NCBI GenBank assembly: GCA_001914055.1
Contig: MKXX01000003.1
Span: 176,771-240,770 of the forward strand
Direction of reading: 5' to 3'
DNA from: Haemophilus parainfluenzae
Lineage (GTDB): Bacteria; Pseudomonadota; Gammaproteobacteria; Enterobacterales; Pasteurellaceae
DNA length: 64,000 nucleotides
This document shows, one piece after another, positions 1 to 64,000 of the stretch; position 1 is the first letter of the stretch; each line of letters begins with the position of its first letter. Made by a program: the position numbers and the translations under genes. The notes under the pieces are model-generated. The model did not search any database. It saw nothing but the letters and a program-made list of their open reading frames with translations, and was not told the DNA's origin.

Positions 1-122
1 CATTCATTGAAAATTCCTACCTATTTTTAGGGTGTTTTGGGGAGCCAAGATGAAGTGCAGTTGATTTCACCTTTACTTTTACTATATAGTGATAACCATT
101 CTCAAATTAAGACCGGATAACC

Positions 123-989
123 ATGTTCTCATTTCTGCGTTTACCCTTTTTATTTTTCCTGCTGATATTTACACAAAACACGCAAGCTGAACCCGATTTT
201 AAAATTCCACCTATTCAAGAAAGCATGAAAAAAATGTATCAAATTCAACAAAAAGATTTTACTTTTGAAGGCAAGCATTATCGTTTGTTTATTGCTGTTC
301 CACCGAAAACGTCGAAAAAACTGACCGCACTTTATACGTTAGATGGCAATGCTCAATTTCCACTAGCGGTGAATGCTGTCAATCCCAATAAACCGCTCCC
401 GCTGATTGTCGGTATCGGTTATGTATCAGATAAAGCCTACGTCATTGAAGAACGCACTAGAGACTACACTTTTCCTGCAGAAGGTGCCGAATTTGCCAAA
501 GGCGGAAAAGCTGCTGATTTTCTACGTTTTATTCAACAAGACGTAAAGCCTTATATTGAACAGCATTTTGATATCAATAAGGAAAAACAATATTTCTTTG
601 GGCATTCTTTTGGTGGGTTATTTGGATTGTACGTGCTCTTCCATCAACCAGATTTATTTCAATATTACACGTTGGCAAGCCCTTCTCTTTGGTGGGGAAA
701 TGGCTCATTTTTACCTCAAAATGAGCCATGGATTAGCCAAAAACCATCACATATCCTGATTACATTAGGCTATTATGAAGAACATCCTGAGCAGGATCCA
801 AATATGACTGAAGAACAATTACAACGAATTAATCAACGGAAACAAATGCGAACGCTCAATGCACATCAATTAGCGGAAATATTGGAAAAACAAGGTAATT
901 CCGTGACGTTTGTTTCTATCCCCAATAAAAATCATGGTGGCTCGATTCCGGATGCCATCAAACATTGCTTAGAACAAGTTCAACAATAA
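123..989 (+). CDS. Secreted alpha/beta-hydrolase, putative esterase (enterochelin/IroE-like esterase family)
   Basis: 288-aa ORF; N-terminal signal peptide MFSFLRLPFLFFLLIFTQNTQA; GHSFGG nucleophile-elbow motif typical of serine esterases. Confidence 0.65.
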   Translation: MFSFLRLPFLFFLLIFTQNTQAEPDFKIPPIQESMKKMYQIQQKDFTFEGKHYRLFIAVPPKTSKKLTALYTLDGNAQFPLAVNAVNPNKPLPLIVGIGYVSDKAYVIEERTRDYTFPAEGAEFAKGGKAADFLRFIQQDVKPYIEQHFDINKEKQYFFGHSFGGLFGLYVLFHQPDLFQYYTLASPSLWWGNGSFLPQNEPWISQKPSHILITLGYYEEHPEQDPNMTEEQLQRINQRKQMRTLNAHQLAEILEKQGNSVTFVSIPNKNHGGSIPDAIKHCLEQVQQ

Positions 990-999
990 AAGAGCATAA

Positions 1000-1034
1000 A
1001 AAAATCCCCGTTATCATGAACGGGGATTTTTCTT
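1000..1034. terminator. Bidirectional rho-independent terminator between convergent esterase and hslO
   Basis: AAAAATCCCCG-ttatcatgaa-CGGGGATTTTT perfect hairpin flanked by A/T runs on both sides. Confidence 0.7.
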
Positions 1035-1899
1035 ATTGTGCTTGTTTGAGTTTATTGATTGCTTCTTTATTGAAGAAGTAATGCGTGCCACAACATTCAC
1101 ACTGCATATCAATGCTGCCTTTATGCTCTTCTAAGATTTCCTCAATTTCAGCTTCTGGAATCAGTAATAATGCTGCCCCTGAACGCTCAGGTGAGCAACC
1201 ACAGAAGAAAGAAACTGATTGTGGTTCAAAAACTTCCACCACTTCTTCGTGATATAAGCGATAAAGCAATTCTTCTGCGGGTAATCCAAATAACTCCTCA
1301 TCTTTTACGGTTGCAGCTAACGTAGTTAAATGCTCAAAATCCTCTGGTGTACCTTGGCCATCCGGCATAATCTGTAGCAACATTCCTGCAGCAACTGGTT
1401 TGCCTTCATATTCACCCGTGCGAATAATAAGCTGAGTTTGTAATTGTTCTGAACGAACAAAATAGTCTTCTAAACATTCCGTAATCGTTGGTTTATCTAA
1501 ACCGATAACGCCTTGATACCGCTCACCTTCAGTTGGAGCAATCGTAATCACTAATACGCCTTTGCCGATCATATCATGAAGGCTCATACCGTCTTGAATA
1601 TCGCCTTGTACACGTGCTAATGCACGGATCTGTTGTTGGTCATTACCATTTACTAAAGCTAATTTTAATGGACCATCACCTTGAATTTGAACAGTAATAT
1701 TACCGTTAAATTTTAATGTTGCAGTCAATAAATTAGTCGCCACCATCATCTCACCTAATAAGTTTTGTACCGCTTTTGGATAATGATGAGTATTCAACGT
1801 ATCAGTAAAAGTTTGATTTAATCGCACCCATTCACCACGCACGGCACGGTTTTGGAAAAGGTAGCGGTAAAGTTTGTCATTGTCTTGAGTGTAATTCAT
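1033..1899 (-). CDS. hslO: Hsp33 redox-regulated chaperone
   Basis: 288 aa; C-terminal zinc centre CGCS...CECCGTHY typical of Hsp33. Confidence 0.9.
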   Translation of the reverse strand: MNYTQDNDKLYRYLFQNRAVRGEWVRLNQTFTDTLNTHHYPKAVQNLLGEMMVATNLLTATLKFNGNITVQIQGDGPLKLALVNGNDQQQIRALARVQGDIQDGMSLHDMIGKGVLVITIAPTEGERYQGVIGLDKPTITECLEDYFVRSEQLQTQLIIRTGEYEGKPVAAGMLLQIMPDGQGTPEDFEHLTTLAATVKDEELFGLPAEELLYRLYHEEVVEVFEPQSVSFFCGCSPERSGAALLLIPEAEIEEILEEHKGSIDMQCECCGTHYFFNKEAINKLKQAQ

Positions 1900-2040
1900 T
1901 ATTTGTTCCTATTTATTCTTTGAGTAAAAAGCGCGGTCAATTTTTCGAATAAATCGTAAACATTCAAAAAAGATGTCATTTTGTTACCGCACTTTGCGCC
2001 TGAGCAGTATTATGGGGGTGAAAATCAAAATTACAAGCCA

Positions 2041-2075
2041 AAAAGAAAAGCGGATAGCTTTCACTATCCGCTCAC
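2041..2075 (-). terminator. Rho-independent terminator downstream of porin gene
   Basis: GCGGATAG-ctttcac-CTATCCGC hairpin followed on minus strand by T-run. Confidence 0.6.
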
Positions 2076-2097
2076 TTTATAAAATTAAACTGATAAA

Positions 2098-3219
2098 TTA
2101 CCAGTATGCACGTAAACCGATAACAGTTTTGAAATCACGGCTACGATCAAGCTGTTTACCTGCGTCATCAAAGGTATTCTCGTATTTAGTACGAGTCGCT
2201 TGCCATTCAATGAATGGTTTAACTTTTAATGAACCTTGATTATACACATAGTATTCAGTACCCACTAAGAATTGGCGATCTGTTGATTTGGAATATGCAG
2301 AACCCACAGGTAACGTTTTCTCAGTTTTATAAGAATACATTGCATATACGTTCCAGTCTTCATTTAAACCTTGGCGAATTACTGCGGTTACTTCATTATT
2401 TTTTACCTTGTTACCTGCGCCATCTTTATTTTTAGTATCTTTGTGAGCAAAGTCTAAACCATAAGTAGTGTGAACAAAGTTATATGCTAAGCCTAAAGCA
2501 TAAGCATTGCTGTAGTATGCTGTTTTGTCAGCATTTTCAGAAATTTCACGAGTGAAACCTGCTGCGACAGTTACATTTTGGATACTATCAATTTCATGAT
2601 CAAAGATAAGACCTGTACCCCAAGTGTTTTTACGGTTATTTTTTAAATCTACGTTTTTGATGTCACGTTTGCTTGAACCGCCATAGTACGCACCAAATTT
2701 CACTTTATTTGAGCCGTAGTCACCATTATAAACATATTGTGCTACACGACGAGCTGAAGTCTCTAATAAACCATCAGTCAAGCTATAAGTATTTGCTAAA
2801 TCACTTTGTGTTACTTCATCAGTGATAGTTACCATGTTACCGTAAGTTAACTCACCGAATTGTTTGTGGCCAAAACCAGCATAAAGTTGACGAGTATAAA
2901 CATGGTCAAAATCATGTTGTGAAGGCGCTTCACCACGCATACGCCATTCCGCACGACCTAAAGCATAGAAATCGCCACCTAAACTTTGTTTTAATTTAAA
3001 GCCAAAACGTGAACCATCGTTATCAACTGCATGGTTGATGTGCTCTTTGCTTTCACCGCCCGCTACATAGTTAGTTTTGTTAGAGGTGCTTTCCCATTTA
3101 ACACGTAAAGAACCGTAAAAATCAACATCTGTACCAGTTTGGTCAATGTGGAAGTTATAAGCTTGTGCAGAACCTGCTGCTAATGCCGCTACAGATAAAG
3201 CAAGAAGTGTTTTTTTCAT
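2098..3219 (-). CDS. ompP2: Outer membrane porin, OmpP2-like (Gram-negative porin family)
   Basis: 373 aa; signal peptide MKKTLLALSVAALAAGSAQA; beta-strand-rich Y/G/N composition; C-terminus ...GLRAYW resembles Haemophilus OmpP2 ...GLRVYF. Confidence 0.8.
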   Translation of the reverse strand: MKKTLLALSVAALAAGSAQAYNFHIDQTGTDVDFYGSLRVKWESTSNKTNYVAGGESKEHINHAVDNDGSRFGFKLKQSLGGDFYALGRAEWRMRGEAPSQHDFDHVYTRQLYAGFGHKQFGELTYGNMVTITDEVTQSDLANTYSLTDGLLETSARRVAQYVYNGDYGSNKVKFGAYYGGSSKRDIKNVDLKNNRKNTWGTGLIFDHEIDSIQNVTVAAGFTREISENADKTAYYSNAYALGLAYNFVHTTYGLDFAHKDTKNKDGAGNKVKNNEVTAVIRQGLNEDWNVYAMYSYKTEKTLPVGSAYSKSTDRQFLVGTEYYVYNQGSLKVKPFIEWQATRTKYENTFDDAGKQLDRSRDFKTVIGLRAYW

Positions 3220-3384
3220 AACGCTTTCCCTATTATTTAATGAAGTTTATTAAAAAATTGAACTTTTTGCAGTTTATACACTACAACCTAAATGGTCAAC
3301 CCTAAATTTTTCTAACTATCAGAAAATAGGCAATATTTTGACTAAAATCAATCCAGATAAATACATATTCGATTATTTTATCGC

Positions 3385-4338
3385 CTATTTAGTTAATAAA
3401 TTAAGCGCAGAAAATACTTGGTCTGAGGTAATATTTTCCATTGAATTCGCTGTTAAATAGTGCTGATTTTGACCATAACAGCCAATTAAGGTCGGATCTG
3501 TTGCGCCATAAAGCGTAATATTTGGTTTATCCAGTGCGGCTGTCAAATGGGCAAGCCCTGTATCCACGGACACCACGGCTTTCGCATTAGCTATTTGGTC
3601 AGCCAATTCATTCAATGAAAGTTTAGGTAAAACGACCACATGAGATAAACCTGTGGCTAATCGCTCTGCTCTCGCCTTTTCTTTTTCATTCCCCCAAGGT
3701 AAACGGACTTGAATAGAAAGTGTGGTCAGTTTTTCGATTAAATTCCGCCATTCTCGTTCTGACCAATGCTTTTCATCTCTTGTTGTAGAGTGAAAAAAAA
3801 TCACGTAAGGTTCAATAGAATTTACGGAAATAAAATGACGTGCAATGCCATAATCCCCTTTTTCTATCGGCAACGGATAAGATAGTGCTTGAGCAAAAAG
3901 CTGACGAATACGTTCTACCGCATGTTGTTGATAAGAAATCACATATTTTTTATCGTAAAACAAGGAAGCTATCGGCTCACGGATACTTTTGCGGTCATAG
4001 CCATGTTTAATGCCATTAGCTAAGCGTGTTGCAAAAAAGGCACTTTTAAAAAGACCTTGTGCATCAATCACGGCATCATATTGATTGGCTTGCAATAAAG
4101 TGCGGTAAGATTTCCACTCGTTTTTGGTCTGAATCGAAAAAGGCGATTTTCGCCAGCGTCTTAAGGCAATTGGAATGATTTGCTTCACTGCCGAATGCCA
4201 ACGTGGAATTTCGGCAAAATTCTCTTCCACCACCCAATCAATGGAGAGATTAGGAATAGCACGCTGTGCATCAGTCAATGCCGGCAAAGTATGAATCACA
4301 TCCCCCATAGAGGAAGTCTTAATCACACATACTTTCAT
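3385..4338 (-). CDS. waaC: ADP-heptose:LPS heptosyltransferase I
   Basis: 317 aa; N-terminus MKVCVIKTSSMGDVIHTLPALTDAQ... collinear with E. coli WaaC/RfaC (GT9 family). Confidence 0.85.
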   Translation of the reverse strand: MKVCVIKTSSMGDVIHTLPALTDAQRAIPNLSIDWVVEENFAEIPRWHSAVKQIIPIALRRWRKSPFSIQTKNEWKSYRTLLQANQYDAVIDAQGLFKSAFFATRLANGIKHGYDRKSIREPIASLFYDKKYVISYQQHAVERIRQLFAQALSYPLPIEKGDYGIARHFISVNSIEPYVIFFHSTTRDEKHWSEREWRNLIEKLTTLSIQVRLPWGNEKEKARAERLATGLSHVVVLPKLSLNELADQIANAKAVVSVDTGLAHLTAALDKPNITLYGATDPTLIGCYGQNQHYLTANSMENITSDQVFSALNLLTK

Positions 4339-5240
4339 TTAATTAACCTTCTTCCCCAGTGCATAATTCCAAGTCCAGATACGGCTAAAATGCCTCCAAT
4401 AATTAAGGAGGAATCCACTTGTTCATTCAACCAAACGGCTGAGAATAAAATCCCTAAAATCGGCACTAGAATAATATAAGCAGAGGCATTACCTGCGCCT
4501 AAGTATTTCACCCCATCAAAATACCATGCATAGGCTAATACTGTGGCACCAAATGCGAGGCCAAGCAAACTTATCCACTCACCTTGAGATAAATTCAGTA
4601 CCGTAAGCCAATCGTCTGCACTTTCCATGCATAGAGCACTAATAAACAACAATAAAAAACCAAAAATAGAAGATAATGTGGTTGCGGTAAGCGAATCAAT
4701 GCCGGCGAGTACTTTTCTCGCCAATAAGGTGTAAACGACCCAACAAATTAGCGCTCCAATTAATAATATTTGCCCAAAGCCAAATGAATCCATCATTTGT
4801 AAAAAATTCCCTTTTGTGAGAGCCAATAATGTTCCGCTCATGGCAATAACCATTCCGATTATTACCCAACGATTCCATTTTTCTTTAAATAAAAAAATTG
4901 CCAAAAGCGTCGTGAAAACAGGGTTTGTTGCTACAATCACGGCTGCTTGCCCCGCAGGAAGATATTTCAGTCCCCAGATAAAAAACGTGGAATAGGCAAA
5001 AACACCGAAAAAGGCAGTCACAAACAACCCTATCCATTGATTCGCTCTTAGTTGTTTCGCATATTTGAAGCGATTTGCCGCATATAACCAAATCATGAGC
5101 GGAATAATCGCAAAGAAAAATCGCAAACTGGAGGCAACAAATGTCGGCATAGCTTGGGCAACCACCCGCCCCCAAGGCCAAGATGCCCCCCATAAAATAG
5201 CCATTCCGATTAATTGTAAGTGTATGCGGAGAGGGTTCAT
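4335..5240 (-). CDS. EamA/DMT-family drug/metabolite transporter
   Basis: 301 aa, about 10 predicted TM helices; two EamA-like halves; 4-nt overlap with waaC start. Confidence 0.7.
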   Translation of the reverse strand: MNPLRIHLQLIGMAILWGASWPWGRVVAQAMPTFVASSLRFFFAIIPLMIWLYAANRFKYAKQLRANQWIGLFVTAFFGVFAYSTFFIWGLKYLPAGQAAVIVATNPVFTTLLAIFLFKEKWNRWVIIGMVIAMSGTLLALTKGNFLQMMDSFGFGQILLIGALICWVVYTLLARKVLAGIDSLTATTLSSIFGFLLLFISALCMESADDWLTVLNLSQGEWISLLGLAFGATVLAYAWYFDGVKYLGAGNASAYIILVPILGILFSAVWLNEQVDSSLIIGGILAVSGLGIMHWGRRLIK

Positions 5241-6280
5241 TTTGCTAATAATGCCTCTAATTTTTCTAATGCCATTTCTGGTGTAATATCAATCAAACTT
5301 TGATGATACCCTTCTGAGCTATCTGTACTTTTACGCACCTTAATTAAATCGCCTTCAATTAAACGAATAATCACGGCTTTATCTGATAATGGTGGCGTAT
5401 AAATTGGGCTCGTTGGGCCATAAAGCGCAACCAATGAGCGATCTGTGGCTGCCGCAATATGCATTAAGCCGCTGTCATTGCTCACCACTGCTGTGCAGTT
5501 AGCAATTAAATCTACCACTTGATTAAGATTCGTTTGTCCCGCTAAATTTAAACAAAACGGTTGCAGTTCTGCTGGCAACGCATTGCGGATTTGCTCTCCT
5601 GCTTCCACATCTTTTGGTGAACCAAATAATTCTACCGCATAGCCTTTTTCAATCAGCATTTCGGCCAATTTAGCATAATGATAATGTGGCCAACGTTTAG
5701 CGGGACCAAACTCAGCTCCGGGACAGAACCCGATAATCGGACGTTCACCTAAAAGTGCGGTCTGTTTTTCAAAGTTTTTTAAGGTTTCCGCTTGTTGAGT
5801 TGGGTCAACGGTTAAATAAGGTTTTAGAACAGGAATATCTGCCGCTTTCAGTACCGTATTTTGCTCAAAGGCCAACGCGACATAACGTTGCACCATCATT
5901 GGGTAATCACGTTTGTTATTGCGTAAATCGTTAAGTAAGAAATAACGACTTTCCCCTTTCCAACCACGACGCACCGCAATTTTTGCAAAGGCGGGAATAA
6001 AGGCTGACTTCAACGAGTTTGGTAATACGATTGCCATATCATATTGATTGCGTAATGCCTTACCTAAACGATAACGTTCACACAAGGCAAACTTACCATG
6101 ACCAAGCGGCATTTCAATGGCATGACGCACTTCAGGCATACGGGCTAAAAGCGGTTTACACCAATTCGGTGCCATCACATCAATTTGGCAATGGGGATAT
6201 TGCAGTTTGAGTTGTTGATACAAACTGTGCGACATCATCATATCGCCGACCCAAGACGGGCCGATAATTAAAATATTCAT
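5237..6280 (-). CDS. waaF: ADP-heptose:LPS heptosyltransferase II
   Basis: 347 aa; MNILIIGPSWVGDMMMS...GFCPGAEFGPAKRWPHYHYA... collinear with E. coli WaaF/RfaF. Confidence 0.9.
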   Translation of the reverse strand: MNILIIGPSWVGDMMMSHSLYQQLKLQYPHCQIDVMAPNWCKPLLARMPEVRHAIEMPLGHGKFALCERYRLGKALRNQYDMAIVLPNSLKSAFIPAFAKIAVRRGWKGESRYFLLNDLRNNKRDYPMMVQRYVALAFEQNTVLKAADIPVLKPYLTVDPTQQAETLKNFEKQTALLGERPIIGFCPGAEFGPAKRWPHYHYAKLAEMLIEKGYAVELFGSPKDVEAGEQIRNALPAELQPFCLNLAGQTNLNQVVDLIANCTAVVSNDSGLMHIAAATDRSLVALYGPTSPIYTPPLSDKAVIIRLIEGDLIKVRKSTDSSEGYHQSLIDITPEMALEKLEALLAK

Positions 6281-6296
6281 GCTTGACCTTATAACA

Positions 6297-6338
6297 AAAG
6301 TGCGGCTAAAAATAAGACTAATTTTAACCGCACTTTAT
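6297..6338 (-). terminator. USS-pair hairpin terminator after hldD
   Basis: aagtgcggc...accgcactt inverted USS-like pair. Confidence 0.5.
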
Positions 6339-6378
6339 TCATTTTCTAGTATTGAACGACATTATTTGTTCAATATTT

Positions 6379-7302
6379 TTATTTATTTAACCACGCCATG
6401 TACTCAGCCACACCTTCCGCTACGGTTTTAAATGGTTTGTCGTAGCCAGTTGCACGAAGTTTCTCAAGGTTAGCTTGCGTATATTCTTGATAGCGAGATT
6501 TCAAATGCTCTGGGAATGGAATAGTTTCCACTGCACCTTTACCATGGAATTTAATCACTGCTTTTGCCACTTCCGCAAAAGATTCTGCATTGCCAGTACC
6601 ACAATTGAAGATACCCGAAATGCCATTTTGCCAGCACCAAATATTAACTTGTGCCACATCACCTACATAAACGAAATCACGGCGGAAGTGTTCACTACCT
6701 GCAAATAATTTTGGATTTTCGCCTTTCAGGATTTGGTTATTTAAGTGGAATGCCACGCTTGCCATTGAACCTTTGTGGCCTTCACGCGGACCATACACGT
6801 TAAAATAACGGAAACCACATACTGGTGATTTTGCTTCAGGTAAAATCGCTCGCACATATTGGTCGAATAAGAATTTAGAATAACCGTACACATTCAATGG
6901 GCCTTCAAATTCACGCTCTTCACGGAATTCAGTTTTGTCGCCATAAGTCGCCGCACTTGATGCATACAAGAACGGAATTTGACGATCTAAGCAGTAATGC
7001 AATAACTCTTTTGAATATTCGTAGTTATTATGCATGATGTATTTACCGTCCCATTCAGTGGTCGCCGAGCAAGCCCCTTCATGGAATACCGCATCGATAT
7101 CGCCTAAATCATCACCTGCAATAATTGACGCAATGAAGTCTTCTTTATCACAGTAATCTGCGATATCAAGATCCACTAAGTTAATGAATTTAGTCCCGTC
7201 TTTTAAGTTATCCACCACTAAAATATCTTTGCGTCCCATATCGTTTAATGCTTTAACGATATTACTGCCGATAAAGCCGGCGCCACCTGTTACGATAATC
7301 AT
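6379..7302 (-). CDS. hldD: ADP-L-glycero-D-manno-heptose 6-epimerase
   Basis: ORF 6379..7362; conserved start [20 protein letters not shown] (Rossmann GxxGxxG) at 7302 matches HldD/RfaD. Confidence 0.9.
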
Positions 7303-7354
7303 AATTCTGTCCTCTTTAAAATAAGTCTGTGTATTGTAATAGATTTTGTGCCGC

Positions 7355-7870
7355 TTAGCCAAAAAACTCTGTGAAAAACAACCGCACTTTTAAGCCCCAG
7401 TAACTTGTCCAACCCGTTGTGGCTAAATCCATTTTTCCTTTGTTTAAAATAATAATCGTCGGTGTCACATTCACCTGCCATTGATCCGCAATCTTGCCTT
7501 GAGGATCATTCACCGTTGTAAACTGATAGTGATGGGTTTGTAAATAATCCTCCACGTCCTTATTTGTCCCCGAACGTAGTGCGACAGAGACTACGGGATA
7601 GCCTTCTTCTGAAAGTGAATTAATCGCTGGAGAAGTATAACGACAATAACCACACCAACTTCCCCAGAAATAAATGATCGTCGGCTTAGCTTGATCTAAT
7701 TGGGGTAAAAAGAAGGCATTTCCCTGTAAATCATAAAGTGCCGTTGCATTGATTTCAGGCGGAATATTAGGTTTACGAATAAAATCAAGAATACTGCTCA
7801 CGATAATCAACGTCAGCAAGAGCGAAATCGCATTTTTTAATAAGGTTTTAAGTTTCACAACAAATTCCAT
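7355..7870 (-). CDS. Membrane-anchored thioredoxin-fold thiol:disulfide oxidoreductase (TlpA-like)
   Basis: 171 aa; N-terminal TM helix; WCGYC active-site motif. Confidence 0.7.
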
Positions 7871-7966
7871 GATCTAGGATAAAAGGATTGTAATCGATCA
7901 GAAAAGTGCGGTCAAAATTACAGATATTTTGCTATGATAACCCCATCATTTAATAAGGAGAAAAAT

Positions 7967-8641
7967 ATGGATAGTAAACAATTAGCACAATATATTGATC
8001 ACACGGCCCTTACTGCTGAAAAAACAGAACAGGATATTCTTAAGCTCTGTGATGAAGCCATTCAATACGGCTTTTATTCAGTCTGCATTAATTCAGGCTA
8101 TATTCCTTTAGCCAAAGAAAAACTCACTGGCTCAAACGTCAAAATTTGTACCGTAGTCGGTTTTCCACTTGGCGCTAACTTATCCTCTGTCAAAGCGTTT
8201 GAAACCCAAGAAGCAATCAAAACGGGTGCGGGTGAAATCGATATGGTAATTAATGTCGGTTTAATTAAATCAAATAAATGGGATGCCGTAAAAGACGACA
8301 TTCAAGCTGTATTAACCGCTTGTCATGGAGTGCCACTTAAAGTGATTTTGGAAACGTGTTTACTCACCAAAGAAGAAATCGTAAAAGCCTGTGAAATCTG
8401 TAAAGCGCTAGGTGTGGCATTCGTTAAAACCTCAACGGGTTTCAATAAAGGCGGCGCAACCGTAGAAGATGTGGCATTAATGAAGAAAACGGTAGGCAAC
8501 ATTGGCGTGAAAGCCTCTGGCGGTATTCGTGATACTCAAACCGCACTAGCCATGATTGAAGCAGGTGCGACACGAATTGGTGCAAGCGCAGGGATTGCCA
8601 TTGTAACGGGTACTTCTGGTAATACTGCAAGCAATTACTAA
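7967..8641 (+). CDS. deoC: Deoxyribose-phosphate aldolase
   Basis: RBS AAGGAG 8 nt before ATG at 7967; DeoC motifs [17 protein letters not shown], active-site Lys region. Confidence 0.9.
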
Positions 8642-8652
8642 TCAATAATGAA

Positions 8653-8690
8653 AAAGGAGATTGAAGCGTGTGCCTCAATCTCCTTTTTTC
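8653..8690. terminator. Bidirectional terminator between deoC and proS
   Basis: AAGGAGATTGAGGC-gtgtg-CCTCAATCTCCTT hairpin plus TTTTTT. Confidence 0.7.
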
Positions 8691-8706
8691 ATCATCAAAG
8701 ACTCAA

Positions 8707-10422
8707 TTAAGCTTTAATTTGTCCTTTCAAGAAATCTAACAACTGATCTTTTGCAATCATTTGTTTTTCACCAGTGCGACGATTTTTGTATTCGATTTCG
8801 CCATTTGCGAGATTTTTCTCACCAATCACCACCATGTGTGGCACGCCGATAAGTTCCATATCTGCAAACATCACACCTGGGCGTTCTTTACGATCATCAA
8901 AGATCACTTCTACACCTTGTGCTTGTAAAGTGCGGTACAATTCTTCGGCATATTCTTGAACGCTTTCAGATTTATGCATATTCATTGGTACAACAGCAAC
9001 TGTGAATGGCGCAATTTCATCTGTTGGCCACACAATACCGCGATCATCAAAATGTTGTTCAATCGCCGCAGCGACCACACGCGTTACACCAATGCCGTAA
9101 CATCCCATGGTTACGACCATTGGACGACCATCTTCACCTTGAACGGTTGCATTCATCGCTTCTGAGTATTTTTTACCTAATTGGAAGATATGACCCACTT
9201 CGATACCACGTTTAATCAATAAGGTACCTTTACCATCTGGGCTTGGGTCACCTTCAACCACGTTACGAATATCCGCCACTTTTGGTAACGCCACATCGCG
9301 TTCCCAGTTGATATTGAAGTAATGTTTACCATCAATGTTTGCACCCGCGCTGAAATCAGACACTAATGCCACTGAACGGTCAATAATCACTGGAATATTG
9401 AGATTAACAGGACCTAATGAACCCACACCTGCACCAATTTTTGCTTTGATGGCAGCTTCATCCGCAAACTCAAATGGTGAAGCCACTTCCGGTAATTTTT
9501 CCGCTTTGATTTCGTTTAATTCATGGTCACCACGAATGACTAACGCCACCAACGGTTGCTCTTCGCTTGCCCCTTTTACAATTAAGGTTTTAACCGTTTT
9601 CTCAATAGGCAAATTGAATTGTTCCACCAACTCTGCAATCGTTTTTGCATTTGGCGTATCAACTAATTCCATCGCTTTCGTTGGCGCGGCGCGCTCACCA
9701 ATTGCCACCGCTTCCGCTAATTCAATGTTTGCAGCGTAGTCAGATTCAGTAGAGAAAATCACATCATCTTCGCCACTGTTCGCTAACACTTGGAATTCAT
9801 GTGATGCACTACCACCGATAGAACCAGTGTCCGCTTGTACGGCACGGAAATCTAAACCTAAGCGATTGAAAATATTGCTATAAGTTTGGTACATCACATC
9901 ATAAGTTTGTTGCAAGCTCGCATGATCCGCATGGAAAGAATACGCATCTTTCATGATAAATTCACGCGAACGCATGACACCAAAACGAGGACGCACTTCA
10001 TCACGGAATTTGGTTTGAATTTGGTATAAATTGATTGGAAGTTGTCTGTATGATGACACTTCTCGACGAACTAAATCCGTAATCACTTCTTCATGTGTTG
10101 GACCTAATACAAAGTTACGATTACCACGATCTTCAAAACGAAGTAATTCGGGGCCATATTGTTCCCAACGACCTGATTCTTCCCATAATTCTGCTGGTTG
10201 CACGACTGGCATTTTGATTTCAAGTGCGCCGCTTTTATCCATTTCTTCACGGATGATTTTTTCTACTTTACGGAGCACACGCCAGCCGGTTGGCATCCAG
10301 TTATAGAGACCTGAAGCAAGAGGACGAATCATCCCCGCACGGAGCATTAATTGATGGCTCACAATGGCCGCTTCAGCTGGGGTTTCTTTAAGTGTTGAGA
10401 ATAAATATTGACTTGTACGCAT
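8707..10422 (-). CDS. proS: Prolyl-tRNA synthetase
   Basis: ORF 8707..10500; conserved ProS N-terminus [33 protein letters not shown] at 10422; 571 aa class II aaRS with editing domain. Confidence 0.95.
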
Positions 10423-10473
10423 TGAATTAACCTTAGATTCTAAGCATTGAGAAAAAATTGGTGAGAGTATAAC

Positions 10474-10507
10474 AAAAAGTGCGGTCATTTTTAACCGCAC
10501 TTTTTTA
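10474..10507 (-). terminator. USS-pair hairpin terminator after nlpD
   Basis: aaaaagtgcggtcatttttaaccgcactttttt. Confidence 0.6.
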
Positions 10508-10517
10508 TGAGAAAAGA

Positions 10518-11750
10518 TTATCTTCTCGGTAAATATCTAACTGGATCGACAGATTTACCTTTATAACGGATCTCAAAGTGAAGTTTCACAGCATTGGTTC
10601 CTGTGCTACCCATTTTCGCAATCTCTTGACCCGCTTTCACTTCTTGTTGATCGCTCACAAGGATCTTGTCGTTGTGTGCATAAGCACTTAAGAAATCATC
10701 ATTATGTTTAATGATGATTAAGTTACCGTAGCCACGTAATGCGTTACCCGCATAAACAACACGACCGCTCGCCGCAGCTTTAACCGCTTGTCCGCGAGAA
10801 CCACTGATATCAATCCCTTTGTTACCACCATCAGAGTTAGAGAAACCTTGGATCACGTTGCCTTGTGTTGGCCATTGCCATGCTACATTCGATGCCACTG
10901 GTGCTACAACATTTGCATTAACTGGTGTATTGTTTGTGGTTTCCACTTGTGTTGTCGTTGTCACCGGTGTGCTAGGAGTATTGTTGGTAAACGCTGGTGT
11001 TGATGCGCCACCTGTTGCGACACCTGATTTAATTGGACCAATTACCGTACCATCAGAACCAATTTGCGTACCGTTTGCACCTGGTGTATAAGTCACTTCT
11101 GGCTCAGCAGGGGCTGCCGGTGCAGCTGGTGCTGTCGTTTTCACTGGTACAGTCGTAGTAACTGTTTTAGTTGAACAATTAGAAATTTTTAACGTTTGGC
11201 CCACACTTAAACTATAAGGCTCTTTCATATTATTCATGCTTGCCAAATCTTTCACGTCCATACCTGTCAAGTAAGCGATTAAGAACATGGTATCGCCTTT
11301 GTTTACTTTATAGGTATTTCCTTTGTATGAACCTTTTTGAATTTGGCTGTAATCCGGCGCATTGGTATTTGGATTACGCGGCACATTGATTGCGCCAGAG
11401 CTGGTGCAATCAGAAACCGTTTTGGTTACTGTTTTAGTCTGTGGTTGAACCGGTGCTGGAGCTGGCGTTGGTTTAGGCTGTGCTGCAGCAGGTTGTTGAA
11501 CCGGTTGATAAGTTGGTTGGAAACTTGGTTGTGGTGTTTGAGTTCCCGTTGGCACGCTATTGCCCATGGTATTTGGCATCGTATTTTGTTGGATTTCTGG
11601 CTGCCATGTACCGCTCGAATTATTATCAACAGGCTGCATTACACCCGGAGAAAGTGTGCCATCTACATTTTCAATTGGCGCAGGGCTATTTGAACTACAC
11701 GCCGTTAAAATAGCGATACTCACAGGGAGCAATAAAAACGATTTTTTCAT
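10518..11750 (-). CDS. nlpD: Murein hydrolase activator lipoprotein NlpD/LppB (LysM + M23 peptidase domains)
   Basis: 410 aa; lipobox LTAC; P/T/Q-rich linker; LysM ([17 protein letters not shown]...); C-terminal M23 domain; synteny surE-nlpD. Confidence 0.9.
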
Positions 11751-11773
11751 TTATTCTTCCTTTAACATTAAAT

Positions 11774-11974
11774 TTATTTCATTTGATTTGGCATCGAGTT
11801 CTTTTCAATTTCCGGCATAAAGCTACCACCGGCAACCGCTCCCGTTCCCTCTACGGGTTGCATAATACCATTAGGTAATGCATCGGGATCTTGTTTTTGT
11901 GGTTCTCCTGTACAAGCTGAGATCAGCAATGCACTCGAGATAATTAAGAGTAATTTATTCATAAAAAAGGTCAT
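11774..11974 (-). CDS. Small lipoprotein, paralogous to NlpD N-terminal region
   Basis: 66 aa (or 62 from MNKLLL); lipobox ISAC; MQPVEGTG...MPEIEKNSMPNQM mirrors NlpD MQPVDNNS...[13 protein letters not shown]. Confidence 0.5.
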   Translation of the reverse strand: MTFFMNKLLLIISSALLISACTGEPQKQDPDALPNGIMQPVEGTGAVAGGSFMPEIEKNSMPNQMK

Positions 11975-11978
11975 CCTG

Positions 11979-12554
11979 TTATTTTAAAATAAGATAAGCA
12001 ATCACAGCCAGAGCAACCACACTCCAACCAATGATTTCAATGGATTTACGTAATTTCGCGGCGAATTTCTCTCCGCCCCATGCAGCCAGTTTTGCGACTA
12101 AAATAAAACGAGCAAAACGCGATACAAATGCGGTTATCACAAAGGGGATAAACGCCATTTGCATCACGCCTGCGCAAATGGTGAAAACTTTATAAGGAAT
12201 CGGGCTAAAACCGGCAACAAAGACCACTAAAATGCCCCATTCTTTAAACCACGCCATAGCTTGTTCCCAAGCGGCTTGGTAACCCCATTGCTGAATATAA
12301 CCTTGAACCCAATCAAAAGCATAATAGCCGATAGCATAACCAATCATTCCACCGACAACCGAAGCAATCGTGGTATAAAGTGCAAAACGAAATGCACTTT
12401 TCGGTTTTGACATTGACATCGGAATCAACATCACATCTGGTGGAACAGGGAAAAAAATAGCCTCAATAAAACTTACAAAGGATAACCAAAACACGGCAAA
12501 GCGATGTTTTGACCATTGCATTGTTTTATCATACATCGCACCAAAAATATTCAT
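11979..12554 (-). CDS. YqaA/DedA-family inner membrane protein
   Basis: 191 aa; about 5 TM segments; IEAIFFPVPPDVMLIP motif typical of the DedA/YqaA (SNARE-associated) family. Confidence 0.65.
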   Translation of the reverse strand: MNIFGAMYDKTMQWSKHRFAVFWLSFVSFIEAIFFPVPPDVMLIPMSMSKPKSAFRFALYTTIASVVGGMIGYAIGYYAFDWVQGYIQQWGYQAAWEQAMAWFKEWGILVVFVAGFSPIPYKVFTICAGVMQMAFIPFVITAFVSRFARFILVAKLAAWGGEKFAAKLRKSIEIIGWSVVALAVIAYLILK

Positions 12555-12605
12555 TCACTTATCCTTTATTGCTTCAATAGGGAAAATTCGTTTCAAAACG
12601 GCACA

Positions 12606-13346
12606 TTATTCACTTTCCAGCCAATCTTGTAAAGCAGCAATTGACTGATGAGCCGTAAGATCCGCTTGAATTGGCGTAATGGCAACATAACCATTTTTTA
12701 CCGCATGAAAATCTGTACCTTCACCATCATATTCTGGCAAGCCTGACGGGCCAATCCAATAAATATTTTCGCCACGAGGATCTTCTTGTTTAATCACTTC
12801 TGCAGCGGATGAGCGATAACCTAAATGACAGACTTTGATGCCTTTAAGCTCTTCGTAAGGCAAATCTGGCACATTGATATTGATCACTTCGCGTTTATTC
12901 AATAATTGAGGATGTAATTTCGGAATTAAATCACACACTACACGAGCCGCTGTTTCATAATGCAAACGACCATCTAAAGATACCGCAATAGCTGGCAACC
13001 CTAAATGTCGGCCTTCCAATGCTGCAGCCAAAGTACCTGAATAAATCGTATCATCCCCCATATTGCAACCCGCGTTAATACCTGATACGACAAGATCCAC
13101 TTGTCCAGATAAAAAACCGTTTAGTGCCAAATGCACACAATCAGCCGGTGTGCCATTCACGCAATAATCACCACTGTCTAAATGACGAGGGCGAAGCGGC
13201 TCAACAAGCGTTAATGAACTTGATGCCGCGCTACGATTACGATCGGGCGCAACGATCACCACATCGGCAATTTTTCGTAATTCTTTTGCTAAAACTTGAA
13301 TCCCTTCGGCGTGAAAACCGTCATCATTGCTGACTAAAATTCGCAT
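12606..13346 (-). CDS. surE: 5'/3'-nucleotidase SurE
   Basis: 246 aa; [11 protein letters not shown] metal-binding N-terminus. Confidence 0.95.
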
Positions 13347-14368
13347 TATTCTTCTTCCTTAATATTCACTAACTCTCGCACCAATGCAGTGGCATAACTC
13401 CCTGCCGGCAAATAAAATGAGAGCTTCAATCCTTCTTCAACAAACGTCCAGTGGAAATCTTTTGCCTGCATCAATAAAGGGCGACGAGCGGCTTTCATTC
13501 TTTCTTGTTTCATTAATTCTTGGAAAATCTGATGTTCCAAAACGACTTTATTTTCGACCGCACTTGCAGATAAATTTTCTTCGCCAATTAAAGGCGCAGT
13601 GAGCAAAATATCTTGTTCGTTCAAACGTTGCTGTAAGACCACTAAATCTTCATTTTCATCAGCCTTAAACCAACTGTGCGATCCGTTTAATTGCACAATA
13701 TCGTCTCTTAGAACCTGATCTGCCACATTTTGTTCAATTCGTTCTGCTACAACTAAATTAAAAATTTCGCTGCGAGCAGCTGAAAGGTAAAAACTGCGTT
13801 TTTTACGATCTTTGACCTTAATCTCCCCTTTAGCCCAACGAATCGCTTGAGTCAGGTTATGCCCATCACGCCCAAAACGTTGTTCAGTGAAGTAGTTAGG
13901 GAAACCATATTTCGCCACAAAATTTAAGCGTTCATTCAACTCATCACTTTCTTTTGCACCGCGCAATAAAATCTCAAAGTCATTTCCTTGAAGACTCCCC
14001 GTACGAATTTTACGATTGTGGCGAGTGACGTCTAAAATCTCGACGCCTTCCAACTTAAATTGGCTAAAATCTGGCGTTTCCTTCCCCGGCATTTGTAAAC
14101 AAAACCATTGTTCCGTAATGCCATGACGATCTTTTAAACCGGCATACCCCATATTTCGCTCAGAAACACCCGCAAACTTGGCAAGTTTTTCGCCCACAAA
14201 CAACGTATTACAATCAGTTTTACGGATTTTTACCGCCACAAATTCGCCTTCGCCTGACATTTCATAGCCAAGATCTTCTTTAACAATAAAATCAGAGAAC
14301 GCTTGCTTTAAAAGTGCGGTTGATTTTGGCGGTGTTTTTAAGGTGAAATAAGGGAGATGTTTGACCAT
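13346..14368 (-). CDS. truD: tRNA pseudouridine(13) synthase TruD
   Basis: ORF 13346..14446; likely start MVKHLPYF at 14368; [17 protein letters not shown] TruD motif; truD-surE-nlpD synteny as in E. coli. Confidence 0.9.
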
Positions 14369-14573
14369 TTTTTTCGTTCTAAAATAAGAAAGCCCAACTT
14401 TTTCGCTGCAATAAATAGCGTGATCAGCTGGGCATGTTAAGCACAATTTATTCGCGCAGAATTTTAACCTTTCCGCCCCCTCAAGGCAAACTGAAATGAG
14501 AATAAATTTTTAGCGACATTTTCATCTTTATCCCCTACAATGACCGCACTTTTTCTGACAAAAGGAATGCCTT

Positions 14574-15002
14574 ATGACGAACTTTAACGAACTCCAAGAA
14601 GAAACCCGTGAAATCATTACGGATTTATTAAATGACGGCAGCGATCCGGATGCCCTTTATATTATCGAACATCACATCGCTCATTATGATTTTGATACAT
14701 TAGAAAAAATTGCCGTGGATGCTTTCAAAGCAGGCTATGAAGTGTCAGAAGCAGAAGAATTTGAAGATGAAAATGGCAAGGTGATTTTCTGCTTTGACAT
14801 CATCAGTGAAGTAGAATTAAAGCCCGAAATTATCGATGCACAGCAAAAAGAAATTCTGCCATTAGTGGAAAAATACAAAGGTATTTATGATGGCTGGGGC
14901 ACGTATTTTGAAGATCCGAATGCGGAAGATGATGAATACGGCGATGATGGCGAATTTTTTGACGATGAAGATGTCGAAGACGACAACGAACGTTTACATT
15001 AA
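14574..15002 (+). CDS. rraB: RNase E inhibitor RraB
   Basis: 142 aa; highly acidic; collinear with E. coli RraB/YjgD (DPDALY.IEHH..., [10 protein letters not shown]). Confidence 0.85.
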
Positions 15003-15064
15003 TAATAACAAAGGGCGCGTTAAACCGCCCTTAATTTTTATCTTACCCAAATAGGAATGAAACA

Positions 15065-15778
15065 ATGAAACTCAAAGCGCTTTCTTTAGCATTACTTGCC
15101 TTGCCTATCACTTCTTTTGCAGCAGAGCCCGTATCTCATCAGCCAACGGATGTCAGCTTTAGTGTTGAAGCTGAAAGAGAGGTAGAACGCGATTTATTGC
15201 AAGTGTCTCTTTTTTACCAAGCGGAAGGCAATGATTTATCCGCGCTCAATAAAACCATGGCAGAAAAAATGAATAAAGCCATTGAGTTAGCAAAAGCACA
15301 AAGTGCGGTTGAAATTAAAGATAATTCTCGCAATACCTGGATTCGCTATGACAATAAAGGCAAACAACAAGGCTGGATTGCGCGTGCAGAATTAACCTTA
15401 GAAAGTAAAGATTCTCAAGCATTATCAACCTTAGTACATGAATTAGATGGCGTATTAGCCATTGATCGCGTAAGCGCTTCTGTTTCACGTGAGAAATTAA
15501 ATAGCTTAGAAAAAGAATTAACCAAAGAAGCTTTAGCAAAAGTTAAAGATAAAGCCCTATTAATTCAAGAATCTTTGCAGATGAAAGGTTATCACACACA
15601 AAGCCTTGATGTGTCTTCTGCCAATGATTCCGCGAATGATTTTCGCCCTTATGCCGCAGGGGCAATGATGGCAAAAAGTTTATCTTACTCGGATGAAAAA
15701 GATGAAACTTACACTCAAAGTGGTAAAGAGAAAATTAAAGTCAGTGTGAATGCGCGAATTGCATTGCTTAAAGAATAA
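15065..15778 (+). CDS. SIMPL-domain (DUF541, YggE-like) periplasmic protein
   Basis: 237 aa; signal peptide MKLKALSLALLALPITSFA; SIMPL-like composition. Confidence 0.6.
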   Translation: MKLKALSLALLALPITSFAAEPVSHQPTDVSFSVEAEREVERDLLQVSLFYQAEGNDLSALNKTMAEKMNKAIELAKAQSAVEIKDNSRNTWIRYDNKGKQQGWIARAELTLESKDSQALSTLVHELDGVLAIDRVSASVSREKLNSLEKELTKEALAKVKDKALLIQESLQMKGYHTQSLDVSSANDSANDFRPYAAGAMMAKSLSYSDEKDETYTQSGKEKIKVSVNARIALLKE

Positions 15779-15819
15779 TTTTCTATACAATGAATGACGA
15801 TTTTTTTAATAAGGAAAAC

Positions 15820-16461
15820 AATATGAAAGTAGCAAAAAATACGGTTGTGAGTATTGCTTACCAAGTACGTACTCAAGACGGTGTATTAGTTGATGAAGCA
15901 CCAGCAAATCAACCATTAGAATATTTACAAGGCCACAATAACTTAATCATTGGTCTTGAAAATGCCTTAGAAGGTAAAGAAGTTGGCGACAAATTTGAAG
16001 TGCGTGTTCAACCTGAAGAAGGCTACGGCGAATACAATGAAAATATGGTTCAACGTGTACCAAAAGATGTATTCCAAGGCGTTGATGAAGTCGTTGTTGG
16101 TATGCGTTTCTTAGCTGACACAGATATTGGCCCGGTTCCTGTTGTGATCACGGAAGTGGATGGCGATGAAGTGGTAGTTGATGGTAACCATATGTTAGCG
16201 GGTCAAGAATTACACTTCACTGTGGAAGTTGTTGGCACTCGTGAAGCAACATTAGAAGAAATTGCTCACGGTCACGTACATGGCGCACATGATCACCACC
16301 ACCATCATGATGACGAAGATGGTCACGGTTGTGGTTGCGGCGGTCACGGTCATCATCACCATGATCACGATCATGGACACGGTGGTTGCTGTGGCGGTGG
16401 TCATAAACACGATCATGATCACGGACACGGTCATGGAGGCTGTGGTTGCGGCGGTCACTAA
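15820..16461 (+). CDS. slyD: FKBP-type peptidyl-prolyl isomerase/metallochaperone SlyD with extended His/Cys-rich tail
   Basis: Start MKVAKNTVVSIAYQVRTQDG; FKBP + IF domains; about 65-residue C-terminal tail made of H, D, G, C (HHHHHDDEDGHGCGCGGHGHHHH...). Confidence 0.9.
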   Translation, partial: NMKVAKNTVVSIAYQVRTQDGVLVDEAPANQPLEYLQGHNNLIIGLENALEGKEVGDKFEVRVQPEEGYGEYNENMVQRVPKDVFQGVDEVVVGMRFLADTDIGPVPVVITEVDGDEVVVDGNHMLAGQELHFTVEVVGTREATLEEIAHGHVHGAHDHHHHHDDEDGHGCGCGGHGHHHHDHDHGHGGCCGGGHKHDHDHGHGHGGCGCGGH

Positions 16462-16490
16462 TCTTAATCTAGAGATAAAACTAGAGATAG

Positions 16491-16523
16491 AAAAAGTGCG
16501 GTTAAAAATAACCGCACTTTTTC
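16491..16523. terminator. Bidirectional USS-pair terminator between slyD and hslU
   Basis: aaaaagtgcggttaaaaataaccgcactttttc. Confidence 0.7.
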
Positions 16524-16539
16524 TTTATCTAAACTTTCA

Positions 16540-17874
16540 TTACAGAATGAATCGACTTAAATCTTCATTCTCAATCACTTCGCCTAATGCCTCACTCACA
16601 TAAGCCGCATCAATATTCACGGTTTGTCCGTTCATATCGCTCGCATCAAATGAGATTTTATCCATTAAACGTTCCATAACGGTATGTAAACGTCTTGCAC
16701 CGATATTCTCCGTTTTCTCATTCACTCGGAATGCAGCTTCGGCAATCTTCTTAATGGCATCTTGTGTAAATTCAATGCTCACGCCTTCTGTCGCCATAAG
16801 CGCTTTATATTGCTCCGTTAAAGACGCATTTGGCTCAGTTAGAATACGCTCAAAATCCTCTGCCGTTAATGCTGATAATTCAACACGAATCGGCAAACGA
16901 CCTTGCAACTCTGGGATTAAATCCGATGGACGCGCCACTTGGAATGCGCCCGATGCAATAAAGAGAATATGATCGGTTTTCACCATCCCGTGTTTCGTAT
17001 TAACAGTTGAACCTTCCACTAATGGCAATAAGTCACGTTGCACACCTTCACGAGAAACATCGGCACCACTGTATTCGCCTTTTTTACAGATCTTGTCGAT
17101 CTCATCAATAAACACGATACCATTTTGCTCAACGGCATCGATGGCTTTTTGTTTCAATTCTTCCGGATTAATCAATTTGGCCGCTTCATCGTCAATTAAG
17201 GTTTTTAATGCATCCTTAATTTTCATTTTGCGTTTTTTGGTTTTATCCGAACCCAGGCTTTGGAACATGGATTGCAACTGATTAGTCATTTCTTCCATGC
17301 CTGGAGGTGCCATGATTTCCACACCCATTGAAACGCCTGCAGACACATCAATTTCGATTTCTTTATCGTCTAATTGTCCTTCACGTAATTTTTTACGGAA
17401 CGCTTGGCGAGTGCTGCTGTTGGTGTCGTGGTTTTCGACTTCACCCCATTGATTTTTCGGTGGGGGCAATAATGCATCTAAAATACGATCTTCCGCCGCA
17501 TCTTCTGCTTTCGCACGATTTTTCGCAATTTCTTGTTGGCGAACTAATTTCATCGCACTGTCCGTTAAATCACGGATAATGGAATCCACTTCTTTCCCCA
17601 CATAGCCCACTTCGGTGAACTTGGTTGCTTCCACTTTAATGAATGGTGCATTAGCTAATTTTGCAAGACGACGCGCAATCTCGGTTTTACCCACGCCCGT
17701 TGGTCCAATCATTAAAATATTTTTAGGGGTGACTTCATGGCGAAGTGGTTCTTGCAACTGCATTCTTCTCCAACGGTTACGCAACGCGATCGCAACTGCT
17801 CTTTTCGCCTCTTTTTGGCCGATAATATGTTGATCTAATTCGGAAACAATTTCACGAGGGGTCATTTCAGACAT
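16540..17874 (-). CDS. hslU: ATP-dependent protease ATPase subunit HslU
   Basis: 444 aa; Walker [16 protein letters not shown]; AAA+ ClpY family. Confidence 0.95.
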
Positions 17875-17883
17875 AATTTTTCC

Positions 17884-18414
17884 TTATTTATTCGGTAATT
17901 CTTCAATAGTGAAATTTGTATTGGTAAACACGCAAATATCACCGGCAATTTTTAAAGATTTTTCCACAATTTCGCGTGCTGATAAATCGGTATTTTCCAC
18001 CAATGCACGAGCGGCCGACAACGCATAATTACCGCCGGAACCGATAGCAAGAATTTGATCTTCTTCCGGTTGTACCACATCACCAATACCGGTAATGATT
18101 AAACTTTCTTTTTCATCCGCCACAATCAGCATCGCTTCTAACTTGCGTAACGCACGATCGGTTCGCCAATCTTTGGCTAATTCCACCGCGGCTTTTAACA
18201 AATGCCCTTGATGCATTTCTAATTTACGCTCAAATAATTCAAATAAAGTGAACGCATCAGCTGTGCCGCCTGCGAAACCGGCTAGAACTTTGCCATTATA
18301 TAAACGGCGTACTTTGCGGGCATTCCCCTTCATCACTGTATTGCCTAGTGAAACCTGTCCATCGCCCCCAACAACTACTTGGCCATTACGACGTACGCTT
18401 ACAATTGTTGTCAT
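17884..18414 (-). CDS. hslV: ATP-dependent protease subunit HslV
   Basis: 176 aa; N-terminal [11 protein letters not shown] with catalytic Thr2. Confidence 0.95.
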
Positions 18415-18448
18415 TCTTTTTATCCTTCTTTTAAGAAAAGTTACTCGT

Positions 18449-18485
18449 TATATGGCGATCGATTCCACCAAATTCAAGGGGAAAT
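18449..18485 (-). promoter_or_regulatory. Candidate sigma32 heat-shock promoter for hslVU
   Basis: Minus strand reads tttCCCCTTGAA-15nt-cgCCATATa, resembling the sigma32 consensus CCCTTGAA-N13-15-CCCCATNT, about 40-70 bp upstream of hslV. Confidence 0.5.
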
Positions 18486-18525
18486 TTTTCTTTGATGTTT
18501 TATTAAACAACCATCTCAAAAAAAA

Positions 18526-18541
18526 TGTGACAAAGATCACC
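18526..18541. promoter_or_regulatory. CRP-box-like site upstream of aphA
   Basis: TGTGACAAAGATCACC (TGTGA-N6-TCAC); centre about 43 bp upstream of a candidate TATTAT -10 at 18565-18570 (class II geometry), 95-110 bp before aphA ATG. Confidence 0.45.
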
Positions 18542-18635
18542 TTTTTAAATAGCAAACGATTGCTATTATTTTACACCTTTATTTTAAAGGAATATGATTT
18601 GTTACAAGTAAAACAAACTACTTAATGAGGAAAAC

Positions 18636-19343
18636 ATGAAAAATTTACTTAAACTTTCTGCCATTGCAATTTTAGCGGCAAGCGCAGTCTCTACTTTTGC
18701 ATCAAACAAAGAACCTTACACTGAACAAGGTACAAATGCTCGTGAAATGACAGAGCAAAAACCGATTCACTGGATCTCTGTTGAGCAGTTGAAAAAAGAA
18801 TTGGAAGGTAAAGCACCCATTAATGTGAGCTTCGACATTGACGATACTGTACTTTTCAGTAGCCCTTGTTTCTATCACGGCCAAGAAAAATACTCTCCAG
18901 GTAAAAATGATTACTTAAAAAATCAAGATTTCTGGAATGAAGTGAATGCAGGTTGTGACCAATATTCCATTCCAAAACAAATTGCGGTGGATTTAATTAA
19001 TATGCACCAAGCACGTGGTGACCAAATTTATTTTATTACCGGTCGTACAGCGGGTGATAAAGATGGTGTGACACCAGTGCTACAAAAAGCCTTTAATATT
19101 AAAGACATGCACCCTGTAGAATTCATGGGCGGTCGCAAACTTCCAACTAAATATAACAAAACACCTGGTATTATTGAGCACAAAGTGAGTATTCACTATG
19201 GTGACAGCGATGACGATATCCTCGCAGCAAAAGAAGCTGGTATCCGTGGTATTCGTTTAATGCGTGCTGCTAACTCCACTTATCAACCAATGCCAACCCT
19301 TGGTGGCTACGGTGAAGAAGTATTGATTAACTCAAACTACTAA
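18636..19343 (+). CDS. aphA: Class B acid phosphatase AphA
   Basis: 235 aa; signal peptide; FDIDDTVLFSSP (DDDD motif) and YGDSDDDI; collinear with E. coli AphA. Confidence 0.9.
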   Translation: MKNLLKLSAIAILAASAVSTFASNKEPYTEQGTNAREMTEQKPIHWISVEQLKKELEGKAPINVSFDIDDTVLFSSPCFYHGQEKYSPGKNDYLKNQDFWNEVNAGCDQYSIPKQIAVDLINMHQARGDQIYFITGRTAGDKDGVTPVLQKAFNIKDMHPVEFMGGRKLPTKYNKTPGIIEHKVSIHYGDSDDDILAAKEAGIRGIRLMRAANSTYQPMPTLGGYGEEVLINSNY

Positions 19344-19350
19344 TCTTCCT

Positions 19351-19382
19351 AAAAAGTGCGGTTATTTTTGACCGCACTTTTC
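19351..19382 (+). terminator. USS-pair terminator after aphA
   Basis: aaaaagtgcggttatttttgaccgcacttttc. Confidence 0.65.
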
Positions 19383-19459
19383 TTATCTAATTAACAATCT
19401 TAATTTTTAAAAAGTTTCTGGGAATATGCTAAAATTTTTGCGTTTCTAGGAGCCTATTT

Positions 19460-21070
19460 ATGTCAGAACTCACGTCTAATCAATATTTAATTATCATTGC
19501 CGTGCTGGTTTTTATCAGTATTGTGATGCTTTTTCTATTAAGCCGCAGCAAACGAGATACGCAAGAATTACAACAAGATCTCAATAAAACTATCGAAGAT
19601 TACAATCAATTAGCGGAGCGTTTTGATTCTTTAAGTGCGGTCAAAAATCAATTAGAACAACAAGCCGTTAAAGCACAAACTCATGCAGAAGGTTTGCAAA
19701 CTCGCCTGAATGAACGTGATGAAAAAATCCAATATTTAGAAAAAGAATTGGATGAAGAACAGCTCCGTCATGATCAAATTGGCGGGCAAATCACCGCATT
19801 AAAAGAACGTTTTGGGATTGCATCCGCTCAAGCCGAAAGCTTGCAAGGTCAATTACAACAAGCTCAGGAAAATCTACTTAGAAAAGAACAAGAGCAGCAA
19901 AAAACGCAGGAAAAATTGACCGCACTCTCACAAGAATTAACAGAATTAAAAACGACGCTTTCTGAAAAAGAAAAACATTTTGCTGAACAGCAACAGCATA
20001 TTGAGCAATCCAAACAACAGCTTGGTGTGGAATTCCAAAATCTGGCCAACCGTATTTTGGAAGAAAAAAGCCAATCCTTTAATCAAACCAATCAAACCGC
20101 ATTGGAAATCTTGTTGAAGCCTTTCCGTGAACAAATCGAAGGCTTTCAAAAACGAGTCAATGAAATCCATTCGGAATCGGTGAAAGGCAATGCGGGTTTA
20201 GAAGCGGAAATCAAAAAGGTGTTGGAAATTGGCTTAAACATGTCGAAAGAAGCCAATAATTTAACCTCTGCACTAAAAGGTGAAAAGAAAACCTTAGGTA
20301 ACTGGGGAGAAGTGCAACTTGAGCGTGCACTTCAGTTGGCTGGTTTAATTGAGAACGTGCATTACAGTGCACAAGCCCATTTTAAAGATGAGCAAGGCGG
20401 TCGAAACTATCCTGATTTTGTGCTGAATCTGCCCGATGAAAAAAACATTATCATTGATAGCAAAATGTCATTGAATGCTTATGAAAGTGCGGTCAATTCT
20501 GAGGATGAATTTGAACGTGAGCGTTTACTAAGGGAGCATATTAAAGCCCTGAAAAATCACATTGATGACTTGCACCGCAAGGATTACAGCAATTTGATTG
20601 GCATGCGCAGCCCTAATTTTGTCTTGATGTTCATCGCTGTAGAACCCGCTTATATTGAAGCCTTAAAATTAGACCCAAGTCTGTTTAATTATGGGTATGA
20701 GAAAAATGTCATTATGGTTTCACACACAACTCTCATGCCAATTTTACGCACAGTGGCAAATTTATGGCGTATCGAACGAGGTAATGCTGAGGCGAAAGAA
20801 ATCGCAGAAAAAGCAGGCGAAATTTACAACCAGATTTGCTTGGTAGCAGAACGTTTGAGCAAACTGGGCAATACCCTTTCCACCGTAAGTAATCAATATA
20901 ACAGTACTGTTACCGCTCTTGTGGGCCAACAAGGTTTAGTGGGGAAAGTAGAGCGATTTAAAGACTTGTCAGCGAAGGCTAACAAGAGCATGCCAAACGT
21001 TGAATTGCTCAATAATGACGTGGATTTAACGCGACTCTCCCTTATCACTACCGAGAACGGGGTAAAATAA
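19460..21070 (+). CDS. rmuC: DNA recombination protein RmuC
   Basis: 536 aa; N-terminal TM; long Q/E-rich coiled coil; conserved RmuC C-terminal domain. Confidence 0.85.
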
Positions 21071-21095
21071 AGCATACCTGTTGAATTTTTCTTTA

Positions 21096-21125
21096 AAAGC
21101 GGCTATTTTCTTGCCGCTTTTTTAT
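21096..21125 (+). terminator. Terminator after rmuC
   Basis: AAAAGCGGC-tattttctt-GCCGCTTTTTT. Confidence 0.6.
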
Positions 21126-21152
21126 TTGAATTTTTTATTTGTGGGGAATTTT

Positions 21153-21710
21153 ATGACAACGGAACAAAAAGAAATCACGGATCCATGTGCAAAATATAAC
21201 GAACAAACCAGTTTTCTAAGCAAAACAATTTTTGCAAGCCGTTGGTTACAAGTGCCTATTTACTTAGGTTTAATTGTCGTGCAAGGCATCTATGCCTACA
21301 AGTTTATGAAAAACTTGTGGTATCTCATCACCAATGTTAATGAAATGGATGCAGACACCATTATGCTCGCCGTGCTCAATCTCATTGATGTAGTGATGAT
21401 TGCGAACTTATTGGTGATGGTGACATTAGGTGGTTATGAGATTTTCGTTTCAAAACTTCGTACGAAAAACCACCCCGATCAACCTGAATGGATGAGCCAT
21501 GTGAATGCGACAGTACTAAAAGTGAAACTTTCTATGTCAATTATCAGTATTTCGTCCATTCACTTATTGCAAACCTTTGTGAATGCCTCAAAAATTTCTG
21601 AAAAAACGATTATGTGGGAAGTGATTATTCATTTTTCTTTCTTGATTTCAGCGATTGCCATGGCTTATACCGACAAAATTCTCTACAGTACAAGCCACAA
21701 AAACCATTAA
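21153..21710 (+). CDS. yqhA: UPF0114/YqhA-family inner membrane protein
   Basis: ORF from 21081; ATG at 21153 (MTTEQKEI); [13 protein letters not shown]...GGYEIFVS...SISSIHLL collinear with E. coli YqhA. Confidence 0.7.
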
Positions 21711-21737
21711 TACCAAAAGTGCGGTCAAAATTGACCG
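21706..21737. terminator. Bidirectional USS-pair terminator (yqhA / hslR)
   Basis: aagtgcggtcaaaattgaccgcactttt. Confidence 0.65.
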
Positions 21738-21749
21738 CACTTTTATTTT

Positions 21750-22145
21750 CTAGAACTCATCTTGATGTTTAAATTTCAATAAATCTCGACGTTCTTTTTT
21801 ATTTGGACGACGATCAGGATGTGGCATTGAAAGGGCATTATTTTTTCTTGCCCACGCCATTTCTTCCCGTTTTTTCACACTCTGCGCCGTTTCTTGGTAA
21901 AGCAATTGTGCTTCAGGCGCACCACGACGTTGATCGCTCAAAGCAATCACTTCAATTTCTTTTTCATCGCTACCTTGGCGGAGTTTAATCATTGCACCAA
22001 CTTCTACGGTTTTACTCACTTTAGCACGCTGACCGTTGTAATGGACTTTACCCCCTTCAATCATCGCTTTCGCGATGCTACGGGTTTTATAAAAACGTGC
22101 TGCCCAGAGCCATTTATCTAATCGTACCTCGTTATTTTCAGCCAT
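21750..22145 (-). CDS. hslR: Ribosome-associated heat shock protein Hsp15 (S4 domain)
   Basis: Start MAENNEVRLDKWLWAARFYKTRS (S4 RNA-binding) at 22145; basic C-terminal tail; ORF extension to 22247 lacks support. Confidence 0.85.
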   Translation of the reverse strand: MAENNEVRLDKWLWAARFYKTRSIAKAMIEGGKVHYNGQRAKVSKTVEVGAMIKLRQGSDEKEIEVIALSDQRRGAPEAQLLYQETAQSVKKREEMAWARKNNALSMPHPDRRPNKKERRDLLKFKHQDEF

Positions 22146-22209
22146 AACTCTTCCTATTTCTCTCACTTTGCGTATGATGAGCCAATGACAAGATAATAGG
22201 GCTAATATC

Positions 22210-22770
22210 ATGAAAAAACAACTTCCACACATTCTCTCCCTTTCCACCGTGGCAAAATCCCGTTTATTTGAAATTCAAGCTGTCGAACTCAAATTCTCCA
22301 ATGGAATTGACCGCACTTATGAACGTTTCCGCCCTTTCAATCGAGATTCAGTGATGGTGATTGCGATTGATGGTGAAGATTTACTTCTTGTTCGTGAATA
22401 CGCGGTAGGAACAGAACAATATGAGTTAGGCTTTGTAAAAGGTGGAATGGATATGGGAGAAACGCCCGAACAAAGTGCCAATCGAGAATTACAGGAAGAA
22501 ATTGGCTTCGGCGCAAAAAAATGGACATTTTTACGTACCATGAAAATCAATCCACAAATTATGGGGCATAAAATGCACGTTTTATTAGGCGAAGATCTGT
22601 ATCCAAATAAACTAGAAGGCGATGAGCCTGAACCATTAGAAATCGTGCGTTATCCTTTATCGCAACTTGATGCACTTTTGGTCAGTGATGAATTTAATGA
22701 GGCCAGAAATCTTGCTGCACTTTATTCTTTGCGCGATCATTTAAAAAAAACGCCAAAATTAATTGAATAA
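22210..22770 (+). CDS. nudE: ADP compounds hydrolase NudE (Nudix)
   Basis: 186 aa; Nudix box GGMDMGETPEQSANRELQEEIGF; same length as E. coli NudE; E. coli-like hslR-hslO neighbourhood. Confidence 0.8.
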   Translation: MKKQLPHILSLSTVAKSRLFEIQAVELKFSNGIDRTYERFRPFNRDSVMVIAIDGEDLLLVREYAVGTEQYELGFVKGGMDMGETPEQSANRELQEEIGFGAKKWTFLRTMKINPQIMGHKMHVLLGEDLYPNKLEGDEPEPLEIVRYPLSQLDALLVSDEFNEARNLAALYSLRDHLKKTPKLIE

Positions 22771-22879
22771 ATTTAAATAATTTCTAATAGCAAGCGATTA
22801 ACTTTAAAGAAAACTTGCATAAATATTCTTTTTTTGAGAATGTATCGCCATTTTTTGAAAAATATATATAGGAAAATCT

Positions 22880-24880
22880 ATGTCTCATAATAATTTAAAA
22901 GAATTGACCTTCCGGGGGATGTTCCTTGGGGCGTTAATTACAGTGATCTTCACTGCATCTAACGTTTATTTGGGTCTTAAAGTGGGGATGACGTTTGCAT
23001 CCTCCATTCCTGCTGCTGTTATCTCTATGGCAGTTTTAAAATTCTTCAAGGATTCCAGTATCTTAGAAAATAACATGGTGCAAACCCAAGCTTCATCAGC
23101 GGGAACATTGTCTTCTGTTATTTTCGTTCTTCCAGGCCTGTTAATGATGGGTTACTGGCAAGAATTCCCATTCTGGCAAACAGTGCTAATCTGTGCCGCT
23201 GGCGGTACATTAGGCGTGCTATTTACCATTCCATTACGTCGTGCGATGGTCGTAAACAGCGACTTACCTTACCCTGAAGGTGTGGCTGCCGCTGAAATCT
23301 TAAAAGCAGGTAACAATAGCGAAAGCGACAGTGGTGTAAAAGATATTGCTTACGGTGGTATTTTTGCGGCAACTGTTGCATTCTTAACCAACGCATTACG
23401 TGTCATGTCTGATAGCGCAAGCGCATGGTTCTCTAACGGCAAAGCCATTTTCCAATTACCAATGGGCTTCTCTCTTGCCTTAGTGGGTGCCGGTTATTTA
23501 ATTGGTATCGTGGGCGGTCTTGCCATGTTATTCGGTACATTCCTTGCTTGGGGTGTTGCGGTACCTTATTTCACTGCAACAGGCGATATGCCAACGGATG
23601 CCTCTATTGTTAGTTATGCCATGACTGAATGGAAAACGAAAGTTCGCTTTATCGGTGTGGGTACTATCGGTATTGCGGCAATTTGGACATTATTAATCCT
23701 TTTCAAACCAATGATTGAAGGGATGGTTCATTCTTTCCGTATGTTAAAAGGCTCACAAGCTGAATCAGAACATCGTATTGATATCGACTTATCGCCAAAA
23801 ACTATCATTTACATTTTATTGGCGACTGTCGTGCTAATCGTGATTTCTTTATATCACTTCATTGCAGCCGCACCAATTTCTGCTGAGCTTGCCGTGTTGT
23901 TAGTGGTTGTGTGTACGCTACTCGCGGTGTTAATTGGTTTCTTCGTTGCAGCAGCGTCTGGTTATATGGCAGGGCTTGTGGGTTCATCTTCTAGCCCTAT
24001 TTCTGGTATCGGGATCATTTCTGTTATCGTGATTTCACTTGTTTTAGTGACCATTGGTAAAAGCAGTGGTTTATTTGAAACAGCGGACGGTCAAAAATTC
24101 TTAACTGCATTGACCTTATTCACGGCATCTATCGTATTAACTACAGCAACTATTTCAAACGATAACTTACAAGACTTAAAAACCGGTCTTCTAGTTGAAG
24201 CGACCCCTTGGAGACAACAGGTTGCATTGATTATCGGTTGTTTCGTTGGTGCATTAGTAATTGCACCGGTATTAGAAATTTTATACCACGCTTATGGTTT
24301 CACTGGCGCATTACCACGTCCAGATATGGATCCAGCACAAGCGCTTTCAGCGCCACAAGCAACCCTTATGACCACCATTTCACAAGGTATTTTCACCGAC
24401 CATTTAGAATGGACCTACATTTTAACTGGTGTAGGTTTAGGTATTGTATTGATCATTGTGGATGCATTCATGCGTAAAACCAGTGACAGCCGCTTTGCCT
24501 TACCAGTATTAGCGGTTGGGATTGGTATTTACCTTCCACCATCAATCAATATGCCAGTTGTGGTCGGTGCGGTGATGGCATGGCTTATTACACGCAATAT
24601 TAAGAGTTATGCAAAACGCACTAACGATACAGAAGTGGAGAAAAAAGCAGAACGTTTCGGTACGCTTTTCGCGGCAGGCTTAATTGTCGGTGAAAGTTTA
24701 ATGGGCGTGATCTTAGCCTTCATTATCGCGGCATCTGTAACATCTGGCGGATCTGAAGCACCATTAGCCTTAGCGTTAGAAAACTGGGATAATATAGGCG
24801 AATTACTCGGTCTTGCCGTATTTATCTTCGGTGTCTTTATTTTCGTTTCTCGTGTATTGCGTGCGAAGAAATCAAAATAA
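22880..24880 (+). CDS. OPT-family oligopeptide transporter
   Basis: 666 aa; about 16 TM helices; size and topology typical of the bacterial OPT family. Confidence 0.75.
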   Translation: MSHNNLKELTFRGMFLGALITVIFTASNVYLGLKVGMTFASSIPAAVISMAVLKFFKDSSILENNMVQTQASSAGTLSSVIFVLPGLLMMGYWQEFPFWQTVLICAAGGTLGVLFTIPLRRAMVVNSDLPYPEGVAAAEILKAGNNSESDSGVKDIAYGGIFAATVAFLTNALRVMSDSASAWFSNGKAIFQLPMGFSLALVGAGYLIGIVGGLAMLFGTFLAWGVAVPYFTATGDMPTDASIVSYAMTEWKTKVRFIGVGTIGIAAIWTLLILFKPMIEGMVHSFRMLKGSQAESEHRIDIDLSPKTIIYILLATVVLIVISLYHFIAAAPISAELAVLLVVVCTLLAVLIGFFVAAASGYMAGLVGSSSSPISGIGIISVIVISLVLVTIGKSSGLFETADGQKFLTALTLFTASIVLTTATISNDNLQDLKTGLLVEATPWRQQVALIIGCFVGALVIAPVLEILYHAYGFTGALPRPDMDPAQALSAPQATLMTTISQGIFTDHLEWTYILTGVGLGIVLIIVDAFMRKTSDSRFALPVLAVGIGIYLPPSINMPVVVGAVMAWLITRNIKSYAKRTNDTEVEKKAERFGTLFAAGLIVGESLMGVILAFIIAASVTSGGSEAPLALALENWDNIGELLGLAVFIFGVFIFVSRVLRAKKSK

Positions 24881-24886
24881 TGGATG

Positions 24887-24918
24887 AAAATAGGCTGTCC
24901 TCGGATAGCCTATTTTTC
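24887..24918 (+). terminator. Terminator after OPT transporter gene
   Basis: AATAGGCTGTCC-tcg-GATAGCCTATTTTTC. Confidence 0.7.
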
Positions 24919-24930
24919 TAGGAGCTTAAG

Positions 24931-25335
24931 GTGTCAACGCAATCCCCTTATCTAAAAGCAATTATCATCTTCCCATTGGTTACACAGATAATAGGTAGCA
25001 TTATTGCTTATGTCGCTTTCGGAATGGACTACTGCAAAGAAGGTAACTTCGATGCTGCATTATTTGGATTCTTTCTAACATTCTGGCCACTCACTGTGCC
25101 GGCAATAATCAACGCTTACTTTGCTAAATACCGCGGCTATCTACGTCATCAGTGGAATAAAATTCTCATTTTTTCATTCATCATTCTTTTTTGTTATTGG
25201 AGTATCGGCAATCTTCTCATCGCACAAAATACCCAATATCTGACTGACCGTATACTATTCGTCTTAGAGGGTTCTGTTATCCTGGCAATCTATACGACAG
25301 TCTTCCTCTCCTTGTTATTACCGAAATCAAAGTAG
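24931..25335 (+). CDS. Hypothetical 4-TM membrane protein
   Basis: 134 aa from GTG start; four hydrophobic segments; no recognisable motif. Confidence 0.4.
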   Translation: MSTQSPYLKAIIIFPLVTQIIGSIIAYVAFGMDYCKEGNFDAALFGFFLTFWPLTVPAIINAYFAKYRGYLRHQWNKILIFSFIILFCYWSIGNLLIAQNTQYLTDRILFVLEGSVILAIYTTVFLSLLLPKSK

Positions 25336-25344
25336 GAAATAAAC

Positions 25345-26151
25345 ATGCAATTATCTCAATCTCTTCTCGATCAAGCCCGCATGCTCGCTAATAAAGCGGG
25401 AAAACATTTAGCTCGTTTTTACCAACAGGACGTGACAATACAAACCAAATCGGATAACACCCCTGTCACGGAAGCAGATTTATTTGTCAGCCAATTTTTA
25501 ATTGAAAAACTGACCGCACTTTTCCCTGACATTCCTGTTCTTTCAGAGGAAAACTGCAATATTCCCTTTGAACAACGCCAAACTTGGCAAACTTATTGGT
25601 TGATCGATCCCCTTGATGGTACGCAGCAATTTATTGATCGCACGGATCAATTTTCGGTATTAATTACACTCGTGCAAAACCACCAACCTGTACTGGGTGT
25701 GATTCACTTCCCTATTTTGAATATCACCTATTATGCCATGAAAGGTTTTGGGGCATTCAAACAAAGTAACAAAGAGATAACTCGCTTACGGCCAAGAAAA
25801 ATTGATCTTACCAAACCATTAAAAATCGCCGTAGGCGCCACCACCTCACAAGAGAAAGTGCGGTCAATTTTAGCGAAGAATTTGGCATGTGAATTTACGG
25901 TTGTTGGTTCGAGCAGTCTAAAAAGTGGTTTAGTCGCAGAAGGAACCGTTGATTGCTATGTTCGCCTCGGTAAAACCGGTGAATGGGATACGGCAGGCGC
26001 TGAGATTTTATTAACTGAAATCAATGGAATGATTTTCGATCCGCACTATCAGCCGCTCACCTATAATCAGCGTGAAAGTTTAATTAATCCACCCTTTGTG
26101 ATGGTGGCAGATAATACACAAAATTGGGCATCTGTCTTTCAATTTAATTGA
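25345..26151 (+). CDS. cysQ: 3'(2'),5'-bisphosphate nucleotidase CysQ
   Basis: 268 aa; inositol monophosphatase-family motifs WLIDPLDGT and WDTAAG. Confidence 0.85.
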   Translation: MQLSQSLLDQARMLANKAGKHLARFYQQDVTIQTKSDNTPVTEADLFVSQFLIEKLTALFPDIPVLSEENCNIPFEQRQTWQTYWLIDPLDGTQQFIDRTDQFSVLITLVQNHQPVLGVIHFPILNITYYAMKGFGAFKQSNKEITRLRPRKIDLTKPLKIAVGATTSQEKVRSILAKNLACEFTVVGSSSLKSGLVAEGTVDCYVRLGKTGEWDTAGAEILLTEINGMIFDPHYQPLTYNQRESLINPPFVMVADNTQNWASVFQFN

Positions 26152-26223
26152 TTGGTTCGATTGGTAAAGTGCAGTAATATATTGCATTATTTAAAGATAC
26201 TACTCGGAACAATAAGGAATAAT

Positions 26224-27705
26224 ATGCAAACTAATAATAACTGTATCGTGATTTTTGGTGCTTCCGGTGATTTGACTCACCGTAAACTCATTCCAGCACT
26301 TTATAATCTCTTCAAATTTGGTCGTTTAAACAAATTCTCTGTATTAGGTGTCGCGCGTTCAGAATTAAACGATGAGACTTTCCGTGAAAAAATGCGTGAA
26401 GCCTTACTGGAAACAGAAGAAACCACTCCAGAAACGCTAGACGCTTTTTGTAGTCATCTCTATTACCAAGCGGTAAACACATCTGATGCTGCGGATTACG
26501 GTAAATTAGTCCCTCGTTTAGAAGAATTACATACTAAATATCAAACGAATGGCAACACCCTTTACTATATGTCCACGCCACCAAGCTTATATGGTGTGAT
26601 TCCAGAATGTCTCGCTGCTCATGGTTTAAACACAGAAGAAGAAGGTTGGAAACGTATTATTGTCGAAAAACCTTTTGGTTACGATGAAAAAACAGCACAA
26701 GAACTTGACGTTCAAATTCATCGTTTCTTTGAAGAACATCAAATCTATCGTATCGACCATTATCTAGGTAAAGAAACCGTACAAAACCTACTTGTTTTAC
26801 GCTTCTCAAATGGCTTATTCGAACCACTTTGGAACCGTAATTACATTGATTATGTCGAAATTACGGGTGCCGAAGCCATTGGTGTAGAAGAACGTGGTGG
26901 CTATTATGATGGCTCTGGCGCAATGCGTGATATGTTCCAAAACCACTTATTACAAGTTTTAGCCATGGTTGCCATGGAACCACCCGCAATCATCAATGCG
27001 AACTCAATGCGTGATGAAGTGGCCAAAGTCATGCATTCTTTACGTCCATTAACGCAAGATGACGTTGAACACAACTTAGTGCTTGGCCAATACACTGCCG
27101 CGGAAATTGATGGCAAAGAAGTCAAAGGCTATTTACAAGAAAAAGGTGTGCCGGCTAACTCTCGCACTGAAACCTTCATGGCGTTACGTTGCGAAATCGA
27201 AAACTGGCGTTGGGCGGGTGTACCTTTCTATGTGCGTACAGGTAAACGCTTACCAGCACGTGTGACTGAAATTGTGATTCATTTCAAAACTACGCCACAT
27301 CCAGTATTCAGTCAAAATGCGCCTGAGAATAAATTGATCATCCGTATTCAACCTGATGAAGCCATTTCAATGCGCTTCGGTTTGAAAAAACCAGGTGCAG
27401 GCTTCGAAGCGAAAGAAGTCTCAATGGATTTCCGTTATGCCGATTTAGCCGATGAGCAAGTGCTAACAGCTTATGAACGCTTATTGCTTGATGCGATGAA
27501 AGGCGATGCAACACTCTTTGCGCGTACTGACGCGGTACACGCTGCATGGAAATTCGTTCAACCGATTTTAGACTACAAAGAAGCGGGCGGCCGAGTTTAT
27601 GAATATGAAGCCGGCACCTGGGGACCAGTTGCAGCCGAAAAACTCATTGCGAAAAGTGGTCGCGTATGGCGTAAACCAAGCGGTAAAATGAAGAAAAAGG
27701 TTTAG
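26224..27705 (+). CDS. zwf: Glucose-6-phosphate 1-dehydrogenase
   Basis: ORF from 26152; ATG at 26224 ([22 protein letters not shown], the G6PD NADP-binding start); RIDHYLGKE active-site motif. Confidence 0.95.
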
Positions 27706-27770
27706 TCGTCAATATCTCGCCTTCTTCAATGAATAGAAGAAGGCTTATCACCGAATAGAGAGAAACAAAC

Positions 27771-28469
27771 ATGAACACCATCACCTTCCCAACGGCTCAG
27801 CATGCTGTTGAAAAGATCGCCCAAGAATTTGTGATTTATAGCCAATTAAATCACCCTGTGCATATTTCTCTTTCTGGCGGTTCAACGCCTAAGCTGTTAT
27901 TCAAAACTTTAGCCAAAGCGCCTTATACCGAACAAATCAACTGGAGAAATCTGCATTTTTGGTGGGGTGATGATCGCATGGTTCCGCCAACAGATTCAGA
28001 AAGCAACTACGGTGAAGTGCAAAAACGCTTATTTGATCATATTCAAATTCCCGCAGAAAATATCCACCGAATTCGTGGCGAAAATGAACCGCACTTTGAG
28101 TTAAAACGTTTCGAAGAAGAATTAAGTGCGGTCATTCCAAACGGTGTTTTTGATTGGATCATTTTAGGTATGGGGACTGACGGTCATACCGCTTCTCTCT
28201 TCCCACATCAAACTAATTTTGATGATGAAAACCTAGCTGTCATTGCCAAACACCCTGAAAGTGGTCAAATTCGCATTTCTAAAACAGCCAAACTCATTGA
28301 ACAAGCCAAACGCATTACCTATTTGGTCACCGGCGAAAGCAAAGCGGATATTTTAAAAGAAATCCAAACGACTCCTGCAGAGAATCTGCCTTATCCCGCA
28401 GCAAAAATTAAAGCAAAAAATGGAGTGACGGAATGGTATTTGGATAAAGCGGCGGCGAAATTGCTATAA
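27771..28469 (+). CDS. pgl: 6-phosphogluconolactonase (DevB type)
   Basis: 232 aa; LSGGSTP motif; zwf-pgl linkage. Confidence 0.9.
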   Translation: MNTITFPTAQHAVEKIAQEFVIYSQLNHPVHISLSGGSTPKLLFKTLAKAPYTEQINWRNLHFWWGDDRMVPPTDSESNYGEVQKRLFDHIQIPAENIHRIRGENEPHFELKRFEEELSAVIPNGVFDWIILGMGTDGHTASLFPHQTNFDDENLAVIAKHPESGQIRISKTAKLIEQAKRITYLVTGESKADILKEIQTTPAENLPYPAAKIKAKNGVTEWYLDKAAAKLL

Positions 28470-28502
28470 CAAGTTGAGTATCAAATATCATAGGGTTGCA
28501 AA

Positions 28503-28895
28503 ATGATAGACTACAAAGTGAATGAACCAGTTTCAGTTAAACAATTTATTGAATTACTAAATAAAACAACGCTCGGGGCACGCCGTCCGTTAGAGGATGA
28601 AAAACGTGTCGCAGCGATGCTGCATCATGCGGATTTGTTAGTCACCGCTTGGGATGGTGAACAATTAGTAGGTGTGGCACGTTCCGTGACGGATTTTGCC
28701 TATTGCTGTTATTTATCTGATTTAGCGGTTGATGAACAATATCAAAAACAAGGTATCGGCTTGCAGTTAATTGAACACACCAAACAGGCGTTACATCCAC
28801 AAGCCAAAATCGTGCTTTTATCAGCTCCACAAGCAGTGGATTATTATCCGCATATTGGATTTACTCAACATATGAGTGCGTGGACGAAGAGTTAA
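28503..28895 (+). CDS. GNAT-family N-acetyltransferase
   Basis: 130 aa; acetyl-CoA-binding motif A region VDEQYQKQGIGLQLIEH. Confidence 0.75.
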   Translation: MIDYKVNEPVSVKQFIELLNKTTLGARRPLEDEKRVAAMLHHADLLVTAWDGEQLVGVARSVTDFAYCCYLSDLAVDEQYQKQGIGLQLIEHTKQALHPQAKIVLLSAPQAVDYYPHIGFTQHMSAWTKS

Positions 28896-28921
28896 TTTAT
28901 TAGAATGATATGGAGACAAAA

Positions 28922-29338
28922 ATGAAAAAACTGTTTGTACTACTGACTTCAACCTTTTTATTTGCTTGTTCATCTGGTCCATCTTTAGATCAGTTAGCGG
29001 CACAAATGCCAAAAGATAATCGCTCAGTAATGCTTCAAGTTCCAGAAGCAGGAAACCCAGTTTCAAATGGAATGCTTGTAGCAACGATTAGAACCGCAGG
29101 TGGTACTTCAGGAAAACGACTCGTATCTCTTTTAGCTACAGATAATTTACACATCGGAATTGCAGGGAACAGTCAATCTGTGAATAAAGCAGTTGCTATG
29201 TATGGACTAAATAATGCAGAAAAGGTCGGTAAGAATGTATCTTTATACCTTGTTGGAGATAGTCAAAGTGATAAAGTAGATCTAGAAAAAGCCGCAAAAG
29301 CGAAAAATGTAGAAATGCATTACATTATGCAAAAATAA
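28922..29338 (+). CDS. Hypothetical lipoprotein
   Basis: MKKLFVLLTSTFLFAC lipobox (ORF from 28910); about 138 aa; no known motif. Confidence 0.55.
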   Translation: MKKLFVLLTSTFLFACSSGPSLDQLAAQMPKDNRSVMLQVPEAGNPVSNGMLVATIRTAGGTSGKRLVSLLATDNLHIGIAGNSQSVNKAVAMYGLNNAEKVGKNVSLYLVGDSQSDKVDLEKAAKAKNVEMHYIMQK

Positions 29339-29354
29339 GATATAGATACATCAG

Positions 29355-29702
29355 ATGCGGAGTGACTTAATGTTGAATTTAGATAATAAAAAATTTGTTG
29401 CTGTTGAAAACACCGCAAATGGTGAGGTCAGTAGCCAAACAGAATTTCATTACCATCAACAGGGCAACATGATTTGGGCAGAATATGGTGGCGGTGAAAT
29501 TTTAAAAGGCTTTTTAATTGGAAAATGGATTGACGATACTCAAATTGAATTTACGTATCAACATTTAAATCAATCTCTAGAAAATCGTCTGGGTCGTTGT
29601 TGTACAACATTTTCTTTAGAAGAAAGTAAACTCGTCGGTCATGAAAAATGGCAGTGGCTAGACACGTTAGAGCAAGGCAATTCTTTAATTAGAGAAATTT
29701 AA
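29355..29702 (+). CDS. Hypothetical small cytoplasmic protein (beta-rich)
   Basis: 115 aa (or 110 from MLNLDNKK); no signal peptide; no recognisable motif. Confidence 0.45.
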   Translation: MRSDLMLNLDNKKFVAVENTANGEVSSQTEFHYHQQGNMIWAEYGGGEILKGFLIGKWIDDTQIEFTYQHLNQSLENRLGRCCTTFSLEESKLVGHEKWQWLDTLEQGNSLIREI

Positions 29703-29717
29703 AGGAAGTTTTGCTAT

Positions 29718-29879
29718 AGAATATCAGAAACAGGGTGTCATCTTACAGTTGATTGAACACACTAAACAAATCTTACATCCACAAGCCAAAATCTTGCTTT
29801 TATCTGCTCCGCAAGCTGTAGATTATTATCCGCATATTGTTTTTTTACGCGGCATATGAGTACGCAGGCGAAGAGTTAA
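29718..29879 (+). pseudogene. Relic 3' fragment of a paralogous GNAT acetyltransferase gene (frameshifted)
   Basis: About 160 nt with roughly 85% identity to 28734-28895 (last ~54 codons of the upstream GNAT gene); no 5' part; 1-nt deletion shifts frame before the shared ...AKSstop ending. Confidence 0.7.
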
Positions 29880-29934
29880 GATGACCAAACGTGGAGTTAT
29901 GGATAGTATTTTCCATACTATTTTAAATTAAATA

Positions 29935-30804
29935 ATGAAAAAATATCGTTTAACAAATAATACTATTGTTTATGAAGGAAGAACACTTTATCAAATAGAA
30001 GCGCTAATAACAATTTACCTCTATGATGACGAAGAAGATAACTATTGGGATCCCCCGATTGTTGAAGAAGGCTCTCTCGGAGGATATATTGAAAGTGAAA
30101 ATAATTTATCACATATAGGCAAAGCTTGGATAAAAGATAACGCAAAGGTTCTTGGAAATAGTAAAGTTCTAGATAATGCGATGGTTTCTGAAAATGCTAT
30201 AGTTCGTGATAATGCAATGCTCATCCATAACGCAACAGCCTCTGGAAATGCTATAGTTTGTGAAGATTCATCTGTTGAAAATAACTCTTCGGTATACGGA
30301 GATGCTATGATTTTAGGTACATCTACAATTTGTGGAAACTCATACATCTTAGATAAAAGTAAAATTTGTGATTCTTCAATTGAAAATTCAATTATCTTTG
30401 ATGATGCAATTATAGAAAACTCAAGTATTGTTAATGGACATATAGGTAAACATGCTCACATTCGATCATATAAAGATGTAATTTCTATATCCTACTCTGG
30501 TTTTTTAAAACTAAATCTAACCGCATATAAAACTGAAGATAATGTTTATATAGCAACAGAAAGTTACCCTAACCATGTTCGTATTTTAGAAAGCAAAAAC
30601 TTCCTTAAGTTTTTATATGACTATGGAAAAAGAATATTAGATAAGAAATTCGAAGTTAAAAACCAAAATATTGCATGTATACTTGATAATATTAACTCAA
30701 CACTGAAAGCAACCTCTAATATTGAAGGTAAAATAATCTTTGATTTTTTAATGACTGTCTTTTTATCTTTTCAAGAGCTTTTAGAGGATAAAATATATCA
30801 ATAA
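29935..30804 (+). CDS. Hexapeptide-repeat (left-handed beta-helix) protein, YdcK-like; low-GC accessory gene
   Basis: 289 aa; about 18 consecutive [LIV]-x-x-x-[SA]-x hexads (VLGNSK VLDNAM VSENAI VRDNAM LIHNAT ...); MKKYRL N-terminus reminiscent of the E. coli YdcK family; about 30% GC against ~40% background. Confidence 0.6.
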   Translation: MKKYRLTNNTIVYEGRTLYQIEALITIYLYDDEEDNYWDPPIVEEGSLGGYIESENNLSHIGKAWIKDNAKVLGNSKVLDNAMVSENAIVRDNAMLIHNATASGNAIVCEDSSVENNSSVYGDAMILGTSTICGNSYILDKSKICDSSIENSIIFDDAIIENSSIVNGHIGKHAHIRSYKDVISISYSGFLKLNLTAYKTEDNVYIATESYPNHVRILESKNFLKFLYDYGKRILDKKFEVKNQNIACILDNINSTLKATSNIEGKIIFDFLMTVFLSFQELLEDKIYQ

Positions 30805-30879
30805 ATATAGGGTGAAATTTAGTTATACCAACATATTCAATCGGTACAAAGACTTGTACCCTACAAACAGGAGAAAACA

Positions 30880-32334
30880 ATGTCAGTAAAAGGCGACATC
30901 GGTGTTATCGGCTTAGCCGTGATGGGGCAAAACCTCATTTTAAATATGAATGACCACGGATTTAAAGTCGTGGCATATAACCGTACCACTTCAAAAGTGG
31001 ATGAATTTTTACAAGGTGCGGCAAAAGGCACCAATATTATCGGTGCATACTCTTTAGAAGATTTAGCTTCTAAATTAGAAAAACCACGTAAAGTGATGTT
31101 AATGGTACGCGCGGGTGAGGTGGTAGATCAATTCATTGAGGCATTATTACCGCACTTAGAAGAAGGCGATATCATTATTGATGGGGGTAACTCAAACTAC
31201 CCAGATACCAACCGTCGTGTAAAAGCATTGGCTGAAAAAGGCATTCGCTTTATCGGTTCGGGTGTTTCGGGCGGTGAAGAAGGTGCGCGTCATGGACCAT
31301 CTATCATGCCTGGTGGTAATCACGAAGCATGGCCATATGTTAAACCAATCTTCCAAGCCATCGCTGCTAAAACAGAACAAGGTGAGCCTTGCTGTGACTG
31401 GGTTGGGCGAGATGGTGCTGGACATTTTGTTAAAATGGTGCATAACGGGATTGAATATGGCGATATGCAATTAATTTGCGAGGCATATCAATTCTTAAAA
31501 GAAGGCGTAGGCTTATCTGATGACGAATTAGAAGCAACTTTCAAAGCGTGGCGTAACACAGAATTAGATAGCTATTTAATTGATATCACATCAGATATCC
31601 TTGGTTATAAAGATGAAGATGGAAGCCGTTTGGTCGACAAAATTTTGGATACCGCTGGCCAAAAAGGAACTGGTAAATGGACTGGGATTAATGCCCTTGA
31701 TTTTGGTATTCCGTTAACCTTAATCACTGAATCTGTATTTGCCCGTTGCGTATCGTCTTTCAAAGAACAGCGTGTGCAAGCCTCTCGCTTATTCAACAAA
31801 GTAGTCCGCAAAGTAGAAGGCGATAAAGCAGCGTGGATCGAAGCGGTACGTAAAGCCTTATTAGCCTCAAAGATTATTTCTTATGCACAAGGTTTTATGT
31901 TAATTCGTGAAGCATCTGAAAACTTTGGTTGGTACATTAACTATGGCAGTACGGCATTATTATGGCGTGAAGGTTGTATTATCCGTAGCCGTTTCTTAGG
32001 TAACATTCGTGATGCATATGAAGCAAATCCAGATTTAATCTTCTTGGGTTCAGATAGCTACTTCAAAGGCATTTTAGAAAACGCATTAAGTGACTGGCGT
32101 AAAGTGGTGGCAAAATCTATCGAAGTGGGCATTCCAATGCCATGTATGGCATCTGCGATTACCTTCTTAGACGGTTACACTTCAGCCCGTTTGCCAGCAA
32201 ACTTATTGCAAGCACAACGTGACTACTTCGGCGCACATACTTATGAGCGTACTGATAAACCACGTGGTGAATTCTTCCACACCAACTGGACAGGTCGCGG
32301 CGGTAATACTGCATCTACTACTTATGATGTGTAA
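30880..32334 (+). CDS. gnd: 6-phosphogluconate dehydrogenase, decarboxylating
   Basis: 484 aa; GLAVMGQNLILN NADP-binding start; 6PGDH catalytic motifs. Confidence 0.95.
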   Translation: MSVKGDIGVIGLAVMGQNLILNMNDHGFKVVAYNRTTSKVDEFLQGAAKGTNIIGAYSLEDLASKLEKPRKVMLMVRAGEVVDQFIEALLPHLEEGDIIIDGGNSNYPDTNRRVKALAEKGIRFIGSGVSGGEEGARHGPSIMPGGNHEAWPYVKPIFQAIAAKTEQGEPCCDWVGRDGAGHFVKMVHNGIEYGDMQLICEAYQFLKEGVGLSDDELEATFKAWRNTELDSYLIDITSDILGYKDEDGSRLVDKILDTAGQKGTGKWTGINALDFGIPLTLITESVFARCVSSFKEQRVQASRLFNKVVRKVEGDKAAWIEAVRKALLASKIISYAQGFMLIREASENFGWYINYGSTALLWREGCIIRSRFLGNIRDAYEANPDLIFLGSDSYFKGILENALSDWRKVVAKSIEVGIPMPCMASAITFLDGYTSARLPANLLQAQRDYFGAHTYERTDKPRGEFFHTNWTGRGGNTASTTYDV

Positions 32335-32357
32335 GTCTAAAAACGTATGATAAACTC

Positions 32358-32392
32358 ACCGCACTTTGTTCACATAAAGTGCGGTTTATTTT
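32358..32392 (+). terminator. USS-pair terminator after gnd
   Basis: accgcactttgttcacataaagtgcggtttattttt. Confidence 0.7.
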
Positions 32393-32413
32393 TACCTTAT
32401 TTTGGAGAAACCT

Positions 32414-32734
32414 ATGTTACCTCAATCACGCTTAGATAAAATTTCAGAAATGGAAAACCTTCTTAATGAAGCAGAGAGTTTCTTAGCCGACGCAGAACAA
32501 TTTCTTGAAAAATGGCAGGCTTTCTTACCAAAAATGAAAACCTTAGAACACTATTATTTTGATGGTGACTGGCGAGAAGATTATCAAGCTTATGAGGACG
32601 GTAAAATCCCAGAGGATATGCCTTGTGGTGTATTAAGTGAAGATTTAGTATTTAATGCGAGTACAGGACACCATGGATTGGCGATTGAATATTTGAAAGT
32701 GATTGCGAAAGTATTAGATCAAGCTAAAGATTAA
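32414..32734 (+). CDS. DUF4298-like small cytoplasmic protein
   Basis: RBS GGAG plus ATG at 32414; 106 aa; HYYFDGDWREDYQAYEDGKIPEDMPCGVLSED pattern resembles the DUF4298 family. Confidence 0.5.
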   Translation: MLPQSRLDKISEMENLLNEAESFLADAEQFLEKWQAFLPKMKTLEHYYFDGDWREDYQAYEDGKIPEDMPCGVLSEDLVFNASTGHHGLAIEYLKVIAKVLDQAKD

Positions 32735-32863
32735 TATTCAATATATTTAATTGTTCAAAAAAACATCGAAAAACGCATATTTTTGAACTTTCATTCATAT
32801 CCGTTTGTCTTATGGAGTACTATCAATATGGATAGTTTTATATGTTAAACACGGAGAGATCCT

Positions 32864-33067
32864 ATGAAATTAATTGGAAAATCACTTGTTATCGCGATGA
32901 CTGTTATTTCCCTTGCTGCATGTGGAAATATGAACCGTACACAAAAAAATACAACAGCTGGTGCAGCTATTGGTGGTGCAGCAGGCTATATGCTTGGTGG
33001 TAATACCGCGACCACATTAGGTGGTGCCGCATTAGGTGGCGTAATCGGTAGCCAAGTCAATAAATAG
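32864..33067 (+). CDS. Glycine-zipper small lipoprotein (OsmB/YMGG-like)
   Basis: 67 aa; lipobox LAAC; GAAIGGAAGYMLGG...GGAALGGVIGS glycine zipper. Confidence 0.7.
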   Translation: MKLIGKSLVIAMTVISLAACGNMNRTQKNTTAGAAIGGAAGYMLGGNTATTLGGAALGGVIGSQVNK

Positions 33068-33110
33068 TCAAAAAAATAACCGCACTTCATAAGTGGCGGT
33101 TATTTTTTTA

Positions 33111-34439
33111 TTATTTCTCATCTGTTTTTTCTGTGCTTGGTTTACGGCGTTTACCAATATTTTTCGTATCTTTATGACGTAATTTGGCTTTCTTCTTCAC
33201 CTCTGATTTTTTCTTTTCTTCACGCTTTTCTTTCATACGTGCTTTTTGCTTTTTAGACATGGATTTTACTTCCCCATCTTTCGGTGGTTTAGTACGAGGT
33301 TCTAGCCCTTCTAAAATACGCGCTTTTAAAAGCTCTTCCGTATAGCGTTTAATTTTACCAAGCAATTTGTAATCATGTGCTTCAACAAAAGAAACGGCAG
33401 TGCCTTTTTTCCCTGCACGAGCCGTACGACCAATACGATGTAAATACGTATCTGCACTGTAAGGCAAATCGAAGTTCATGACGTGTGTGACATCATCAAT
33501 ATCAATCCCGCGAGCAGCCACATCAGTAGCCACTAACACAGTAACAACACCTGATTTCAACTTATCAATGGCATTATTGCGTTGTGTTTGCGCCATATCG
33601 CCTTCTAAATAAGTAGAACGAATCCCACGTTTACGCAAGGTTTCAGAAAGCTCACGCACATCTTCGCGACGACGGACAAACACAATACCTCTGCTAACTT
33701 TTTCGGTTTCGATGAAACGTGCAAGCAACTTAATTTTATGTTCATTGCTATCGGCGTGATAATACCACTGGTTGATTTTCTTACGCTCACGGCGACTTGG
33801 CTCGGCATCAATTTTTACCGGGTCATTCAATAAACGTTCTGCAAAATCAACTAATAACTCCCCTTCTAATGTCGCTGAGAAGAGGAGCGTTTGTTTACGC
33901 CAACGTGTTTCAGCAGCAATTTTCTCCGCATCTTGCCCAAAGCCCATTTGCAACATGCGATCTGCTTCATCAAAAATCAGCATTTCTACCGCGCGACAAT
34001 CAAAGTTCTCTTCTTTGATGTATTGCAATAAACGTCCTGGTGTTGCCACCACGATATCCTGATTTGAATTAAACACTTCCCCATGATTTTGATACGCTAC
34101 ACCGCCTGTAATCGTAGCAATCTTCAAATGCGTGAATTGCGCCAATTCTTCCGCTTGTTCCGCAACCTGCATCGCTAACTCACGAGTTGGTGTTAAAATT
34201 AAAATGCGAGGCGCACCAGGTTTACGACGGGGATAATCCAATAAATGCTGAATCGCTGGCAATAAAAATGCAGCAGTTTTACCTGTACCTGTTGGTGCAG
34301 AACCTAACACATCACGCTCTTCCATTGCAGCCGGAATCGCTTCTAATTGGATGGCAGTTGGGCGAGTATAACCTTTCTTTTCTAAGGCCTTTAATAATTC
34401 AGGGGAAAGATCGAATTCTTCAAATGGGGATAAATTCAT
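33111..34439 (-). CDS. srmB: ATP-dependent RNA helicase SrmB (DEAD box)
   Basis: 442 aa; Q-motif, GTGKT Walker A, DEAD (FDEAD), SAT, HRIGRTAR; basic K/E tail; E. coli-like srmB/yfiC divergent pair. Confidence 0.9.
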   Translation of the reverse strand: MNLSPFEEFDLSPELLKALEKKGYTRPTAIQLEAIPAAMEERDVLGSAPTGTGKTAAFLLPAIQHLLDYPRRKPGAPRILILTPTRELAMQVAEQAEELAQFTHLKIATITGGVAYQNHGEVFNSNQDIVVATPGRLLQYIKEENFDCRAVEMLIFDEADRMLQMGFGQDAEKIAAETRWRKQTLLFSATLEGELLVDFAERLLNDPVKIDAEPSRRERKKINQWYYHADSNEHKIKLLARFIETEKVSRGIVFVRRREDVRELSETLRKRGIRSTYLEGDMAQTQRNNAIDKLKSGVVTVLVATDVAARGIDIDDVTHVMNFDLPYSADTYLHRIGRTARAGKKGTAVSFVEAHDYKLLGKIKRYTEELLKARILEGLEPRTKPPKDGEVKSMSKKQKARMKEKREEKKKSEVKKKAKLRHKDTKNIGKRRKPSTEKTDEK

Positions 34440-34509
34440 TATTTTGCGTTAATTTGTTAAAATTGGGGCTGATTATACCTGAAAGTGCGGTCATTTTCCG
34501 CAAGATTTT

Positions 34510-35208
34510 ATGAGCAGCTTTACCTTCAAACAATTCCATATTAATCAACAACATTGTGCAATGAAAGTCGGCACAGACGGCATTTTACTGGGTGCTTGGG
34601 CGGATGTATCTGATTGTCAGTATATTCTAGATATGGGGACTGGCACAGGCTTGGTTGCATTAATGCTCGCCCAACGAAGTCATGAGCATTGCCAAATTGA
34701 AGCCGTTGAACTTGATCCCCTTGCAACACAACAAGCACAAGAAAACTTCCAGGCTTCGCCATGGCACAATCGCCTTTATTTAACACACCAAGATGTGCAA
34801 ACTTATTGCCAACAAACAGCACATCAATTTGATTTAATTGTGGCGAATCCGCCTTATTTTGCGCAAGGCGTTGAATGTAGAAATAATGAACGAGCACTTG
34901 CCCGTTATGTTCAACAAAGCCATTTAGATTGGTTAAATTGGGCGGCGAGTTGTTTATCCGAAAAAGGAAAAATCAGTTTTGTCTTGCCTTATGAGGCGGG
35001 GAAAACATTGATAAATTCAACCGCACTCTGTTGCATTAAGCAGACTGATGTCATTACAAAGACAGGGAAAGATCCACAACGGATATTACTCACGTTTAGC
35101 CGAGAGCATTTACCACAGGTAAAAGATAGCTTGGTGATTTATAACGAAAACAATCAGTACACAGAGGAATTTATTGCGTTGACGAAGGCATTTTATTTGA
35201 AAATGTAA
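34510..35208 (+). CDS. yfiC: tRNA1(Val) (adenine37-N6)-methyltransferase
   Basis: 232 aa; SAM motif DMGTGTG; NPPY catalytic motif; divergent from srmB as in E. coli. Confidence 0.85.
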   Translation: MSSFTFKQFHINQQHCAMKVGTDGILLGAWADVSDCQYILDMGTGTGLVALMLAQRSHEHCQIEAVELDPLATQQAQENFQASPWHNRLYLTHQDVQTYCQQTAHQFDLIVANPPYFAQGVECRNNERALARYVQQSHLDWLNWAASCLSEKGKISFVLPYEAGKTLINSTALCCIKQTDVITKTGKDPQRILLTFSREHLPQVKDSLVIYNENNQYTEEFIALTKAFYLKM

Positions 35209-35234
35209 GGGCATATGACTATGCCCTTTTTTAT
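35207..35234. terminator. Bidirectional terminator between yfiC and pnuC
   Basis: AAGGGCATA-tgact-ATGCCCTTTTTT. Confidence 0.7.
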
Positions 35235-35242
35235 TGATGTGA

Positions 35243-35926
35243 TTAGTGACTTTCCGCTTTGACGAGTTTCGTCCAGTTGTAATAACCATATAATGAGTTA
35301 AGTAAGTAAGCACTATACATTAAGTACATCGCTGGCTGCTCTGCCCAAAGTAAAATGGAAAGCACATTTAAGACAATCCACAATAACCATTGCTCACGAT
35401 AACGCAAAATCATCAATAATTGTGCCGCTACGGTGATAATCGTGGTTAAACCATCTAATCCTGTAGAACTCCCGCCCGCTGCTTTTAAAGCCTGCACAAA
35501 GCAGAATGTCCCAATCCCAACACTCACGAGTAAAATTGCCCAACCTTTTGGTGTTAAAGCTTTTGCAATTACACTTTCACTGCCATTATCGTTTTGCATG
35601 TGTTGTTTCCACATAAAATAACCGATAAATTGTGATGGAATATACACATAGAGCACCGTATTCATTTCGCCCAGGAAATTGTTTCCCCATGCGACATAAA
35701 AATAGGTGTAAGCAAAAATAAGCCCAAAGAAATAGTTGCTAATTTTTCCTTTACTCACCAATACTACACAGAGAATACCTGCAATACCCGAAATCATGCC
35801 TAATGGGCTATCTGGCGCAAGAACATAAGCAATAATTTGCGCGGCAAGGAAAATAACCACCCATACCACTTCAAAAGGCTTCCAACCGGATAAAAATTCT
35901 TCTTTAAGTCGTTCTGTCCAATTCAT
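35243..35926 (-). CDS. pnuC: Nicotinamide riboside transporter PnuC
   Basis: ORF to 35989; conserved start MNWTERLKEEFLSGWKPFE at 35926; about 7 TM; PnuC family. Confidence 0.85.
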   Translation of the reverse strand: MNWTERLKEEFLSGWKPFEVVWVVIFLAAQIIAYVLAPDSPLGMISGIAGILCVVLVSKGKISNYFFGLIFAYTYFYVAWGNNFLGEMNTVLYVYIPSQFIGYFMWKQHMQNDNGSESVIAKALTPKGWAILLVSVGIGTFCFVQALKAAGGSSTGLDGLTTIITVAAQLLMILRYREQWLLWIVLNVLSILLWAEQPAMYLMYSAYLLNSLYGYYNWTKLVKAESH

Positions 35927-36011
35927 GGAACACTCCTGTTTTATAAAAAGTACGCCATTTTTACACCGCACTTTTTTAAAGTAAAGCATAGCGGGTATTT
36001 AATTTGATTAT

Positions 36012-36027
36012 TGTGAGATAAATCACA
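36012..36027. promoter_or_regulatory. Perfect CRP box in pnuC-rapA divergent region
   Basis: TGTGAGATAAATCACA; centre 93 bp upstream of pnuC ATG (about -41.5 to a TATGCT -10 on minus strand) and about 63 bp upstream of a TATAAT (36071-36076) facing rapA. Confidence 0.6.
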
Positions 36028-36121
36028 CTTTATTTTTCATACTTTTAGATGGCCATGCCTTGCTTTCCCTTATAATCAGACTACAATATCGCCCCATTTT
36101 AAGAGATTCATTAAGAGGAAG

Positions 36122-38887
36122 ATGATGTCATTTGCAATCGGTCAACGTTGGATTAGCGAAACAGAAAATAGCCTCGGATTAGGCATGATTACAGACTTAG
36201 ATTTCCGTTCAGTTACCCTTCACTTTCCCGCCACAGATGAAACCCGAATTTATGCGGTGGCACAAGCTCCCTTAACCCGAATTGTATTGAATAAAGGGGA
36301 ACAACTTCATCACCAGGCAGGTTGGCAAGGTGAAGTTCTTGATGTTCAAGAAATGAATGGTCTCTTATTTTATTTAGTCAAAAATGCGCAAGGCGAAGAC
36401 GTTATCGTCAATGAAAAAGAACTTTCTCCGATAATTTCTTTTAGCCAAGCGAAAGATCGCCTCTTTTCATCGCAAATTGACCGCAGTGAACATTTTGCGT
36501 TGCGTTATCAAACTCTTCTACATCAACAAGCTCAATTCCAATCGCCTTTGCGTGGATTACGAGGCAATCGTGCGGGTTTAATTCCTCATCAACTTCATAT
36601 CGCGCAAGAGGTAGGAAATCGTGTCAATCCTCGTGTACTCTTAGCGGATGAAGTGGGGTTAGGTAAAACCATTGAAGCAGGGATGATTTTGCAAAACCAG
36701 CTTTTTACTGAAAAAGTACAACGTGTATTAATTATTGTACCTGAAACCTTGCAACATCAATGGCTTGTTGAAATGCTTCGTCGTTTTAATTTACATTTTT
36801 CATTATTTGATGAAGAACGTTGTGAAGATTTTGCCGAACAAGCTATCAACCCATTTAGTACAGAAAGCTTAATTATCTGTGCATTAGACTGGTTGAAAGC
36901 CCATCCCAATCGTGTACAACAAGCTATTGAAGCTGAATTTGACTGTTTAATTGTCGATGAAGCGCATCATTTAGCTTGGTCTGAAAATGCGCCAAGTGCC
37001 GCTTATTTATTAGTAGAACAATTAGCGAATGCTATTCCATCTGTTTTATTACTCACCGCAACGCCTGAACAACTGGGTTTGGAAAGCCATTTTGCACGTT
37101 TACGCTTGCTTGATCATGAGCGTTTTTACGATTATCAAGCATTCTTGAAGGAGCAAGAAAACTATCAGCCTGTTGCGGATGCTGTGCAATCTTTACTCTC
37201 AGAGAAGTCGCTAAGTGCGGTCGAAAAAAATCATATTTCTGATTTACTCAATGAGCAGGATGTCGAACCATTATTCAAAGCTTTAGCCTGTCATAATGAT
37301 GAGGAGAAACAAGCTGCGCGACAAGAACTCATTCAAAATCTCATCGACAGACATGGCACAAGCCGTATTTTATTTCGCAATACACGCCAAGGTGTAAAAG
37401 GTTTCCCGCATCGGGTTTATCACCAAGTAACGATTGATGCGACTGAGGGTGATGAAAAAATTCATTGGTTAATTGATTTTCTAAAATCACACCGAAATGA
37501 AAAAATCTTAGTCATTTGTAAAACAGCACAAACGGCAATTCAACTTGAGCAAATTTTACGAGAAAAAGAAGCCATTCGCAGTGCCGTTTTCCATGAGAGA
37601 ATGTCGATTATTGAACGAGATCGCGCGGCGGCTTATTTTGCAGATACTGATAATGGCGCACAAGTTTTACTGAGTTCAAGCATTGGTTCTGAAGGCAGAA
37701 ATTTCCAATTTGCTTGTCATCTCGTACTCTTCGATTTACCGGAGAATCCTGACTTACTTGAGCAATGTATCGGCCGTTTAGATCGTATTGGGCAAACACG
37801 AGACGTGCAAATTTATGTCCCTTGCCTAGCAGGTTCTGCACAACAAGATTTAGCCCGTTGGTATCATGAGGGCTTAAATGCCTTTGAACAAACTTGCCCT
37901 ATTGGTATGGCATTGTTTGAACAATATGAAACTTTATTAAAAGTGCGGTCAGAAAATAAAGCAGATTTTGAGCAACTCATTCTCCAAACACAAAAACAAG
38001 CAAAAGCATTGCGCTTAGCCTTAGAGAAAGGGCGTGATCGTTTGTTAGAATTAAATTCTAATGGTGGTGAAAAGGCACAACGACTTGCGGCAGAAATCGC
38101 TCAAACTGATAATTCACCACAATTAGTCGATTTTGCACTGAATTTATTTGATATTATTGGTGTAGAACAAGATGATTTAGGTGAAAACAGCATTGTCATC
38201 ACGCCAACGGGCACCATGCTTGTTCCTGATTTCCCAGGACTAAAAGAAGAAGGTGTTACAGTAACCTTTGACCGACAACTTGCTCTTGCGCGTGAAGAAT
38301 TAGAATTTCTGACCTGGGATCATCCAATGATACGTCAAGGCATTGATTTAATCGCTTCTGGTGACATTGGCAAAGCATCGATGGCATTATTAGTCAATAA
38401 ACAGCTGCCTGCTGGTACTCTGTTGGTTGAATTGATTTATATGATTGAAAGCCAATCACCAAAAGGTTTGCAACTGAATCGTTTTCTTCCGCCTACACCA
38501 GTTCGATTATTGATGGATAGCAAAGGAAATGATCTCGCCGGACAAGTTAATTTTGATACATTGCAAAATAAACTTAAACCGCTAGGCAAAGACATTGCGA
38601 ATAAAATGATCAAAATGGCTCGTCCAAATATTGAGCAATTAATTAAACTAGGCGATCACAAAATAACTGAAATTGCACAAGCTCAAATTCGAGAAGCCAG
38701 TAAATTAGCAGATCAAACATTGAGCACTGAAATCAATCGACTTATCGCCTTGAAAGCAGTAAATAAAAATATTCGCCAAGCAGAAATTGATGTATTAGAA
38801 AAACAACGTGTGCTTTCTCTGGAAGAGTTAAGTAAAGCAAGCTGGCGATTAGATAGCCTTCGGGTAATAGTGACAAACAAGGAATAA
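36122..38887 (+). CDS. rapA: RNA polymerase-associated SWI2/SNF2 ATPase RapA (HepA)
   Basis: 921 aa; [14 protein letters not shown] start; DEVGLGKT Walker A; DEAHH; collinear with E. coli RapA. Confidence 0.95.
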
Positions 38888-38888
38888 T

Positions 38889-39548
38889 ATGGCACTCATT
38901 GAATACCATCCCCCTTTAGAACCGTATTTAGATATTATCTACCAAGATAATCATATCTGCGTAGTAGACAAACCGAGCGGTTTACTTTCAGTTCCTGGCA
39001 ATCAGCCAGAATACTATGACAGTGCAATGAGTCGGGTAAAAGAGAAATTTGGATTTTGTGAACCTGCACATCGTTTAGATATGGCCACAAGTGGGATTAT
39101 TCTATTTGCATTAAGTAAAGCAGCAGATAAAGAGTTGAAACGTCAATTTCGTGAACGTGAGCCAAAGAAATATTATCACGCTTTAGTATGGGGACACTTA
39201 GAACAAGATAGTGGGGAAATTAATCTTCCAATGATTTGTGATTGGGAAAATCGCCCACGCCAACGCATTGATTTTGTTTTCGGCAAAAGAGCGGTCACGT
39301 TTTATGAAGTTTTAGAAAGATTACCGACTAACTGCACTCGAGTTAAACTGACACCAATCACAGGACGTTCACATCAACTACGTTTACATACACTCGCACT
39401 AGGACATCCTATTTTAGGTGACAAGTTTTATTCTCACCCACAAGCTAAAGCGATGTCACCTCGCCTATGCTTACATGCAGAAGAACTTACGATTACGCAC
39501 CCCATCACAGGTGAAAAAATGACATTCAGAGCTGAAGCTGAATTCTAG
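38889..39548 (+). CDS. rluA: 23S rRNA/tRNA pseudouridine synthase RluA
   Basis: 219 aa; HRLDMATSG catalytic Asp motif; rapA-rluA linkage. Confidence 0.9.
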   Translation: MALIEYHPPLEPYLDIIYQDNHICVVDKPSGLLSVPGNQPEYYDSAMSRVKEKFGFCEPAHRLDMATSGIILFALSKAADKELKRQFREREPKKYYHALVWGHLEQDSGEINLPMICDWENRPRQRIDFVFGKRAVTFYEVLERLPTNCTRVKLTPITGRSHQLRLHTLALGHPILGDKFYSHPQAKAMSPRLCLHAEELTITHPITGEKMTFRAEAEF

Positions 39549-39560
39549 AAATGAAATATA

Positions 39561-39592
39561 AAAAAGGCTCACTTAGTGAGCCTTTTCATTTT
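39561..39592. terminator. Bidirectional terminator between rluA and rplQ
   Basis: AAAAAGGCTCAC-tta-GTGAGCCTTTTCATTTT. Confidence 0.75.
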
Positions 39593-39603
39593 ATAACAAA
39601 TTA

Positions 39604-40011
<408 letters not shown>

Positions 40012-40027
40012 TTAACCTATGACCAAA

Positions 40028-41017
40028 CTAGTCTTCAGCAATACTTGCTGGTGGCCAATTCTCAAGGCGCATACCAAGTGACAAGCCACGTGAAGCGAGA
40101 ACGTCTTTAATTTCAGTAAGCGATTTCTTACCAAGATTAGGCGTTTTTAATAACTCAACTTCTGTACGTTGCACTAAGTCACCGATATAGTGAATTGTTT
40201 CTGCTTTCAAACAGTTAGCAGAACGAACTGTCAACTCTAAGTCATCAACAGGACGTAATAAAATCGGATCGAATTCCGGTTTTTCTTCCTTGACTTCAGG
40301 TTGACGAACATCACGCAAATCAACGAATGCATCGAGTTGCTCTGCTAAAATTGTTGCTGCACGACGAATTGCTTCTTCCGGATCAATAGTCCCGTTAGTT
40401 TCTAACTCGATAACTAGTTTATCTAAGTCAGTACGTTGTTCAACACGTGCTGCTTCAACATTGTAAGCAATACGGTCAACTGGGCTATAACAAGCATCCA
40501 CTAATAAACGACCGATTGGACGATCTTCATTTTGTGAATGAGTACGAGCAGATGCAGGTACATAACCTCTACCACGTTGAACACGAATACGCATATTAAT
40601 AGATGCATTTTCGTCTGTTAAGTGACAGATTACATGTGATGGATTAACAATCTCAACATCACCATCATGGGTGATATCAGCTGCAACAACAGGGCCAATT
40701 CCAGATTTATTTAATGTCAGAATAACATCATCTTTATTCTGTACTTTAACCGCTAGACCTTTAAGGTTTAAAAGAACTTCAAGAATATCTTCCTGAACAC
40801 CTTCTTTACTACTATATTCATGCAGTACGCCATCAATTTCTACTTCAGTTACAGCACAACCTGGCATTGAAGACAGAAGGATACGACGTAATGCATTCCC
40901 TAGAGTATGACCAAAGCCACGCTCTAACGGTTCTAAGATCACCTTAGCATGAGTAGAGCTAATTTGCTCAATATCTACTAAGCGTGGCTTTAAAAATTCT
41001 GTAACAGAACCCTGCAT
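40028..41017 (-). CDS. rpoA: DNA-directed RNA polymerase subunit alpha
   Basis: 329 aa [18 protein letters not shown]... Confidence 0.97.
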
Positions 41018-41048
41018 TTTATCCTCTCTTTGCTTTTAAGCTTAACTA

Positions 41049-41669
41049 TTATTTAGAGTAAAGCTCAACGATCAGATGTTCGTTAATGTCTGCTGATAAA
41101 TCAGAACGTTCAGGAACACGTTTGAACACACCTTCCATTTTTGCAGAATCAACTTCTAACCAAGTTGGTTTTTCTCTTTGTTCTGCTAATTCTAATGATG
41201 CTTTAATACGTGCTTGTTTTTTAGATTTCTCACGAACAGCAACTACATCATTTACAGAAACTTGGAAAGATGGGATATTTACAACACGACCATTTACGAC
41301 AATCGCTTTGTGGCTCACTAATTGACGAGCTTCTGCGCGAGTTGCAGCAAATCCCATGCGATAAACAACGTTATCCAATCTACCTTCTAATAATACTAGT
41401 AAGTTCTCACCAGTATTACCTTTTAAACGGTTTGCTTCTTTATAGTAGTTACGGAATTGACGTTCTAAAATACCATAGATACGACGAACTTTTTGTTTTT
41501 CACGTAATTGACTACCATAGTCAGACAAACGCGGTTTACGAGCACCGTGTTGACCTGGTGCTGTATCAATTTTACATTTTGAATCAATCGCACGCACACC
41601 TGATTTAAGGAATAAATCAGTGCCTTCACGACGGCTGAGCTTGAGTTTAGGGCCCAAATATCTTGCCAT
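41049..41669 (-). CDS. rpsD: 30S ribosomal protein S4
   Basis: 206 aa [20 protein letters not shown]. Confidence 0.97.
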
Positions 41670-41698
41670 TTTCTTTCTCCAACTATCCTATTACGCCA

Positions 41699-42091
<393 letters not shown>

Positions 42092-42104
42092 TTATTTACC
42101 CCGA

Positions 42105-42461
42105 CTATTTTTTGATCGGCTTACGTGGACCCTTACGGGTACGCGCATTAGTTTTAGTACGTTGACCACGTACCGGTAAACTACGACGATGACGTAAACC
42201 ACGGTAACAACCTAAGTCTAAAAGACGTTTGATGTTTAGTGTTACTTCACGACGTAAGTCACCTTCAACGGTAAATTTACCAACTTCGTCACGCAGTTTG
42301 TCAATCTGCTCTTCAGACAATTCGCTGATCTTAACATCTTCAGCAATACCCGCTGCAGCACAAATGCTTTTAGAACGAGTTTTACCGATACCGTAAATTG
42401 CAGTTAAAGCGATTACAGCGTGTTTGTGATCAGGAATGTTAATGCCTGCAATACGGGCCAC
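42105..42461 (-). CDS. rpsM: 30S ribosomal protein S13
   Basis: 118 aa [16 protein letters not shown]. Confidence 0.97.
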
Positions 42462-42602
42462 TATGCACTCCTATTATTTTAACTAATTTGGTATTCTGAT
42501 CTTGAAAAGCCCGTTTTCAGGATACTCAAACAGAATACCAAGGACATAAATGAGTTGAGTAGTATAACTACTCAACCGGTTCTTTGCAAGAAGAAATGTT
42601 AA
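42462..42602 (-). promoter_or_regulatory. Alpha-operon promoter/leader with structured (S4 autoregulation-type) region
   Basis: 11-bp perfect inverted repeat TTGGTATTCTG...CAGAATACCAA (42488-42541) and 10-bp inverted repeat GTTGAGTAGT-ata-ACTACTCAAC (42554-42576) immediately upstream of rpsM. Confidence 0.5.
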
Positions 42603-42716
42603 TTAACCTTGACGTTGTTTATGTTTAGGGTCGCTGCATAATACGCGAACAACACCTTCACGTTTAACAATTTTACAGTTACGACACATCTTCTTAACGG
42701 AAGCACGAACTTTCAT
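42603..42716 (-). CDS. rpmJ: 50S ribosomal protein L36
   Basis: 37-aa [40 protein letters not shown], not in ORF track because <60 aa. Confidence 0.95.
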
Positions 42717-42744
42717 TGCTTATCCTTTTTACTTAAATGAACAA

Positions 42745-44070
42745 TTACTGTCCAAAACCTTTAAGGTTTGCTTTTTTTAACGCAGATTCATATTGAGACG
42801 ACATTAAGTGACTCTGAACTTGCACGATAAAATCCATAATTACAACAACAACGATTAATAAGGAAGTACCACCGAAGTAGAATTTAACATCCCATGCTGA
42901 TGTCATAATATAAGGGACTAAACATACGAACGTTACATAAAGACCGCCAATTAATGTTAAGCGAGTCATTACTTTATCAATGTAACGAGATGTTTGTTCA
43001 CCTGGTCTAATTCCTGGGATAAATGCACCAGATTTTTTTAGATTATCTGCTGTATCACGTGGATTATATTGCATTGCAGTATAGAAGAAACTGAAGAAAA
43101 TAATCGCTACCGCATAAACAAGGAGATATAAAGGTTGGCCCGGATTCAACAACATTGATAAGTCATTTAACCACTCAAACTTATCATTCTGACCAAACCA
43201 TTGTGTCAATGTAGCAGGGAATAAAATAATGCTTGAAGCAAAAATTGCTGGCATTACGTTTGCCATATTAACTTTTAATGGTAGGTGAGTTGAATGACCA
43301 CCTAAAATTTGACGTCCTTGTTGACGCTTAGCATATTCAACACGAATTCTACGTTGTCCGCGTTCTACGAAGACAACAAAGTAAGTTACTGCAAAAACAA
43401 TAGCAGCGATTAGTAGAAGAACTAAAGGATGCATTTGTCCTTGACGAGCTTGCTCAACTGTTTCGATGATTGCATGCGGCAATCCTGCAACAATACCACC
43501 AAAAACAAGAATTGAGATACCGTTACCAATACCTCTTTCAGTAATTTGCTCACCTAACCACATTAAGAACATGGTTCCGGTTACAAGACTCACTACTGCA
43601 GTGAAGTAAAAGGTAAAACCGATATTTGGCACTAATTGTGGCAACATATTCGGTAAACCGGTAGAAATTGCGATAGCTTGGATAGTAGCAAAAACCACCG
43701 TTGCATAACGAGTATACTTGGTGATCTTTCTTTGTCCTGCTGCGCCTTCTTTTTTCAATTCTGCTAAAGCAGGTGAAACCGTAGCAAGCAATTGCATCAC
43801 GATAGATGCCGAGATATACGGCATGATACCTAATGCTAAAATTGATGCTCGGCTCAATGCACCACCAGAGAACATGTTTAACATATCAATGATGGTGCCT
43901 TTTTGTTGTTCAACTAATTGAGCTAGCACGGCGGCATCAATACCAGGAAGCGGAATAAAAGAACCAATACGATAAACGATAAGTGCACCTAATACAAAAA
44001 GCAATCTGCTTTTTAGTTCACCAGTACCACTATTAGTACTTCTGCTTTGATAACCTGGTTGTTTAGCCAT
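42745..44070 (-). CDS. secY: Preprotein translocase subunit SecY
   Basis: 441 aa, 10 TM. Confidence 0.97.
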
Positions 44071-44077
44071 TTGCTAA

Positions 44078-44512
44078 TTATTCCTCAACTGAACCGCCAG
44101 CAGCTTCGATTGCTGCTTTTGCACCTTTAGTTACACGTAAACCACGTACAGTAACTGCAGACTTCACTTCACCAGCTAAGATAACTTTAGCGAATTGAAT
44201 ATCTTTAGTTAAAATATTTGCAGCTTTTAATGCTTCTAAAGTGACAACATTCCCTTCAACTTTTGTTAATTCGTTTAAACGAACTTCAGCGGTTACAGCT
44301 GATTTCATTGAAGTGAAACCAAATTTTGGTAAACGACGGTATAATGGCATTTGGCCACCCTCGAAACCACGACGAACACCGCCGCCAGTACGAGATTTTT
44401 GACCTTTATGACCACGACCACCAGTTTTGCCTAAACCTGAACCAATACCACGACCAAGGCGTTTTGCACTATGCTTAGCACCTTCAGCCGGAGATAGAGT
44501 ATTTAAACGCAT
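44078..44512 (-). CDS. rplO: 50S ribosomal protein L15
   Basis: 144 aa. Confidence 0.97.
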
Positions 44513-44516
44513 TCTC

Positions 44517-44696
44517 TTACTCCTCCACTTTAACCATGTATGAAACTTGGTTAATCATACCACGTACTGCCGGAGTATCGATTAACTCAACAGTATGGTG
44601 CATATGGCGAAGACCAAGACCACGCAAGGTAGCTTTGTGCTTCGGTAAACGAGCAATTGAGCTACGAACTTGAGTTACTTTAATAGTTTTAGCCAT
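44517..44696 (-). CDS. rpmD: 50S ribosomal protein L30
   Basis: 59 aa from [12 protein letters not shown]. Confidence 0.95.
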
Positions 44697-44702
44697 TATC
44701 AA

Positions 44703-45209
<507 letters not shown>

Positions 45210-45217
45210 TTACCTCA

Positions 45218-45571
45218 TTAGAACTGTAGACCAGCTTCACGTGCAGCGTCCGCTAAAGTTTGGACACGACCATGATATTTAAAACCGGAACGGTCAAAAG
45301 CAACGTCTTTAACGCCTTTTGCTAATGCGCGCTCAGCAACAAGTTTACCTACTACTGCTGCGGCATCTTTATTACCGGTATATTTAACTTGCTCACGAAT
45401 TGCTTTTTCAACAGTTGAAGCAGCGGCAAGCACTTCTGAACCGTTTGGTGCAATAACTTGTGCGTAGATATGACGCGGAGTACGGTGAATAACTAGACGA
45501 GTTACACCTTGCTCTCTCATCATATGACGTGCACGAGCTGCACGACGGATACGAGCTGATTTCTTATCCAT
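45218..45571 (-). CDS. rplR: 50S ribosomal protein L18
   Basis: 117 aa. Confidence 0.97.
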
Positions 45572-45584
45572 AGTGTTACCTTAA

Positions 45585-46118
45585 TTATTTCTTCTTAGCC
45601 TCTTTCATACGTACTACTTCATCAGAGTAACGTACACCTTTACCTTTATAAGGTTCAGGACGGCGATAAGCACGAATATCTGCTGCAACTTGACCAATTA
45701 ACTGCTTGTCTGCACCTTTTAAAACGATTTCTGTTTGTGAAGGGCATTCTGCAGTAATACCTGCTGGTAAAGTGTGCTCCACAGGGTGAGAGAAACCTAA
45801 GCTTAATGCAACTACGTTGCCTTTAACTTGAACTCTGTAACCAACACCCACTAGTTGTAATTTCTTAGTGAAGCCTTCAGTAACACCGATAACCATTGCA
45901 TTAACTAATGCACGAGCTGTACCCGATTGAGCATTCGCTTCAACAAAACCTTCACGTGGAGTGAAAGTAAATTGACCATTATCTTGTTTAACTTCAACTG
46001 AGTGATGAATTGTGCGAGATAACTCGCCATTTTTTCCTTTTACTGTTAATAGCTGACCGTCGAGTTTAACTTCAACGCCGGCAGGAATATTAACAGGTGC
46101 CTTTGCAACACGAGACAT
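45585..46118 (-). CDS. rplF: 50S ribosomal protein L6
   Basis: 177 aa. Confidence 0.97.
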
Positions 46119-46133
46119 TTTCCTACCCCTCTA

Positions 46134-46526
46134 TTAAGCTACGTAACAGATGATCTCACCGCCTAAGCCCGCTTGACGAGCTGCACGGTCAGTCATAACA
46201 CCTTTAGATGTAGAAATTACAGCAACACCTAAACCACCCATAACTTTTGGTAATTCGTCTTTACGTTTGTAAATACGAAGACCTGGACGGCTTACACGTT
46301 GGATGCTTTCTACAACCGGTTTGCCTTGGAAATATTTTAAAGTAATTTCCAATTCAGGTTTTGCACCTTCTAAAACTTTAACGCTTTCGATATAACCTTC
46401 AGCAGCTAATACGTTGGCAATTGCCACTTTTAGCTTGGAAGAAGGCATATTGATTGCAACTTTGTTCGCAGCTTGACCATTACGAATACGGGTCAACATA
46501 TCTGCGATTGGATCTTGCATACTCAT
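46134..46526 (-). CDS. rpsH: 30S ribosomal protein S8
   Basis: 130 aa. Confidence 0.97.
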
Positions 46527-46562
46527 TGTACTTTTTCTCCGATTCCAAAATAAAGTGGTATA

Positions 46563-47748
<1,186 letters not shown>

Positions 47749-47761
47749 TTCTCACTTCTCC

Positions 47762-48136
<375 letters not shown>

Positions 48137-48322
48137 TTATGCTCCGTTAAGTTAATAATACACCCTTGCGGGACGAACCTATCCATGCCTTATAAAGATA
48201 TATGGCGGATAGGTGGCGGAGTTTACCAAAATCAAGCTAGAAACGCAATCAAAATTTTACGCTTAAATTAGTACATTTAAAGTGCGGTCAAATTTTCATG
48301 ACTTTTAGCAAGTCTTGGAAAG

Positions 48323-48361
48323 AAAAAAGCCAACGGTATAAACCATTGGCTTTTATTTTTT
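48323..48361 (-). terminator. S10-operon terminator / spc-operon promoter region
   Basis: AAGCCAATGGT-ttatac-CGTTGGCTT on the minus strand (hairpin at 48323-48361) followed by a T-run; this is the operon boundary in E. coli. Confidence 0.6.
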
Positions 48362-48371
48362 AACTTGTTAA

Positions 48372-48629
48372 TTAAGCAATAACTGCTTTCTCAACAACAC
48401 GAACTAAAGTCCAAGATTTGGTTTTAGAAAGAGGACGACATTCGCGAATCTCTACTACATCACCTAATTTGGCTTCGTTGTTCTCATCGTGTACGTGTAA
48501 TTTAGTTGTACGACGGATAAATTTACCGTATAACGGGTGTTTTACCTTACGTTCAATAGCAACAACGAAAGATTTTTCCATTTTGTCGCTAACAACTTTA
48601 CCTTGTACGCTACGAATTTTATCAGTCAT
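48372..48629 (-). CDS. rpsQ: 30S ribosomal protein S17
   Basis: 85 aa. Confidence 0.97.
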
Positions 48630-48819
48630 TACTCACCCGCCTTCTCAGTTAAAATGGTTTTAACACGTGCGATATCACGACGCACTTGTTTAGCCTGATG
48701 GGTTTGTTGAAGCTGACCGGTGGCTGTTTGCATACGCAATTTGAATTGTTCACCTAAAAGGTTCACTAACTCATTATTCAGCTCTTCAACACTTTTTGTA
48801 CGTAAATCTTGAGCTTTCA

Positions 48820-48820
<1 letters not shown>
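48629..48820 (-). CDS. rpmC: 50S ribosomal protein L29
   Basis: 63 aa. Confidence 0.97.
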
Positions 48821-49230
<410 letters not shown>

Positions 49231-49243
49231 TTAGCGTTTCTCC

Positions 49244-49951
49244 TTACTTACGACCTTTGCCACGCGGAGCCTTTTTAGGCTTGTCGGCAGGTTGTTGTTC
49301 TGATTGCGCAACTGCAGCCATTCCACCCAAAATTTCACCTTTGAAGATCCATACTTTAACGCCGATTACGCCGTATGTAGTATGAGCTTCTGCAGTGTTA
49401 TAATCGATGTCCGCACGAAGAGTATGTAGAGGTACGCGACCTTCACGATACCATTCAGAACGTGCGATTTCTGCACCACCTAAACGACCGCTAACTTCAA
49501 CTTTGATACCTTTAGCACCTAAACGCATTGCGCTTTGTACCGCACGTTTCATAGCACGACGGAACATTACACGACGTTCTAATTGAGAAGCGATGCTGTC
49601 TGCAACTAATTTTGCATCTAATTCCGGTTTTTTCACTTCAGCAATGTTGATTTGAGCCGGAACGCCAGCAATTTGAGATACTGCGTTACGTAATTTTTCA
49701 ACATCTTCACCTTTTTTACCGATAACGATACCAGGGCGAGCTGTGTGAATTGTTACACGAATACTTTTCGCTGGACGCTCAATAGTAATACGTGAAACCG
49801 AAGCGTTTGCTAATTCTTTAGTTAAGAATTTGCGTACTTTGAAGTCACCGTCAAGATTGTCGGCGAAATCTTGTGTATTCGCGAACCAAGTAGAGTTCCA
49901 AGGTTTTACAATACCTAGGCGAATACCATTTGGATTTACTTTTTGACCCAT
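49244..49951 (-). CDS. rpsC: 30S ribosomal protein S3
   Basis: 235 aa. Confidence 0.97.
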
Positions 49952-49968
49952 TGCTATTCCTCTACTTA

Positions 49969-50301
<333 letters not shown>

Positions 50302-50312
50302 CTATTTACCTC

Positions 50313-50591
<279 letters not shown>

Positions 50592-50612
50592 TTATCCTCT
50601 TATTAATTTAAA

Positions 50613-51434
50613 TTATTTGCCACGACGACGTACGATGAATTTATCAGTACGTTTGTTGTGACGAGTTTTCTTACCTTTAGTTTGAACGCCCCAAGGAGTT
50701 ACTGGGTGTTTACCAAAGTTACGACCTTCACCACCACCGTGTGGGTGATCTACTGGGTTCATTGCAGTACCACGAACTGTAGGGCGAATGCCTCTCCAGC
50801 GGTTAGCACCAGCTTTACCCAATACGCGAAGCATATGTTCTGAGTTACCAACTTCACCGATTGTAGCAACACATTCAGCTAATACTTTACGCATTTCGCC
50901 TGAACGTAAACGTAAAGTTACGTAGTTGCCTTCACGAGCGATGATTTGTACATAAGCACCAGCAGAACGAGCGATTTGACCGCCTTTACCTGGTTTTAAT
51001 TCAACGTTATGTACTGTTGAACCAACTGGGATATTACGCATTGGTAATGAGTTACCCACTTTAATTGGTGAGTTAACGCCAGATTGGATTTGATCGCCAA
51101 CTGACAAACCTTTAGGTGCTAAGATATAACGGCGTTCACCATCTTTATAAAGCACTAAAGCAATGTTAGCTGAACGGTTTGGATCATATTCTAAACGTTC
51201 AACAACCGCTGGGATATCTAACTTGTTACGTTTGAAATCGATTAAACGGTAATGTTGTTTATGACCACCACCAATGTGGCGAGTGGTAATACGACCATAA
51301 TTGTTACGACCACCAGTTTTAGATTTAGTATCTAGAAGAGGAGCGTAAGGTTTACCCTTGTGTAATTCAGGGTTCACGATTTTAACAACGTGACGACGAC
51401 CAGCGGAGGTCGGCTTACATTTAACGATAGCCAT
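50613..51434 (-). CDS. rplB: 50S ribosomal protein L2
   Basis: 273 aa. Confidence 0.97.
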
Positions 51435-51451
51435 TCTCTAATTTCCTCCGA

Positions 51452-51751
51452 TTACTCTGCACTGTCCACGAAGTCCAAGTTTTGGCCTTCGGCTAAAGTT
51501 ACATAAGCTTTTTTCCAGTCGCTGCGACGACCCATTTTGTTACCACGGCGTTTAGTTTTACCTTTAACAACCACAGTACGAACTGAGTCAACTTTTACTT
51601 CAAATAATTGAGCAACAGCAGCAGCAATTTCAGCTTTGTTCGCATCTAAAGCAACTTTAAGTACAACAGTGTTAGATTTTTCAGCATTGTTAGTTGCTTT
51701 TTCAGAGATGTGCGGTGCACGTAGCACGCTTAGCAAACGTTCTTGACTCAT
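51452..51751 (-). CDS. rplW: 50S ribosomal protein L23
   Basis: 99 aa. Confidence 0.97.
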
Positions 51752-52350
51752 GCTAGGATCTCCTCAATTTGTTTCACAGCGTCAACAGTAACAATCACTT
51801 TATCGAAAGCGATTAAGCTAACTGGATCGATACCTTGAACATCACGTACATCAACTTTATATAAGTTACGTGCTGCTAAGAATAGATTTTCATCTAAACT
51901 TGCTGTGATAATTAACGCATCTTCAACTGCTAAATCTTTTAATTTTTGTACTAAAACTTTAGTTTTTGGTGCATCTAATTCGAATTTTTCAACCACAACC
52001 AAACGGTCTTGACGAACTAATTCAGAAAGAATGCTTTTGATAGCACCACGGTACATTTTCTTGTTCACTTTTTGGCTGTGATCTTGTGGTTTAGCCGCGA
52101 AGGTTGTACCACCAGAACGCCAGATTGGTGATTTGATATCACCAGAACGAGCACGACCTGTACCTTTTTGACGCCAAGGTTTTTTACCTGAACCAGACAC
52201 TTCAGCACGAGTTTTTTGCGCACGAGTACCTTGACGAGCACCTGCTGCATAAGCAACAACAACTTGGTGAATCAAAGCTTCGTTAAACTCACGTCCGAAG
52301 GTAGTTTCAGAAACAGTTAGTGCGTTTGCACCTACAACTTGTAATTCCAT
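51748..52350 (-). CDS. rplD: 50S ribosomal protein L4
   Basis: 200 aa. Confidence 0.97.
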
Positions 52351-52365
52351 CTCTATCTCCTAGAC

Positions 52366-52992
52366 TTATGCTTTAACTGCCGGCTTAACGATAACATCGC
52401 CATTGATAGCACCAGGTACAGAACCTTTTACTAATAGCAATTTACGCTCAGCATCTACACGAACAACTTCAAGTGATTGAACGGTTACACGCTCAGCACC
52501 TAAATGTCCTGCCATTTTTTTACCTTTAAACACACGACCTGGAGTTTGGTTTTGACCAATAGAACCAAGTACACGATGTGATAAAGAGTTACCGTGTGTA
52601 GCATCTTGAGTACGGAAGTTCCAACGTTTAACACCACCTTGGAAACCTTTACCTTTAGAAGTACCAGTAACATCTACTTTTTTAACATCTGCAAAGATGT
52701 CAACATTGATTTCTTGACCTAAAGTGAATTCTTCACCTTCAGTACGAAATTCCCATAAACCGCGACCAGCTTCAACACCTGCTTTCACGAAATGACCTGC
52801 TTCAGGTTTAGTTACACGATTCGCTTTTTTAGAACCAGTAGTAACTTGAACTGCAGTATAGCCATCGTTTTCAAGAGTTTTAACTTGAGTTACGCGGTTG
52901 GCTTCGATTTCGATAACGGTAACTGGTACTGAAACACCGTCTTCATTGAAGATACGGGTCATACCAACTTTACGACCGACTAAACCAATCAT
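52366..52992 (-). CDS. rplC: 50S ribosomal protein L3
   Basis: 208 aa. Confidence 0.97.
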
Positions 52993-53008
52993 TGTAATAA
53001 CCTCTTAA

Positions 53009-53480
<472 letters not shown>

Positions 53481-53640
53481 CATTAAACGGCTTCCAATAT
53501 CTGAAAGCCCGTGGATATTACACAAAAACACCTAATTATGCAAGCTTTTTGTTCAATTAATTTCCACAAATAAAAAAGTGCGGTCATTTTCTCGAGTGTT
53601 TTTCACCTAAAAAAATGACCTCACTTTTATAAAATGAAAT

Positions 53641-54573
53641 CTACAGCTTGTTATCTAACATTGCAATATGTCTTGTTGCGGCAATCCAAGCACCAACATA
53701 GCCCATAATCAAGCAGCTCACTAATAAGAAGATCAGCTCGCCTACACCTAATCCATTAAGCTCAAAGGTGACCGCAAAGATATCCGTCACATACTTCACG
53801 GCTGAAGTAAAGTAACCCACAATAAGACTACTAAATACGGCTGCGACAAATCCACCTAGCACTGCATAAATCATACCGGTATAAAGATAAGGACGAAGAA
53901 TAAATTGATCCGTTGCACCTAATAGCTTCATCACATCAATACTTGCACGACTGCTATAAACATCGGAACGAATACTATTTCCGATAACAAGGAATACGGC
54001 TATTGTCATTAACACTGTACAGAAAATCGCTACGTGTGCGAAAAGCCACGAAAGAGCGGTCAATTTTTCCATCCAATCGTTATCTAGTCGAACTTCTTGC
54101 ACACCTTTAATTTTATTTAAATTTGCGCGTAACTCAGCTCGTTTTTCTGATTCATTAAACGCTTTAGACGGTTTCACCATCACCACTGCCGGCAATGGGT
54201 TGTCATCTAAAATTTCTAACTCTTCACCAAAACCAGACCAACTTTTAAATTCTTTCAAACTGTCTTGGCGAGAAACATAATTTAACGATTCCACACCTTC
54301 TTGCTGACGAATTTTTTCCACCACCAAGTTAGCATCTTCTTCACTTAAATTTTTATGTAAATAGATCGTGAGTTCGCTTTCCGGATAAAATTGAGTTGTT
54401 GCTAAGTGTAAATTTTTCCATAACAAATAGCTCACCGTTGGAATCGTAAGAGACACGGCAATAACTAAAATTGTTAGCAATGTACCAAATTTACGTTTTA
54501 CTAAATCGTTCAAAACAGAACGCAAAGTATAAGCAGTTTGCACGCCAAAAGAAGCATCAATACGTCTTGTCAT
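53641..54573 (-). CDS. ftsX: Cell division ABC transporter permease FtsX
   Basis: 310 aa, 4 TM with large periplasmic loop. Confidence 0.9.
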   Translation of the reverse strand: MTRRIDASFGVQTAYTLRSVLNDLVKRKFGTLLTILVIAVSLTIPTVSYLLWKNLHLATTQFYPESELTIYLHKNLSEEDANLVVEKIRQQEGVESLNYVSRQDSLKEFKSWSGFGEELEILDDNPLPAVVMVKPSKAFNESEKRAELRANLNKIKGVQEVRLDNDWMEKLTALSWLFAHVAIFCTVLMTIAVFLVIGNSIRSDVYSSRASIDVMKLLGATDQFILRPYLYTGMIYAVLGGFVAAVFSSLIVGYFTSAVKYVTDIFAVTFELNGLGVGELIFLLVSCLIMGYVGAWIAATRHIAMLDNKL

Positions 54574-54582
54574 TTTTTATCC

Positions 54583-55239
54583 TTAATAGCGTAAGTAGCC
54601 TTGTTCAAGTACAAGACATGGTTTTGGTTTTTGTTGAATTAAATTGATATCGTGTGTCGCAATTAACACCGTCATGCCTAAACGATTAAACTCTTCAAAC
54701 AAATTGAAAATCCCTAAAGAAAGTTCACCATCTAAGTTGCCTGTTGGCTCATCGGCTAATAAAAGTTGCGGTTTATGCACAATGGCACGCGCGATATCCA
54801 CACGTTGTTGCTCCCCACCTGAAATTTGTGGCGGCATATAATTCGCTTTACTACGTAAGCCCACACGATCTAGCGCAACCAATGCGCGTGTATGTGCTTC
54901 TTTTGGGTTCATCCCAGCAATGATCAATGGTAATGCCACATTTTCTGCCACACTACGATCCGTTAATAAACGGTAATCTTGGTGAACCATGCCGATTTGA
55001 CGACGTAAAAATGGGATTTCATACTTAGACAAACGCGTAATATCATGGCCATTAAACCAAATATTACCGGCATTCGCTTTCTCCATACCCATAATCAATT
55101 TAAGCAAAGTACTTTTACCCGCGCCAGAATGTCCAACAAGATAAGTCATACTTCCGACAGGAAGATGAAAATTCAAACCTTGCAAAGCCGGCTGAGTCGC
55201 ACCATGATAAGCTTTAGAGACATTTGAAAATCGAATCAC
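54583..55239 (-). CDS. ftsE: Cell division ATP-binding protein FtsE
   Basis: 218 aa; Walker A GHSGAGKST; ABC signature LSGGEQQR. Confidence 0.95.
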   Translation of the reverse strand: MIRFSNVSKAYHGATQPALQGLNFHLPVGSMTYLVGHSGAGKSTLLKLIMGMEKANAGNIWFNGHDITRLSKYEIPFLRRQIGMVHQDYRLLTDRSVAENVALPLIIAGMNPKEAHTRALVALDRVGLRSKANYMPPQISGGEQQRVDIARAIVHKPQLLLADEPTGNLDGELSLGIFNLFEEFNRLGMTVLIATHDINLIQQKPKPCLVLEQGYLRY

Positions 55240-55253
55240 TTTATTATTCCTTT

Positions 55254-56711
55254 TTATTCTTCATTTTCGTGAACAAACAATGCTTCAATAAATTCTTCTG
55301 CATTAAATTCGCGTAAATCTTCAATCTTTTCACCCACACCAATATAACGAATTGGTAAATTAAACTGATCTGCAATGGCGAAGATTACCCCACCTTTTGC
55401 TGTTCCGTCTAATTTGGTTAATGTTATGCCTGTTAACCCAACCGCTTCATTAAAGAGTTTGGCTTGGCTAATTGCATTCTGCCCTGTACCCGCATCTAAG
55501 GTAAGCATGATTTCGTGCGGTGCGGTTTCATCGTATTTTCTCATGACACGAACAATCTTCTTCAATTCATCCATGAGATTATTTTTATTTTGTAAACGAC
55601 CGGCCGTATCCGCAATTAAAATATCAATATTACGTGCCGCGGCAGATTGCATCGCATCAAAAATTACCGACGCAGAATCTGAACCTGTACTTTGTGCCAC
55701 AACCGGAATATTGTTACGTTCACCCCATACTTGGAGTTGCTCTACTGCAGCAGCACGGAAAGTATCCCCTGCTGCTAACATGACTGATTTGCCTTCATTT
55801 TGGAATTTGCGAGCCAATTTACCAATTGTGGTCGTTTTACCTACACCGTTTACGCCCACCATCAAAATAACATAAGGCTTTTTAGTCGTATCAATGACCA
55901 ATGGTTTGGCAACTGGTTTTAGAATTTCTACCATTTCAATTTTAAGTTGTTGGTAAAGCAATTCCGCATCTTGTAGCTGTTTACGACTTGCGTGCTCCGT
56001 TAAATTCTTAATGATTTTATTGGTTGTTGGTACACCAATATCCGCAATTAAAAGTTGCTCTTCCAACTCTTCAAACAAATCATCGTCAATTTTTTTACCT
56101 AAAAAGAACGCTCGGAAACCTGCACCAATATTTTGTTTGGTTTTGAGTAAGCCTTTAACTAAACGGCTAAAAAAGCCACCTTCACTTGGTTTTTCTTGCG
56201 TTTCTGTATTGATATCTGAACGGAATTCATCTTTAACATCTTCAACAATTTCAGGCTCAATCTCAGCATCAACCACAGGAAGATCTTCAATGACATTATC
56301 TTGCTCAATAATGCTTTCTGTTGGCTCTTCCGCAGAAAGTGCGGTAGAAACTCCTTCTGTTTTTTCTGTCTCTTCAGCCGTTGCCGCGATCACCGGTGTA
56401 TCTAAAACTGGCTCAATGTTGACCGCACTTTCAGGTGAAATCACTTCTTCTACAACAGGTTCAATATGCGCAACAACGGTATTCTCAGCTTTATCTTCTT
56501 GCAGTTGTTCCGCTAACTCCTGTAATTCTTCCTGTTCAACTTGTCCTAATTGAACGTTCTCGCTATTGTGAACAATCTCTTCCGTAGGCGAAACATCGGC
56601 AGATTCAACAGATGACTCTTCAATAGTTGGCTCAATTTTTTGTTCTTCTTGCTTTTTATTGCGACCAAAAAGAGAGGCCCAAAACCCGCCTTTTTTCTTT
56701 TCTTCTGACAT
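55254..56711 (-). CDS. ftsY: Signal recognition particle receptor FtsY
   Basis: ORF to 56732; start MSEEKKKGGFW at 56711; acidic A domain; NG domain GVNGVGKTTT, DTAGR. Confidence 0.95.
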   Translation of the reverse strand: MSEEKKKGGFWASLFGRNKKQEEQKIEPTIEESSVESADVSPTEEIVHNSENVQLGQVEQEELQELAEQLQEDKAENTVVAHIEPVVEEVISPESAVNIEPVLDTPVIAATAEETEKTEGVSTALSAEEPTESIIEQDNVIEDLPVVDAEIEPEIVEDVKDEFRSDINTETQEKPSEGGFFSRLVKGLLKTKQNIGAGFRAFFLGKKIDDDLFEELEEQLLIADIGVPTTNKIIKNLTEHASRKQLQDAELLYQQLKIEMVEILKPVAKPLVIDTTKKPYVILMVGVNGVGKTTTIGKLARKFQNEGKSVMLAAGDTFRAAAVEQLQVWGERNNIPVVAQSTGSDSASVIFDAMQSAAARNIDILIADTAGRLQNKNNLMDELKKIVRVMRKYDETAPHEIMLTLDAGTGQNAISQAKLFNEAVGLTGITLTKLDGTAKGGVIFAIADQFNLPIRYIGVGEKIEDLREFNAEEFIEALFVHENEE

Positions 56712-56809
56712 AAATTCTTCTCTTAAACACAAATCTTTAAAAAATACTGCCTATTCTAGCAAAAAATCGTCTAAACTAAGCACAATTTTCACTAAAAATC
56801 TGTTTCTTT

Positions 56810-57394
56810 ATGAAAAAAATGCAAATTCAAAATGCCAAAGGCGAAGTTCGAATCATCGCAGGTCTTTGGCGTGGGCGAAAATTACCGGTTTTAAATGCGG
56901 AAGGTTTGCGCCCTACAGGTGATCGCGTGAAAGAAACCTTATTCAACTGGTTGATGCCTTACATTGTGGATAGCCATTGTCTTGATTGCTTTGCGGGTAG
57001 TGGCTCACTTGGTTTTGAAGCCCTTTCTCGCCAAGCGAAACAGGTGACGTTTTTAGAGTTAGATAAAAATGTGGCAAATCAATTAAAGAAAAATTTACAA
57101 ACGCTAAAAACGACGACTGAACAAGCTCAAATAATCAATCAAAATAGCTTAGAATTTTTAAAACAAGCGCAAAATCAACCGCACTTTGATGTGGTATTTT
57201 TAGATCCACCTTTTCATTTTGGTTTAGCTGAACAAGCAATTGCCCTCTTAGAAGAAAAGAATTGGCTCTTACCTCATGCGTTGATTTATATTGAAACAGA
57301 AAAAGACAAAGCGCTAAGCGTGCCTGAAAATTGGCAATTACTAAAAGAAAAAACCACAGGTATGGTGAGTTACCGCCTGTATCAAAAAGATTAG
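56810..57394 (+). CDS. rsmD: 16S rRNA (guanine966-N2)-methyltransferase RsmD
   Basis: 194 aa; IIAGLWRGRKL, DCFAGSGSLG, DPPF motifs. Confidence 0.9.
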   Translation: MKKMQIQNAKGEVRIIAGLWRGRKLPVLNAEGLRPTGDRVKETLFNWLMPYIVDSHCLDCFAGSGSLGFEALSRQAKQVTFLELDKNVANQLKKNLQTLKTTTEQAQIINQNSLEFLKQAQNQPHFDVVFLDPPFHFGLAEQAIALLEEKNWLLPHALIYIETEKDKALSVPENWQLLKEKTTGMVSYRLYQKD

Positions 57395-57880
<486 letters not shown>

Positions 57881-57893
57881 AAACCAATAAAAT

Positions 57894-57935
57894 AGCTGCT
57901 TATTTTATACACAAAAATAAGCAGCTTTCTTTTTG
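57894..57935 (+). terminator. Terminator after trmL
   Basis: AGCTGCTTATTTT-atacaca-AAAATAAGCAGCT + TTTCTTTTT. Confidence 0.8.
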
Positions 57936-57944
57936 CATTTAATT

Positions 57945-57960
57945 TGTGATCTCGATCACA
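57945..57960. promoter_or_regulatory. Perfect CRP box in trmL-glpR convergent intergenic region
   Basis: TGTGATCTCGATCACA (TGTGA-N6-TCACA) with AATT/TTTT flanks like the pnuC and hel boxes; TATAAT at 57965-57970 and TATAAA about 58003-58008 downstream on + strand. Confidence 0.55.
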
Positions 57961-58209
57961 TATTTATAATTTTAAGATTCCCTTTTTACCAAAACAGCAG
58001 TATAAATAAATTACATTTAGAGAGGGATCTCGATGTACCCACTTGATCTATCAAGCTCTAGTCTTTCTTGACTCTTCAAGCAAACCTTCCCCGTTGCCCT
58101 AAATAAAGAATTGGCAGTCGAATGATTTGCCCTCCATTTGTATCCCTAAAATTTAACAACTATTGCAGCAAAATTAGTTTCATCTCACATCAATAAGGAG
58201 GTTGGGTGA

Positions 58210-58347
58210 ATGAAGTTAATTTTGAATTGGTCGAAACAGCAGTGGCTAGGCATGGATGCTTACCAAAAAAGTGCGGTCAATTTTGGCCGCACTTCCTATT
58301 TCTATCATTTGCAAATCACTAACCTTGTATTACTATTTTCTAAATAA
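58210..58347 (+). CDS. Candidate small ORF (45 aa) with strong Shine-Dalgarno, antisense to glpR 3' end
   Basis: AAGGAGG (58195-58201) 8 nt before ATG; MKLILNWSKQQWLGMDAYQKSAVNFGRTSYFYHLQITNLVLLFSK; overlaps USS pair and last ~14 codons of glpR; speculative. Confidence 0.25.
   Translation: MKLILNWSKQQWLGMDAYQKSAVNFGRTSYFYHLQITNLVLLFSK
58263..58294 (-). terminator. USS-pair terminator after glpR
   Basis: aagtgcggtcaattttggccgcactt; T-run follows on minus strand. Confidence 0.6.
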
Positions 58348-59060
58348 TCCGCAATTTGTTTTGGCACATCATCAGTGAAAAGATAATCTACATCTTTGAG
58401 TTCCCCTAATCGCACAATCGCTTGTCGAGAGAATTTCGAATGGTCGGTCGCTAATAACGTTTGGCGAGAGCTTTCTATAATGGCTCGTTTAACTTGGACT
58501 TCATGGTAATCATAGTCCAACAATGAACTATCAAGGTCTATTGCACTAATGCCCAGAATTCCAAAGTCTAACCGGAATTGCGAAATAAAATTAACCGTTG
58601 CCTCACCAATGATTCCACCATCCTTACGTAAGGAGCCACCTGCCATCGTAATATCAAAAGTTTCATTTTGGCGTAATAAATGAGCTGCATTGATATTATT
58701 TGTCACAATGCGTAACCGTTCATGGTTTAACAAGGCACTAGCTACCGCTTCAGGCGTGGTACCAATATCAATAAATAAAGATGCACCGTTTGGAATACGT
58801 TTTGCCACTTCACGAGCAATGGCACTTTTTTGGGAAGGGAAAAATTGTTTACGTTCAATGTAATCAGAATTTTCTGCGGTTGAAGAAGGGGCCGCACCAC
58901 CATGATGACGACGAATTAAATCTTGTTCAGCAAGGATATTCAGATCGCGTCGAATAGTCTGAGGACTAACTTCCAGTTCAATAACCAGTTCTTCTGTACT
59001 GGCATACCCTTTTAGCTTCACAAGCTCAATTATTTTCTGATGGCGTAATGATTGCTTCAT
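58305..59060 (-). CDS. glpR: DeoR-family glycerol-3-phosphate regulon repressor GlpR
   Basis: 251 aa; N-terminal HTH (ASTEELVIELEVSPQTIRRDL); glpG-glpR linkage. Confidence 0.85.
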   Translation of the reverse strand: MKQSLRHQKIIELVKLKGYASTEELVIELEVSPQTIRRDLNILAEQDLIRRHHGGAAPSSTAENSDYIERKQFFPSQKSAIAREVAKRIPNGASLFIDIGTTPEAVASALLNHERLRIVTNNINAAHLLRQNETFDITMAGGSLRKDGGIIGEATVNFISQFRLDFGILGISAIDLDSSLLDYDYHEVQVKRAIIESSRQTLLATDHSKFSRQAIVRLGELKDVDYLFTDDVPKQIADYLENSNTRLVICK

Positions 59061-59081
59061 ATAAATGCCTATAAATTTGAA

Positions 59082-59708
59082 TTAGCTAAACGATTTAGCC
59101 TTAATTTTACTCTGCAGAAATCCCCAAACTAATCCTAAGATGAAGCCTGAAATATGAGCTGCGTTGCCTATATTAATACCAAAAAGCGGACTAATAAAGC
59201 CAAATACAAGCCCTACCAGTAACATTGTAAAAAAACCTTCCGGTAAGTCAAAGCTATGCGGATGCAATTTGTCCACCACCAACACATAACCTAACACCGC
59301 ATATACGACGCCAGATAATCCGAAAAAGGCTGGACCGGTAAAGTAATTCTGTACAGCGCCACTCACTGCAGCAGACACTAAGACCAATAATAAAAAATGG
59401 AAAGAACCAAATCGGCGTTCAATCGCACCACCAAATAACCAGAACCACGAAAGATTAAATAAAATATGCGGTACCGACAAATGAACAATAGCATGAGTGA
59501 AATAGCGCCATACTTCCTGATCTTCCCAAGAATAAGCAGGATAATGGAATAAATCAATAATTGGCTCTTCAAACCCGACATTCTGCAAGAGATAAATCAC
59601 CGCGCAAAGTGCGGTCAAAATAAACGTGATTTTTTGTGCGCTCAATGTGCGTTTCAATACTTTTCTCTCTTCTGGCACATCGGTTTCACTATCAAATAAA
59701 GATGGCAT
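59082..59708 (-). CDS. glpG: Rhomboid intramembrane serine protease GlpG
   Basis: 208 aa, 6 TM; rhomboid motifs including HxxxN and catalytic GxSG-like/His pair. Confidence 0.8.
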   Translation of the reverse strand: MPSLFDSETDVPEERKVLKRTLSAQKITFILTALCAVIYLLQNVGFEEPIIDLFHYPAYSWEDQEVWRYFTHAIVHLSVPHILFNLSWFWLFGGAIERRFGSFHFLLLVLVSAAVSGAVQNYFTGPAFFGLSGVVYAVLGYVLVVDKLHPHSFDLPEGFFTMLLVGLVFGFISPLFGINIGNAAHISGFILGLVWGFLQSKIKAKSFS

Positions 59709-59753
59709 TTGTTATATTCCTTTTTATTTTTCGTCAATCATATAAGGTTCATT

Positions 59754-60071
59754 ATGAAAAAACAAACTATGCCGACAGGATTTAGTGGCTTCGCTTGGGG
59801 ACTTGCGGCATTTTGTTTACCCATTTTACTGTGGCCCATGGCCTCTCTGCTTTCTACTTCTTTTGTGAAAAACCCTACACTGAGCGATTTTCAGATCGAT
59901 CTTTTCTCGATTATCTTTTGGGTGTATCCCTTTATTTTAGTTTTGATTGCACGTTTGCTTTATAAACTGCACCAGCGCAAACCTAAACTTGCCGTAAAAT
60001 TATTACTGCTAAGCGCGGTCATTTTTTACATTGTTTTAGTTTCGGTTTGCTATATTGGCTTTAATGCTTAA
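59754..60071 (+). CDS. Hypothetical small membrane protein
   Basis: RBS AAGG plus ATG at 59754 (ORF track starts at a TTG at 59709); about 105 aa; 3-4 TM segments. Confidence 0.4.
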   Translation: MKKQTMPTGFSGFAWGLAAFCLPILLWPMASLLSTSFVKNPTLSDFQIDLFSIIFWVYPFILVLIARLLYKLHQRKPKLAVKLLLLSAVIFYIVLVSVCYIGFNA

Positions 60072-60177
60072 GAATATAAAAACAAAATCACAAACAACAA
60101 AAAGGGAGCTTTCGCTCCCTTTTAACTTATGTTCCTAATAATCAAAAATATAAAAAAATTTCCTACCTAGCAATCAA

Positions 60178-60903
60178 TTATGCAAAGTATTTTTCTAAAT
60201 CGTCGCTACCGCCGATGTGTTTACCACCGATGAATACTTGTGGTACAGTTGCACGACCAGAAACCGCACGTACACTCACGATAGTTGCATCTTGACCTAA
60301 TACGATTTCTTCAAAGCTTAAACCTTTATCACGTAAAAGTTGTTTTGCTTTCGCGCAATATGGACAGCCTGGTTTTGTGAAGATGGCGATTGATTCTTGT
60401 ACTTGATAATCTGGTGCAATATATTTCAACATGGTATCGGCATCAGATACTTTAAACGGATCGCCTGGCTCATTTGGTTCAATAAACATTTTTTCCACTA
60501 CGCCATTTTTCACGAGCATAGAATAACGCCAAGAACGTTTACCAAAACCTAAATCATCTTTTCCAACTAACATGCCCATACCTTCAGTAAAGGTACCGTT
60601 ACCATCTGGAATGAATTTTACATTGTGTGCTTCTTCTGCGTCTTTCCAAGCATTCATAACGAAAGTATCGTTTACAGACACAACTAAAATATCATCTACG
60701 CCATGTTTTTTGAACACTGGCGCAAGTTCGTTATAACGTGGTAAGTGAAAAGATGAACAAGTTGGCGTGAATGCACCTGGTAATGAGAAAACAACAACAG
60801 TTTTGTTATCAAATAATTCAGATGTGGTCACATCAACCCATTGATCGCCTTGACGAGTACGGAATGTAACTTGTGGAACTTTTTTTCCTTCCATATTAGA
60901 CAT
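60178..60903 (-). CDS. pgdX: Hybrid peroxiredoxin-glutaredoxin (Prx5-Grx fusion, PGdx)
   Basis: 241 aa; Prx5 peroxidatic Cys (PGAFTPTCS); C-terminal Grx CPYC; matches the Haemophilus hybrid Prx. Confidence 0.9.
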
Positions 60904-61034
60904 AATGTGTCTCCTCTGTTAGTTAAATGAATTTACCTTAAAAACTTAATAGGCATTATAGAAAGTTTTGTGATATAGTCATAATCAATTAATTCTATCC
61001 TTTTAATTGACATATTCTATAAAGTGAGAACCCT
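60904..61034. promoter_or_regulatory. pgdX-oxyR divergent promoter region with OxyR-like ATAG/CTAT elements
   Basis: ATAG (60958), ATAG (60975), CTAT (60995), CTAT (61017) spaced about 17-22 bp, reminiscent of the OxyR ATAG-N7-CTAT tetrad. Confidence 0.4.
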
Positions 61035-61940
61035 ATGAACATTCGTGATTTAGAATACTTAGTAGCCCTTTCCGAGTTCAAACATTTCCGTCGAGCGGCG
61101 GATTTTTGCAATGTTAGCCAACCGACTTTAAGTGGCCAAATTCGCAAACTAGAAGATGAATTAGGCATTATTTTACTTGAACGTACTAGCCGTAAAGTAC
61201 TCTTCACGCAATCTGGTATGTTACTTGTTGATCAAGCTCGCACTGTATTACGAGAAGTAAAATTACTTAAAGAAATGGCTAGCAATCAAGGTAAAGAAAT
61301 GACAGGTCCATTACACATTGGATTAATCCCAACCGTTGGTCCTTACCTACTTCCTTATATTGTACCAACATTGAAAGAAACTTTCCCAGATTTAGAAGTA
61401 TTTCTTTACGAAGCCCAAACTCACCAACTATTAGAACAATTAGAAACAGGTCGCCTAGATTGTGCGATTGTGGCTCGCGTACCCGAAACTGAAGCGTTTA
61501 TCGAAGTGCCTATTTTTGATGAAAAAATGTTACTGGCAGTTTCAGAACAGCATCCATGGGCATCAAAAAGCAAAATTGCCATGAATACCTTAAAAGGGCA
61601 AGAAATGCTCATGCTAGATGATGGGCATTGCTTACGTAATCAAGCGCTCGATTATTGTTTTATGGCCGGTGCTAAAGAAGACCCTCACTTCCAAGCCACT
61701 AGCCTTGAAACGTTGCGTAATATGGTGGCAGCTAATGCAGGCATCACCTTTATGCCAGAACTTGCTGTATTAAATGAAGGCACACGTGCAGGTGTAAAAT
61801 ATATTCCGTGCCATTCCCCAGAACCGTCTCGTACTATTGCTCTCGTTTACCGCCCAGGTTCACCATTACGTAATCGCTATGAACGCGTTGCAAGTGCGAT
61901 CAGTGAACAAGTTAAATCAATTTTAGCGAATAAAAAATAA
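61035..61940 (+). CDS. oxyR: LysR-family hydrogen peroxide sensor/regulator OxyR
   Basis: 301 aa; MNIRDLEYLVALSEFKHFRRAADFCNVSQPTLSGQIRKLEDELG; redox Cys (GHCLRNQ... and ...C... ) positions. Confidence 0.9.
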   Translation: MNIRDLEYLVALSEFKHFRRAADFCNVSQPTLSGQIRKLEDELGIILLERTSRKVLFTQSGMLLVDQARTVLREVKLLKEMASNQGKEMTGPLHIGLIPTVGPYLLPYIVPTLKETFPDLEVFLYEAQTHQLLEQLETGRLDCAIVARVPETEAFIEVPIFDEKMLLAVSEQHPWASKSKIAMNTLKGQEMLMLDDGHCLRNQALDYCFMAGAKEDPHFQATSLETLRNMVAANAGITFMPELAVLNEGTRAGVKYIPCHSPEPSRTIALVYRPGSPLRNRYERVASAISEQVKSILANKK

Positions 61941-61965
61941 TTTATCATAAGCTGAGGAAAACCAA

Positions 61966-62589
61966 ATGGCTGGTGTTCGAGCAATTCAAAAAGAAAAAAC
62001 CCGTCGAGCCTTAATTGACGCCGCATTTAATCAGTTAAGTGCAGAAAAAAGCTTTTCTAATTTAAGCTTACGTGAAGTTGCTCGCGAAGCGGGCATTGCA
62101 CCGACTTCTTTCTATCGCCACTTTAGCGATATGGATGAGCTCGGATTAGAAATGGTAGATGAAGCAGGTTTAACCCTCCGTCAATTAATGCGCCAAGCGC
62201 GTAAACGCATTGATGCCGGTGGCAGTGTCATCCGTGTTTCTGTTGAAACCTTTTTTGAATTTATCACTCACAGCACCAACGTGTTCCGTTTGCTCTTACG
62301 TGAGAGTTCAGGCACTTCTCAAGCTTTCCGTACCGCAGCAGCCCGCGAAATCAAACACTTTGTGGATGAATTAGCTGAATACATTGCGAAGAAAAATCAC
62401 TATTCTCAATATGTCTCTTATGTACAGGCAGAAGGCATGGTAACCATCGTATTCACAGCTGGCTCCAATGCCTTAGATATGACGAAGGCCGAACAAGATT
62501 TGCTAAAAGAACGTGTAATCTTACAGCTCCGTATGCTCGCTAAAGGTGGCGACTTCGCCGCTCATAAAGAAAAAATGATGCGAAAATAG
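61966..62589 (+). CDS. fabR: TetR-family fatty-acid biosynthesis repressor FabR
   Basis: 207 aa; [18 protein letters not shown]...[23 protein letters not shown] collinear with E. coli FabR/YijC; oxyR-fabR neighbourhood. Confidence 0.8.
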
Positions 62590-62610
62590 ACCGCACTTTT
62601 CGACTAAAAC

Positions 62611-62640
62611 AAAACACCCGCATCTCTGCGGGTGTTGCTT
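62611..62640. terminator. Bidirectional terminator between fabR and hel
   Basis: AAAACACCCGCA-tctc-TGCGGGTGTT. Confidence 0.7.
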
Positions 62641-62656
62641 TATCTCAAGAAGGGAA

Positions 62657-63490
<834 letters not shown>

Positions 63491-63572
63491 TTAAAAAGTC
63501 ATAATGACAGGCAAAAGTATAACAAGCCTATTTGGGCAGTGACTATGGGTTTATCAAACTTTATAACTAATT

Positions 63573-63588
63573 TGTGAGATAGATCACA
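63573..63588. promoter_or_regulatory. Perfect CRP box in hel-ftsB divergent region
   Basis: TGTGAGATAGATCACA; centre 105 bp upstream of hel ATG; differs from the pnuC box at one spacer base. Confidence 0.6.
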
Positions 63589-63726
63589 TTTTTCATTTTG
63601 AAGCTATCTAACAAACCCAATGAGATCATTTCAAAATCATCTTATTTTTTAACCGCACTTTTTCATCGCATTTCGCTGTATTTCACGGTAAACTATCCCT
63701 AGTTTTCAGAAATAATAGGTAATTTA

Positions 63727-64000
63727 TGCGTCTTTTCATTGGAATTTTAGTGGGTATTCTCGTGCTATTTCAGTACGATCTTTGGTTTGGTAAAAACGGC
63801 TATTTTGACTACAAAGATGTCGAAGCTCAAATCAAGGAGAATAAAGCTGAAAATGAAAAGCTCTCACAAAGAAATCAAATGATTTCCGCCGAAATTCAAG
63901 GATTAACAAAAGGCTTTGAATCTATTGAAGAGCGTGCACGTATGAGTCATGATATGGTCAAACCAAACGAAGTGTTCTATCACATCGTCAAAGAGCATAA
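63727..64000 (+). CDS. ftsB: Cell division protein FtsB (5' partial, runs off window)
   Basis: MRLFIGILVGILVLFQYDLWFGKNGYFDY TM plus coiled coil matches FtsB/YgbQ. Confidence 0.8.

Follow-up and report, generated by a model that had tools for sequence, protein, structure and literature searches.

Acquisition of NAD (V factor) is the defining nutritional dependency of Haemophilus parainfluenzae and its relatives, and PnuC is a transporter specific for nicotinamide riboside (NR). In enterobacteria, the nadA-pnuC operon belongs to the NAD regulon and is repressed by NadR, whose operator pattern consists of inverted TGTTTA repeats; Haemophilus NadR is not known to have a DNA-binding domain. As for CRP, positions compatible with activation include about -41.5, -61.5 and -71.5 (the lac P1 promoter of E. 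coli, with CRP at -61.5 and a -35 hexamer of TTTACA, is of class I), and Sxy-dependent CRP-S sites have a TGCGA core. The closest described sites are the CRP-N sites of the Pasteurellaceae (PMC1635313), with which the box reported here shares the symmetrical TGTGA-N6-TCACA structure and a T after the distal TGTGA; both are intergenic, and both are conserved in orthologous Pasteurellaceae promoters. Two further systems bear on this locus. In E. coli, loss of crp or cyaA brings aphA transcription down to a basal level, and CytR acts on the gene as a repressor (bioRxiv 10.1101/2023.12.05.570089). In H. influenzae, cAMP competitively inhibits the activity of AphA, e(P4) and NadN, a post-translational effect, and both e(P4) and AphA accept many nucleotides as substrates for dephosphorylation (PMC10694654).

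The 64-kb stretch of H. parainfluenzae DNA that we analyzed (the window) carries a site of the CRP-N type beside the gene for PnuC, in a spacer bounded by two divergent genes:

36012..36027, unstranded: CRP-N core TGTGAGATAAATCACA, a perfect palindrome in the divergent pnuC/rapA spacer
35243..35926, minus strand: pnuC, nicotinamide riboside transporter (NCBIfam TIGR01528 equivalog, 194 bits, E=1.7e-57)
36122..38887, plus strand: rapA, divergent neighbor of pnuC (NCBIfam NF003426, 1369 bits)

At 92-100% identity to proteins and loci of the H. parainfluenzae group, the PnuC encoded here places the window in that species group. The first-pass annotation had described a core matching the CRP consensus perfectly at 36012-36027, which both the sequence and our pattern search bore out. 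It had placed the center of that core 93 bp from the pnuC ATG, in keeping with the 93.5 bp that we measured from 36019.5 (the rapA ATG lies at 102.5 bp), and had listed two further boxes, upstream of hel at 63573-63588 and of aphA at 18526-18541, both of which were present as described.

Searching the window for TGTGA-N6-TCACA returned three perfect cores, where shuffled sequence gave 0.03 +/- 0.17. Although genes take up about 89% of the window, all three perfect cores fall between genes, as does one of the three one-mismatch sites; the two-mismatch sites, by comparison, are coding without exception (28/28), matching chance. When mismatches were counted against TGTGA and TCACA half-sites set 6 bp apart, the pnuC and hel boxes had none and the aphA box had one, and the pnuC and hel boxes are of the TGTGA type in either arm, which makes these boxes distinct from CRP-S sites. 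By sequence and by a frequency far above chance, the boxes at pnuC, hel and aphA are real sites of the canonical CRP type.

The third perfect core, which was absent from the boxes listed in the first-pass annotation, is an orphan:

57945-57960, unstranded: perfect CRP core TGTGATCTCGATCACA, between the convergent genes trmL and glpR

Downstream of this core we detected no Rfam family at either the gathering threshold or E<=1, and in its vicinity the fold z-score was only -1.9 and the small ORFs were unconvincing.

We also scanned the window for a NadR-box-like pattern and obtained 89 matches against 80 expected, a weak test; in the pnuC-rapA spacer the scan gave only a 3-mismatch match, at 36061. 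With matches at chance level, the scan gave no support to a NadR box at pnuC. The nadN and nadR genes themselves lie outside the window.

The comparison of pnuC across the family covered 80 loci from species-representative genomes, with 42 H. parainfluenzae-group loci analyzed alongside 37 loci from other species (205,300 bp). The perfect core was found in all 42 of the former, where the spacer has a single variable base and reads TTTATC or TTTTTC in the pnuC orientation. Among the 37 other-species loci, 22 of the 23 sites with no more than one mismatch fell within a 40-bp zone 80-120 bp 5′ of pnuC, each in a different pnuC locus, and the one remaining site lay elsewhere. Sites with zero to two mismatches occupy the corresponding place in other species and genera. 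Measured from the pnuC ATG, they stand at 93.5-97.5 bp in Rodentibacter, at 98.5-100.5 bp in H. haemolyticus and H. quentini, at 84.5 bp in Aggregatibacter (counted from the real ATG), and at 86.5-87.5 bp in G. parasuis, A. indolicus and one Glaesserella MAG. The sites exist, they are non-random and intergenic, and they are conserved in position and arms across genera. The TGTGA and TCACA arms are conserved, with a single TCGCA arm confined to the A. indolicus and Glaesserella-MAG sites, and the spacer changes by genus (TTTATC, TCTCTA, TGAATT, TCTACC, ACTAGA); conserved arms around a drifting spacer argue for a protein-contact footprint and not for mere sequence inheritance. The site is missing or degenerate in Lonepinella, two Glaesserella MAGs, an H. 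seminalis-type promoter and the only H. influenzae pnuC locus retrieved (L047), which carries the degenerate cgtaatgaattttcact, with mismatches and a one-base insertion. This distribution reads as that of a pnuC site already present in the ancestor of a large share of the Pasteurellaceae and lost several times since. Conservation in relatives, to which the first-pass annotation had looked for all three of its boxes, was found for the pnuC box (22 of the 37 other loci), while the hel and aphA boxes are kept in some lineages only.

On the pnuC side of the box we identified a conserved candidate promoter, within which lies a further short motif:

35980..35985, minus strand: TTTACT, candidate -35 hexamer of the conserved promoter of pnuC, unchanged in 42/42 loci of the H. 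parainfluenzae group
35957..35962, minus strand: candidate -10 AAAAAT, 17 bp after TTTACT, present in 40/42 H. parainfluenzae-group loci
35965..35973, minus strand: USS core AAGTGCGGT within the pnuC promoter spacer, read from the sequence

Across genera the candidate promoter recurs as TTTAC(T/A)-17/18-(A/G/T)A(A/G)AAT, and every Pasteurellaceae pnuC locus inspected has TTTAC(T/A) or TTGACT, with the start of the -35 hexamer 58-63 bp from the ATG in the loci that were measured. In the window, TTTACT starts 34.5 bp from the CRP center, which gives a predicted CRP position of about -69.5, 2 bp off the textbook -71.5. Haemophilus and Rodentibacter have 33.5-35.5 bp between the CRP center and the -35; Aggregatibacter, A. 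indolicus and one Glaesserella MAG have 24.5 bp. These two registers lie 10 bp, or one helical turn, apart and correspond, with a 17-bp spacer, to about -69.5 and about -59.5, and a 10-bp shift among genera fits class I phasing. A generic promoter scan found nothing above threshold in the pnuC/rapA spacer, TTTACT-17-AAAAAT included. A core promoter as weak as TTTACT/AAAAAT is what would be expected of an activator-dependent promoter; Lonepinella pnuC, which is without the box, has a better -35, TTGACT. The motif AAGTGCGGT, which we take to be the core of the Pasteurellaceae uptake signal sequence, is conserved in H. parainfluenzae, Rodentibacter and Lonepinella.

The features at hel were as follows:

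63573-63588, unstranded: perfect CRP-N core TGTGAGATAGATCACA 5′ of hel/e(P4), 105.5 bp from the hel ATG (63475)
62657..63475, minus strand: hel, lipoprotein e(P4) 5′-nucleotidase/NADP and NMN phosphatase (NCBIfam TIGR01533, 342 bits)

The hel product of the window has a match in 3ET4, the solved structure of e(P4) from H. influenzae (E=2.7e-136), and the promoter scan placed TAGTCA-18-TATACT with an upstream TG at 63545-63516 on the minus strand, which would put CRP at -71.5. Perfect boxes were found 95-110 bp 5′ of hel in R. pneumotropicus, H. parahaemolyticus, P. multocida and a contig of the H. influenzae group, the Hel of which shares 97% identity with the crystallized e(P4); one further lineage has the box with one mismatch, and it is absent from A. 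equuli and from a 66%-identical lineage. Since the neighborhood of hel differs by species (ftsB-ispD, polA, a peptidase, a flavoprotein gene), the box follows hel. Metagenome contigs divide in a similar manner, the box being present at H. parainfluenzae-like, H. influenzae-like and H. parahaemolyticus-like loci and absent from Actinobacillus-like loci and from a group with a consensus TGcTATAAT promoter. Its distance to the conserved TATACT varies by species, with predicted positions from about -69.5 to -80.5 by hand counts, and a distance that is not phase-locked makes the phasing argument weaker at hel. The near-identity of the pnuC and hel boxes (15/16), to which the first-pass annotation had drawn attention, turned out to be strain-specific: the hel spacer reads TCTATC, TCTCTA, TCTCTC or TCTTCC among H. 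parainfluenzae-like contigs, one of which has a 7-bp spacer, and the two boxes differ in other species. On these grounds, any special meaning of the 15/16 identity was ruled out.

Upstream of aphA, the box is accompanied by a second palindrome:

18526-18541, unstranded: TGTGACAAAGATCACC, a CRP-like box with one mismatch, centered 102.5 bp from the start codon of aphA (18636)
18636..19343, plus strand: aphA, class B periplasmic acid phosphatase, divergent from hslV (NCBIfam TIGR01672, 394 bits)
18550..18565, unstranded: TAGCAAACGATTGCTA, a palindrome resembling a PurR operator, between the CRP box of aphA and the -35

The promoter scan gave TTTACA-17-TATGAT at 18570-18598, for a predicted CRP position of -71.5. 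In A. aphrophilus, A. actinomycetemcomitans and a further locus (L092), aphA is likewise divergent from hslV and has a one-mismatch box 99-102 bp upstream, with a perfect distal arm and the single mismatch in the proximal arm. The 14-mer AGCAAACGATTGCT, which occurs exactly at 18551-18564 in the window and which looks like a PurR operator, is found a few bases 3′ of the aphA box at these three loci as well. Neither the CRP box nor the 14-mer was found in H. pittmaniae or P. multocida, where aphA is located elsewhere. The conservation of the PurR-like operator suggests a logic of purine or nucleotide scavenging at aphA. Given the published dependence of E. coli aphA on CRP, control of this gene by CRP is not new, and in the RNA-seq data for H. 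influenzae in MIV (Table D) aphA is listed in the class 'Other' with a log2FC of -2.03, an induction of about 4-fold (PMC6957337).

We put at about 0.75 the probability that the palindrome at 36012-36027 is the canonical, Sxy-independent CRP-N site through which cAMP-CRP would act at the pnuC promoter, activating pnuC on carbon starvation. The mechanism that we envisage would begin with the exhaustion of preferred sugars and a rise in cAMP, upon which a CRP dimer would bind the box about 34.5 bp upstream of the weak core promoter TTTACT-17-AAAAAT. From near -69.5, on the helical face of classical class I sites, CRP would recruit RNA polymerase via the alpha C-terminal domain and so raise transcription of the NR transporter. 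CRP would probably also activate hel/e(P4) and aphA from the boxes predicted at -71.5, and periplasmic dephosphorylation of NMN and nucleotides would be induced together with NR uptake on carbon starvation. What we infer is that CRP binds these sites, where transcription starts, that the effect is activating and that the genes are regulated together as one unit. The hel and aphA genes probably respond to the same cAMP signal as pnuC, their boxes lying at similar predicted positions and being conserved in several species with different gene neighborhoods.

It is possible, if doubtful, that CRP binds at pnuC without activating NR uptake, acting instead in repression or fine-tuning, or that hel and aphA serve general nucleotide scavenging (for carbon, phosphate or purines) with pnuC separate from them and no coherent NAD regulon. 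Such an arrangement would suit the conserved PurR-like operator that adjoins the aphA CRP box, the control of E. coli aphA by CRP and CytR, a nucleoside regulon, and the action of e(P4) and AphA on many nucleotides (PMC10694654), and the hel and aphA boxes are patchier than the pnuC box. It sits less well with the placing of all three boxes at similar predicted positions, -69.5 to -71.5, where activators sit, before promoters that are weak or moderate, and with the specificity of PnuC for nicotinamide riboside. The first-pass annotation had gone on to propose an NAD/NR salvage regulon under cAMP-CRP. Its boxes are real and conserved, but a dedicated regulon goes beyond the evidence, since e(P4) and AphA act broadly as nucleotide phosphatases, aphA has a putative purine-type operator and the three boxes differ in their distributions. 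Put more cautiously, in H. parainfluenzae and several of its relatives CRP may tie NR uptake, along with the periplasmic dephosphorylation of nucleotides and NMN, to carbon starvation.

Activation of pnuC by CRP could also take another geometry, through a different hexamer:

35985..35990, minus strand: TATGCT, the candidate -10 of the first-pass annotation, for which the arithmetic gives a class II position of -41.5

In that arrangement, which we think unlikely, CRP would take the place of the -35 element, in direct contact with RNA polymerase. The arithmetic of -41.5 is exact in the window, and most Rodentibacter loci have TATGCT, TACGCT or TATACT one base farther away, at -42.5. The hexamer itself, however, is not conserved, whereas TTTACT-17-AAAAAT is: among the 42 H. 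parainfluenzae-group loci this position reads TAAGCT in 21, TATGCT in 19 and TGAGCT or TAGGCT in 2, H. haemolyticus has GAATCT there despite keeping the box, and other genera do not conserve TATGCT. Moreover, in Aggregatibacter and Glaesserella the box lies 10 bp closer to the conserved TTTACA, with no fixed -41.5. From this comparison of loci, class I-type activation is favored at pnuC over class II activation at TATGCT.

The spacer has a second gene to consider, and the first-pass annotation had allowed that the box might serve rapA on the other strand, instead of or besides pnuC:

36060-36065 and 36082-36087, plus strand: likely rapA promoter, TTGCTT and TACAAT with 16 bp between them; TTGCTTTCCC motif also present in Rodentibacter

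One CRP site can be common to divergent promoters, and the box, 102.5 bp from the rapA ATG, would stand at about -74.5 relative to TTGCTT-16-TACAAT. Against this, the box occurs 5′ of pnuC without an adjacent rapA in H. haemolyticus, A. indolicus and Glaesserella (G. parasuis). The gene upstream of pnuC is an unrelated, co-directional one in H. haemolyticus (an ABC-transporter ATPase gene) and in Glaesserella/A. indolicus, which leaves pnuC as the sole gene downstream of the box in H. haemolyticus and A. indolicus. Conversely, Lonepinella keeps the divergent rapA-pnuC arrangement and has no box. The distance from the box to TTGCTTTCCC, and with it to TTGCTT, is 33 nt in H. parainfluenzae vs 8 nt in Rodentibacter, a shift of about 25 bp (about 2.4 helical turns), such that no helical phase is kept towards rapA. 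A box that follows pnuC where rapA is missing, that is missing where rapA is present and that varies in its spacing to rapA speaks against service to that gene, which we regard as very unlikely; rapA as the main target was ruled out on synteny and variable spacing, and the box most probably serves pnuC. That the palindrome is a chance occurrence has nothing beyond its AT-rich intergenic context to recommend it and merits next to no credence: the window has three perfect cores where 0.03 would be expected, and of the 23 near-perfect sites in the 205 kb from other species, 22 cluster at one spot 5′ of pnuC. The shuffle statistics together with this clustering in other species ruled it out.

Published data were then set beside the proposed CRP site of pnuC. 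In the papers searched, we found none that connects CRP with pnuC or hel, and nothing on how either gene is regulated; hel may figure in the original 2005 regulon list or the 2006 site lists. The CRP link, which the first-pass annotation took not to be a standard one, may be new for pnuC and hel; for aphA, CRP dependence in E. coli is published. In the H. influenzae MIV-transfer list of genes changed at least 4-fold, hel and pnuC are both absent (PMC6957337). For hel this is so although a locus of the H. influenzae group carries the box without mismatch. Neither pnuC nor an e(P4)-type gene is listed in the transcriptome of a crp-deleted P. multocida in exponential phase, a weak test given the low cAMP of cells in rich medium.

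A conserved CRP site at pnuC would supply a concrete candidate regulator for NR uptake and would link the uptake of V factor to the starvation signal that also triggers competence, complementing the enzymatic inhibition of AphA, e(P4) and NadN by cAMP. With the pnuC box apparently degenerate in H. influenzae, as in the one locus retrieved, the CRP link would be invisible in the model species, which may explain why it was missed. We see pnuC as a new predicted member of the CRP regulon with unusually clean comparative support, and not as a new kind of element; it is an incremental addition to a regulon that is very large and well understood. More speculatively, cAMP-CRP in the Pasteurellaceae may have taken over NadR's control of V-factor acquisition, with PnuC, e(P4) and AphA co-induced. 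Transcriptional induction combined with cAMP inhibition of the same phosphatases (PMC10694654) would amount to an incoherent feed-forward loop, which might time the uptake of NAD precursors and nucleosides against competence and which would have been lost or weakened in H. influenzae. We offer this larger scheme tentatively and hold it to be rather improbable as a whole.

Set against the systems described at the outset, the pnuC box would share with the CRP-N regulon a signal, the depletion of preferred (PTS) sugars. It differs from the H. influenzae CRP-N regulon in that the CRP-N label is given to neither pnuC nor hel in the H. influenzae data examined, and in that the box is degenerate in the retrieved H. 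influenzae locus. Like lac P1, pnuC would have a single CRP site 5′ of a sub-consensus promoter, with a -35 of TTTAC(A/T), and its two registers, exactly 10 bp apart among genera, are what the face-of-helix dependence of class I promoters leads one to expect; the predicted centers (-59.5/-60.5 and -69.5/-70.5) are 1-2 bp off the textbook -61.5 and -71.5. The aphA gene of the window is orthologous to that of E. coli, where induction on carbon starvation is CRP-dependent, and both have a second operator of LacI-family type beside the CRP region, a CytR box in E. coli as opposed to the PurR-like AGCAAACGATTGCT in the window. The NadR system of nadA-pnuC controls the same transporter gene, with a different regulator and a different signal. 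Finally, the effect of cAMP on AphA, e(P4) and NadN (PMC10694654) is one of competitive inhibition in the periplasm; it has the signal, AphA and e(P4) in common with the boxes described here, which predict transcriptional induction by CRP, opposite in sign to the enzymatic inhibition.

The core promoter of pnuC was found to be retained at comparison loci where the CRP box has been lost, namely in H. influenzae 51P10H1 (L047, ~2385-2410) and in Lonepinella (L065, L069 and L070). Some of these box-less promoters carry better hexamers, as in Lonepinella, where we found TTGACT, and the promoter hexamer reads AAAAAT in H. influenzae versus AAGAAT in H. haemolyticus. These retained core promoters hint at a move toward CRP-independent pnuC expression in the box-less lineages. 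Uptake signal sequence (USS) cores were also identified, one of them within the pnuC promoter itself:

35965-35973, minus strand: USS core AAGTGCGGT, within the 17 bp that separate the two hexamers of the pnuC core promoter
~63652-63660: further USS core, of the same sequence
58269-58294: terminator-like hairpin after glpR, consisting of an inverted pair of such USS cores

The core in the promoter spacer is kept at that place in H. parainfluenzae, Rodentibacter and Lonepinella.

The pnuC CRP sites of A. indolicus and a Glaesserella MAG (L076 and L077) are hybrids: one arm is TGTGA, whereas the other, TCGCA, is the kind of half-site that characterises CRP-S sites, which depend on Sxy. In a single H. 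parainfluenzae-like metagenome contig (L110, ~685-705), the spacer of the hel box is 7 bp long (TGTGATCTCATCTCACA), a length explained by a faulty assembly or by an indel that arose naturally and inactivates the box.

A perfect CRP core was additionally detected at a location where neither strand has a protein gene downstream:

57945-57960: orphan CRP core TGTGATCTCGATCACA, between the convergent 3′ ends of trmL and glpR (context 57880-58305)
58002-58007: TATAAA, a candidate -10-like element
~58170-58225: long hairpin within the same context

If the TATAAA serves as a -10-like element, CRP would be positioned at -61.5, and the orphan site could thus give rise to a small RNA or to antisense transcription that enters glpR at its 3′ end. 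The fold z-score for this region was -1.9, and an Rfam search around the site matched no family. The sole Rfam match above the gathering score within the window was the following:

42429-42544, minus strand: Alpha operon ribosome binding site (RF00140, 107 bits)

The closest database matches to AphA (18636-19343) reach only 89% identity, and the named ones are from Aggregatibacter; in contrast, PnuC and Hel have 99% matches, with PnuC 100% identical in several genome loci. It may be that the allele of aphA in this strain is atypical or was acquired. Its upstream region contains a further element:

18550-18565: palindrome TAGCAAACGATTGCTA, downstream of the CRP-like box of aphA and ahead of the -35

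The 14-bp core of this palindrome is identical in the aphA upstream regions of A. aphrophilus, A. actinomycetemcomitans and a third lineage (L088, L089 and L092). We take the palindrome to be PurR operator-like, and this likeness, beside the CRP-like box, suggests dual CRP/purine control of aphA.
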